Origin: Parasitella parasitica NRRL 2501
Taxonomy: Eukaryota; Fungi; Mucoromycota
DNA length: 64,000 nt
Assembly (NCBI GenBank): GCA_025201805.1
Contig: MU619248.1
Span: forward strand, 186,001-250,000
Reading direction: 5' to 3'
Both the position numbers and the translations under genes were made by a program. The notes beneath the pieces were generated by a model, which was given only the letters and a program-made list of their open reading frames with translations, did not search any database and was not told the DNA's origin. Positions 1 to 64,000 of the stretch are shown piece by piece; the first letter of the stretch is position 1; the number at the start of each line of letters is the position of its first letter.

Positions 1-88
1 CTTCTCTCATTTTCTGGAAAAAGATAATGAACAACACCTTAATCTTATTGCTATGGTAGCCTGGGAATTATAAGTAGATTCTCGAACT

Positions 89-707
89 GTGCTTGATCAC
101 CCCGAAAGAATACAAGAAATTGGACAGTTAGAAATGTGGAAAATGCTCTTTCTATTGGCGTGTAGTAAAGTTACTTTTATGCACGACATGTTTTCCTTTT
201 TTTTTTGTCAATTGCACGCTATCTTCAGAAGCATGAAAACAAGAGCTTTTATTTACTTGTCCAAAGTAGTGTGGGCTTTGAGCAAAGAATATATAGATTA
301 TGCTAAAAACTTTTGTGCAGTAGTTAGGCTCGACTCGATTAATAAGCATTAAAGAAAGAATCAAGTGAAAGACCCCCAGAAATAACTATATCAAAGGAAC
401 TTCTTCAAAGAGTTTGATAACGGTTCTTGTTAAACAATTTCAGGAACGAAAAGTTAGCTGCACTTGTCAAAGCTTGGAAAAAGAATATCAATGGTCGAAT
501 GCATTAAGTATTCAAATAGCCGTAGTTTGTGAAGGATGCACGTTTAAAAAATTAAGATTCAAAATTCGCTTTAAAATCGGTCTATTTGCGTCAAAAATGT
601 TGGATTTGATATTTTTCTCTTCACTTTTGCGTCGTTTGAAGGAACTAATTGATAGTCGAGAAAATGTAGCGCAAAAAAATCCCTTAGCTAGACACGATAA
701 AAATTGA
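89..707 (+). pseudogene. possible decayed ORF (Mucorales multi-copy hypothetical family relic)
   Basis: Two consecutive stop-interrupted + strand ORF pieces (89-352, 414-707) with protein-like composition (TFMHDMFSFFF...; IQIAVVCEG...LRRLKELID). No intact gene and no firm family assignment. Confidence 0.25.
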
Positions 708-917
708 AAATGGCTGAAAAATCTAATATATAACAAAGATGAAATACCGGTATGGTCATTGTAAAAGAAAAAATCATACGATTTTATGTATGAATAGAAT
801 TGCGATTGTAGCAATGGAACGTGTATGATTTTTAGATTTACAGACAAGAAATAAATAATAATAAAAATAAAATAAAAAATAAACTATATAATGATGATAT
901 GAATGATAGAACGTAAT

Positions 918-3900
918 TTAAAGAGTAAGGGTATCATTAGCGTGTGCGATATAAGACTGAATGCGTTTTTTACAACTAGCCAATAATGATTTTGTATACG
1001 GTGATTCCATATCTTGTGTAATTTGGTCGCGAAGTTCAGCAATATAGACTGAAAATTGACTTGCAAGCAATGTCTTGTTTTCATCTTGAATGTCGAGGGT
1101 TTTTGTAGTTGTTTGCTGTTTAGTAACTAAGGCTTTTAATGTTCTCAAATGAACAGACAATGTGGAGAGGACAAGGACGCTTGCTTCAAAGTTTTCATTA
1201 CAAAATTGAGTTGAAGTGGTTGCAATTTGTTCAATGCACTCACGAGAAGCAGATCTATACTTGGCAGCTTCTTTGAGAAACTGGGGGACTTGATCGGCAT
1301 TGGCATTGGTTTGCAAAGCAGAGGCGGCCTCCAACATGTGATAAATCATAGCATAATGACGACGCAACAGATTAGAAGAAAGATGACTAACAGTGGGGGA
1401 CTCGGCTCGGATGTATTCGGCAAGAGCATCTAAATGTTCCTGTTGAGCGTTATCGCTCAAAGATTCAAGGGCTAAACCAACACGAATCCACCATTGTAAC
1501 ATGCAACCAGGAGCAGTTGTTGTAGCAGAAACATAAAGTGGATGTTCGAGCTGCTTCTTGCTAAATACAGAACGAGAACCGTTTAAATAAGAGTACCAGC
1601 AGTCTTGAATGTTGCCAACCTGCTGCCAGTATAGAATCAAATCCAAAGGAGATGTAACATAAGGGAGTACAAATGAATAGAATACATTTCTGCAATTTTT
1701 TTCATTTGTGCTACCGACGAATCCGTTTCGGGACTCTAGCATCTGTAACACTTGTTGATGACAATTAACACTGAGCAATTGGTTTTTTGTGGTAACTTGT
1801 TGATCAGGCTCGATAGCTTGCTTTTGATCCTTGATAGCAGAAAACACTCGCTTCCAACAGAGCGGAGTAATATAGCAAGAGATAGACTTGGGCAAACAGA
1901 GTTCAAGCTGTAGAGCAGCAGTAGCGTACACTCGAGCCACCGTATTTTGTTCGCAATAAATGTCATGATTCTCATCGCGCTTCATCTTGTGTAATTGAGC
2001 GAACATGCTGACACAAGAATGAAACATGCCGAGCCGTGTTATACCTGGATTAGCTAATATATTTTTAAAAAAAAGGTGAGTACAGTCATAGAGCAATAGC
2101 GTGTATTCATAACGCATTTACCACCGAGACATTCAACTTCATTTAGACGAATCCAAGCACCTACATAAGTTAATTCTTCAGGGCAACCAACTGGTTTAGC
2201 ACGTTTGTGGAATACAACCAACAAGGGACGAGGAATGAGCAAAGAGAGGCTGTAGCGGATGATAGCGTAGACACAGGCCACTATGTCAAAAAGAGCAGCA
2301 CTATTGGGGTCGCACTTGACAACAGAGTATTTGTTGACGATGCAAACAAGATTTGTATAAAGTCGACTCCATGCAGTTGAAACCTCACTAGCGTAATGAT
2401 GGTGAGTGAGACATTTTTTGGGTCTGCTGATAGGACGGGGACGAAGCCATCTGAGAAGGATTGGAACGAGACAAATATAGATAATGCCAGAAGTATAAAC
2501 CAAATAACGAATGGTTTTCCTAGAAATTGTACATAACATCGTTAAACTTTGAAGCTAAAATATGAACAAAAGTTGTAGCTATTACCAGTAATCAGCCGGA
2601 ACTGATGCTGCTGAATCCAATGAACGGGAATCTGCGGTGGTAGTGCTTTGATAGATGTCATAAGTACTGCGATGATGAGATGAGGATGGATTACTTGAGG
2701 CAGATGGGGACAAAGAAAAGAGCGTTATGCACAGGAAAGCAGCCATAAACGTCTTGTTACCATTGCCGTCTTCATTAGGTGAGGATTTCTTGGAGGCAAC
2801 TTTAGTATTCTTTGACGATTGTCTACGGCGATAGGGTCTCCTTTCAGGTTTAGGCAGTAGTTGCGCCAAGGCAGCTCTTTGAGCAGCACGCTCACGCAAT
2901 ATGCGCTGCCTTTCAGCTTTTTCGCGTTCCTGAGCTTCACGACGTTCCTGGGCCAAACGGTCTTGTTCGAATCTCTCAAATTCGCTTTTCTGGCGTAAAA
3001 AATGAGCAAGGACATCATTTCCACCAGGCATTTGAGCAATGATTTGTTGAAGCATCATGTTTTCTTGCTCTGTAGAGTCATTTGTATTCTTAAGGAATTG
3101 AATATATTCAGTTGCTTTGCGTAAAATGGTAGCTTTGTTTAATTTTTTGGCGACTTCGACACCACCAACGATTTCTTCGCTGCCTTCTTCACCGCCGGAT
3201 TCAACGCTAGAGTTATCTTCGTCTCCCTTATCTCGGAGCCGCGCCTTGCACAACGCTGGTACAACGTTCTGTAGCTCTTGGATACGATCATTAATGTTAT
3301 TTCTGTATCTTCTTTCAATAGCGTTATGAGCTACTTTTTTCAATTGCTTTCCAGGCTCTAAGAAACGGTTGCGTTCTAAAAAGTTTGAGGTTGGTTGCTG
3401 CAATTGCTGATGCCTAGTCAATGTCTTTCTCCAGTTTCTTGTTTCGTGCTGATTTGTATCTAATGGGTGAACGCCATTTGATTCTACAATAAATGTTAAT
3501 AAAAGAAAAGAACGTATTTGGCATACAAATTAGCATGATTACCTTTGAATTGGCTCCATTGATCAATTGCTATAAATGCCCCTGAAAACATATTGTCTTC
3601 CAATGGAGGTGATGGTAGATTCGAGGAACTAGGTACATTTTCAGTAGTGGGTGTTGTTGGAATGTTTATCCCTGGTACGTTGTGAAGATGAGATGAGAAC
3701 ATGGGCTTTTTCCCAAAGAAACCAGCAAGTGCTTTACTTGCTTCATCCTGTATATGCTGATTATATGAATAAAGTGGAGGGCTATCTACCATTTGGGGAG
3801 ATAACGAGTTTGATGTGTATCCATCTGAAGACGGTTGAGGTGAATTTAACGGCGACATTTGCATTGTAGATTGGTTGCTCTGTGGCTGCGGTGTCAAATT

Positions 3901-4143
3901 CCAGTCAAATATGTCAAAGTTCTGCTGTTCCTGGTTATATTGATGATACAATTGCCTATTTGTGTTGACATTGCTTCCATTCAATAACGCATTAATGGAT
4001 GTTGGTTGTTGTTGCTCTTGTTGTTGATCATTATGATATAGAATATCACGGGGATTCTGTTGTTGTTGTTGAGGCGGTTGTTGATTTGACGATGCCACAT
4101 CAAAATATGTGTCAAAATCCAAATCTGTCAAATCTTGGAGCAT
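918..4143 (-). CDS. SREBP-family membrane-bound bHLH transcription factor (Sre1/SrbA-like), multi-exon
   Basis: Q/S/P-rich N-terminus (3496-4143). bHLH KKVAHNAIERRYRNNINDRIQEL...KLNKATILRKATEYI has the SREBP-diagnostic Tyr. Hydrophobic segments FMAAFLCITLFSL and YLVYTSGIIYICLVPILL, then a long C-terminal domain (918-2066). Short GT-AG introns join the ORFs, e.g. GTAATC near 3541 to TGTAG near 3485. Confidence 0.85.
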
Positions 4144-7100
4144 ATTCTATGAAGAATAGTGGTAAAAATAAAATAAAATTAAAATCTATAGAAAAAAAAA
4201 GAGAAAAGAAACAAGATATATCCAGATTAAACTGATTAATCTTTATATGTGCATTTAGCAGTTGGTTCTTTCAGAGAAACTGGGGTAATACACACAACAG
4301 GCCACTTTTTTTAGAGATTATATTTTAAGCATAAGTGGAAAATGACGATTTGATTGGTAGACAAATCCTCACCTCATTTTGTTTTTTCATGTTAAAGGGC
4401 GTCTGGAGCTTGATATATTTGTATCAGAATACAAATACTGTACCATAACAAGTATGCGTGAATATCCCAGCTCTGTTTGTTATAAACTTAAAAATCAAAT
4501 GGTTTATAACCATCTACAAGGAAATTCAGTTGCCCTTTTACGTTAAGCCTATTACTTACTCTATGACATATTCTCTCTTTTTATCTTCTTAACATTTTTC
4601 ACATTGTATGCGTCTAGACACTGAATAACATATCCTTATTTTTTTTCAAAGGAATGATCTGATATTTACGTTCCACAAAAAGCATTGCTACCAGTAGGAG
4701 AATCAACAAAAGAGAAAAAGAAAAATGGTAAATGAATTTTCCAGAGAATGAACTGTCTTTGGGAATAGTAATTAGGAACCCTCTAGATGATCTGCCCCAT
4801 TTTTATGTTTTCTATCGTCTTACACATCACTGGAAATTATTGCCATATGTATGATACCTCTTGTTATTTGAGAGTTTATAATATTTAAAATAACAACGCG
4901 TTTGCTTAATCATAATGACAAAAGTCGGATAGAATGTTCTAAAATCAAAAATAACATTTTGCCGACAAAAGAACATTAAATTGGGAATTATCAACAATGA
5001 TCGTATAAAACTGTATAGCCTTGACACAAATGTTGCACACAATTAGTTGATGAGTATTAAGTCGGGGACATTCTTGTAACAAAAAGGAATGTACAAATGT
5101 GAGCACACTCGCTTTTCGTCAGATTCCTGGAAAAGTTTATTTATCTACTTGAATGCATTTCGGTAATCAAACGATCTTAAAAATACAAAGTACATGTAGT
5201 GCTAATTAATTGCTATCCATGTATTGCTATATTATGTGATTCTCTTCAGTTCTTGTTAAGTTCTATAAAATGCGAAGGCTTTATTTCTGTGAGATTACCA
5301 TGGAAGAAGCTTTTTGTGCTTCTTTCTTCTAGAGTAAATTTTTTAGTTGAAGCAAGTTTCCATTAGTGTGCACTCTCAAGTTACAAACATTTTCACAAAA
5401 TGTCAATCAACAACAAAGATACCAGATTCAGTCCTGACTTCGATAAATAATTGTTGATACTTTCAAGAGGCAGAATACACACCATACATCGAGATGCTTT
5501 TCTGAAATTTCACATCTTAATTTCAAGTAGCTATTTACAGCTACTCTAAACATCTACTTTGCGCAATTTTGTTCATCAGCATCATATAAGCAGCCCCATT
5601 ATTGCAGCAATAATAACAAAACAAAGAAAATCATGTGGAGCTTGTTATTAAAAACAACATACGTTTTTTTTCTTTCTAATGTGATAATTGCTCTTCAAAC
5701 GATCAGTAATTGCTCAGCAATACTACGTTTAAACGCTGAACTGGACATGAAACAGGCGTGAATGTGCTATTAAAAAAGTATTGGATGTAAACCTTCATTT
5801 AATATAATCCCGCTCACAGAAAGTGTCTACAACATGGATCGTTTATCGATCTAATTATTTAATAGCTTGGAAACAAATGTAAATTTCCCACCATCCTGCC
5901 ACTAGCTAAATAAGATGGATGATGGAAATTCCAAAACCAGAGGGTTGGAATTTTTAATGGCGCTATATCATCAATATCTCTAAAATACTAACAAATATGC
6001 ATTAATATTAAGAGTGCATCTGTGGACAATTATACGCTCATTGAAGATATAACCTTTCAAGGAAATTTTCTGTGTAGACAGTAGATCAGCCTTTCTAATC
6101 CCTGGTCAACGCTTGGTCAAAAAGCTTAATGAGGTTTCTACTTTTGAGACAATCTAAGACACTTTATATCTCCCAAAGTAAAAAAAAAAAAACCTCTCAC
6201 TAATTCCAGACGTGAAATCTGCAACAGTATTCATGACTAAAATTAAAACGCTGCAAAGAACATTCGCGGCAATTTGGCGTATGACTTTGCAAAACAACTA
6301 ATGTCCCTTTTGCTATAGACATCCTGATTGATGTATTTGTCTACGTATTACCGCTTTCTAACGACATAAATACTTGTTTGCTCAACTTCTTCAAACAACA
6401 AATAGATCTTTTATGTATTAAAGCGTTTGAATCTTGCATTAAAACACGGATACAGTCTGTGACCCTGACTCTAATTAATCGAAAAGCTTGAAAATGAAGA
6501 CTGCCGAGAAAATCTGAGTAATGACAGGATGCAGTACATTTCTTTCAGTCTACTGTATATTTAATAGGTAGTGCAGATCAAATTATCATGATAGTACCTG
6601 AAACTACCGAAAATTAAAGTTCATCAGCAAAGGTAAACTGCCCCATTACAGAGAAAAGATAAAGCAAACAAATAAAAGAGCACATTGATTGTCTTTAATA
6701 AAGTACTATCATATGAAGTCAAATGTTGAAGAAATTTGTTTTATGTTGTGGTTAATTTTTTAACTGTACCTCTCAAACAGAAAAGATCTAAATACAAAAA
6801 AGAAGGTAGTATGTAGCAAAGGGATCGAAAAAATTACTTTTCGACGTTTCCACGTCTTTCGAGAAATATATAATAAACTCTATAGTTGATGGATTTCAAC
6901 ATACAAAAATACACCTGCATTCGGAGTACGAGTGCTATCACGTTATGAGTATTAACGAACGAAACGTTTCTCTCCAAAAAGACCATCAGTGTTTACTGAT
7001 CTACATGTTTTATGCAATGTTTGGAGGATCTTTTGTTTGATCTGACATGAAATCACGGCTGTTTTTGCTGGGCGTTGCATTTTTATTATTGTTTTCGTGT

Positions 7101-7423
7101 ATATGGGTCTATGGTCTCACGCAGTATTACCATCAATACTGTCTGTTTACAACAGGTGCATGTATTACGATAAATACTATATTATTTTTTCTTGAGCTTC
7201 ATATACACAGGAACCTGCTCCTTCTCTCTTGCAACTTGAGTGTTTGTTCTCCTTGGACCCCTTGATTTGCCCTCTCCTCGTTTTTCTCTTTCATAATGTG
7301 GTCCCTCAATTGTGTAAAATTGTACATATATAAATATAAATATGAGTTTATTATTATACGATAAGAATGACAATACATATCTTTTATAGAAGTTATTAAA
7401 TAAGCAGAAATGACAGAATTGCC

Positions 7424-8515
7424 TTACTGCTTGTTGGTATTCATGTCGATGACCTGGTGAGCTGGTTCCGTTGTATCTGCAGTGCTATGCTTCTCTCCCT
7501 CACAAACATTGACTTTTTCTTCTTGGTTGTTAGGATAGTTGCTAGGGGTTTCAAACTCATCAGCATCAACACCAGCACCATCGTAGTCAGTGTCGTGTAA
7601 ATTGACTTGAGGGTCATACATTTCAATTCTGACACGCTGTTGAGAATCGTAAGAGTAATAATTTGCTTGCTTCTCATCTGACAATACACCAGCATTATCG
7701 ATTAATGTGTTTGAAGGAGAGATTTGTTGGTTATTAGTGGTGTTAGGTAAAGGTGGATGATCTAATTGCTGCTGAAATTCACCTGCAACAAGACTCGGAC
7801 TGAATGCAAGTTGAGGAGAGTATTGAGACTTGAGCATAGAGAGCGAGTGTTCGTCGACCAATGTATCCGCAGTCAGTCTCTTCTCTCGCTTGGATGTGAT
7901 GGTGGTGGTATAGGCGGGAGGAGGTTGTAGCATGTGGATTGACTTCTTTTCCTCTTCCAACGGAAGATTGGCAGCAGCTGTATTGATTGTGCTACAACTG
8001 GCCCAGCTTGCATATTTATTGTTTGTGAGAGGTTGATTACGGCGAGAAGACGAGTGATCAACCTCACGACGTTTCGTTACTCTTGGTGATAGTTTATATT
8101 TACGGCGACGTATGAAGAATATGATTGCAATGATCAAGACCCCCACTGCACCCAATACGCCCAACAAGGGAGCCAACCATGATACGCTATTGTTATCATC
8201 TACCTTATTGTCAAAAGAACTTTCACGAAGAGGTGGAGGAGGATTGATGAATGGAGGTAGTCTTGCAATGACTGGAGATGGCATTGAAGATGCGAAAGCA
8301 CTGTTGCTTAAACTTGTGCTATGTTGATTATGGGTTGGTACAACTGCAGCTGTTTGTACCATCTTCAATGATTTGGTGGCAGCAGCAGTGGCAACGGCTG
8401 ATCCCTTTTTTGAGCTACTATTGATAGTAGCTGTAGCTACTGCTAGAGTATTAACAACCTGTGGTGTTACATAAAAAGCATGGATTGGAGGATGTCCAGG
8501 TTGAATATGAGACAT
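7424..8515 (-). CDS. single-pass membrane protein, S/T/P/A-rich N-terminus, unknown function
   Basis: 363-aa ORF with TM helix WLAPLLGVLGAVGVLIIAIIFFI followed by RRRK, a PPAY motif and an acidic tail. Confidence 0.7.
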   Translation of the reverse strand: MSHIQPGHPPIHAFYVTPQVVNTLAVATATINSSSKKGSAVATAAATKSLKMVQTAAVVPTHNQHSTSLSNSAFASSMPSPVIARLPPFINPPPPLRESSFDNKVDDNNSVSWLAPLLGVLGAVGVLIIAIIFFIRRRKYKLSPRVTKRREVDHSSSRRNQPLTNNKYASWASCSTINTAAANLPLEEEKKSIHMLQPPPAYTTTITSKREKRLTADTLVDEHSLSMLKSQYSPQLAFSPSLVAGEFQQQLDHPPLPNTTNNQQISPSNTLIDNAGVLSDEKQANYYSYDSQQRVRIEMYDPQVNLHDTDYDGAGVDADEFETPSNYPNNQEEKVNVCEGEKHSTADTTEPAHQVIDMNTNKQ

Positions 8516-8843
8516 TTTTTCCAGAAGAAAGAAAATAAAGAGAAAGTGAGAAGAAACGATGCAGTCTGTTTTTATATTATTTTATCATTTTATAATTGCA
8601 TAACATGCATGCCTCTTGTGTGTGTGTTTTTTTTACTACTTGTCAGGGCATCTTGTTTCTAAACAAACGTACAAAAATGTCGACCCCTTTGTAAGCATTT
8701 GGGATTGCTCGAGAGTAGCTCCAAGGTGTTTGAAATTTATCAGATGAGAAAATATTACTAAAAATGCATTTTTCACCCTTCCACACTCTCTCTCATTCAC
8801 TCTCTTTTTTTCTCTTGAAAAACATAAAGCCTACAGATAGAAT

Positions 8844-9449
8844 ATGACCATATCAGAAGAAAATACAAAGAAAAAAGCCAAACTGGAGATCCAGCAAGAT
8901 GGAAAGGGGCAAGAAAAACATCCATCCTCTACAACACCAGTAACTACACCACCATCCCCATCATCAACAACAAAAAATCAAACAGCGGATACCTTGCTGA
9001 TAACACCATTGAATATAAGCAACTTACCAGCCAGTATCTTGCAGCATCTACACCAACAAAATCTAGGAAACGTAATCACTAGTTTTACTACAGCACATGA
9101 CGATAGTCATGACTCTGACGAAAGCACACCTACACTGATACCATCTATAGCAGCAGCTAGTTTAATAGACACCAACAAAGTAAACAACAAAAACTTGACG
9201 GCGGACGAAAGGAGACAGCGAAGATTATGGAGAAATCGAGTTGCAGCCAAGGAATGTCGCAAGAAAAAGAAATTATATGTACATGAATTGAAGGAGACTA
9301 TTTCAAGATTGGAGAACGAAAATTTAGCGTTACTCAAACAAGCTGATGATATCAAGATGAAGTTGGCGAAAAAAGATCAAGAGCAGCATGAAAATTTTAA
9401 GCTAATGAAACAGGTTGAAGAGCTGAACGCTAAGCTTGGGAATATCTAA
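8844..9449 (+). CDS. bZIP transcription factor, CREB/ATF-like
   Basis: Basic region RRQRRLWRNRVAAKECRKKKKLYV followed by a leucine zipper (L..ISRLENENLALLKQ). Confidence 0.88.
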   Translation: MTISEENTKKKAKLEIQQDGKGQEKHPSSTTPVTTPPSPSSTTKNQTADTLLITPLNISNLPASILQHLHQQNLGNVITSFTTAHDDSHDSDESTPTLIPSIAAASLIDTNKVNNKNLTADERRQRRLWRNRVAAKECRKKKKLYVHELKETISRLENENLALLKQADDIKMKLAKKDQEQHENFKLMKQVEELNAKLGNI

Positions 9450-9554
9450 TTTTTCAGCAAAGCCTCACCATCTCAATAAAATCATTTTTGTGAATTAAAA
9501 AAGTCGGTTTCTATATTTACTTGTGCTTTGCGGGAGTATATAGAGTATAAATTT

Positions 9555-9709
9555 GAAGCCGGTTCTTGGTAGATCACCTGGAGAAACACTATGACTAGCA
9601 TCCTTTTGTAGTATATATAGTGAGATCAATCCCTTAAACCAACCGGAGCCTTCAGCCATAATACACCTGGGCCCAGGATGGTGGTAACTGCTCAATGTAA
9701 AAATTTGGA
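9555..9709 (+). ncRNA. candidate structured ncRNA (unassigned)
   Basis: GC-richer island folding into a long hairpin 9555-9653 (GAAG/CTTC, CCGG/CCGG, TTGGT/ACCAA, GATC/GATC, CACTATG/TATAGTG, ACTA/TAGT). Then ATAATA, a second small hairpin and an Sm-like AATTTGGA (9702-9709). TATA-like sequence upstream. Confidence 0.25.
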
Positions 9710-10020
9710 ATTTTATTGTTTGTAATAATTGATTAATATAGACCTTCAAAGACTCGTCGTTCCTGTCCTAAAAAGTTTAAACAAGAATTCGAACTGTCCT
9801 TTTTAGTACAATGCTAAAATATTTATTTGATAAATCGTATTTGCATCTACTTTTGCTGCTTACGATATTTCAAGTCTCTCCACTTCTGGAGCAACCAAAG
9901 CTTAGAGATAATGTGTTTTGGGCTTTGCTATTATAATCAGTATGTTTATCTTGTATTGCGGTTTGTGCCACACTGTATTTTTGCTACTATTAATACACGG
10001 ACCTCCGTTTGAAATGCAAA

Positions 10021-10030
10021 NNNNNNNNNN
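10021..10030. other. assembly gap (10 N) next to poly-A
   Basis: Run of N. Confidence 0.99.
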
Positions 10031-10143
10031 AAAAAAAAAAAAAAAAACCTTATAAAAGAAGGACCCTTCAAAATGTGATCCTTTAATTCCACATTTCTTC
10101 TTTTTCTTCTTTTCCTCCTGCAAAAAAAACGCATATAGAAAAA

Positions 10144-11565
10144 ATGTTGCGCTCACCAAAGTTTGTCTTGGCTACGTGCTTGATGGCATTGGTTTTGACC
10201 ATATCTCTAGTCGTCTATACATCCACGCAAACGATGAGCGTTCAGTTGCAGTTTAATATAAGCCCCGTCAACCCCACACCCACAACATCATTGCACAGCA
10301 CAGAAAAAAAGGAGGAGAAATACATTACATTTTTACCTCATTCCGGTCTTCACAACCAGCGCATTGGCCTTATCAATGCAATGGTCTTGGCCAAAGCACT
10401 CGACCGTACCCTACTTCTTCCTGACATGAACATTGGAACGGCTGTGTGGTGGAGAGCTACCCCAGATTCTGAATTTCGTCTCGGGGAATGTACCAATATT
10501 CAACGGCGAGCAAACTCCATTTGCAAAGACTTTAAAAAATATCTGCCCGTTTCGGTTGAATCCATCTTTGATTTGTCTGCTGTCCATGCTGCTGGTATCC
10601 GCACTGTTCAACGCTCAAGCATGTCATCAGGCTACTTTCAAGACGTATTAGGTGCTTCTGAGCAAGACATTTACCGCTTGAATGACAATACTCGCTACTC
10701 TTATCGCATTTACGACTCCAAGGACAACTATGATGACATCCGCACATTCGAGCATCGTCTTGATATGGAAGATTTGCGCCAAAGAGAAGAAAAGATCATG
10801 GTATTCGGATCTTTGCATTACACGCTGCGTCTCGCTCTTCAAGATCCTTATCTGATCTGGTTAGCCCAGCATTTGAGAGAAGAAACAAACTTTGCTCATC
10901 CCATAGTCGTGCGTCAGGCTCTCAGTGTGATCCCATTGTTGGGCGGCCCTGGCAACTTTGTAGGCGTTCATTTGAGACAGGGAGATGGATTTTTCAGGGC
11001 ACTGCAGGACGAAACGTTAAATACACTTCGAGCCACATTAGAGCAAACTAACTTGAATCAAGAGCAGCTGGAGCAAATCAAATTACAACAAGGGCCTTTA
11101 CCGCTTGTAAATACACCTCTTTCAGTCCAAGATGAGGAGCGCATTGCCATCCTCAAAGACATTGACAACAGCTCTTTGGACAAGACGGAACTATTGAACC
11201 AATGTATCGCTTGGCATAGCACAGAGAATCATCCAAGATTACGTCTTATCTACATGGCAACTGACACACGCCAGCCTCGTACAACGCTAAAAGCACTCTA
11301 TGACGAATTTCCATGTATCTTTACGCTTTCCGATTTCCCACAAGTGATTGAAAGTACATTAACCATGTCGCCTATGCTTACGGGTAATCAGCTTATCGAC
11401 GATGAAATGACTCTTTTAGATGCAAGGATTGCTCCTCTTTTGTTTCCAATGATTGATGCTGAAATTGCTTCTCATGGCTCTACTTTTATTGGCACAAGGA
11501 AGAGCACGTTCTCTCAGTACATCAACCACCAGTACAACAGATTCCGTAAGATGTATCCCCATTAG
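10144..11565 (+). CDS. GDP-fucose O-fucosyltransferase-like protein (CigA-like), type II membrane
   Basis: N-terminal signal anchor. Motifs YITFLPHSGLHNQRIGLINAMVLAKALDRTLLLP, FVGVHLRQGD, IYMATD and IDAEIASHGSTFIGTRKSTFS are typical of O-FucT GT-B enzymes. Intronless, 473 aa. Confidence 0.8.
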   Translation: MLRSPKFVLATCLMALVLTISLVVYTSTQTMSVQLQFNISPVNPTPTTSLHSTEKKEEKYITFLPHSGLHNQRIGLINAMVLAKALDRTLLLPDMNIGTAVWWRATPDSEFRLGECTNIQRRANSICKDFKKYLPVSVESIFDLSAVHAAGIRTVQRSSMSSGYFQDVLGASEQDIYRLNDNTRYSYRIYDSKDNYDDIRTFEHRLDMEDLRQREEKIMVFGSLHYTLRLALQDPYLIWLAQHLREETNFAHPIVVRQALSVIPLLGGPGNFVGVHLRQGDGFFRALQDETLNTLRATLEQTNLNQEQLEQIKLQQGPLPLVNTPLSVQDEERIAILKDIDNSSLDKTELLNQCIAWHSTENHPRLRLIYMATDTRQPRTTLKALYDEFPCIFTLSDFPQVIESTLTMSPMLTGNQLIDDEMTLLDARIAPLLFPMIDAEIASHGSTFIGTRKSTFSQYINHQYNRFRKMYPH

Positions 11566-12258
11566 ACAGTACTTTATTATTTATTATACATATCTTTTAC
11601 ATAGCACACACACATTCAATAATCTGTTATATATTTAAGCACCCATCCCATTCATTCCACATTTCATCTCCATATATACTTTATAGATGGAAAAAAAATA
11701 GAACAACCTTTTTTTAGACCGTGTGCTACACTCTGGTTTGATGATAGGTCAAGTTTTTCTATTCTTCTATTTTTAAAAATGCACTGTTCATACTTGTACA
11801 TTACTTAGCAAAGCCCAATAAAAAACAATGATAATACTTCAGCCTGAAAAAAAAAAAAGCATGCATATTAAAAATCGATTTTTATAAGCCCTATTCTATT
11901 GATAACATGATGCAAAAGCTTGGTCATTTGGCTGATAATTATGTATCAAATGCTCTTTTCTTGCGTGCGACTAGCCTCTTTTTTAGTCGTGTAACCGAAC
12001 AACAATAACTATCCTAAAGCGGCACTGTAAATGTAATGATAACAGTGTATAGTAACACAGTTTTTCAGTTACATTTGAGACTGATAGAAATTTTAAAAAA
12101 TGGACTAGGTTAACTATATTCCGGGCCAAAGCTACGGTAGTTTTATGATAGAGAGAATGAAAGTTGATGAGGTTACTGTTGAGTTCAGCGACATTGAGAT
12201 GCTCAGGGGAAATGAGTACCTCGTAAAAGATATTTCTCAAAGCGCAAAAGATAAGAAA

Positions 12259-12423
12259 ATGGTTTTAGAGCTGGAGGAAATGACTATTACTAAAGCCAAA
12301 ACATTTAAATAGTATGGGCCTGGGCAAATTGCACGCTTTATTCACATACAGTATTTAGAGGAAACAGAAGCCACTGTATCAAAAGCGGCTGAAGCTCGTG
12401 GCATTATTCAGAAACCCGGTTAA
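12259..12423 (+). pseudogene. relic of IS630/Tc1-like transposase N-terminal HTH region
   Basis: Translates MVLELEEMTITKAKTFK*YGPGQIARFIHIQYLEETEATVSKAAEARGII, recalling the YxxYGPxQIxRFI...SVxKAAxxxGI N-terminus of Mucorales Tc1-like transposases. In-frame stop; no DDE domain follows. Confidence 0.45.
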
Positions 12424-13604
12424 GTAAACCTCTTAAAATCATGATCTAGTAGTGTAGATATATCACATTATTATTAGTGTTATCCACATAAAGGCTACAT
12501 ATGTTCAATCTAACATAGCTACTTGTATGGGATCATGACATTCATTGTTGGTAATTCGTTTACAAATAAAGAATAAGCTACAAGTTGTAATTGAACCTCT
12601 TGCAAGGTTTTAGGCTTGCTCAAAAATCACATCAAGGTCAGATCGTGGGATGTAGGGGAGACATCTTGCTCACGTCTTCTCTTTGATGTAATATAGTTCT
12701 GTTCCTGGTAAAATGCTGCGATTTGATAATGTTTGACACTTTCTGTCAAACATCAGGTGTTGTGGACAAACATTGATTCAGATATATTTTAGCGTAAATA
12801 GAGATCATATCTTATGTCAATAAAGCCTTCAGAGTTGTATCTGGGTTTACTCAGAAAGCCTTTATCACTTTAATATAACATTTACATAACATTTCGCTGC
12901 GCCCTTTTACACTGGCACGAAAGTCCATATCTTAGTATAAATCTGTGTTGTACATCTTTACCGCACACATGTTTAGGCTGTATCATTTGAGGTAACTGGA
13001 TGAGCCAATTGGAATTCAGATCACTATAGTGAATGTATTTTACATAATGTATATGGAAAAGCATTTGAATCATGTCATTACCGCACCTCTTTTGCAAGAT
13101 ATATCCATTTTTTTTTGACTGTGTCGTACATATGCATTCATTAGCTCGTTTTTAATAGCTGTTTTTTAGACGTATGAATATCATCATGCTTTAATAGGTG
13201 TGTTACTCAAAGGTGAGAAAAATGGTTAAAAATTTATTATTATCAATCTTTTTGGGATTGATTTCGTCCTTGGCTGGCTTTAACGCTTAAAAAAATAAAA
13301 TAAAGACATTTGGCTTGCCCTTAAAAAAGGCACTTCTTCAAAAGAGTTGCGGTACCATTTGATTGAGGCGATATCATCGCATCATTAAACCAGAAGGCAT
13401 ATTGATCTCCAAAAGAGTCTCCAATAACATTTTGATATAAACTATTGGTATTGTAGTTGCCTCATGCCACTGCATTTTTTCATTTCTTTTGCAGTACCTC
13501 TTTTGGACTTGTAATAGTCTAAAATGAGATTATCAATGTAATCTAAGCACAGAAATATGCCTTGAAAAGGTTTATTTTTTTAGCCTATATTAGAGATGAA
13601 AATC

Positions 13605-15690
13605 TTACAACTTGGGTCTACTATCTGTGTTATCCTCTGCATGTGCATTATCACGCAAGACGCGACGAAGGATTTTTCCAGACGGACTCTTTGGAATAGC
13701 ATCAATAAATCGCAAAGAACGAAGTTGCTTGTAAGGAACAACCTGATCTGCGACAAATTTCAAGATTTGACGAGCAACATTTTCTGAAGCTGTGGTTCCT
13801 GAAACAAGTGTTACATAGGCACGAGGCATTTCTGTAGCTTGAGCACTATTATATACACCAACTACAGCACAGTCTGCCACGATGGGTGATTTGAGCTATA
13901 TGAACAACAAAGAAAATGATTCAGTACACATGGATAATAGTATCTGGTAGAAACTTACTAGAATTCCTTCCAGCTCTGCAGGAGGCACCTATGTAGTAAG
14001 AAAATAGATCAGTATTCAGCTGATGAATATCAAGTTACGGCCTGCGTGCATAATCTTACTTGGAAACCCTTATATTTTATCAGTTCCTTGATACGGTCAA
14101 CAACAAAAAAGTGTTGATTTTCATCAACGACCACAACATCGCCTGTATGGAAATAACCCTCTTCATCAATACATTCCATAGTAGCTTTTGGGTTATGCAG
14201 ATATCCCTGAAAAGAAAAAAACATCAATAAACAAATGACAATTGGATTGACAGGTGTCTTTATATTTACCTTCATAACATTGGGTCCCTTAAGCCATAAT
14301 TCACCACGCTCACCCTGTGCAACTTCTATAAAAAATTTCCTTTAATGAAAAGCAGCCTAACTATGCAGATTACTTGTTACCTTTTCCATTCTCATCGACA
14401 ACCTTTGCAGTCATATTTGGAAGCAAGACACCAATGGAACCATCAACAACACGGTCAAGCGGCTCAGCAATAGCAGCTGGAGAAATTTCGGTCAATCCAT
14501 AGCCTTGTTTGATAGACAATTGGGGCAAGCGTGCCTTGACTTCTCTACCCAGACTTCCACTAAGTGGAGCAGCGCCAGAAATACCAATCTTAAGAGATGA
14601 TAAGTCGTAGTTCATGACAACTTCTTCTTTGGCTAGTAAAACATAGATAGGGGGCACAAGAGGAGCAATCGTAATATTTTCCTTTTGGACGATTTCACAG
14701 AATTTGATCAAGTCAAATCGGGGTAACACATGTACAGGAATACCCCAATATACGGCGGTGTGCAAGATGGCAGAAAGACCGAAGATGTGAAAGAAGGGCA
14801 AAACTGCAATCATACGATCTTTACTGAGGTCTACAAATGGGTCATCGATAGATGTCCATTGACACGTATTGGCAGTGACATTTGCATGCCTGTCGATATG
14901 TAAGTAATCCTTCCACACATTTCATCCAAAATATGTATCTTACGTTGTCATTACGCCTTTACTTTTACCAGTGGTTCCCGACGAAAAGCACAAGTAAGCG
15001 ACCTTGTCCTTGGCTTCTTCATATGTAAGCGCATCGGGAACAGCTCTTCGCGATCCTAATAATACTTTTCCAAATGGTTGGATACCGCTAATAGTGGCAT
15101 CCCCAAAGACAAAAATGTTCTTTCTGTATATGCCCACTCGATCTGCTGCCTTCAACGCAGTTTTAACATTCTCTTCATGGCAGATGATGACCTTTGCTCT
15201 AGACATTTCCAATTGATACGATAACTCTTCGACATTATAGTTTGGATTTGCTGTTGTTGCAGCTCCATCTACCGGTGATTTAGTGTAAATAGCTTAATTT
15301 TGCGTGAATGTGCGAGTATGTGTCTTACTTGCGGCTAGTGCTCCAAGTATAGGCACAAAATAGTTGTACTATATATTTTTATATATACATATATGCATCA
15401 GTTGCTGCTACCAAGTATAAATACGCAATTAAATGTCTTTACTGTATACGAACCTGGTTTGGAGCATAAACTGCGACAACATCATTTTTTTGGAATCCAC
15501 AGATATCTTGAAGACCAGCGCCAAATCGAAGAACTTGATCTTTCAACTGAGCAAAGGTGAGAAATTTGCCATCATTGGCATCGATCAAGATAGGTCTGTC
15601 CTCGGGTGTATTGAATTTGTTTGCAAAGAGGAACTGAATGATGCCCGACTTTGGTAAGTCAAGAACTGGAAGTTTAGAAGAATATACCAT
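13605..15690 (-). CDS. 4-coumarate-CoA ligase-like / luciferase-like acyl-CoA synthetase, probably peroxisomal
   Basis: AMP-binding motif [15 protein letters not shown], plus [35 protein letters not shown] and [13 protein letters not shown]-terminal -RPKL is PTS1-like. Multiple introns. Confidence 0.9.
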
Positions 15691-16313
15691 CGTATGTATG
15701 AGAATGTCCGAAAGGAATACTTCAGTTACAAAATAGTTGTGTAGCTCTCTTTTTATATTTACTTATCACAGAATGTAACAGTGCGTTGAATGTTTTCGGA
15801 TTACACAAAGGCTGTACAATAGCACTAGCCAATCAATGTAGATCCGTGTAAGTGCTGTGTGAAATATTTGAATAACTATTTAGCGATGTGAATTATTTAA
15901 GCGCTGGTCTCTCGGATTTTGAGTTATTTTAACCCAGAGCATTTACTTTCGTATAGCAACTTACGTAAAAATGCATTTGTCTTGACTTTTATTGAGGAGG
16001 AGAAGTACATTTAGAGCAACCGCAATGCAGCTTCCAGCAGATCAAGGTCAGTTTGTCATTATATCAGATTCAAGGGCAAAATGATGTATATATAAAAAGT
16101 ATTACTGGTATACAATGCCCTGGGAATTTTTAATACAAACATGTACACATAATACACTGCCTTCACAACCAATAGGATCATGTTCCCTTATGTTTACAAA
16201 GATCAAAATGCTCATTCATATTAAATTCCCCACACATTCAAATTGCATAATGTTTATATTATTTATTAGCACATATTCTCATGTGGTAGGGTACATTTAC
16301 AAAAAAAAAATTC

Positions 16314-16624
16314 TTATACACGTGAAATAATCCAGTCCTCTGGATCTTCGATACCAACAAGATCCTCAGTAACTGTCAAAACTGTTTGCAACTCGTCGAC
16401 AAAAACTAGGCTATTCATCAAGTAGGCGCTATAACTTGGAAACGACGGATTGGCAAGATCCTTGGGTTCAATCATTATCTTTTTCTCTAAAAGATTGACA
16501 AATCTCTGCCTTGATTCAACAGGTGATATCATATAGGGCGGAAGCGATGACTTTGCTGCAAGCGTCGTTGATACAAGCTTCAGACTGGTAAGAATAGAGG
16601 AAAGCTACACATATTCATAATTTC

Positions 16625-16688
<64 letters not shown>

Positions 16689-19600
16689 CATTAAATAGTA
16701 GCACTATAATATGATCACCATCCACTTACGTATTCTTTTCTTTCTTTCATCAAAATGGAGCCAATGCTCTTTCGCCATTCCGGATGAACTTGTCTCAATG
16801 CATAACCCTGTATATGTGTATTGAATACCTTTTGATCCATCTACTGTTACAAACCTAATTTCTTACCATATTTGTAACTAAATCAGACATATTATCCATC
16901 TTTTCCACAAGTGTTTTGTAGCTTGCAGCTGGAAAATAGCCACGTAGTGGTGGCTCGTAGGCTGCATGTTGAAGAAGAGTTTGCTCATCCGCGACTTGTC
17001 GGCGAAGCTCAAGCGCAAGGGCCTCAAAGGCCCTGACAACGTGAGGTCCAGCTCTTTGACCAGTAGGCGAAACAGCACCTGCGCAAAGAATCCCAAAGCA
17101 TTTTCCAATATCACGGATGGTACACGATATTTTCTTTCTCAATTCTACACGGCCCATTGGAGGAAAAGGGATAGCCATTAGAATACCCGATGCTGCGATA
17201 CCAATAATAACAAGCAGCAAACGCTACAATAAACGCCATGTTAGGCATAATTCTGAGACGTTTTTCATTCACTTCAAACCTTTCCTGCAACTGTATAGAC
17301 TTTATCATAAGTAGTGAGGCCTTGAACAATGTAAGAGTACTCGTACGACACAACCAACAACATTGTAACAGTGCTCATCAATGCAGCAACTCTGTATTTT
17401 GGCACAAAGAAGAAAACATGATACAATGGAAGAAATACGACAAAGCAAACAACAGCCACGCCGTAAGGATTGCCTCGACACATTTCCCAGATCACAATAC
17501 CCAAAACAGCACCCACAACAGACCCAACAACTCTATCGATCAACCTACAAATATATACATAGTTAGCGTATAAAAGATGATTGTATTTTGGTTACCAATT
17601 CCACCACATACCCAAATATAAAAGCGCCAGTCATAGGGAACATCCATAGAACAAGTGTAATCATTGCCCATTGTCCTCTCCAATCCATATACCAGGCGTG
17701 ATCTTGAGGCCTGAATGCAGGAACTGCTAGCATTACAACGCCAACAGCAGTTTTGAAAGCAAAAAACGTAGTTGTATCAGTAAGCCATTTCCCAGCAAGA
17801 TACAAGCCGTAAAAGAATTTTTGAGTAACTGTAACGGGTGCTGATACATCTGGATCTCCAAGCTTATCCTTATGTGCAGGCCTTGCTTCAAATATATCGC
17901 CATCTTCATCCTCAGTACTACTCCTATTATCGCCGCGAGTGCCTACTCGCACCAGGTCATCTCCTCCTCCTTGGATTTGGTATTCACCCTCATCAGCACC
18001 TACTGAGCCACCTACGTTGCTATTCGACATCATCCACTTTTTCAAAGTTTGATGAGGAAGCCAGAATCTCGCTTTTTTTCGGTCGGTTTCCAGTCGTTCG
18101 ATCAGTTCAATCAGCCCAGCGACCTTTGTAGCATGTGTCTTTAGGTTGTAAATGTAAAGAAATATCAAGTAAAGTGGTCCATTTCTTGGAATATCGGCAG
18201 TATTCATGTCCAAAAACTTTTTAAACACAACATCGCTTTTAGTCACTTGGTCAAAGCGATAAATAAGTTTGTGCAATTGAGCAGATGTTGTTGCCGATGA
18301 TGGTAAGTTTTCCAACAACGCTGTGCTTTTTGGCTTTGACACCCAAAGCCGGGGAAAAGGCCAAAGAATGCTATTGAGTGCTGTTCGCGGGTGGTAGTGA
18401 AGATTACCGAGACGCACAGAGGCCTCATTGGTGGCAGCATAACATAGACTGGACAATTCTGCGGCAATAGGTTCGAGTCCTTCGACCGAGCTTTGAAATG
18501 CATCCAGGATGGCGGGCTCGTTGAAGCGTCTAAAGTATATGTTCTTTGTCTCTGAAAAAATATAGTTGTTTTTCATTATCAGAGCTAATCCAAGTCCATG
18601 CAGAGAATTTCTCATGTTGGTTACAGTTTTTGACAGCTCGCTACAATCCACATCTGAGATACGGGAATACAGGATTTCTCTTTTGACGGCTCGTTTACAC
18701 TCAATCATCAACAACACGCCATTTTTGAGTCTTGCATTCAATGAGGGGAGTGTCGCATGATTGGCTGCTTGTGAATTTGAGAGAAATGCTTCAGAATGCT
18801 CTTTGAAAAAAGCATTGTATCCTGCAAGTGTCTTTCTGGTAATGCCCAGAAAATTGTTGATGCTGTCATCAGGCCAAATAAAGTAGTTGACCGCCAAACA
18901 GATGGCTCCAGCAACTGCCACAGGTCGCAAAAATAACCACTATATACAGTACATTTCACAAATAATAAGCAAACACATATACCTCTAGATGAATTTCCTT
19001 GCACCTACCATAATAGTGGGCACCATGGGCGTGTAACCCGCAGAATACGTCATAGTGAACTAATATAGAGCTACACATGTCAGTAAAATGATCATCATCG
19101 TTGCTCACCCCGCATTCCTTACGGTCAACACAATACACGCAATAACACACCCGAAATTTGCTATTTCAACGCATTCAATTTCTTCAACATCTATACCAGA
19201 GCATTGCTTTACAAATACCTTTAGGGATTTTCATGCGGATGATATTCAACACAAAGGTCCCAAAAAACAAAAATACTGCCAACACAGCACAAGCACCAGG
19301 CTGCACTGGATTGGGTTCTGACCGATTTCGAGCAAGACTTGCAAGAAATGCACCTAAAATTGAATAATAAAGCTAATCAATCGACTGCTTCTATATGTAA
19401 TGTTATGTGTCAGCTAGAAGCAGAAATATTTCTACCTAGAAAACTCCATGCGGTTGCCAGCAGACCTCCCATAATTCCTAAAAAGACGGCCTTTGACATT
19501 CATATCGCACTGATTAGACTAACTTCGAGTGCTATATAGTTTTATTACCTCAGTCTGAATCCCTACATTATACACACATTAAGCTTTATATGGCAAAGAG

Positions 19601-20147
19601 CCCGTTTTCATGATGATTTACCAATTGTCCTCACTGGAAAGAAGAATATGGTTACGATAGCCACAAGTAAAACAGAACTTCCAACTGCCTCCCGAGTATG
19701 GAAAGAGAAAATAAACACTACAGCAATCAAAAGAGCCATGGACGCCTTGACAGTTCTTCTAAATTGAGAAAAAAGTGGTAACGATGATTTTAAGCGTGCA
19801 AACAAGGTTGGTTTAGACGATGTTGTAGCATCAGCATCAGTAGCAGCAGCATCAGCAGTGGTAGTAGTAGTAGTTGCATTAGAATTTACAGCATTGGGCG
19901 TTGCATGTGAGGAAGATGATATAAGACTTGGATTGTTATGGGTTTTCGAATATTTTTCGTTAGAATTCAATTTGTAAAACGATTGCCTTTGTACAAGTGA
20001 TGGTGGCGATTTTGTGCTGAAAGCCGCATCTTGGCTGTACATAGTTGATTGAGCAAAGGAATGCTCTGTTTCGTTGGTGTACCAAGAAGATCGCTTAGGA
20101 TCTCTGGGGCAAGGAGACAGCTTGTCCATCTCCGTCTTTTGGTTCAT
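16314..20147 (-). CDS. FUSC/aromatic-acid-exporter-like multi-pass membrane transporter (YGL140C-like)
   Basis: Two TM bundles (FRRTVKASMALLIAVVF...; FFAFKTAVGVVMLAVPAF...WRGQWAMIT...DRVVGSVVGAVLGIVIWE) and YEPPLRGYFP motif. Multi-exon. Confidence 0.8.
16626..16687. repeat. poly-A tract (62 nt) in an intron of the FUSC gene
   Basis: Homopolymer between donor (~16728) and acceptor (~16605) on the - strand. Confidence 0.9.
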
Positions 20148-20773
20148 CGTGGAAAAAAAGAAAGTAAGATAAGAGCCTAAAAAAAGATCTTTTTGACGTC
20201 TCAGATTTTATGCAAATAAAAGGAAAAACATTGCCACATGGACCAAATATGGTAGGTAAAATAGTTTAGCCTTTGCGTTTAAAGAAGGGCTTGGCGACAC
20301 ACTAGATGACAAACATCAATTGAAAACCACAATAATTGTTGCCTGTCAGCTCTATAACTAGTTTTTTTTTTTTAGGATATGAATGCAAAACAGACCGGAA
20401 AACATCAGCAAGCTAATTTATTTCATGCCTACAAAGCTACGAACTCACTAGATCCAACATGGTGTACTTTTTATACTTAAAAACTACTTCTTTTATCTAA
20501 TATTAGCGAAAAGCTTTACGGAGTGAACGCTACACTTTCCAATCAAGAGTTTACTTGTTTTTTTTTACAAAAAAAGAAAAAAAAACGTTGTTACTCGGCT
20601 CATAACGACTTATTTTCAAAATGTTTGGTTTATTTCTGTACAAAATAGTAGTTTTAAAGATATTACAGAAGAAAATGATTTCTAGAGGTAAGAAAAAAAT
20701 GTGAATAAATATAATCTATAAAGTAAAATGCAAAAAAAAAGGGGTAAAATAAGAAATTGTAATTGATATGCGA

Positions 20774-23700
20774 TTATCGCTTGGCCTTTCTAAGCAAAAA
20801 GACAAAGAACATAAAAGCAAAGATGTTAAAGACAGAATAGGCGCAGAGAATACCGAAATCACGCCATCTGTTGTCGAAACGCCAGCCAATTCTATCTTCA
20901 TAAAACTGGTTACCCATGGTGTAAGGACAATAGTTGCAGACATCAGTAGACGAGTTGTTGCTAATGTATCCATTTCCGCCAGCAGCAAAGAAGTCAGCCA
21001 TGTAATCACCACAGTTTGTGCCAGGAGGAGGGATAATCTTGGTAAAGTCACTATCACCACAATGAACTTCAACGCTATCCATGACATTAACCACAAGACC
21101 TTCAATCACATAGTGGTATGGATCCAACCAGTACATCCAGGCTCTCCAGAAATAAGGCATCGAGTTAGGAGGTTGCATAATACCAGCAAAAAGAATCAAG
21201 ATGGAGGTAAAGAAGGGATTAATGACAGCAGCCATAGGTGGAGTAGCAGAGAAGGCAGCAATCATGAAGCCCAGAGATACAGAATAGAACAAAAAGACTG
21301 TAAAGTGAATGTAGAAGAAGCCAACGCGATCAGAGACGTTTTGAAGACCTGCAGTCCAATAGAAACAGAACAAGAAGATAGCAGAAAAGACAATCAAGTA
21401 AGGAATCTCAACGAGGACGCAAGAAAGTGCAAACGGGGCCCAGCCATAGTACTTGGAAGCATATTCACGACGGAACCAAGAACGCTCTTGCATGAAACGA
21501 GGCTGAGCCAAGATAATCAAAGCATTGGACATCAAAAGAGTAGTAAAGACAGAGAACATACGGTTTTGCATGTCAGCAGGAGTGTTACCCAATTTCCAGA
21601 AACTGAAGCCAGAGATGAGACCAATGAAGCAGACATTGAAGAGCCTGCCCATATTGTAAGTAGGACAACGCCACCAAGAGACATTCATACGCTTGTATAC
21701 GAGCCAAAATTGTTGGGCAAAGGTGAGAGAATAAGCACTGTTGTGGTTATGCTTGCTAGAGTCAATGCTTTGGTGAATCTGTTCAAGTTCAGCATCCAGA
21801 GCCTTTGCTTGGTCAGAGGCAGTCCATACTTCAGACCAATCCTTGGTAGCCTTACCAGCAGTACCAGCACCAACACATTCAAGAATATATTCAGCAGGAT
21901 TAGCTTGAGGGGAGCATTTGGGTCCACCGTTGGATTCAAAGTAATCAATCATAGTACGAGAGTTGGGACCGATTTCACCACAATAAGCTGTCTTTCCGCC
22001 ACGGACCAAGAGGACGAGATGATCAAAATGTTCAAAAAGAGTAGCAGAAGGCTGATGAATGGTACAAAGCACCGGCCAACCAGCGTCTGCAAGCTTACGG
22101 ATAAAACGAACAATATTGAAAGATGATTGAGCATCAAGGCCGGAAGTAGGTTCATCCAAGAATAGAAGCTTGGGCTTGCCGACCAATTCAGTAGCAATAG
22201 TCAGACGCTTACGTTCTTCGACAGAGATACCAACGCCAGCTTCAAGATCGCCGACAAGCGCATCAGCGATTCTTTCCATCTCCATAAGACGAATGATTTG
22301 TTCAACATAAGAGTCCTTTTCTTCCTTGGGAACAGAGGCAGGTTGACGAAGATAAGCAGAGAATTTGAGAGCTTCGCGAACAGTAGCATTGGGATTGTGG
22401 ACATCCATTTGTTCACAATAACCGGTAGTACGCTCAAAATCAGGACCAAGAGGCTCACCATTCAAGTAGATGCGGCCTTCAATCTTGCCAATGGTCTTGC
22501 GCTTAGCCAACACGTCCAAGAGAGTCGTCTTACCAGCACCAGAGGAGCCCATCAATGCAGTCAAATGGCCAGGACGGACAATACCGCCAATGTCGTTCAA
22601 GAGCTTTAGCTTACCACCCTTGACAGGAACAGTGTAGTCCATATGGTGCCATGAGAATGTAGTACCGTCATCAACAGCTTCCATCTTTTCGTCGTTATCA
22701 ACAACAGTTTGTTCAAGAGCTTGGCTTTCATCAATTTCTTTGGGAGCACGACCAGCTTTGTAGACCTTAGTAATGGAACCTTCCTTCTGAAGGTCAATAT
22801 ATTCCATGGCAAGAGCAGTGAGAATAGTAAACAAAAAGAAGAAGAGCAAGACAGCGACAAAGTCGATCCAACGTTGCCAGGTTTCATAGCCGTACGCAGT
22901 ATGTAGATAGTCATCACCGAGAACATAGGTTTGGCCAGGCACAGCACCAGGAAGGTTACAGGTTTGATAGTCGGTGTTGTTGTAAGATGGACCATAAGGA
23001 ACAGAATTGTAGCCTTCACAAGTGAAATGCATGCCATGCAACTCGTTCGAGATCAAAGCCTTGTAGCCGTAAGCAAGAGGATTGATCCAGTATATCCACA
23101 TGAGCCAAGGATGCATTTGGTTATAGGGGATTTGGTAACCACAATACACAAGACAAGCAATCAGGAGAATACTAGACAGTTGAGAGGCAGTGAAGAAATT
23201 AGGAGACACAGCACCCCAGAAACGGAAGAAGCCATTCATACATAAATTGGTAACAACAAGGATGATAAAGAATGTAAAGAACTATCAAACAATAAAGTTA
23301 GTAAGATCTATAAAACCAGGACAAGTGATTGATAAACTTTACCTTTCCAGCATCAAGTACTAGACCCATCATAAAGTAGACACAAAGTTCAAACACAATA
23401 ACTTGAATAAGAGCCAAAGGTATATCAGCAATCACAGTGGCAATATAAAAGGCAGAAGGATGGTACAGAGCAAAATGCTTGTGCTTTTCAAGCACACGAC
23501 GGCCTTGCATGAAAGCAGACAATTCAGCTTGGGCAATCAAAGCATTAAACAAAAGAGAAAACAAGAATGAACCACCACGAGAGAAAGCACCACTGGCATC
23601 AGTAGGCATCATATAGAAGACGGAAGCCATGATAAGACCCTTTACAATAACACCACCATAACGAGAGATGAGAGCACCCTTGTCACCAAGAATTAGCTCA

Positions 23701-25229
23701 AATTGACGAACAGTAAGAGATTTGACCTGGTTGAAGTAAGTAGCCACAAAAGGAGAGTGTTTAGGAGCATACTTTTGATGAGCATCGAGGAAAGCTTGAC
23801 GAAACTTCTCGTCAGGACGGTCTTGGTTGATCTTTTGTTCATATTCATCGCGTTCTTTCATCATCTCAGTATACAGAGCAGATTCCTTGTAAGCCTTTTC
23901 AAATTGGACAGAATTAACAGGCACCTTGGACTTGTAACCTTCACGGTATTCACGCTCATTCATGTTACAGAGACCAGTCAAAAAATCTGGAATAGATTTA
24001 CGGTTAGGACAAAAGAAACCCATATCTTCAAAGTAGGCTTTAGCAGTGTTGGTGGGGCCAAAGTAGATACAGCGACCTTCGTCAAGAACCATAACCTTGT
24101 CAAAGAGATGGAAGATACTGTCGGAAGCCTGATAAAGAGTAGAGACGGTAGTTTTGTGCAAAATATCAGTCATGATTCGAAGCGAACGAACATAATCAAG
24201 AGCAGAAGAAGCATCCAAACCACGAGTAGCGCAATCCCAGCAATTGATAGAACTACGAGTAGTCATTTGTTCAGCAATAGAAAGACGCTTACGCTCGCCA
24301 CCAGAAAGACCACGCACAAAGGCATTACCAACCATAGTGTTCATTTGTTTAGTCAGACCAAGCATATTACCAAGCATGTACAGAATCTTGTTGATAAATT
24401 CACCCTTACTTTCACCATCTAGACGCTTACCGGGAGTCTTGTTTTTGAGAGCAAAACTCAGGGTTTGCTTACAGGTCAGAGTAGGATAATGGAGATCTTC
24501 TTCTTCGTTGTAGCAAACTTCGCCACGGAAATGTTTTGCAAATTCTTGAGCTTCAATGCCACCATAATGAACAGTGCCTTCAATGTTGGTATAAGAAGCA
24601 CGCATGTTGGCAATGACACGCAAAAGCGAAGAACAACCAGCACCAGGACGACCAAGCACCAGAAGCATCTCACCGTCTTTACAGAAACCATCGTTGCCCT
24701 TGAGGATAGTAAAGTCGTGACCTTCATGCTTTCCCCATTTCCAGAATTGAAGTGAATCACGGAGCCACGTATAGTTGGTAGGAATGACTTTAGCATCGGC
24801 ACCAAGGCCTTGTACAACCAAGTTTTTCCAAACAACGCCCATATGCTTGGGGTGAAAGCCTTGAGATTCACCGGATTCGGTTTGGTCCCGCAAAAAATCA
24901 GTTAAATCGAAATCTTTGACATCGCCCTCTTCAGCTTGACCAGGAGTCATTGATTTGCGACGAGAGATACGAGATTGCTGCGTTAACTCTCTGCGAATCT
25001 CTTCATAATTGGACATGGCTGCCTCAATGTTGACAGCATTACCTTCTGATTCACCAAATGCACCGCCATTGGGATAGTTTGCTGTAGATGTTTCATTGTC
25101 GCTGTTGATTTCTTCCTTACCGTGAACCTCGTCAATAGTAGATTCATCAGAAAAGTGGTTTCTATGTTGATATTCTTCATCACGATTGTGTCGCTCTTGC
25201 GGCATACCTTGCAAGGCTGGCATATCCAT
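20774..25229 (-). CDS. PDR-type (full-size ABCG) multidrug ABC transporter
   Basis: NBD1 degenerate Walker A GRPGAGCSS with LSGGERKR. NBD2 GSSGAGKTT, ISVEERKR, LFLDEPTSGLD, NPAEYIL. Two TMDs with cysteine-rich extracellular loops. One intron at ~23283-23342. Confidence 0.95.
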
Positions 25230-25962
25230 TTTGGATGTTTAACGTTGATTTACTGTTTGATTGATTAAAAAAAAAAGAGAGGGATATATAATGTCAAGGA
25301 AAACAAAAGGAAAGGTTGATTAGGATTAACCAGTACGAATGAAAAATTCTATGAGAATATGTTTCTAAATGTTGCCTTTATATAAACTTTTTTTGATTTA
25401 ACAAACTAGTTCTTCGGGTAAATTTTGGAGGGCTTGAATGATTTTACCACTTTTGATCTTCCGTCTGGAGTCTATTGCGGTAAAACCATTCAATTTTACA
25501 TTGGCAGTGTAACACAAATTTACATTACTGACTTTCAACATGGCATTCACAAAACTTCTCAAACTTTTGCAACTCCCAACGGCCTAAAATGTGAAGATAT
25601 GTGTGATCAATTTAAACATGTTTTTGCCTTATTGTATAAGATTACAAGGAGGCAAAATCTACCTAGATGGCTGAAAGAAGAGTTTGCAGCGACATCTCCG
25701 TTTAAATGATTTTGCCAGTAATAAAGAAGAAATTCATTTGTAACAGCGAGAACTGGCGGCCATTTTGTCTTTTCTAGACGGTAAAATTGTTCTTCATATC
25801 TTTCTTTTTGCGTCATAGTTCCTATTATTATTGTTTATTTGTGGGTTATCTGAATCATGCACACACGACAAGCATTATGACAGAGTCTGATTTGTTCTGG
25901 TAGAACTTTTTGCTTTTACAAAAGAAAATCATATGTACAGTATGTACACATTCCAAAATTAC

Positions 25963-26850
25963 ATATCACCGTGGAATCGGCATCATGTCGGGAGAACCCC
26001 GATCACTTCCTAAATGGAAAATGGATCATAACTATATAAATCTATGATGCAAGAACAAAACACAATCGTGCCAATAATTTGTAGTTTTTATGCTTCAATT
26101 GATATATACAGTGAATATACATCACATTACATGCAAAATGAAGTTGTTGTATTAGTCTTCAGGAAAAATTGATAGATGTAAATTAATGAAAAGGAAAACG
26201 AGAATCGTTGTAACACACATTACATTGTAAGCAACATTTGTAGAGTACTATATTTTATTTGGATCTCTCCGCATCAAATTCATCTTAAATTCTGTTGCTT
26301 ACACGGTAGAACAAGGCCTGATGCCAAGTATTTCGTTCATGTAAAAATGTATACAAGGCAATTATTTCTGCATTCCTGTTTGATTTGCGTCTCACCACAA
26401 CATCAGTTTATTCATGAAACTACTGATAAGGTTTGTCTATCTGCCGGATGATTATTCTACCTATCGAATTTTCATTAGCCAAGAGCTGCCAAATTATTTC
26501 TTTTCTTGTTGCAGAAAGGAGAGCGAAGCACGATATTCAACATTATTACAGGATTTACTAGATATCAGATGTATAATATTTAATCTTTATTTATATTGTA
26601 TAATATTCCTGCTTATCAGATGCGTGTTGTCGTGATTTTCAATACCGAAATTGCATTTGAGCAAAGGTAGAAAGAACATGCACATGAGTTAAAAACACGT
26701 TTTATATGGTTTTATCTTTATCCCGAAAGTGACTCAAAAAAGAAGGTGATCCTCAACATTTTCCTTTCGCGTAGAATTGAATTGTTCTTCCAGCACTTTT
26801 TCAAGAGGCAACTTGAATAGCTGCTTTGGCAAATTATTATCATTGGTTGA
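25963..26850 (+). repeat. long direct repeat copy 1 (~888 bp; pairs with 33803-34691)
   Basis: Line-by-line identity at offset 7840 over 26001-26778. A few mismatches only in the first ~40 and last ~70 bp. Confidence 0.97.
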
Positions 26851-27148
26851 GATACGATTAAACAACAAATTTTATTATAAAAATTAAATATAAAAATAGC
26901 TGGTGAGCACAGAATAACCAAATGTATTGTGTTGCCCTAGCCAGTTCTGGTTGGAAGAGAAAGAAAAACCTCTTACGAGTAAAGAGGAAAATGAAATAAT
27001 TTAATAAGACCTAGAAGCAGTGAGGGAAAGGAGGGCACCACTATGATAGCCAGTTCGCCATTTTAACACCAGGCTGGGGAAGTTCAGAAGGAAGTTGATC
27101 ATGAAACAGATAATCCAGTTCATGTAAGAGAAAGCAGACAGAAGGCCT
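26851..27148 (-). mobile_element. 5'-truncated non-LTR retrotransposon 3' fragment (copy C) with 9-bp TSD
   Basis: Encodes PSVCFLLHELDYLFHDQLPSELPQPGVKMANWLS*, then a 3' UTR ending AATAAAATT..TTTAATCGTATC. Flanked by ATTGGTTGA at 26842-26850 and 27149-27157. Confidence 0.8.
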
Positions 27149-27154
27149 ATTGGT

Positions 27155-27933
27155 TGAGATACGATTAAAGAAGAATTTTATTAACTAAAAAATAATTAAA
27201 TGACTGTGAGCACATAGCATTTTTCATCTGCTGCATTGCCCTAGTCAGATCGCGTAGTTTATATGAAAGAAAAACCTTCCCAAAAGACAAGGAAAAAGAA
27301 AAAAGTATTAAAGTATTTAGAAAAAAAAAAAATAAAAAATAAAATAGAGAGATTTAGGAACAGAGCAAAGAGACATTAACACTTTTACACGAGCAACCAA
27401 TTCACCATAGAGGCACCAGGATCTTGTGGGGTAGAAGGAGGGACTTGTCCATGAAATAAATGATCCATTTCATGCATGATTCTGCAGATTTCAGGCCAAC
27501 GAACCGGCCAAGGGAAGGCTTGCTGGGGATTTCGTGGTTTTTTTGAAAGTAGATGATTCAATAAATATGATAGCGGATCATCAACTGATAGAGGCATTTG
27601 TAGTCGACTGTGCATATGAAGACATTCGATAGCATGTTTACGAGTAAAGTTTTCAAAAGGATGGTATATACAGGGACTAGGAATACCACCTGGCATATAC
27701 AGTATTTTTACTTTTGGAAGATTTCATTTATTTTCTGGACGAATTCACCTAGCTAATTTAGACAGATGTGATATATTTTTAGACGATTTTTTTTGTAGAC
27801 CTTTTTACTTGGAAATTTAAAGAATCACAAAATGGGCTTTATTCACTATACAGTGATTTGACGAAAGATATGGTAAAGGACTCTCCAAGCCGCGCTTTTT
27901 TTTTACTTGCAAAAAAATTTTAATATAAATAAT
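27155..27933 (-). repeat. left arm of long inverted repeat (pairs with 32453-33213)
   Basis: Reverse-complement match with a few substitutions and small indels. Consists of a LINE tail (27158-27696) plus ~235 bp of non-LINE sequence. Confidence 0.95.
27158..27696 (-). mobile_element. non-LTR retrotransposon 3' fragment (copy A', in left arm)
   Basis: PGGIPSPCIYHPFENFTRKHAIECLHMHSRLQMP...DPLSYLLNHL...RWPEICRIMHEMDHLFH resembles the Cys/His C-terminal domain of Mucorales LINE-like RT proteins, followed by the 3' UTR. Confidence 0.8.
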
Positions 27934-28035
27934 ACATGAAAGAATGATCACTTAATGGAATATGGATATAAGATATGGATATAACATGGATATAACATGA
28001 GAAGGTTATAGACATATCAATCACAAATATGATTA

Positions 28036-29735
28036 TTATTTTAAAAAGTATTCAGCAGTAGATTTGGATGGTAACTTTCTAAACCCGCAATTTTCATCCA
28101 GGATTAGACGATCCAATTTTCGTTGTTCAATTAATTCATTATAAATGGTAGCCAACATCTCGAAAATGATATTCCAGTTGCTTCGTAGCTCCCAGGATGT
28201 GGGGACACAAGCTGATCTCAGCTCCACAAGCCTCCATCTTCCTGCTTTTGTTAAGTTTAGTTTGGTTACTGTTAGGGTCTGCTTTATCACTTGTATACCA
28301 AATGTACACTTTTTCGTCATTGTTTCCATACTAGCTCTTTTGTTCTGTTTCAATATATGGAGTAACGAGTTGCTACATTCAACTAATAGCTTTAGGGTAT
28401 CATCCAGGGAGTGCCTTGTTATCTCATTATCAAATCCGCTGCTACATTCAATGAAAAGCTCTTCGTTGTTTGTTGTCCTAAACCATCCGCATATTTTCTA
28501 TCTGAGAAACTAATGACGAAGTCATTGCATTCGGAAACCGCTAAACCTTGTGATTCAATCATTTTCTCGCACCAGTAGAACTCTGTCAAATTAGATTCTT
28601 GACTTAAATATTTGAACATGGGGACAATGTATTTGACAAAAGGTGTACGCTCATGGTTGTTACTATTGCGCAATTCTTGTTTGCAATTTGAGCTGAAGTC
28701 TGTAAGAGTATAACAAACAATGTCCATGAACGTCCGAGTGGTACCAGTAGCTTCAAGTCTTTTTTCATGGTTCCAAAGCATTCTAATGAAATCTTCTTTA
28801 TCAGCACTTAATACATCTTGAATAAATTCAGTAACACCGGGAAAAGAGTCGAATGAAGCAAATTTATTTTGATCCACAACGTGACCCTTGTATTCATCCA
28901 TTGCTTCCTCGTTTTTATAATTATCGTCATCAATCAAGAACTCCATCCCAATTTCACAGAAATCTCTGATTTTCTCTCTATCAATGTATTGGATCTTCGG
29001 TTTATGTGGTGCTGTGAAGAATGTAGCTGGATTAAAAATGACGAATTTCTTTTGATTTTTATCCAACGTACAGGTCTGAAAGAAAAAAAGAAATTAATTA
29101 ATCGCGTGAATTAGCATTTTATATTTTCAAGTTACCTTTTTTGTAGGTGATGTGTATGTTGTTGTTTCTACTGTTGTTGAGATTCGAGTGGCTTCATCTT
29201 CTGTTGTTCCTGAGACTTGTGTGGCTGCCTCTTCTTCTGCTGTTGAGCCTGTTGTACCATCAATATATTGATCTTGGAATTCATTAAGGCCTCTCATTGT
29301 CAACGCATTTCCAAGTCTTTGTGCCTTTTCATACGCTTCTTGTCGTTCCTTTGCAATTTTTCTTTTTCTTACTCTTGGCTCATTCTCGTCTATCGTACGT
29401 TTGTATTCCTTGATAAAACGGTCTTTTGTTTTTCGAAGTGAGAAATAACTATACACTTTTTGAATAAATATATTGATATTTGAAGGCAGCGCTACCGACT
29501 GATCTTTGCTATTCATTGTATTATAAAGTGCGGCTTTAATATAGCTGTATATTTCCTCAGGATTGTCTTTCATCAATTCATCCTCTGGAATGCAATCAAT
29601 GTGGTATTGTAGATCGCCAAAGCTGCTAACTGGCATTGTCAAAATGTAGTTACATTCAGTAAACTTGTTTCGCACTTCTGGAGTTAGTGTATATTCTTTA
29701 TCACAATCGCGGGGGAATTTTGGGGAGCCAACCAT
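28036..29735 (-). pseudogene. frameshifted PD-(D/E)xK/REase-fold-like nuclease gene (Mucorales multi-copy family), 2 exons
   Basis: Exon 1 29735-~29135 joins in frame (GTAACT...TTTCAG) to exon 2. Motifs NHERTPFVKYIVPMFKYL, FYWCEK, KYADGLG, then a frameshift at ~28470 restores EELFIECSSGFDNEITRHSLDDTLKLL...FGIQVIK...LVELRSACVP to the stop at 28036. Confidence 0.65.
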
Positions 29736-29756
29736 TGTAAAAGTTACAGCAAAGAT

Positions 29757-29795
29757 AAAAACTTATCAAAATGACGGTCATTTTGATAAGTTTTT
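29757..29795. promoter_or_regulatory. perfect 19-bp inverted repeat with 1-nt spacer, 21 bp upstream of the nuclease-like ATG
   Basis: AAAAACTTATCAAAATGAC-G-GTCATTTTGATAAGTTTTT. The palindrome is certain; the regulatory role is inferred. Confidence 0.6.
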
Positions 29796-29885
29796 CAATT
29801 TCGTCTGTTACGTCATCAATAACTAAACCATTTATGATTTATTTTTTTTACACACCAGTGTAATATTTTTACTTTTCACATCGTT

Positions 29886-30196
29886 AAGCCTTATAAAATT
29901 CCAAGAGGATCCACCCATCTTGGTCCTTGGTTAATAGAGATAAAAGCCAGCCTCTCAAGGATTGGGATGGTCCCTGCAACTCTTGGTGAGGTATGCAATA
30001 GTTGGCGCGGGCTTGCTGACGACCTGTTACGATGTATTATTACCTAGCTTTGAAAGCCTTATAAAATTCCAAGAGGATCCACCCATCTTGGTCCTTGGTT
30101 AATAGAGATAAAGGCCAGCCTCTCAAGGATTGGGATGGTCCCTGCAACTCTTGGTGAGGCATGCAATAGTCGGCGCGGGCTTGCTGACGACTTGTT
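29886..30196 (+). repeat. tandem duplication, ~143-bp unit at 168-bp period
   Basis: 29886-30028 vs 30054-30196 with 4 substitutions. Confidence 0.95.
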
Positions 30197-30779
30197 CAAA
30201 TGTCTAGGTAAAACAAAGAAACTTGCTGGGTTTACAAGGTACTTATATATAGAAGACAAATTTCAAGTATAATTATTAATACTTATTTGATGTGCTGTTG
30301 TACAATGAATGTACGAGGAATTAAAATTTAGGTAAAGCTTAGTATGTCTTATCAATATTTGAAGTATAATCTCAATTTCGACATTTATGAAATTAAGATA
30401 CATGGAATAATCAAAGTGGAAAATAAACCATACGTGATGATCAGGAGAAATAAAGATAATAAAGATTGGATGAAAAAAAGGTTATTTTATTCACTTCTGT
30501 AAGTATCGTTATCTCTTAACGAAAAGCATCAATATTTTCCATTAATTGCTCTGTTTACACTGTACTAAATTTTCTTTTTTTGACCTCCTTAGTGTTATGC
30601 ATCATGTTACGAGCAAAACTGTTTCTTTTCTTCTTTTTTTTCTTGTATTTAAGTGAAGACTCATCAAACTTTAATAATAATAAAAAAAAACTTAAATGAA
30701 TTAGCCTTTCATCGTATCATTTTTGTCAGAAGAGTCTGATGGCAAACGTTTTGTATCAAGCAAACTTTGGGATATCATT

Positions 30780-31528
30780 ACATGGCTCAGTAGCTAATAT
30801 TAATAGGACATAACGAGTTGGAGGATACCGATGAGGCGATCTTAGTATATCAATTTAGTATGTTGACGTGCTTCTTCTGATAAAGTAGATAGTGTAAGGC
30901 TGCAGAGTTTTAGAAGGATCGGTTGGTCAAATTTAGGAATGGAGATATTGAAGTTTTCCAGTTGGGTGTAGACATGATTGTTATAATCCTCATGGGTGAG
31001 AAGGCTTATATCAAGGATATAATTGTATTTTTTTTATGTTAAGCGAATCTAGAGAATTTGTGTCGAGAGAGGGTTTGTGCTTGGAACGTAATCGTGTGTT
31101 GATGGGATTGGCTGTCAATATTTTGGGTTTTGGTTTAGATATTTTACAATATCCACATTGGTAATACTCCGTTCGAGGTGTTTGCTTGCGTTGGCATATT
31201 ATCTACATACCCTATCCTATTTTCAAGTTAATGAACGGTATCTTTTAAAGGGATAATATTATGATATGCAGAGCAATTCTACATAATTTTGTGATAGTTT
31301 AATCTTTACGGTTGAGGAAAATGTTGTTGGGTCCAAGTCTTTTTTTTAGATAGACCTTCTATCCAGGCATAGTGGAAGTATAGTAGTAATTTGGAGCGCC
31401 ACAAGAAGCTTGTTCATGACGTCGTCTACCTTCATGAAGGATGTACCTTTCTGTTACTTCTTGTAACCGGGTGTAATGTTGGATTAAAAAAAAGGATGTT
31501 TCTGTTTAGACTCCTCTTGATCTGACAT
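30780..31528 (-). pseudogene. decayed ORF of unknown family inside the cargo
   Basis: MSDQEESKQKHPFFLIQHYTRLQEV...CGAPNYYY...* ...EYYQCGYCK...LLKLCSLTLSTLSEEARQHTKL with stops and frameshifts. Confidence 0.35.
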
Positions 31529-32452
31529 ACTGTATTGTTTTATAAGTAGGTGGATGGAGGTGTTGTTGAAATAAGTTTTAATATGAACCTAATTTGCTAG
31601 AAGTTATATTTATAGCGGAAGACCCAAAGTATTGTGTGTTCTTTTTAGATGAAAATGTTGAAAGATAGAGATTGTGGAAAACCATAAGATATCTTAATCT
31701 TATTTTGTTCTAATAAATGCTCTCCAGAACACGCCAGTAACATCAAGTCAGGTTTTTAATGAATATACAATATCTAAAAACAACAAAGAGATTTTTGTTA
31801 ATTCATGAATAAACGTTGGTTGCTAAATGAAACGAAATTACCTTTGTTTGTTTGTTTGTTTCTCTCTCTCCATGATAATATATTGATTGTGTTATCCATA
31901 GTCTGCTTCTTCCTTTCCTGAAAGCGGAATCTTCATTTTCTTGAATGGATGTCTCCATAAAAGTTCAAATAATTTCAGCAATACACTTGAATCAATCAGT
32001 GCATGATATCATCGCAACTCTATTGATCTCTTTCCAAAAAAAGTAATTCCTAAACTTAATGATGAATGCAAGTCTACTTACAAAATAACTTGTAAATCAT
32101 ATCTGTAACACCAAGTATAAAAATGATATCTTAGGCTTGAGCGAAACCGATATGATCCATATTGACTCACTTCAGGAACACATCAACAAGTAGATCTACT
32201 TCCTCGTTGGGTTAATGAGACTTTATCATATATATCTTCAATTCATAATCGTAAAAAATACTCGTGTCACTTTCCAAAAAAATTGTTTGCAGGACGTACC
32301 TATTCCAATACTTGTTGCCTCCGTTAGTACTCCAGATACAATGGTAAAACCCAACCCATCAGCTCCCCTCCCTTGGTATAGAAGAAGTTTAGACTTGATA
32401 TAAAACATGACGTCTTAGAAAGTCATTAAGAAGAAGACTCATTTAAACTTGA

Positions 32453-33213
32453 ATTATTTATATTAAAAAGCGCGGCTTGGAGAGTCCTTTACCATATCTT
32501 TCGTCAAATCACTGTATAGTGAATAAAGCCCATTTTGTGATTCTTTAAATTTCCAAGTAAAAAGGTCTACAAAAAAAATCGTCTAAAAATATATCACATC
32601 TGTCTAAATTAGCTAGGTGAATTCGTCCAGAAAATAAATGAAATCTTCCAAAAGTAAAAATACTGTATATGCCAGGTGGTATTCCTAGTCCCTGTATATA
32701 CCATCCTTTTGAAAACTTTACTCGTAAACATGCTATCGAATGTCTTCATATGCACAGTCGACTACAAATGCCTCTATCAGTTGATGATCCGCTATCATAT
32801 TTATTGAATCATCTACCTTCAAAAAAACCACGAAATCTCCAGCAAGCCTTCCCTTAGCCGGTTCGTTGGCCTGAAATCTGCAGAATCATGCATGAAATGG
32901 ATCATTTATTTCATGGACAAGTCCCTCCTTCTACCCCACAAGATCCTGGTGCCTCTATGGTGAATTGGTTGCTCGTGTAAAAGTGTTAATGTCTCTTTGC
33001 TCTGTTCCTAAATCTCTCTATTTTATTTTTTATTTTTTTTTTTTCTAAATACTTTAACACTTTTTTCTTTTTCCTTCTTGTCTTTTGGGAAGGTTTTTCT
33101 TTCATATAAACTACGCGATCTGACTAGGGCAATGCAGCAGATGAAAAATGCTATGTGCTCACAGTCATTTAATAATTTTTTATTTAATAAAATTCTTCTT
33201 TAATCGTATATCA
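32453..33213 (+). repeat. right arm of long inverted repeat (pairs with 27155-27933)
   Basis: Reverse-complement match to the left arm. Confidence 0.95.
32669..33210 (+). mobile_element. non-LTR retrotransposon 3' fragment (copy A, in right arm)
   Basis: Same 5' truncation point as A'. TGG>TAG stop at 32855-32857. Ends TTTAATCGTATA. Confidence 0.8.
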
Positions 33214-33219
33214 TCGTGG

Positions 33220-33805
33220 TCGATGGCGTCTTGGCTGGCTTCCAGGTGGCAAACCACGTCCTTGCCCTTTCCACCCGACAACTAATCTCTCTCGTGCTCA
33301 CGTTACTGACTGTCTGCAGATACATCGCCGACTTCAGTTGCCTGAATCTATCCAAGACCCTCTTTCTTTCCTGCTTAACTTATTGCCACTGAGACACCCA
33401 CAAATGCTCAATACGGAGCTTCCTGGGCAGTCCGTTGGCCTGCAATCTGCTTGATCCTATCATATTTTCCACAATGAAGACGTTCCTCCGGCTCCTCCTC
33501 ATATCGGTACTAGTTTGGTAGAATGGTTGCATAGGTAAAGGCTGCTAGTGTTTCTAACCTGTTTCTGGATTTTTTCATTTTATTTCTCCTCTTTTATACT
33601 CTTTCATTTCAACTTATATTTGTTTCATTTATAATTTCTTACCTCTTCCATACTTTTTTCGTTTTCCCTCTTGACTCTTCAGAGGGTCTTTTCTTTCCTT
33701 CCACTTGGCAAACTGGTCCGGGCAATGCAGTTATTCCAACTATTGTGATCATTATGACCATTTTTATTTTTCTTTATTCAATAAAATTTCTCATTTAACC
33801 GTATA
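33220..33805 (+). mobile_element. 5'-truncated non-LTR retrotransposon 3' fragment (copy B, different subfamily) with 9-bp TSD
   Basis: RWRLGWLPGGKPRPCPFHPTTNLSRAHVTDCLQIHRRLQLPESIQDPLSFLLNLLP...WAVRWPAICLIL (frameshifted). Ends AATAAAATT..TTTAACCGTATA. TCATCGTGG at 33211-33219 and 33806-33814. Confidence 0.82.
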
Positions 33806-34691
33806 TCATCGTGGAGTCGGCATCATGTCAGGAGAACCCTGATCACTTCCTAAATGGAAAATGGATCATAACTATATAAATCTATGATGCAAGAACAAAA
33901 CACAATCGTGCCAATAATTTGTAGTTTTTATGCTTCAATTGATATATACAGTGAATATACATCACATTACATGCAAAATGAAGTTGTTGTATTAGTCTTC
34001 AGGAAAAATTGATAGATGTAAATTAATGAAAAGGAAAACGAGAATCGTTGTAACACACATTACATTGTAAGCAACATTTGTAGAGTACTATATTTTATTT
34101 GGATCTCTCCGCATCAAATTCATCTTAAATTCTGTTGCTTACACGGTAGAACAAGGCCTGATGCCAAGTATTTCGTTCATGTAAAAATGTATACAAGGCA
34201 ATTATTTCTGCATTCCTGTTTGATTTGCGTCTCACCACAACATCAGTTTATTCATGAAACTACTGATAAGGTTTGTCTATCTGCCGGATGATTATTCTAC
34301 CTATCGAATTTTCATTAGCCAAGAGCTGCCAAATTATTTCTTTTCTTGTTGCAGAAAGGAGAGCGAAGCACGATATTCAACATTATTACAGGATTTACTA
34401 GATATCAGATGTATAATATTTAATCTTTATTTATATTGTATAATATTCCTGCTTATCAGATGCGTGTTGTCGTGATTTTCAATACCGAAATTGCATTTGA
34501 GCAAAGGTAGAAAGAACATGCACATGAGTTAAAAACACGTTTTATATGGTTTTATCTTTATCCCGAAAGTGACTCAAAAAAGAAGGTGATCCTCAACATT
34601 TTCCTTTCGCGTAGAATTAAAATTGTTCTTCCAGCACTTTTTCAAGAGGCACCTTGAATAGCTGCTTTGGCAAATTATTGTCATTGGTTGA
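33803..34691 (+). repeat. long direct repeat copy 2 (pairs with 25963-26850)
   Basis: See copy 1. Ends at CATTGGTTGA. Confidence 0.97.
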
Positions 34692-34796
34692 TGTATCTCA
34701 CAAACTTTAAAAAACTTAACGTCTATTTATACTCGAATCAATAAAAGAATTTTGTTTTCTATTAAAAAAAAGGTATAACGGATGAATTATTTAATG

Positions 34797-37463
34797 TTAC
34801 AGCATATTATTCTGCTTCTTTACAGTGCGTAATACAGAAGCGACATAGGCATCAATGCCCTTTTCCCATTTTTTGACGACACCTTGCTTTATGCTGTAAA
34901 CCTCTCTCTGGATAAGCTCATCTTCTTGGTCAGATTCACTTTCATCTGTTTCAGGATCCAAGATTTGTTTCAGAAACCAGACATCGTGACTAACTACAAT
35001 CAAGGCACCCGAGAAATCAGCTAATGCGTCGACCAGCATTTCAACAGTGCCCATATCCAAGTGATTGGTGATTTCATCCAACACTAACACATGCGGCTTT
35101 TCATATAAAATCATGGCAAATGCTATACGATTACGCTGACCACCGCTCAAAGATCGAATTTTGCGCAATACAATATTGCCGGAAATACCGATAGTACCAA
35201 AATGAGCACGACATTCGTGTTCTGACAAGCCAGGATATTGCTTCATCATGCATTCTACGGGCGAAAGGTCCAAATCAAGCTGATCCACCACATGCTGAGA
35301 AAAGTATCCCACCTTTAACAAGGCATGGCGGTAAACCTCCCCCTGTGATGGCTGTGTCTTACCAGTTAGCATGTTGAGTAACGTAGATTTGCCACACCCG
35401 TTAGGCCCAATAAAGGCAATTCGAGCATTTGGCTCGATATTAATGGAAAACTTCTCAATGACGTTCTTGGATGATCCTTTGTACTTGAAAGACGCTTCAC
35501 TCATACGGAATACAGGCCCATTGTAGCGCAATTGGCTTGGCTGAGGAATCTTGATGGAGGCTGTCTTGACTCCCTGTTCAACCACAATTTCCACACGCAT
35601 ACTTGAGTGATAGCCAGCACGGTAGCTTTGCTTGAACCGTTTACCGTCCTCTGTCTTTTCCATGCCCAATCGCTCGATTTTTTTTTGCCTCGATTTGATC
35701 ATGCCATGACGCTTATCATCTCCAGTTGATTTAGCTGTTTGGAGGTTATGTTCAATACTAGCTTGAATCTTTTTGCGCTTCTTTTCAGTGTTCTAACAAA
35801 GTAAATATATAAATTAGTCGACCAACATTGCTATATAATTAAAGTAAAGCACTTACATCAAGCAAGGCTTGCTTGCGAATACGCTGTTCCTCGGTATTGG
35901 CTTCCCAGTCTTGATAATTACCCGCATGATATTTGAGTTGTTTGTCTTTCATGATGATGGTTTCATCAGTGACATTGTTCAAAAAATCGCGATCGTGAGA
36001 AACCACCACAACAATCATCTCAGAAGTGTCATTGATAATGTACTCTTGTAGCCACAAAATAGCAGGTAGATCCAAATGGTTGGTAGGTTCATCTAAGAGC
36101 AGAATATCAGGTTGCATGAACAGACTCTTTGCGAGAGCAATGCGCATTCGCCAACCACCAGAGAAGGTTGAAATCAACGATACAGACTGTGCTTCACTGA
36201 AGCCGAGGCCTTTGAGAAGCCTTTGAGCACGATTCTTGCGCTCATCCTGTTCAACTAATGCAACACGTTCAAACACTTGAGCAATTACTTCATTCACCAT
36301 GTCAGCAGTAACATATTTTTGGGGATCTTGCTTGCAAAAGTCAGCATACTCCTTCTCTATTTTAACCAGTTCTCTACGAGCTTCACGGCCTCTTAAACCA
36401 GAGCGCTTAATGGCTAGTCGATTAGCAGCATCTAATCTGTCCTTGACACGACATTGCATGATGCTGAAAACAACGCTGTTTAATTCCTGGTTTGCCTTGG
36501 AGCTCTTCGTGTTTGTAGGAGCAGAATCGCCAATTACAGCGCGGAGAACTATGTACAGATTAGCAATTGGCCCTCCCAGTATCGGATATGACAACACAAA
36601 CCATCGTATTCTCGAACGGCAATGGTGGCCTTTGCATCTGCGCTCAAAACTTCTTGCACAACAGTAGTGTTTTCATCAAAATCTTCCAATTGGGAGATAT
36701 GGAGGATATTCAAATTTTGAGGTAAACCAACCAAGATATTATCAGCCAAACACTTCATCAACACAGATTTACCAACGCCATTTTGGCCTACCAAACCGTA
36801 CCGAGTCAATGGCTTCAACTTCAAGTGAGCATCAACCAACAAATCTAACTGATTCACTGATATTTGGACACCAGGTAAATCAATCTCTTTGTTCGATGTC
36901 TCCAACGTTTCGGTGTGGAATCGACTTTGCTGTGAGATGGCGACAAGGTTGGGTTCGTCATCCTCTGATGATGATGCTGTTGCTGCTACTTGCTTGCCAC
37001 GAACACCTCGTTTTCCTACACGTTTGGCTCCAGTAACTCGTTTCCTGGTAGCAGACTGCTTGCCAACTTCTTTTTCTTCTTCATTATTGTCTCCTTCTTT
37101 TAACTACATCAAACGTACAATCGATTAGATATTGGATTAGATAAACAGGATATATCGTCTTACCTCTTTTTCGATCGTGGAATCTTTATTATTGTTGCTA
37201 TTGATCAGGACAGCACCACCCACAGTTCTACTATTAATTGTCTTGTCTTGGAATACTTCATTTGAAAAAAGAGCCTTGTAAAAGTCACTTCTCGCCTTGT
37301 CATTGATATTCGCATCAATTAGAAAGGTTTCTGTTGATTCGCGTACTTCGTCATGATCAGTGAGCGCCATATCGCCAAGCATACCGCCGATATAGTCTAG
37401 CGAGTCTTTGTCTAATTTGATCTTGAATTGACTTAACTGATTATTAAATAGTTGTGCGGCCAT
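34797..37463 (-). CDS. ABC-F family ATPase (non-transporter, translation-associated)
   Basis: Two NBDs without TMDs: GQNGVGKS/FSGGWRMR/LLLDEPTNHLD and GPNGCGKS/LSGGQRNR/LVLDEITNHLD. N-terminal LDKDSLDYIGGML domain. Introns explain the ORF breaks, e.g. GTTTGT...GCTAAT...CATAG at ~36601-36550. Confidence 0.9.
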
Positions 37464-38978
37464 TGTTTTTAATCCTTCAAATTAACTTATTTGGTCGTTC
37501 AACAAGAAAAGGCTCCTTCCTATTTATTTGATGTTTGGTTTTGCTGCGGCAGCCTACCATTAGCATAAATTGTTTACCGCAGCAAAAATACAAGCCTAAT
37601 TTATGCGGATGTTAAAGAGGTAAAATGTTCATCCAGGGCTGAATCTTGCTTGCTTGTTTGTGATGATTGGGAGTTGACTGTGAGCATCATGATGAAATAA
37701 TGCAACCTTTTTATTAGTAAGTGTCAGATATAAGCTTAGCCAAAGTATTATTCTTTACTTTAAACGTATTTACTTTTATTGAAATGGAGGGCAATAGAGA
37801 GATTGAATAATAGTAATACCAAGAAGAATTAAGCAACGAATGCTAACTAGAAATAGAGTAATGTGAAAAATCAGGTTGGTTTACCTTTAAAGCAATGCAA
37901 AGTTCATTGGGTATCTAGCCTTGTTTCTACCTTTTGCTGTCTGCAGATATTCATATGTTGATTTCACCCCTCTTACTAGTGCTATGTATTGATTCACATT
38001 ACATAATGCTTCATTATAATAATGAAATATCCGAATTTACCTAAATGCCGGTTCGAAATGTAAAGTATGAATAATCAGATTTCTCTGGTTCATATTTTTC
38101 TTTTTTTGCTTAAATCCCAAATGCTTCTTCTAGGTAATGTGCCGCCATCAAGTCTCAGCACTTGCTGGTCTTAGTTGCCTTTTATATGGAATAAACTTCC
38201 CCTGTTTCGACCCAAACCCCATTGCTGCCAAGCGCACGAAAACCAGCAATTTAGCCCTATCTTTTTTTTGTACAGAAAACAGGCACTGGCTCGCTTTTCG
38301 ATGGAGGCAATATTCTTCAAAGGTAAGTAAACAAATGTAAAAAGTGGGGATAATTCAATATTAATCGAGCCCACATCCTTGATTTTAATCTTGACCTTTT
38401 AATATTATTGGGTTAGTGATATTCTCTATTTATAAATTGTTTGCGTCTCAAAAAGTGACCAAAATCATCTATTTCTTCTTTTGAAGTTTAGCTTGCTATC
38501 CCAATACACTATATTCCTCGCCAATCTACCTTTAGTAATAGCTTTTGATGTCTTCTGAAATCTCACACAGTTAGATAAAAGTATTACGCATATAAATCGC
38601 TTGAACTATCTTCGATGCAAATTCTGGCCACAGCCATAAAATCACTCGGATCATGAGTTGAATCAATTCTCGGGTTTTTAGTATAGGCGCACATGTAACA
38701 ATAACTTTGGAGATAGACCACTAAAACCAAATTAGCTGAAGCAAATTTTCAATACAATTTTTAATGTTAATTACCAAGGAATTGGCAACATTTATACCGA
38801 TTTTGCCATTCATACATCATGAGAAAGAAGGCATATTCAGACATGTCGTAAAATCTCAGTAGTCACAAGCCCAACCTGATGCTCATATAAAGTTCCCCTT
38901 TTTTTCGTTTGTTCACTTTTCCATCTTGATCGTAATATACAAAATCGTAATATACAAAATAAAGTACTATTTTCTATA

Positions 38979-40746
38979 ATGAGTGAAGATGAAAAACGGT
39001 GGAGATTCGCACAATGTTTCGGTGATAAAGGAGATTCAGATGATATAACAGAAGGTATTGCGTGTCATAGTACTAGATATTATGCTCCCATTTCTTACTG
39101 TTTTGCTTAGCCGATATAATTTCATCTGTTGAATTTGACTACACGGGTGATTACTTGGCAACTGGTGATAAGGGTGGAAGGGTTGTCTTATTTGAGAGAA
39201 ATGATGGGGTATATATCAAAACATATCTAGAGGGATAGAAGGGATTCTTAAAACTGAAAATCAATAGAAAAAGGGTTGCGAATACAAGTTTCACACCGAA
39301 TTCCAATCGCATGAGCCCGAGTTTGACTATCTAAAAAGTTTAGAAATTGAAGAAAAAATCAATAAGATTAAATGGTGCAGAAGAACAAATTCTGCGCATT
39401 TTTTATTGTCTACTAATGGTAAGCAAAAATATAGCTATAGCGAAGTACGTAACAATTTACATCTGCACATTAGATAAAACCATCAAACTTTGGAAAGTGT
39501 TTGAAAGGAACATCAAGATAGCTCATGAGTATGATAATAACGTCACTACTAGAAATGGGCTATTTATCCCAAAGATTACGTATCAGGACAATATTGTCGC
39601 TGCTATACCCAGAAAAATATATGCCAACGGTAAAGTATACACATTAAAAGAGTGATATCCGGAAACTAATGTCATCATTTGCATTCATAGCTCATGCGTA
39701 CCACATCAATTCGATCTCAGTGAATTCGGATAGTGAGACGTACCTGTCTGCTGATGATCTGAGAATTAACCTTTGGAATCTTGATATTTCAGAACAAAGT
39801 TTCAGTAAAGTTATTAGGCAATATCTATGTGTATGAAAGGGTTCTAACAACAATATATATATATAGATATTGTGGATATAAAGCCTGCAAATATGGAAGA
39901 ATTAACAGAGGTTATTACTGCTGCCGAATTTCATCCTCAGCAATGCAATCTTGTCATGTATAGCAGCAGCAAGGGAACTGTCAAATTGGCAGATATGAGG
40001 GAGTCTGCTTTGTGCGATCAAAATGCCAAAGGTATATATGCACAATTTTCAAGAGTAGCCTTCGGCTCATTTTGTAATTACGTGATAGTGTTTGAAGCAT
40101 CTGAAGACCCCAACAACCGCTCCTTCTTTTCCGAAATCATTTCATCTATATCCGATGTCAAATTCAGTCCTGATGGTCGATACATTTTAGCCCGAGATTA
40201 TTTGACACTCAAAATATGGGACATTAACATGGAGAGTAAGCCTGTGCAGACAATCAGCATCAATGACAATCTACGCAGCAATTTATGCGATTTGTATGAA
40301 AATGATTGTATATTTGACAAATTTGGGTGTATGTTTAGTGGCAATGGAAAGTAAGTTTCTGAAAGAAAATGCTTGGGTTATCATATGTCAATATACTCAA
40401 ATGTATAAAAAGGAGTGTCATGACAGGATCTTATAGCAATAATTTTTCCATTTACAATCGTGAAACATGCGAAGAAATTCCGCTTCAGGCAGATAAGAGT
40501 GCTTTCAAAGCAAAACGTTTAGGATCTGCAAAAAACAAGCTGACATTGGGTCGTAGCAGTAAGAGAGATGATACGGATCCGGTGGATTTCAACAAGAAAA
40601 TCTTACATGCATCATGGCATCCACGAGATAGCATAATTGCTGTAGCTGCTACTAATAACCTCTTTATTTTCGCGTAAGTTTCATTTCTTTATATTGGCCT
40701 GCGAGCATACGTGTTTTAATATTTTGCCATTTATTCTAGTGAATAA
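38979..40746 (+). CDS. CDC55: protein phosphatase 2A regulatory subunit B55 (WD40)
   Basis: [96 protein letters not shown]...[11 protein letters not shown]. Many short introns. Final micro-exon inferred; alternative stop at 40677. Confidence 0.95.
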
Positions 40747-43700
40747 CGAATGTTCTTTATCAAGGCCAGCGTATTTTCCCTCCATCATTTGTTTACGTGT
40801 AGTTGTTCAATATATGTATCATTGTTGCCGTTTTTTATTGAAATAAAAGAAGCATTAATTTCCAATGTAAATTATAACATTTTGTCTTATATTCAAATGA
40901 TGGAGTATCTGTAATTAGAGATTATCAAACATACTCCTTGAATTAATTAGGTACTTTATCCCTGTTCTCATGGCTTAAAAGAGAAATGACTGGTTTGACA
41001 AAAACAGTGTACAAGTGTTAGCTCATAGCTACCAAGTCAATTGATTGTCTGGTCAATGTTGCTATTAGCATCACAAAGAAGCTGCTTAGCAGATTATTTA
41101 AGAATAATAGAAAAACAATGTCTCAACCCGAAATCGTTGAATAGGGCGTATGAAATACATTCACTAAACCAGAGGGCTTTTGTTGACAAAAAAAATATGA
41201 CTAAAATATATCCTAATCAATGTCTATCTACTCATAACATTCGATGTTTGACAGGAAGTATCTGCAGCAAAACGCAGTAAAAAAGCAAGATACGATTAAA
41301 ACCCTTCTTTATTTTAAATGTAGATTGATTGTGCAGTAAGCTGTTATTTTACATCTCTATTTATATTATATGGGTGTCGTCTTACTAGCAGACAATTGTA
41401 TTGTTATTTCTTAACAGTTCTGTTATTCTTTATGTTGTGTTATAAATTCTAATCAGCCGTTCTGGCTTAGTAGTATACTATCATACTACTTGGGTTGATT
41501 AGAGATGGTCATTTATTGAGTTGTTTATTGACGTTGTTGATCTAATGATGGATCAAGGATGGCATTTTAAACATGCTTTTATTTATATAGGTTATACAAC
41601 AAAGGCTACACGTCTTTGATCTGATAGTGCCTTAACCTTTATCCTGGTGCTCAGATCTGTGTTATTTACAGGAATAACCTTCTTGATTTGAAACAGAGAC
41701 TTTATTCTCCAATTTACACAAGCGTATCACACATATTGGACACTCTTCAATCTTCAATCGAAGTACATTGCCACACTCTCCTGTCTATAATTATGGCAGA
41801 TCAATCCCCTTGCTGCACTACAAGAAGAAAAGTAAAATGCACTGCATCAGCGCTAATAAACATGGTACTTTTCATTTTTCGAAATGTATATCGAATTAAT
41901 CTTTGTGTTAAAAAACATATATTTTCCATTAAAACGTTCCAAAATTAAGTTGAAGACGTATTGCGCTCCTACAATCATAGGAAAAAAACAGTGAGGGGAT
42001 TCATTTCAGTCAACATGAGATTTCAATTATTATTAAAAATTGCATTATAAAACTATGGGTACAATCAAATTATTGATGTGATGGATTGTTTGGGCAACTG
42101 CATGCATTTGTATCTACTCAGAATATAAGGTGTTTTTGCTGCGAAACAAAAACGTCAAAAATCCCAAGATCAAAGCCAATTGAAAGCCAATTGAAATATG
42201 AAAAGGTGCTTTTAAAGCCCAATGTAATCTATATAGTTTGATGCACAATTTTAAGGCGGACAAAAAACAGTTAGCAAACATATGCAATACTATACCTCTT
42301 ATTTCTTGAGATACCATGCAATGAAAATTTAGGATGTGCGCAAGTTGCAATCGAAACATATTTCTGAGCTTGAATTCACCACTGCAAATACAAGCTTTTA
42401 GCAGTGAAGCACCTTTTTCAATCGAGGAGCAAAACATGACCTCCATAAGCAATATGGTTATGTCTTAATATGAATCAATAGCCAAGATGCTGTAAAATAT
42501 GACTTCAAAAGCTATTTTTATGTAGCTTTTTGACTTGGTTAAATAAATGCCCCTTAATCATAAATACCATCTTTTGCCCCGCTTAAAGGCCCATAATGCA
42601 ATTTCTGATATCTTTACAAACTATTAAGTGATAGTGATACAACCTTCAGCCAAAATCTTCTTTTTTTGCACAATTCTACAACATATTTGAGTTTCATGCA
42701 TATCTGACCACTTTTCAGATTTTGCTATGTTTGGACCCCAAACCTCAGATTTGATTTTCAATTTTCGACTTTGAGTCGACCTTCAGGGTCATTTTCAGGT
42801 ACGGATTTGAGGTCCAAACAAAGGATACAGACTAATACTAGTATGATAACTGCACATCATTACGTCTTCCGATTCCCGATATCTATCTTTACTGTCGAGA
42901 TATTGCCAAAACTAGATTTTGCAGATTTAGCAGATTTTACAGCATATGTTCTTATAATAAGTACCATATTTGGTAACTAAACCAAGTTTAAGTTTTTAAG
43001 TAAAGTAATAAAGCACGTTTTTTTACACCTACTAGTTTTAAAAATGTTGCATTTAAGCTCGAATTTGAAAAGCTTAAGCCAATTTTGACTTTTTACGTTA
43101 AACTTTGTTCTCCAGTTTCTCAACAAACCATTAAGACACTTTGGCTTGAGGTATTATTAAAATCTTTTTGAAACTTGATTCTCTACTAGATGTATTAGTT
43201 TTTAAATGAATAGGTAGAAAAAAATATTTTCTCATATATTTTTAGCAGAGGCTTAATTTATTTTCATAAATTTCAGAGCAATAAATGGAATATAAAGATA
43301 CATGATATAGCAATACAAAAATAGAGCTACAATATAGCTACCGAAAGGTTTTTGTTTAGTCAAAAAATACCAATTTCTGAGCGAGAAAAGCTTGAAAAAC
43401 CGAGTTGATTTTTATCCTTTTGGATGGCTTCATTTTGGCCCTCCAAGTATAGGACCGGAAAATTGTAGATTCATTTTGGTCGAGACAAGATTTTGAATTT
43501 TGGCAAATATATTAAAGTTACAGTTGTGAACAAAATATTGATGTGTAGACATTGACATGATGGCTTGTTTGATTAACTTTATATACCTGAATGTGCTCAA
43601 AATATGCTTGATTTTACTCAAAAACTATCAAAAAAGGCGTTTTTTGAATATTTGAAAATTGGTAATAAGAAAAGGTGTTTCTGTAATGTTGTAATTTATA

Positions 43701-45447
43701 TGGCTGGATGCAGAATTTACTCTTTGTAATAAAACACTTAGTATGCATATCCGATATACCTATTGCGTTTATGAGATATCCAGCAATAAACTATGCAAAA
43801 AAAGGCTCGAAACTGGTTTGGGTCAAATGGAAACACAGTGCTGAGATTCAATCTACAGCCTCTTTTTTGGCTATAAATGAAGGCACCGCCGATTTTCAAT
43901 TTAAGAGCAAAGCATGATTTTACTACGTAACTTGCGTATGTCTCCATATGAATTCATACCTGATATGCTGCATAATGCGGCTCAAAAACCATTTTTATAT
44001 ACCTTCATTTTTGGATGAAATAAATACCACCAGATCTGAAACATTACCTTTTCCCCCTCCTTAAAGGCATAATTTGCAATCACTGCATAAATTTGGTAGC
44101 TGTCGCCATAGCAATCCGTACTCTGATAGATCAGCATTTATGTCAATCAATAAATGGACAGTAGATATGCTGGACCTCTATTCATCACCAAGCTAATTTT
44201 CTTTCAACTGATATGTCTAAAATTCGAGAAGAAATGTATGCTGTGTATGCACTAAAACTTTATAAAATATAATAATAACAAAAACACAGCAAAATAAACA
44301 CAATCCAACGAGGAATAGAGTTTATTTAATTCCCATTCAAGTTTCGAAGTTTAATCAAATATATCTCATTTTCAAAACTAATTAAAAATATATAGAAGCT
44401 TTAGAAAACTATAAAAAAATATGTGCGTATGCAATAAAGCATGAAATAGATGGTTATGTATTTTGATTTGAAATAAAAGCACTTTCAAAAGAGTAAATCA
44501 TGTTAAAATTCGGGCGAAATAGCTTGAATCAACCATTAGGAGTTACGAAATTCAAAAAAGGCGATATTTTAAGCTGAACACTCCGTTTTATTTAATAATA
44601 TGTTTAATATGTTAATAATGTATATAAATGCATGTCGATCCACCGGTACATCTTTTTTTTTTTTTTTTTTTTTTTTTTTGCGGTAGTAGTAATAAAAACA
44701 TTTATACAGAAGTGTGGTAGAAACATCTGTTGGCATTTCAAAATAGTAATGTAGAGCATGTCATAAACGTTTTATGTAACTCGGCCTAATTAACGTACTC
44801 CAAGTCAGAGATGAATTGATATGATTCAACTTTCCTTAGCTAGTAAATCTTGGGTTAGGTGGGAGAGATCGTCCATCTTTGGCTGCTGTAATTCCATAAA
44901 TGATAGTTAAACAATGACCCTAAAACAAGAAAAATTGGATAGCATTGCACACAAACATATTAATTTTTTATATGTAAAAGTGGCTAATGCACAAAAAAAG
45001 AAAAAGGCCCAATAGCGTTTTCAATATTGATTTCTTAATATTGCCAACCAAGCTTGGCGGAGGGGTCCACAAAGAATAAAAGCTCGGTGTAAATAGTCAG
45101 AAATATTGGATGAGAATAGTTCGATGGTTCAATGGAGATATTTGACAGCTTATGCAAAAAAGTTTATGATCTTTTTACTCGGTATTTCTGCAACAAAAAA
45201 AAACTGAAACTTTTTTTTTCTTTTTTTTTTTTTCAATGACAAGCCACTGGTATGAGATTTTTTCCTCTTTCTTGAAAGGATATAACTTTGACGTGAAAGG
45301 TATTTGTATTACCAAGTAATTCTTTTCCTTTTACAAACTCCTTTTAAACAAGGTAAATATCTAACACCCAGAGTTCCATTTTATTCTTTTTATTTCAGCA
45401 ATTTTTATTTTCGACTGTAAAGAAACAAAGCATCAAAAAAGTAGGAT

Positions 45448-47982
45448 ATGGAAAACGCAAAAGACAAACCAGTTTCAAAGGAAGAGCAGCCCTCTACTGA
45501 AGAACAACCGAAGCAGTTGATTCCTGCTCCTATTCCTGAAAAGAATGCCTGGAAAGTTGAAGTGACAGAAAAAATATCTTCCGAGATCATTGAAGTTACA
45601 GCAGGTAAGCATCATCAACTCCAATTGTCATTTTGACATTTGTGCCAACAATCCTATGAAATTAGACTGGCCAGCGCCCAAGGATGCTGCAGTGGAGACC
45701 ACCAACGCTGATGAAAACGACAAAGAGAAGCTTGCTAAGCCAGTAAAGAGCAAAGGACAATGGAAGCCCTATACACCTACTATTGTTCATGCTTCATCTC
45801 CCTCTCGCTCATCTCCTCGCAGAGCTGGTCGTCGCACCAACGGTGAGATCCGTACCAACAAAAAACCCAACAGCGTGCGCAGAGGATCCAAGTCAAAAGA
45901 AACCAACAGCGCTGCCAACAGTGCTGGTGCTCCTACAAGTAAAGACAAAGAGAGCAAGCCCATTAAAGATGAGGAAAAGAAGCCTAAAGCTCGCTCAACT
46001 CGCCCCAAGAATTTATATCGTAGCAGTCAACGCAAGATGCCAGCTTTTGTTAATGTCGATGCTGACACTCTCAAGACCTATATCATGCAGCAAATGTAAG
46101 TGTCATTATATATATATGTGTGTATAAGTGTGTGGAAAGAATGATTGAAACTAACATGTTGAAAAAAAAAAATTTTTTTTTTGCTTGCCTCAAAAAATTT
46201 TTCAGTGAATATTACTTTAGCATTGACAATCTATGTAAGGATGTATTCCTGCGTCAGCAAATGGATTCAAATGGTTTCGTCGATTTGGGGTTTATCGCAA
46301 ACTTCAATCGTGTGAAGGGTTTGACTACTGATCTTGATTTGATCCGCGAAGCCTTGGACAACAGCCAAATTCTCGAGGTAAAGGGAGACAAGCTGCGCAA
46401 GAGAGAAGGTTGGGAGACCTGGCTCATGCCTGCCGTCATTCCCGGCCCTACTCCTGTCAATCCTACTATTCCCAAAGCAACGACTACTGCTGCTGAGATA
46501 GCTAAGCAGAATGCTCCTGCTAATCCCCAACCAACATTAGCTTCTTTGGCTGGAACCACTTTATTACCCGCTGCGGTTCCCAGGTTGGCTGAACGTCGCA
46601 AGTCTGCTGTAGCTAACCCTCAACAAAAGGACGAGGATGATTTATTTGACTTTGACGAAGATGATGACTTTATCGATGGCCGTCGCAACGACACTGTCAA
46701 GAAATATTACCTTTCTGATGAGGAAGACGAGGACGATGATCTTGAGATGGATGATGAGACTGTTGCTCGTATCATGATTGTTACTCAACGCAAGACTGAC
46801 CGTTCTCACACCAACTTCAACCGTGCAAAGATCAATGAAGATATTTCGGATATGATCAACGAGGGGCTCTATCAGTACGAATCGGGTCTCGGTGGCTCCA
46901 AGCAAACTACTGCCAAGGTTGGGTCTGTTGGTAAAGAACAATTTGATCAATTGAAGCATCGTGAACATCAGCATGGTGAGCAGGTTGGTACCCAATTATC
47001 CAGTACCGCTATTACTGCCAAACCTATCAAGAAGAATGAAAAGCCTACGCCTCGTTTCTACGCTGTCCGTCCTGAATCTCTTCCCAGCTCTGCCTTCTAC
47101 GGAACAACTCCTAGCAAGACTAATGAGCAAGGCCATGTTGGTTGGGTTTTGAGCGACCAAGCTTACCACTATAACCCTAACGATATATTATCCACTAGCT
47201 ACGGCAAGTCGCCCGCTGCTGAGGGTATGCTCTCTAGATCCATGGACATGGCACACTCTTTCGGCACTTTCCAACACCCCAGCCACGAATTATTGCGTGA
47301 AAAAGGCTTCGTTCAGCACAAATACTACAAGTATCATGCCAAGGCACTGAGGGAGCGCAAGCAATTGGGTGTTGGCCACTCTCAAGAAATGAACACACTG
47401 TTCCGTTTCTGGTCTCATTTCTTGCGTGATCACTTCAATAAGCGCATGTACAACGAATTCAAGAGATTAGCAGTGGAGGATGCCAACCAAAACTACAGGT
47501 AAATTGCTATTAATGGGAGCAAATTTTCAAGGTTATCTTGACATGTCCATTTATAGATATGGCCTAGAATGTCTCTTCCGCTTCTATTCTTACGGCCTTG
47601 AAAAGCGTTATCGTAAGGAGCTCTTTGAAGATTTTGAGGAATTAACATTGGCAGATTATGAAAGAGGACATCTTTACGGTCTTGAGAAGTTCTGGGCGTA
47701 CACCTATTATCGCAAGGATAAGAAGAAGAGAGAGCTCAAAATCAATGATCAGTTGACCCAGTTATTATCGAAATACAAGTCTGTTGAGGATTTCAAAAAC
47801 GCTGAGACTCCCAAGTCTGAAGCTGATGACACCTACAAAGTTCCTTTCCATGGCGTAAGTTGTCGCATTTAAACATAATGATCGTTATTGACTTTTATTT
47901 TGACTTATAGAAAGCTAGAGGAAGTATCAGTGGACCTGCTGGCGTTGCCGCCAATGCAGCACCTGCTACAACAACCGCTTGA
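45448..47982 (+). CDS. LARP1: La-related protein 1 (La motif plus DM15 repeats)
   Basis: La motif [37 protein letters not shown]15 region FQHPSHELL...[20 protein letters not shown]...[16 protein letters not shown]...[10 protein letters not shown]. Confidence 0.92.
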
Positions 47983-48321
47983 TTTTCATCTATTAATTGA
48001 AGATACTCCCAAAAAAACCAGAAAAGTCTATACGACAGCAACCCTAAAAAAAAATCATAGAAATTCAACCTGCTTACACCTTTCTTTATTATTTTTCCTT
48101 CTACACTTTCTTATATATAAATTTGTCTTGAAAAAAAAAAAAAAAAAAAAAAAAAAATAATGAAAAAAACCCACCCAAATACACGAGTTTTAATGGATTG
48201 CATTAGCTTTTGTTGTCCAAATTTCGTATATACAGTATTACTTGCGGAAACGAGAAAAGCAGCCTTAGAAAATGTACAAATGTATCGAGTGTTTTTATTT
48301 AGAGAAAAAAGAATTAAAAAT

Positions 48322-49442
48322 TTACAAATCGGCAATCTTGACACACATTTTGCCGAAATTTTCACCCTTCAAGACTTTAATAAGAGCTTCAGGGGTGTTT
48401 TCGATACCCTCAACCTCATCTTCTTTGTACTGAACCTTGGCATTGACTAACAAGGGAGTGACTTCGTCAAGGAAGGTCTGTTCATAGTCCATATGATCCA
48501 TGATAATGAAACCATCAAAGCAGAGTCTCTTGGAAAGAACATTCATAACGTTATACAAGGGCTCGGGTTCCTTGAGGTTGTACTGAGAGATCATGCCGCA
48601 AGAAATAATACGAGCAAAGTCATTGGCAACAAGAAAGACAGCATCAAGCATTTTACCACCTACACCGTCAAAGTAGATATCTAGACAAGAGAATAGCGCA
48701 CATTAGTATCAAAGATATACAATTGGATGCTGTTCTGCTATATCACATTACCTATACCATTAGGACAACATCTTCTTAGATTCTCTTCAATATCGCCGTT
48801 TTTGTAATTGAAAGCATCGTCAAAGCCAATAGACTTGATATGTTCTACCTTTTCATCAGTACCGGCAGACCCGACAACGTATAAACCAAGAGCCTTGCCA
48901 AATTGACCAACCAATTGACCAACTGCACCAGACGCAGCACTCACGTAGAGAGTTTCACCCTTCTTGGGCCTGCCGACCTTGTTGAGACCGTAGTAAGCGG
49001 TCATACCAGGCATGGCGAGGACGCCAACATAATGCCTGATGGGAAGTTTGTTCTCCTTGGCATCATTACGAACAACATACGCGTTTTTGGCATATTCAGC
49101 ACTGACTTTCACGTATTCTGCAAAGATCCCTTGACCAGTGCGGCCGTAAACAAGATCATCCTCCTTGTAATCGGGGTTGTTGGATTTGACCACAACAGAC
49201 ATTGTATCACCGGTCATAGGTTCATTGAGATCAAAAGCAGGAGCATAAGACTTGATGCTAGGATCACGCATACGGCCTCTCATGTAGGGATCAACGGAAA
49301 TCTCCAGAGTTTTCAAAATGAACTCACCCTTGTCGAGCTCGGCGTCCAAATCAATGGTGGATTCCCTGATGGCCATGTTCTCCTCAGCGCTAGGGAAAGC
49401 CTCGGGGACTTTGGTAAAGATAACTTGCTTGTTGGCAACCAT
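48322..49442 (-). CDS. NADP-dependent alkenal/prostaglandin reductase-like MDR oxidoreductase
   Basis: ISVDPYMRGRM, LAMPGMTAYYGL, VSAASGAVGQLVGQ, GENFGKMCV. One intron at ~48682-48752. Confidence 0.92.
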
Positions 49443-50584
49443 TTCTAATTAATCTAAGTAGTGTAATGCTGGAAAATCTGGATGAAAAAGGCTTGTTATA
49501 TATACTTTTTCAGAAAAAAACCGAGACATCTGAGGTTCAACAACCCTTTGCTGATTAATGCATATGGGATCTTGAGACACGAAACTCTAAAATCTTTGGG
49601 AGCATCTCAAAATGGGAGGCTCTAAAAATGTAGAGATTCTGGAATAAAGCGTTTTCCAGTGACAGTAACGTATAGGAAGTCTGACGTTCCACAATATAAA
49701 CGAGGAAGGCTGGGCCATATGTGTCCTGCATATTTTAAGGTCATCGTTCGCATGAGAACTAGTTGGTAATTGACAGTTTGAGCATAGGAGAGAAGCTAGA
49801 GAAGGCAGGTGATAGGGCGAGCAAAGGATCAGCACAATGAAATAAACCTTGCGCATTTAGTTCTTAATCTAACGTCTTCCATTTTTCACATCTTCTTCAT
49901 AAGATATCTGTTTCTCATTCAACACTAGCGATTAATAAGCCTTGCTGTACTTTATTTATTTCGTCAGGTATCTTGTTTCAGCATTTAGAGCAAACTCTGA
50001 CCCCAAATACAGCAGCTGATGTTGCATATTGCATGCATGTTGTATTCGACTCTCTCCTGTGTAAATATAAAATTCTCGTTCCAACTAATCCACAAAGATG
50101 ATGGCATCACATTGTACGTGCCCAATGCATCATTGCTGCATGCAGTCTGATCATACATTGATCACCGACCTTTTGTGGTCGGAATTTGCAGAAGTGTTGT
50201 TCTGTGCAGGACATGTTCTGAGATGCATTGTAAGTCGCTCAAGAATATCAGATTTCGCTCTTCAGTGTTAGCTGACAAATCTACTTGAAGAAGACATTCC
50301 GCTATAGTATTAGGCTGCCTGATGTCTAGATGATGCTATCATCAGTATTACGCCTATTTCAGGGATTCCTTGTTGCAGCTCTCTGTAAAACTATTGATAA
50401 ATTAATTATTTAATAACAATGCAATTTCAAATTTACTACAATGAGCGCATATAATATATTACCATATTACAAGTTGCATTGTAATGAAACAAATTACGCT
50501 ATCCTGACACACACATGATTGAATCTCCACCAGAACCAGCAAAAAGTCTTTTGCACCCCACGCAACCATTACAAGTTTTCTTCA

Positions 50585-51525
50585 ATGCGGTTTTTAACAT
50601 TGCCTTTTCAATCGTTCTTTCGGCTATATAGAACCATGTACCCTACTGTCACTATTGCTAATCAGGATATCGCTGTAAAAGGCTGCTCAGATACAAATGA
50701 ATTCAACCAAGTAATGGAATTTCAACCCTTTAAAGACTGGCTCCAAGCATTTCGGGAGCAGCAAAACCAAAGAAAAAACGAATTTGTCATCAACTCGATA
50801 GATATACAGAATATCGATTACTTTAAATCCAAACAGATTGGATTTTTAAAATTCAAAGCAGATGTATCCTTTCAAAAAACCGGCAAAACTGCGCCAGGAA
50901 TTGTGTTTATGGTATGATAAGAGCTTTCACGCTTATAAAATAGGAAATTTTGTATTCATAGTTGCTATTTTAGAGAGGTGGCGCTGTGTCCATGTTGATT
51001 GTTCTCAAATCACCGGGAGAAAAAGACAGGATTTTGTTGACTTTGCAACCTCGCATTCCTATACCGCATCTTAGCTTTCCTGAATTACCCGCCGGCATGT
51101 TAGATGGATCAGGTAACTTTGCAGGAACCGCAGCCAAAGAAATTGAGGAAGAAACAGGCCTAAAGATAAAAGAAGACGAATTGGTGGATATGACGGATTT
51201 GGCGTATGGTGATAAATGGAGAGGCGTTTACCCTTCAGCAGGCGGTTCAGGTACAGTACAATGAAATTCGATTGTTCATTGTGATGTGTATATTAATATT
51301 TAGTTGGTTGCAGATGAGTTTTTGCGATTGTTTGTCTGCATCAAACAAATGGAGAAATCGCAAATAAGTGAACTGGAAGGCAAATTGACAGGCTTACGAG
51401 ACCAAGGAGAGAGTATCACGCTTAAATTAGTTTGTATGGAAGATGCATGGAAGTCATCGCCAGATGCCAAGTTGCTGTCAAGCTTAGCACTGTATGATGC
51501 CTTGAAAACAAAGATCCTTGTTTAA
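50585..51525 (+). CDS. Nudix hydrolase (ADP-sugar pyrophosphatase-like)
   Basis: Nudix box ELPAGMLDGSGNFAGTAAKEIEEETGL, IGFLKFKAD...PGIVFMRGGAV and YPSAGGSDEF. Two introns. Alternative start at 50636. Confidence 0.88.
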
Positions 51526-51719
51526 ATTTGGATCGACATAATATTGCCTTTTGCAGAATTGTTTTCCTTGTCTATAAAAGGATATTTTCAGCAATGAAAA
51601 CAAGAATACATTGTTTATTGTTGTTTAAAATAGAAACAGATTTAAAAAGCTTATATTCCTCTTGCTCGTTCTGTTTTATTTATCTTCTTTTTTTCTTGAA
51701 TTTATTAAAAATATATCAA

Positions 51720-54346
51720 ATGATGGAAACAAACACAACTGCACCTGCTCATCCATACCAAACAAAGCCACTGGAACGCATGGATGTTGTCCGCGACGAA
51801 GCAACCATTGCCAACCAAGTACAGCGCATGTTGCTGATCGATGACGACGAAATTTACGACGAAGAGGAGGATGAAGATGAGGAATACGACGACGATGATT
51901 TCGTATACTCACCACAAACACCGATTTCAATGAATTTATCGCGAAATGACTCTGTATCATCTTCATTCAGTCATATACACTATGTTGACTCGATTCGAAA
52001 GTCTCGCCCATTACCACAGATTCCTGATCGCAAATCCTCAAAGGAATTACCTTCTAATATGACAGCCGTCTTGAATGAAAACCTAAAGAACAAAAACAGA
52101 ATGTCTGCCAAGGAGCTATTTCAACTACTAAATCAGAAATACATTCCAGAAAAAGAAGAGGAACAAGAGGAAGAGGCTGATTCAAGCGACGATGATTTTG
52201 AATACGGGGGAGTTTATGCATTGAAAACTCAAATACCAACTCTTAGACTATCAAATAAGGAAATACTTCGAAAATACTATGATGACCTCAATCTAAACTA
52301 CAAGATAATGGCACCGGTTCCTGAGGTTGATGAGGAGCAATTCGTTGAAAAACAAGAAGAATCAGCACAAGAAAATTCCACAAGACCAATTTCACAAATT
52401 TCATCACAAGCACCCAGCTTAGCAAGCAGTAGGAGCTCACCTACTTCTTCTCGCCATTCTAGACAATCAGCAGACTTGTCTGATCCTCCACTCGATTTTG
52501 ATTTTGAATTCAACACGCCCAAGCAAGCAAACGCCATTTTACAAGCAGAAAATAAATTACCGAGCCAGCATGAGCAAGAAATAGATAACATCAATAGAAT
52601 GAGTTCTTTATACGAAACCCCCACTAGCGATAATAGCTACAATACTCCTCAGCCATCATCGAAAGATGTTTGTGAAACAAATGCAAGCACAGCAAACTAC
52701 GTAGATGTTGTGTCAAATCGACATTCCTTGTATGACGATGTCCAGAAACTTGCAGATCTCAATTTAGTATCCATGACACCAGAAATCCCTAGTGCGCCAA
52801 TCCCCTCAACACCTGCTCATTATCACCCTGAACAATTTTCTCACCACGCAATGTACAGCAATCAACAGTACCAACAGCAGACTTCATTCACAAATATAAT
52901 AGACTCAAAAACGTCCATCGCCTCTGCAAGTTTAGTGTACGACAAAGAGTCGATAAAAACGTATCGTCGCATGGCTTCCAAAACCAAAGATCGAAATATT
53001 CAATTCATCTATACCAAATATTTGATGGAGCTGGTCGCTCATGATATTGGTAGCAATGATCCTACTGTAGTTGCTACTCGTAGCCGCTTACAAAAAGAAG
53101 CCGAATACTGGGTTGAGAGGCTGGCCAAGTCCAACTATGCATCAGCTTTGTATACCAAGGGCCAATGGCATCGTCACTGTGGTGATAGTAAAGCAGCTGG
53201 CATTTTTGTGGGCGCTCAATACAAAAAGGTTAACCATTCAAAGGCGTTCAAGTGTTTCCAACAAGCTGCAAAATTTGGATCTGTTGAAGCTTACTACGAA
53301 CTGGCAGAATACTGGATGGTGCGTAAAGACTACAAAAAGACAATGGAGTGCTATAGATATGCTGCATCGAAAGAGCACATTCTCTCGCTATATGTAAAGT
53401 ATCATATGTCTTTTACGACAATCAGTTCATTTTGCTAATTTATCTTGCTATAGAAATTGGCTAATATCCTTTTACGAGGCTTGCTTAATCAAGAAAAAGA
53501 TATCCAGCAGGGCCTGGTTTATTTGAGACAAGCTGCAGATTCTGAGGATGCAGATAGTGCTCGTTCGGCCTATGATCTAGGCTGTATTTTTGCAGATGAT
53601 CTCAAGAGCATCGATTTAGAAAAGTAAGTCGTTGGATATGACTATAATACAGCTTGCTAATTAAAGTGGATAGTGAACCTACTATTACAAGCTGTTACAT
53701 AACTCCCAATACGCCATCTGCAATGCATTACTTCAAAAAGGCTAATAGCTTTGGTTTGATCAATGCCACCTTCCGTTTGGGTCAGTTCTTTAAGCAGAGT
53801 CAAGAAAAATGCCATCCTAATGCATGGGAAGCCTATAAATGTTTTGCAAGAGCAGCCGAACACAACAACGAAAATGCTATGATTGAGTTGGCTTACATTT
53901 ACAAGGATGGCATCTCTGGTTACCTTAGTCCTCAGCCATTATTGGCATACCAATGGTGTTATAAGGCAACTGAGAAGGGTAATTCCACTGCAGAATATAT
54001 ACTAGGGTAAGTGTTGCCTATTAAATTACCGAATTGAAAATGGCATGTTAACGTCTATTACCTACATAGTACGTTCTATGAAAACGGAATCGGCGCCTAT
54101 CCTGATCATGCAGCAGCACAAGAATGGTTTAAAAGAGCTGCTTCCAAAGGTTATGGCCCTGCGCTAGAGAGATTGGGAATTGGAAAGGACTCTAGTAATC
54201 AGCAAACACACCATCATCCCCAGAAACCTCATGAAGAGGATAACTACAGTAATCAGGCTGGTCCAAAAAAGTATTACGAAGAAAGTGTTAGAATAGCTGA
54301 AAAGACTAGGCAAACGCACGCTGAGCAAAATTGCCAAATAATGTAA
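51720..54346 (+). CDS. Sel1-repeat protein, chitin synthase activator (Chs4/Skt5-like), C-terminal CaaX
   Basis: Acidic/low-complexity N-terminus. Sel1 repeats (KAFKCFQQAAKFGSVEAYYELA; AMIELAYIYKDG; AEYILGTFYENGIG). Ends CQIM*. Confidence 0.82.
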
Positions 54347-54895
54347 CGTTAACATTGTAAAAAGACTCGAAATCGACAACCGCATCTACAGAAGTATAAA
54401 ATACTTGTTATAAATATCATGATCTTTTAATATCGTATCAATAATTAATTAAAAAGAATGTAATGATCTTTGATTTGAATTTATTCCTTTGTAGATCAAG
54501 TAAATGTGTTCTCTTGTAAATAGTATTATACGTGCGTATATAAAACATAAACATTCAAAGCACAGTCGATTCTCATGTCAACAAGAGGATTCAATTTGAT
54601 ACGATGTCAGCTTTATTTCGCATATTTTATCAATTGATGCAATCTTTCGATTAAATTTAAATGCGATTCATGATTGTAGTATCGCACTCGCAGACAATCG
54701 ACGTTCAAAGTTACAATAAGACAGAAAAAAAAGTACAAATAATTAAAAGAATCGATATTAGCAATATGGTGTCACTTGGATAACTATTATGCTGCACATC
54801 TTTATTTGTCTGTGAATAAGGTTTGTATGAGTTTCCTTTAATATGGTTAATCCGTAAAGGTATAAAATGAGGCACGTGTATGGGAATAATATAAG

Positions 54896-55438
54896 CTATC
54901 GTGTTCTCCCACCTCTAATTGCTTCCAGCTTTGGTTTTAGCTTCGCAAGGTCATAGGAATAGGCTGATTGATCAGGACATGATTCGATGTAATTCAAGAC
55001 ATCAGCCACTAATTCTTCAAGTGAGCTGCTTTTTCCGACTGCAGATGATGGCAATTGCAATAGCGATGGAGATGGTAAATGATGAGTAGCTTTTTGATGT
55101 TGGTTTGGTTTGGTTTTTTTAGGCATGGTTTTAGAATGGATAGTGGTTGTATGTACTGGCATAGTCGCATTGACCGTAGTTTTAGTATAAGCAAGTGGCG
55201 ATGATATTTTGGCTGTATTTTTTAATGGTTTATTGCGATAAGAGAATAGTAAATCTTTTCCATAAGCGATACCAACTTGAGCATCCACTGGTCTCTTTAA
55301 TGACCTTTCAGTAATCCGTCGAGAAAAGTTTAGGAATTCATGCGCATTGGGGGTAATGGTTGCATTTACATTAGCGTCTTCATCATCCAATTCATACAAA
55401 AGTGAACTATTATGAGTAGTTGGAGAAGACGATAGCAT
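54896..55438 (-). CDS. small disordered protein with eIF4E-binding-like motif
   Basis: 180-aa ORF from ATG 55438. IAYGKDLLFSYRNKP fits YxxxxL-phi. Several S/T-P sites. Confidence 0.55.
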   Translation of the reverse strand: MLSSSPTTHNSSLLYELDDEDANVNATITPNAHEFLNFSRRITERSLKRPVDAQVGIAYGKDLLFSYRNKPLKNTAKISSPLAYTKTTVNATMPVHTTTIHSKTMPKKTKPNQHQKATHHLPSPSLLQLPSSAVGKSSSLEELVADVLNYIESCPDQSAYSYDLAKLKPKLEAIRGGRTR

Positions 55439-55465
55439 TTTATTATTATTATTATTATTTTTTTT

Positions 55466-55475
55466 NNNNNNNNNN
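55466..55475. other. assembly gap (10 N)
   Basis: Run of N. Confidence 0.99.
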
Positions 55476-55688
55476 TGATTAAAAAGAAAAAAGGGATGTA
55501 AATAAACCAAACAACTTACTTGCATACTATTTATTATTGTCTACGGTATACAATTAGCTAGTTGTACAGGTAAACTTGCAGTTGACGATAACCCTTTTTT
55601 AATTTAGATCTGCAAAGATTGCTGATATTAAAATAAGAACTATCTTATTCATCGTCGGCTCCTTTTTATCCTTCGTTTCGTTTTTACT

Positions 55689-56576
55689 ATGAGTAAAATT
55701 GTCATAGTTAAACTTGGAGGTGCTGCTATCACAAACAAGAAAGGAATTTGTGAGTTTGCGTCAGAAAATGAATTATCGGCACTCTTGGATCAAGTAGCAA
55801 CTGCCTATGAAATGTTAAAAGGGGCAGGCCATCAGCTAATATTAGTTCATGGTGCAGGTAGTTTTGGACATCCTCAAGCAGTGAAATATAATTTGAAATT
55901 GGGTTGGTCGTCCTTTCGTGACAGAACGTCTTACCTGAAAGGCTATGCACATATCCGTAGTTGTTTACAGAAACTGTCTCAAAGAATAATCTCAGAGTTA
56001 GAGCAACGAGATGTACCAGCACTGACCATGTCACCTATCGATTACATTGAAACAATCAACTGTGAGGAAACGCCTAAAGAAGAATTTATTGCCATGGCAA
56101 CCCGAGTCACCCGGTACCTTTCTTTAGGATTTGTGCCTGTATTGCACGGTGACGCTGTCTTGGATCAATGTAGAGGATGCACTATCCTGTCTGGTGATAT
56201 CATCATGTACCAGCTAACTCGTTTGCTACCGCAAATTCATCGATGCGTGTTTATCACTGATGTTTGCGGTATTTATAAATTCGATCCTAAGATACATGTT
56301 GAAAATAATGAGCTGATTCAGCATATAAAAGTTGACAGCAATGACGAGGACGAAATGACAGATCAGCAAAATGATAAAATGACAGTTGCAGATGTAACAG
56401 GCGGCATGCAAGGAAAAGTCAAATGGGCAAAAAAAATTGTTTCTCATAGTCAACATTATCTGGATGTTGTCATTTGCCGATGGGGAACTAATGATGCACT
56501 TGATATTATGACGCTAAAAGCAAAACTAGCACCGAATGCACTGATGACCATATTTACTAAAGATTCAATTTATTAA
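55689..56576 (+). CDS. isopentenyl phosphate kinase-like (amino-acid kinase superfamily, IPK/FomA group)
   Basis: IVKLGGAAITNK, LILVHGAGSFGH (IPK-type His), FVPVLHGDAVLD, ILSGD, FITDVCGIY, DVTGGMQGKV. Intronless, 295 aa. Confidence 0.85.
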   Translation: MSKIVIVKLGGAAITNKKGICEFASENELSALLDQVATAYEMLKGAGHQLILVHGAGSFGHPQAVKYNLKLGWSSFRDRTSYLKGYAHIRSCLQKLSQRIISELEQRDVPALTMSPIDYIETINCEETPKEEFIAMATRVTRYLSLGFVPVLHGDAVLDQCRGCTILSGDIIMYQLTRLLPQIHRCVFITDVCGIYKFDPKIHVENNELIQHIKVDSNDEDEMTDQQNDKMTVADVTGGMQGKVKWAKKIVSHSQHYLDVVICRWGTNDALDIMTLKAKLAPNALMTIFTKDSIY

Positions 56577-56580
56577 TTGA

Positions 56581-57636
56581 TTAAACAGACAAATAATTTT
56601 GTACAATCTTCTTGATTGATTCAGGCTCCCTGATATATACGTCTAATAAACGTTCAGTCGCCAAAGCATGCAAATCAGACGCATGATCGACCTGATTAGA
56701 CGTCAATAATTTGCTTGCACACTGAAAGAAAAGACAAAAAAGTCAGTATATGTATTGCCTATTCATGCTTTATGTTTTACCAACTGTAATCCGTAGAGAG
56801 CTCTCACATTATCAGTACATAGTTCCAAGACTTTACAGTAATGCTTCAATGCTAATGGCAAATGGTTCAAGGTGTAAAGAACCTCTGCATATTTAAGAAC
56901 AAACACATGATTCGAAGGTTGAAGAAGGATGATTTCCTCGCAACAATAAGCAGCCTGGTCGTACATGTATTTTGAGAGGTACATGTCACATAACTCTAAC
57001 CATGCTTCATGATCGTCGTAATAAGTATCCAAATATTTTGTTAATGCTTCAATCATCTCTAAATGCTTATTTCTTGTTTTTAACAATGCAATTTGACGCT
57101 TGGAAGCCAACTATAGTCAACTGATTAGTTGCGTTTTCTCTTTCTACTATGAACAGTTGCTTTACCATATTGGTATCATCTTCTTGAAGGATTGTGTCGT
57201 AAACTTCTTGTGCCTCGTCTAATTTTCCCTGTGCTTCAAATCGCATCCCCAATAAGCGACGAAATCTTAGCGATTTTTCAGTAAAGCGTGTCTTGAGTTT
57301 GTCGATACAACACTTTCAGAGAGAAGCTAGTTTTTAATTGACTTTATCAACAGTGTGTTAAAGGCATGCTTACATCAGCAAGAGCAAAATCTTGTACATC
57401 AAGCGCTGCGATTGCAACTTGCTCATAAAAGGGCCAGACTTTTGTAAATGAAATGCATAAGTTACAGGCTTTAAAAACTCGAACACCTTTCTCCTACCGG
57501 CATCACCAAGCTTGGTAGTATATTTATCTTTGATGAGTTGGGCACCGAGAAGAGACACCCGTTCAGAGTTACGCTCGTTTGTAAGTCTATAATGCTGAAG
57601 TTCCTCAGCTGCTTCTTTATTTTTGAATTTGCTCAT
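56581..57636 (-). CDS. EMC2: ER membrane protein complex subunit 2 (TPR)
   Basis: WPFYEQVAIAALD, LLGMRFEAQG, DDTNM/LASKRQIAL, LTKYLDTYYDDHEAWLEL, AAYCCEEIILLQP, LCTDNVRALYGL. Multi-exon. Confidence 0.85.
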
Positions 57637-58919
57637 TGACCTTGAATTAAAACGAAAAGATAATTGATATAATACTTGTCTCGCGTCCATCTATCATTCT
57701 GCCCCCCACCGTCACTGTTGGTAACCCAAACAGGCGTATCTTTAATATTGCTGGATGATGATAGACCTTCACACTGACAGCTCATATCGTCTCTTCATGA
57801 TGGTACCAGAACATTGCAAAAACTTCAAGATTCCACTAATTTTCTGCTTGAGGATTATTGGTCAGTGATTGCAAAAATGATTCAAAAACGTTCGTGTCTT
57901 GATACGAAAGCAAGATGTAGCAATTTCATGTGGGAATTTCCACTTTTTTCTCACTTTATGGTAAATTTAAAGAAGTTACTTTGAAAGAGAGCATATTCTC
58001 CACAAATACTTTCAATTATGTTTCTGTTGGCCCAGGGCTTGCAAGAGATACTTGACCACGTTAAACATGTTTATATCTTCCATCTATCGTGTCTACTCTC
58101 AACGAAATATAAACATGGCTTTGTTATGCTAACAGTAACAACATGCAAGATTCACAGTTTAAACTATACACAAATCACGTAATCAAGTAAAAGAACGTGG
58201 CATTGCAAACATTGCAAATAACGATTTTCTCGTGTTCCTCGAGTTAGTAATGCTCTTCTAAGACGCACACTGGTCATTTTTTTACAGGTTTTATCCAAGC
58301 TTTTCCTTGTCCAGGTAGTGCATCGCAAAAGAACCCAATACCTTCGTCCCTGTAATCATTGTTTTCGTTGAATGTGTTGTTTCCAATCTTTTTTTTGCCT
58401 CAGAAGTAATGGGTTTTTTTTACTAGCTTTCTCTTGGCCGAGCATTACTTTCACAATATCTCCAATGCTATGCTGCTTGTTGCTTGACACTTTGGTTCTG
58501 CTGTTTTACAGCTGTTTACAAAATTCGCAGTGTACAGTCTCTGCAAGCATTCATTCCAGTACCTTCAATATACGTTTTCGGATTTTACACTTGAATTTTC
58601 ATCAAATTCAGCCAAGTTGCAGAGATTGACATCCCAATTCTATGGGATGTAATTCTTGAGTAACATTGTCGGGACGGGCACTGTCGTAGATTGCACATTA
58701 CAATATGTCAACGACTACAAGCAATAAACCAGTTAGATAGCAATACGTTTTTAAAAAGACTGAATTAGAGTGTTATTGTTTCATTCAAAAGCTATCCAAA
58801 GATAAGATTGTTTCTGTCTTTCTCTGTGTTACAATCTCCGTACTTTAGTATTTAAGCATTCAGATCTTTTTTTTTTTCGCTCTCTTTCTTCTCTATTTCG
58901 ATCAAACATCCACACTTTG

Positions 58920-61900
58920 ATGAATTGTGTTGAATCAGGTATTTTACTTACATTCGGATCATATTAAACATGCTGCTGATACTCCCTTTTCACAGACAGC
59001 CGCTTTTTACATTCTCGGTAAATGCCAAATTTGGACACAATTTCTACATTTCAAGCGTTAACACTCATAATAGACTAGACAAACATGATAGCTCAGAAGA
59101 ATTAGATAGAATAAGACACAGCAATGAAGGATTCTCTACCAGTTCATCGTCATCCTTGTCATCTTTTGAACACCACGAATCATTGCGCTCATTTAGATTC
59201 TCAAACCGCAACACAGCGGCTTCTGGTTTAGCACTGGCATTATCTAAAGACGCTCAGCAAAGCGAAGACCTCAGCTATATCACAAAAATTGCAGCCAGTC
59301 TGGAGCTGATTGACATGCCACTCGCTTCAGCAAATACTGCTTCTGCTGCTGTTGCTTGTAGAACTACTGCAAATGGAAGTTCGACTCCAGTCACACCAGA
59401 TGATCGAGAACCTATCAACCACAGCAACATTAAGCGTTCTGCCTCCTTTGGTAATTTGAAGGCAGGCCGCCGCCATGGAACCTCGCTCATTTCAAACATA
59501 TTATACCCTTCCACAAGTGCAAGCACTACCGAAGAATCAGTAGCATCAGCAGCAGCAGCAGCAGCAGATCAAAATATATCAAGATATCTACCACAGAATC
59601 AAGCTGTAATCACAACACTAGATAATTGGAAAATTAGCCTCACAAATCACATTGCAACCATGATTCTATCTGGTTCCAAAAGAAACGACGCTCAAAGTTT
59701 TATAGGAAAGCATATTCTTGACTTTATAGATGTGAGTCATCGGCCTTTGCTACTGGACAAGATTGTTAAACGTAGAGATGACTACAATCAGAATGTCAAT
59801 TACAGCGGCAACGTCTTGATATGTGGTGATGTGGTATGTTGAAAACGAATTATCGTACACAGCATTGTAAAGAAAACTTATCCATGTACCAGATCCCAAT
59901 CATCAAGCAAGATGGCACCAAGTCATCCGCCTCTCTTTGGCTTAAGGAAAAAAAGAACCAGAGCGGCTCGTCCGTCTTTATTTGGATTTTGGAAGAAGTA
60001 TTTCAAAGCAGTATCAAAATTCGGTTAAACAGCAATACGATTGAATCCATTGACAACGACGATGCCAGCGAGTTGTTTGGCTATCTTTCATCAGAACTGC
60101 TCCAAAGGCCAATTCAGCAGTTAATTGCACAATACAATGCTACAGAAAAATTCTTTGGCTGTCGCACAAAGCTAAACGGCTACTTTCCTGTCATGATTGG
60201 ACACACAGATCAGAACACTATCCGCATCACCTCTATGCCTGCACTTGCAGGTCTTGTGACAGTAGCCCGTCGCACTGGAATTATACAAAGCTGCGACAAT
60301 GCTTTCTCCAAGTATCTGTTTGGCTATCCAGATATGTGCAATTTGCCTTTATCAAAGTTTGTTCCCCAGTATACAGCCTTGATTTCTTGTTTAGAGCGAG
60401 ACGAACTCCTGGTCGAAGGCTATGTTTTAAACAACTCGATGTGTTGCGACATTCTCAGAGCCAATTTATCACAAGAAACACAGCCTCCTCCCATAATATT
60501 GGCTGTGCACCGAGATGGCACCTGTTTTGAGATTGATTTACAAATCAAATTACTGGATGATGGAGATGCATATGCTCTCTGGGTCACATATGATAGGGAC
60601 GCAGTCTTTCAACGCAAGGGCCACAAAACTGGTGTCCAGAAGCTTCAGCAACAACAGTTTGAAAGGGAAACAGCTTATCAGACCATGCCCACCAACTCGT
60701 GCCTCATCCGCTCCAAATCTATCAATTTACCCAACACTCTGCAAAAGAAAACTTTAAATGTCCCGATTGCCACAGCCACAAATACCAAAGATGTGATGCG
60801 TGAGAATAATTGTCAAGAAATGCCATTGGTATCAACTAAAATCACCAGCTTTTCAAGACCTGTATTCAATTCTGCGCTGCCGAAAGCTACTGGTATTACT
60901 ACTGGCTCGGTTGATTTTAAAAATTCTGTCATTTCGTCACAGAGTAGCTGGCCTCGCGTTGGCGAGTATTCGGCTCAAACGCTTAAAACAGCCATTCAAG
61001 ACTATGAGATTGTGGATGAATTGGGTCAGGGAGCATATGGCCTAGTCAAGTTGGCGTATCTCAAAAGTGACTCAGCAAAGGTAATAAATGACGCCTCAAT
61101 CTGTAAACATTTGTCTAATCCGCCTTGAAGAAACGAGTTGTTATCAAATACGTGATAAAATCCCGTATTTTAGTAGATTGCTGGACTCGAGATCGTAAGC
61201 TTGGTTTGATTCCAGCTGAAATTCATGTATTGCACACTCTGAGAAGGATTCCTCACATCAACTGTAGTGACATGTGTAAGTGAAAAAAAATGGATATAGC
61301 AAGATAATTGCATATGAATGAATAACCGTTTGTTTTGTTATCTGTATGCTTAGTGGATTATTTTGAAGACGATGATCATTACTATATTGTCATGGACTTG
61401 TATGGTGTTGGCATGGACCTGTTTGATTATATTGAATTCAAGGAAAGCGGCTTGACAGAATCTGAAATTCGGTCCATCTTCCTCCAAGTAGTAGCGGCTG
61501 TTGGGCATTTACACGACCATCGCATTGTGCATCGTGACATCAAAGATGAAAATGTTATTCTAGACTTGAAAGGTGGCGCTCGATTGATTGATTTCGGTAG
61601 TGCTGCTTATACGAAGGAAGGGCGATTATACGAAACTTTTGTGGGCACATTGGATTATGCAGCGCCGGAAATTCTCAAGGGCCAACCCTACACTGGACCG
61701 CCGCAGGATATCTGGGCATGCGGTACTCTGTTGTATACGCTGATTTACAGAGAAAACCCATTCTATAACATCGATGAGATTATGGAACACGAACTGCGAA
61801 TACCCTTTGTCTTATCCCATGGTAAGCATTTATTTTATTTTTACCGCACATGTATTCACTGTATCATCCTTTGCAGAATCTGTTGATCTGATCAGACAGA

Positions 61901-61974
61901 TGCTGGAAAGAGATATTAACAAAAGGCTCAACATTCATCAAGTATTGCAGCATCCGTGGTTCAAAATGAACTAA
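58920..61974 (+). CDS. PAS-domain Ser/Thr kinase (PASK/Psk1-like)
   Basis: PAS-like segments (NQAVITTLDNWKISLTN; AVHRDGTCFEIDLQ). Kinase motifs LGQGAYGLV, ILVDCWTRDRKLG, HRDIKDEN, IDFGSA, FVGTLDYAAPE. Start exon inferred. Confidence 0.9.
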
Positions 61975-62167
61975 ACTCTCGTTGCCTCCACGCACAAACA
62001 CAAACGCACACATAACACACTCTTGTATCTATAATTTATATATCTGCTCATACCCATTGTTCATATTTTTTAATGTAATTATTTGTTGATTTTGAAAGTT
62101 TATACAGTGATATATATTTTTATATTTAATATTTACGTGTGCGAGGGAGAGTTACTTATCGCTTTTA

Positions 62168-64000
62168 CTACTGCAAATAGTGAATAGGAGTTGGACTAAT
62201 ACTCATAGCCATCATTCCCGATGCCACGTCTTCATCTTCTGCTTCGTCTTCTTCTTCGTCGTCACTTTCATCTTCCTCATCCTCGTCCTCTTCTGCAATC
62301 CATTCAAAGTAAATGTTGTCCACATACACACGACTACCGTCTAGTTTATAAGGATCGAACGGAAAGAAGGTCTGAACTGTTTGTAATAAACTAGCACTTC
62401 CTAATCCCGGCACAAACACCTCACGATTCTTTTCTAAAACGGGGTATACGTACATGAAATGCGTATTGCGCGACAGTTTCGCAAATTGGCGAACAACAGC
62501 GGGCGCGCACAGCTTGAGAGGGTTAAACTTGCTCATCACCAAGCGAGGCAAGTTTCGCAGGCCAACACACCAAGTGCGAGATGAGCCATTACCAAAGCCT
62601 GATTCAGGATGCGTCAAATGGCGATGCTCTTCCGCAAACATGTCGTCTTCCGCGTCTTCATCCATCTCCAGCTCATTGTCAATCACAAGGTCTCTCCAAC
62701 GGAAGCAGAAAATATACATGGTGGCTTGGACAACGGCATAAAACACATCATGCTTTGTACAATCCAAGCTGACAACCTGCGACTCGTACTGATCTACATA
62801 GTTATCGCACCAAACAGATAAGGTCAGAACGACCCTTTGGATGGTACTAGAATCCAGAAACTTGGCACGGGCAACATACGATTGAATATAGGCAGCGGCG
62901 GCAACGCGAGTGATGTTGGGCTTCAGTGGATCAAGGATGTGTTGAATTAAATGCTCTAAAAAGTAATCACTGTATACATTGACATTCAACGAGCAGAAAT
63001 AGAACAGTAAAAACTGCGTGTATCTTGATTTCAGCGTCTTGAGGACTGCACGATCGAAAATATCTACCAAAGCATGGAAAATTTCGTTCTGAACATCCAC
63101 AGAGGTAGATAGGCTGCACTTTTGAAAATATTGAAATGCTAGATTCATCATGGCATCCAGTTTGCGCACCATATTTTTGATCTGTTGAATAGAGTCTTTA
63201 CGGTCTGTATTATCATGAGACACTTGAGAATCGATACTAGCATCGTCTGACAAATCGGCCTCTTCATTGTCGAAATCATCTGCTGCTTCGTCTTCGCTGG
63301 CCTCTGACAGGTAATCGTCGTCGAAATTCATATCATAAACATCGAATTCAACATCTTCGTCCATTTCATCCAATTCAATTTGGATCTGTGCATCAATTTG
63401 AACCATTTGATCAATGACAATACCTAGGATCTGCTTGCGCAGCATAGGGACATATTCTGACACTTGTAAAATATTCTTGATATAGGCAGCTTGTTCAGCA
63501 GAATTGAAACGCTTGTGTGGCAGGAATCGGACCAGGCTCACAAACAAGGAGTTGGCGCCAGTAGGGATAAGTTGAAGGATGCATTGTAAAGCTTCATGAT
63601 GACGATCATATGATTGAGTTCGAGTAACTGAGGAACCTTCTGGGATATGAGTGCCTGCATTGTATGCTTGTTAATTGCTGCATATTCGCTCCAAATACAA
63701 CAAACTTACGGTATCTGAACCCCTGGATAAGCGCATTCAAGGTGGGCACAACATAAAATGCATGGGCCGAGACTAAATTCTCCAAGAAATCGATATACGC
63801 ATTGACAAATGCTCTGTTTCGGAAGCTCCAGTCTATCATTAAAGCGGCTTCGACCAATGTAGCGCAAGATTTGTCCAAAGAAGAAACTGATTGCGATAAA
63901 ACGACGATCCAAATATATAATTTAAGCGTAGAGGGCGCTTCAGGGCTTGAAGGGTCTCTACCGAGAATTTCAACCAATTCATTGTAGCGAGTAGCATTGC
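62168..64000 (-). CDS. RRN3: RNA polymerase I initiation factor RRN3 (5' part outside window)
   Basis: KLDAMM, SRYTQFLLFYFCS, RVAAAAYIQSYVARAKF, FYAVVQATMYIFCFRWRDL, NPLKLC, FFPFDPYKL, acidic tail. Confidence 0.92.

Follow-up and report, generated by a model that had tools for sequence, protein, structure and literature searches.

A foreign segment of about 6 kb, bounded by two LINE tails with outward-facing 3' ends and by two 885-bp copies of host DNA, lies in the genome of the fungus Parasitella parasitica NRRL 2501 (assembly GCA_025201805.1, contig MU619248.1), raising the question of whether it is a copy of a mobile element or the product of one insertion. It is intergenic, flanked by ABCF3 and by the gene of a PDR-type ABC transporter, and falls in the 64-kb stretch analysed here (positions 186,001 to 250,000 of the contig; hereafter the window, from whose first base positions are counted). 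The original prediction saw in it a retro-mobilised, double-headed gene carrier; our analyses indicate that a single complex LINE-driven insertion between these two genes is the most likely origin.

Repeat finding and self-BLAST confirmed the predicted order DR1, LINE C, arm L, cargo, arm R, LINE B and DR2 (Table 1). The direct repeat (25963-26850 and 33803-34691) aligns over 889 columns with 99.1% identity, the three bases from 25963 being ambiguous microhomology with the LINE tail end. The inverted arms (27155-27900 and 32465-33213) are 98.7% identical over 749 bp and reach 27933 and 32453 (up to 779 bp) once an 18-21-bp indel is crossed. Apart from these two pairs, repeats of comparable size are absent from the window.

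Table 1. Features of the insert and its duplicated host segment (X). T, LINE part of an arm; N, non-LINE part.
Feature	Position	Strand	Remarks
Host segment X, copy 1 (DR1)	25966-26850	.	885 bp; 99.1% identical to copy 2
LINE C, 5'-truncated tail, later insert at X/arm L junction	26851-27148	-	From sequence
Arm L, overall	27158-27933	-	T and N parts
Arm L, T	27158-27696	-	Last 539 nt of LINE; 3' end at 27158, toward DR1
Arm L, N	27697-27933	-	Inner ~90 bp natively continuous with cargo
Cargo, single-copy, transposon-like	27934-32452	- (orientation of own gene and arm L)	Unique in genome
Cargo gene	28036-29735	-	Two exons, retained intron, one frameshift
Arm R, short inverted copy	32453-33210	+	N 32453-32671; T 32672-33210
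LINE B, 5'-truncated tail, later insert at arm R/X junction	33220-33805	+	Second LINE subfamily
Host segment X, copy 2 (DR2)	33806-34691	.	Repeat comparison with copy 1

Repeats of 0.75-0.9 kb are difficult for short-read assemblers, and the original prediction had itself called for a check against misassembly or a haplotype merge; the evidence makes such an artefact highly improbable. Logan contigs from three runs in three studies, probably representing one strain, reproduce the DR1/LINE C, LINE C/arm L and arm L/cargo junctions of the left half without differences, and the DR2/right-flank junction is found in two of these runs (X2 and X3) as a loose end. Contig depth relative to the cargo is 1.3-1.6x for the contig holding the repeat core and 1.45-2.1x for the non-LINE part of the arms (~1.3-2x for the shared parts), consistent with two copies of each. 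Furthermore, the repeat copies differ at fixed positions, a different LINE (B or C) is nested at each junction, and six runs contain ~90% of the words sampled across the full 9.9 kb. To the extent that contigs can resolve it, the structure is real and not an assembly artefact.

The tails at this locus (298, 539, 539 and 586 bp) share the 3' junction end ...CGTAT(A/C) and are variably truncated at the 5' end. The family codes for an endonuclease of the APE type and for a reverse transcriptase, a full-length copy on contig C51 containing Exo_endo_phos and RVT_1 domains. The intact 3' ends, the variable truncation, these two encoded enzymes and the flanking target duplications (9 bp each at LINE B and LINE C, 885 bp at the main insert) are those of target-primed insertion by an APE-type LINE. 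Each arm consists of ~220-235 bp of non-LINE DNA followed by an identical 5'-truncated 539-bp LINE tail, with its 3' end on the repeat side. Three longer copies (L003, L004 and L007) continue as LINE sequence upstream of the point where both arms become unrelated DNA, so that truncation point and non-LINE part are common to both arms, as had been proposed. Between the T part of arm L and the other genomic copies, identity is 91-94%, with 94% for the closest.

The junction sequences also bear out the proposal that LINE C and LINE B are re-insertions with 9-bp target duplications (ATTGGTTGA on the + strand at 26842-26850 and 27149-27157 for LINE C; TCATCGTGG at 33211-33219 and 33806-33814 for LINE B). 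LINE C is ~70% similar to the other tails; LINE B is 90-97% identical to other copies, the maximum of 97% being reached only across stretches of 32-63 bp. LINE B is younger than the main event. An order in which LINE B came first was rejected, since the duplication would then include it. A TCA after each LINE tail, as originally claimed, is confirmed at the two independent target sites of the insert but not beyond them: six further tails of the family in this genome, and another in the window (41300, - strand), are followed by other bases, and TCA is not a general target rule for this LINE family. A second pair of outward-facing tails, on contig C11, showed no long duplication in a test for flanking repeats.

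Comparison with related genomes supports the prediction of an empty ancestral site. In relatives whose ABCF3 is 79% identical, the PDR gene follows ABCF3 after 1.68 kb, in the same orientation and without the cargo. With the insert removed, the spacing here is 106 + 888 + 734 = 1728 bp, and the agreement of this 1.73-kb remainder with the 1.68-kb gap of the relative indicates an insertion accompanied by a duplication. A relative with an 88%-identical ABCF3 gave a weak alignment across the DR2/right-flank boundary. Within the species an empty-site strain was not found, runs X1-X3 being identical to the window.

The original prediction treated the arms as equivalent units, and the inner junctions contradict this. 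A related contig (L064) aligns without a break at 88% identity from 29759 down to 27843, running from the cargo into ~90 bp of arm L; because it is continuous across their border, arm L and the cargo form one segment. Arm R, in contrast, is a short inverted copy that lacks 18-21 bp relative to arm L, and its junction with the cargo at 32452/32453 is novel. This asymmetry fits two cDNAs of unequal length, made from one RNA in the event itself, better than the originally envisaged transcription of an already palindromic element in sense and antisense. Neither remnant 9-bp duplications nor flank fragments are present at 32452/32453.

A retro-mobilised family should have left further copies, and here too the prediction was not borne out. 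Cargo and N are absent elsewhere in the 32.7-Mb genome, N occurring only in the two arms, and no other copy has these ends. A donor locus for a chimeric RNA was not found in the genome, and small ORFs that begin at the N/T junction, used to look for one, matched only the organism's own proteins. Nothing in the analysis shows a new mobile-element family, and we see about an even chance that the double-headed shape is the product of a single event and not a property of such a family. Two classifications of N were rejected: a SINE-like N-plus-T family, since N is confined to the two arms, and a transposon terminal inverted repeat, since only the arm L/cargo junction is native.

The cargo is 85-91% identical to DNA of Rhizopus stolonifer and R. 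delemar, compared with 68-81% for host genes, and its homologues in these two species lie in other gene neighbourhoods. The cargo is transposon-like, and its family is clearly mobile between Mucorales genomes. Arms of N plus tail are absent beside the cargo copies of R. delemar, R. stolonifer and run X24, where these could be examined. The cargo gene comprises exon 1 (29735-29136), a retained 59-nt GT-AG intron (29135-29077) and exon 2 (29076-28036), with one frameshift near 28467-28473 relative to the intact copy in L064; with an interrupted frame and its intron in place, it makes the term gene carrier too strong. Sequence searches used the exons separately. The protein family has 434 representatives at E <= 0.001, with the nearest clusters in Mucoromycota, and a Pfam search of the exons found no domain and no transposase domain or signature. 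The AlphaFold model (pLDDT 91) aligned with the nuclease domains of DrdV, BpuSI and TT1808 (VIA-align Z of 9.9, 8.8 and 7.4, respectively), and the conserved columns include D154, E170 and K189; on this model, the C-terminal domain is predicted to adopt a restriction-endonuclease-like PD-(D/E)xK fold.

How could a LINE have produced this arrangement? We put at roughly one in two the chance that two opposite-strand nicks 885 bp apart each primed reverse transcription of one chimeric RNA and that the resulting cDNAs were joined. The LINE endonuclease would have cut at both edges of X, nicking the bottom strand on the left (25965/25966) and the top strand on the right (26850/26851), and both 3'-OH ends would have primed on RNA with one chimeric 3' part, consisting of N followed by the last 539 nt of the LINE. 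A long cDNA of ~5.3 kb would account for arm L and the cargo, and a short cDNA that stopped after ~0.76 kb for arm R, their ends being joined at 32452/32453. X would have been duplicated by the filling of two 885-nt single-stranded overhangs or by the joining of sister-chromatid ends, and the LINE B and LINE C tails would later have inserted at both regenerated nick sites with ordinary 9-bp duplications. The RNA template, the simultaneous primings and the joining step are inferred, whereas the data directly show the anatomy, the ancestral adjacency of the two genes, the single-copy status, the continuity of arm L with the cargo and the later nested insertions. Two target-primed reverse transcriptions duplicating the interval, as originally suggested, are the most economical account, both outer junctions being LINE 3' end/target junctions on opposite strands and 885 bp apart. 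The truncation point and N/T junction common to both arms indicate that they copy one template, and the later LINE B and LINE C insertions represent the family's normal product, a 9-bp duplication, at exactly the same phosphodiesters.

Several observations weigh against paired priming. The donor is missing, N and the cargo are unique, and the nearest tail copy is only 94% identical; two primings on one rare RNA would be a coincidence unless one RNP or RNA served both ends; and the 885-bp stagger is ~100 times the family's normal 9 bp. With its 59-nt intron kept in the presumed RNA orientation, the cargo gene cannot derive from a processed mRNA, and the model must assume a read-through transcript that was not spliced. 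The repeat copies differ at eight positions, all in the first 38 or last 72 bp, with none in the central 778 bp, a pattern compatible either with mutagenesis close to the junctions or with gene conversion that homogenised an old structure; polarising these differences with the 88% relative, which is too diverged for the purpose, gave a mixed signal. Under an improbable variant, paired priming would have directly installed a cargo-plus-tail RNA, or a cargo RNA onto which a resident LINE reverse transcriptase switched, that had crossed from a Rhizopus-like host, possibly entering through the cytoplasmic bridge of this fusion mycoparasite. RNA-level transfer would account at once for the absence of a donor, for a cargo 91% identical to Rhizopus DNA when host genes reach only about 68-81%, and for a closest LINE copy that matches the arm tail at no more than 94%.

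A stepwise history at the DNA level is unlikely, although not negligibly so: a cargo-plus-tail LINE insertion would have come first, and the second arm and the duplication of X would have been added later. Break repair, unequal exchange between sister chromatids or homologues, and replication template switching could each have served. The retained intron favours DNA over mRNA, and derived changes seem, against a weak outgroup, to be present in both repeat copies, which would suit an older history with gene conversion. However, arm R joins X in a precise tail-3'-end/target junction at the other edge of X from that joined by arm L, so the junction is not a DNA-level inverted copy of its counterpart; the clean junction at 32452/32453 likewise speaks against such a history, and the paths considered predict inward-pointing tails at a single X or extra cargo copies, neither of which is present. 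Four schemes were rejected: an inverted DNA duplication of the arm L junction, since the arms adjoin different edges of X; two ordinary insertions, which would leave inward-pointing tails at a single X; classical twin priming, since the terminal 760-776 nt, 3' end included, are present in both arms; and hairpin (snap-back) second-strand synthesis, which would duplicate the 5' end of the RNA and not its 3' end.

We assign a low probability to the locus being one copy of a non-autonomous double-headed retroelement that always moves by paired target-primed reverse transcription, its transcripts from both strands ending in the LINE tail. Among the sequencing runs that contain the stretch, none is an RNA run. 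The architecture is compatible with such an element, its donor could lie outside this genome given the mobility of the cargo family, and the seven positions at which the arms differ in their tail parts, against none in the repeat core, could represent divergence already in the donor. Yet no second copy of N, cargo or inner junction exists in 32.7 Mb, one inner junction is native while the other is novel with a deletion, the Rhizopus and X24 cargo copies lack the arms where examinable, and a founding event resembling paired priming would still be required. Inverted ends of this length, together with the nuclease-like fold of the cargo gene product, might also suggest a DNA transposon with 770-bp terminal inverted repeats, an extremely remote prospect: the ends are LINE 3' tails, no other copy shares the ends of the insert, the duplication is 885 bp instead of the short fixed length of a TIR (DDE) transposon, and the frameshifted gene belongs to a protein family without a known transposase signature.

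Insertion by paired priming would have partial parallels elsewhere. Penelope-like elements carry inverted partial copies at their 5' end, thought to result from priming at both target strands; the inverted terminal arrangement is alike, but these elements have another reverse transcriptase, a GIY-YIG endonuclease, an inversion that recurs across copies and short target duplications. LINEs of the stringent type trans-mobilise SINEs in dependence on the LINE tail, and a U6-L1 chimeric retrocopy case is cited in PMC11702581. Like these, the present insert has non-LINE sequence upstream of a 5'-truncated LINE 3' part, with the tail meeting the need of the reverse transcriptase; unlike them, it has no copy family, and its non-LINE part extends over 4.7 kb and includes an unspliced gene. 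In L1 twin priming, as outlined in bioRxiv 10.1101/2024.08.27.596794 (after Ostertag and Kazazian 2001), the second primer anneals inside the same RNA, giving a 5' inversion, an unduplicated 3' end and a target duplication of 12-18 bp. Both systems prime from both target 3'-OH ends and join inverted cDNAs, but here the RNA 3' terminus is in both arms and the duplication is 885 bp. In L1-induced human cells, double insertions in opposite orientation were attributed to the ligation of opposite RT-extended DNA ends, and the insertion sites can show small tandem duplications mediated by L1 (Mendez-Dorantes et al. 2024, PMC11702581). There too, two RT-made ends at endonuclease-type sites are linked head to head, and duplication of host DNA can accompany this. 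Those events are somatic, in L1-expressing human cells, and usually involve two different RNAs with poly(A) tails, whereas the present event, in a Mucorales fungus, is an inherited one that involves a specific, non-poly(A) LINE tail and the use of one chimeric template twice.

If paired priming holds, this locus would be an inherited fungal example of a process documented mainly in human cancer and L1-overexpression systems, combining two LINE-primed ends in one insertion with a duplication ~100 times the usual length and reuse of the same nick sites. It would also mean that LINE activity can give a compact fungal genome long inverted repeats as well as segmental duplications. That the cargo is much more similar to Rhizopus than host genes are is a separate hint of horizontal transposon transfer, all the more interesting because this parasite undergoes fusion with other Mucorales; were the RNA itself to have crossed, the transfer would have been horizontal at the RNA level. 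Finally, paired priming would imply that a LINE without a poly(A) tail can carry kilobases of foreign sequence. The tail of this LINE contains a stem-loop with compensatory changes between subfamilies, in a small sample.

The direct repeat and inverted arms on which the original prediction was built were both recovered by a repeat search and by self-BLAST of the window. The direct repeat of host segment X (DR1, left, 25963-26850; DR2, right, 33803-34691) spans 889 columns at 99.1% identity, and the inverted arms (27155-27900 and 32465-33213) align over 749 bp at 98.7% identity, a match that extends to 27933 and 32453 past an 18-21-bp indel. LINE B and LINE C sit exactly at the two junctions of the main event, each with its own duplication, and are therefore ordinary nested insertions that postdate it. 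Three longer LINE copies from elsewhere in the genome (L003, L004 and L007) continue to align with one another upstream of the point at which both arms switch to unrelated sequence; each arm thus combines a non-LINE part (N) of about 220-235 bp with a 539-bp LINE tail (T) that is truncated identically in both arms.

Features of the insert (read base by base), of the gene in its cargo and of the flanking host genes, in window positions
Feature	Position	Strand	Remarks
PDR-type ABC transporter	20774-25229	-	left flank gene
Host segment X, DR1	25966-26850		885 bp
LINE C	26851-27148	-	9-bp duplication on both sides, ATTGGTTGA on +
Arm L	27158-27933		
Cargo	27934-32452		
Cargo gene, exon 1	29735-29136		two-exon gene
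Cargo gene, intron			59-nt, GT-AG, retained
Cargo gene, exon 2	29076-28036		
Arm R	32453-33210		
LINE B	33220-33805	+	TCATCGTGG on both sides
Host segment X, DR2	33806-34691		885 bp
ABCF3	34797 onward	-	right flank gene

Of the words sampled from the 9.9-kb region, some 90% are present in six public sequencing runs. In a check with short-read contigs covering the left half, the contigs of three runs from three studies reproduce the DR1/LINE C, LINE C/arm L and arm L/cargo junctions with zero differences, and the DR2/right-flank junction appears as a loose end at 26850 in the contigs of two of the three. Set against the cargo, depth is 1.3-1.6x for the contig containing the repeat core; for N it is 1.45-2.1x. 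Since these runs look like one strain, they back the assembly and are silent on polymorphism.

The empty site that the original prediction sought in sister strains is supported from relatives. In the contigs of a relative with a 79%-identical ABCF3, 1.68 kb separates this gene from the PDR gene, which follows it in the same direction, and no cargo-like sequence lies between the two; the spacer here, minus the insert and one copy of X, amounts to 106 + 888 + 734 = 1728 bp. A second relative, at 88%, aligns weakly but continuously over the DR2/right-flank boundary. This spacing and this alignment indicate that left flank-X-right flank was probably the empty site.

Both outer junctions place the 3' end of a tail against the target, on opposite strands, and the later insertions of LINE B and LINE C show that the same phosphodiesters are used by this LINE family. 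The best available explanation, to which we give about even credence, is paired priming, in which the two primed ends would have been joined to each other and not each to its own reciprocal end, so that the interval was duplicated and the order X, tail out ... tail out, X arose. The N/T boundary common to both arms suggests that both cDNAs, one of 5.3 kb and one of 0.76 kb, would have been copied from the same chimeric RNA species. The event would be a variant of twin priming, differing in that the second primer begins at the 3' end of the RNA, and it matches a class described for human L1, in which reverse transcriptase extends each of two opposite DNA ends before they are ligated, alongside small tandem duplications where insertions occur (PMC11702581; bioRxiv 10.1101/2024.08.27.596794). 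Had the two nicks received ordinary insertions independently of each other, the tails would point inward at a single X, which differs from the observed order. Against paired priming, the same rare RNA would have to serve twice and the stagger is very long. No donor locus for the chimeric RNA was found in the 32.7-Mb assembly, where N and cargo are confined to this locus, and a processed mRNA template is ruled out by the intron retained in the cargo gene.

The original prediction had gone further, reading the same opposite-strand tails and duplicated target as a double-headed gene carrier, mobilised by retrotransposition and of unfamiliar architecture. We consider this very improbable: a search across the 32.7-Mb assembly found N and cargo at this locus only, and the arms are asymmetric. 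Between 29759 and 27843 the window matches a related Logan contig, L064, at 88%; the match crosses the left end of the cargo without a break, reaches about 90 bp into N of arm L and includes the 18-21 bp missing from arm R. Arm L and cargo are therefore one continuous minus-strand segment in the order cargo, N, T. Arm R is a short inverted copy of the last 0.76 kb of this segment and meets the far end of the cargo at a new junction (32452/32453) that shows no clear microhomology. Because L064 departs from N beyond about 27843, the ~145 bp at the outer end of N may come from the flank of a donor locus.

All eight differences between the repeat copies fall near the ends, within 38 bp of the left one or 72 bp of the right one (25966-26003, 26779-26839 and their DR2 equivalents), with none in the central 778 bp, a clustering with a probability of about 5e-8 under a uniform spread. 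This points either to mutagenic repair near the junctions or to an older structure whose core was homogenised by gene conversion. One difference (C at 25969, T at 33809) predates LINE B, since T occurs in both copies of the LINE B duplication. The arms differ by seven substitutions and one indel in T and by none in N. LINE B, although younger than the main event, reaches at best 97% identity to other copies, and just over 32-63-bp stretches; together with the arm differences, this leans towards a main event that is not very recent.

The cargo gene carries one frameshift near 28467-28473, as measured against the intact L064 copy. With each exon queried separately and no joined model, a Pfam search gave no match, and the C-terminal domain proved to be part of a large family, which has 434 representatives at E <= 0.001 and its nearest Atlas clusters in Mucoromycota; diverged paralogues are present in the P. 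parasitica genome. The AlphaFold model of this domain (pLDDT 91) resembles restriction-endonuclease-like nuclease domains (Z 9.9 for DrdV, 8.8 for BpuSI and 7.4 for TT1808, followed by many restriction enzymes); Foldseek by itself gave weak matches.

In nucleotide alignments the cargo matches R. delemar at 91%, R. stolonifer at 85% and L064 at 91% over 1.1 kb, the intron being part of the match, and the 85-91% span (window 28630-30827; L058, L059 and L064) takes in the intron and upstream DNA. The P. parasitica cargo resembles R. delemar and L064 more closely than R. delemar and L064 resemble one another, and two variants (90-93%) occur in run X24, from a diverged relative. In contrast, identity to the P. 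parasitica genome is just 68-81% for the host genes located on those Rhizopus contigs, and the gene neighbourhoods of the Rhizopus homologues differ from that found here. These comparisons argue for a transposon-like cargo that is probably horizontally mobile, and make the similarity to Rhizopus a candidate case of horizontal transfer of a transposon. P. parasitica lives as a mycoparasite that fuses with other Mucorales, and it serves as a laboratory model for horizontal transfer to Absidia glauca (PMC4807231).

Within the cargo, 29886-30203 holds two ~150-bp units, 95% identical at a spacing of 168 bp; X24 has one copy (its joint skips 30008-30178), and contig C86 of P. parasitica carries an 83%-identical copy. 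The R. delemar homologue of the cargo gene (L059:7950-8760) is broken at the equivalent of window 28660 by an interruption containing, among other sequence, a LINE C-terminal fragment with a poly(A) tail; homologue and interruption are joined in the public gene model, for which one source gives the name reverse transcriptase zinc-binding protein.

A full-length relative of the arm LINE on contig C51 codes for an APE-type endonuclease and a reverse transcriptase, and the closest copy to T in the 32.7-Mb assembly is 94% identical. The tails end in ...CGTAT(A/C) without poly(A). TCA, proposed to follow every LINE tail, is not general, as other bases follow seven other family tails. The LINE 3' UTRs have in common a predicted stem-loop, placed some 45-95 nt before the end (33084-33210, 33676-33805, 26854-26985 and other tails), and on its 3' side a conserved AT-rich stretch that closes with TTTAA(T/C)CGTAT. 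Compensatory changes between tail subfamilies at 7 of its 15 pairs, in a small sample, would fit tail-specific recognition. Among the seven tails not followed by TCA is one in the window (41201-41310, minus strand), which ends at about 41300, near a direct-repeat pair (41968-42615 and 43440-44094; 650 bp, 61% identical). A second outward-facing tail pair of the same family lies on contig C11 (G000:C11:152962-158400; L009, L023, L003), where a long flanking direct repeat was sought and not found; here the pair consists of a 163-bp inverted tail fragment and, about 4.8 kb downstream of it, a longer copy.
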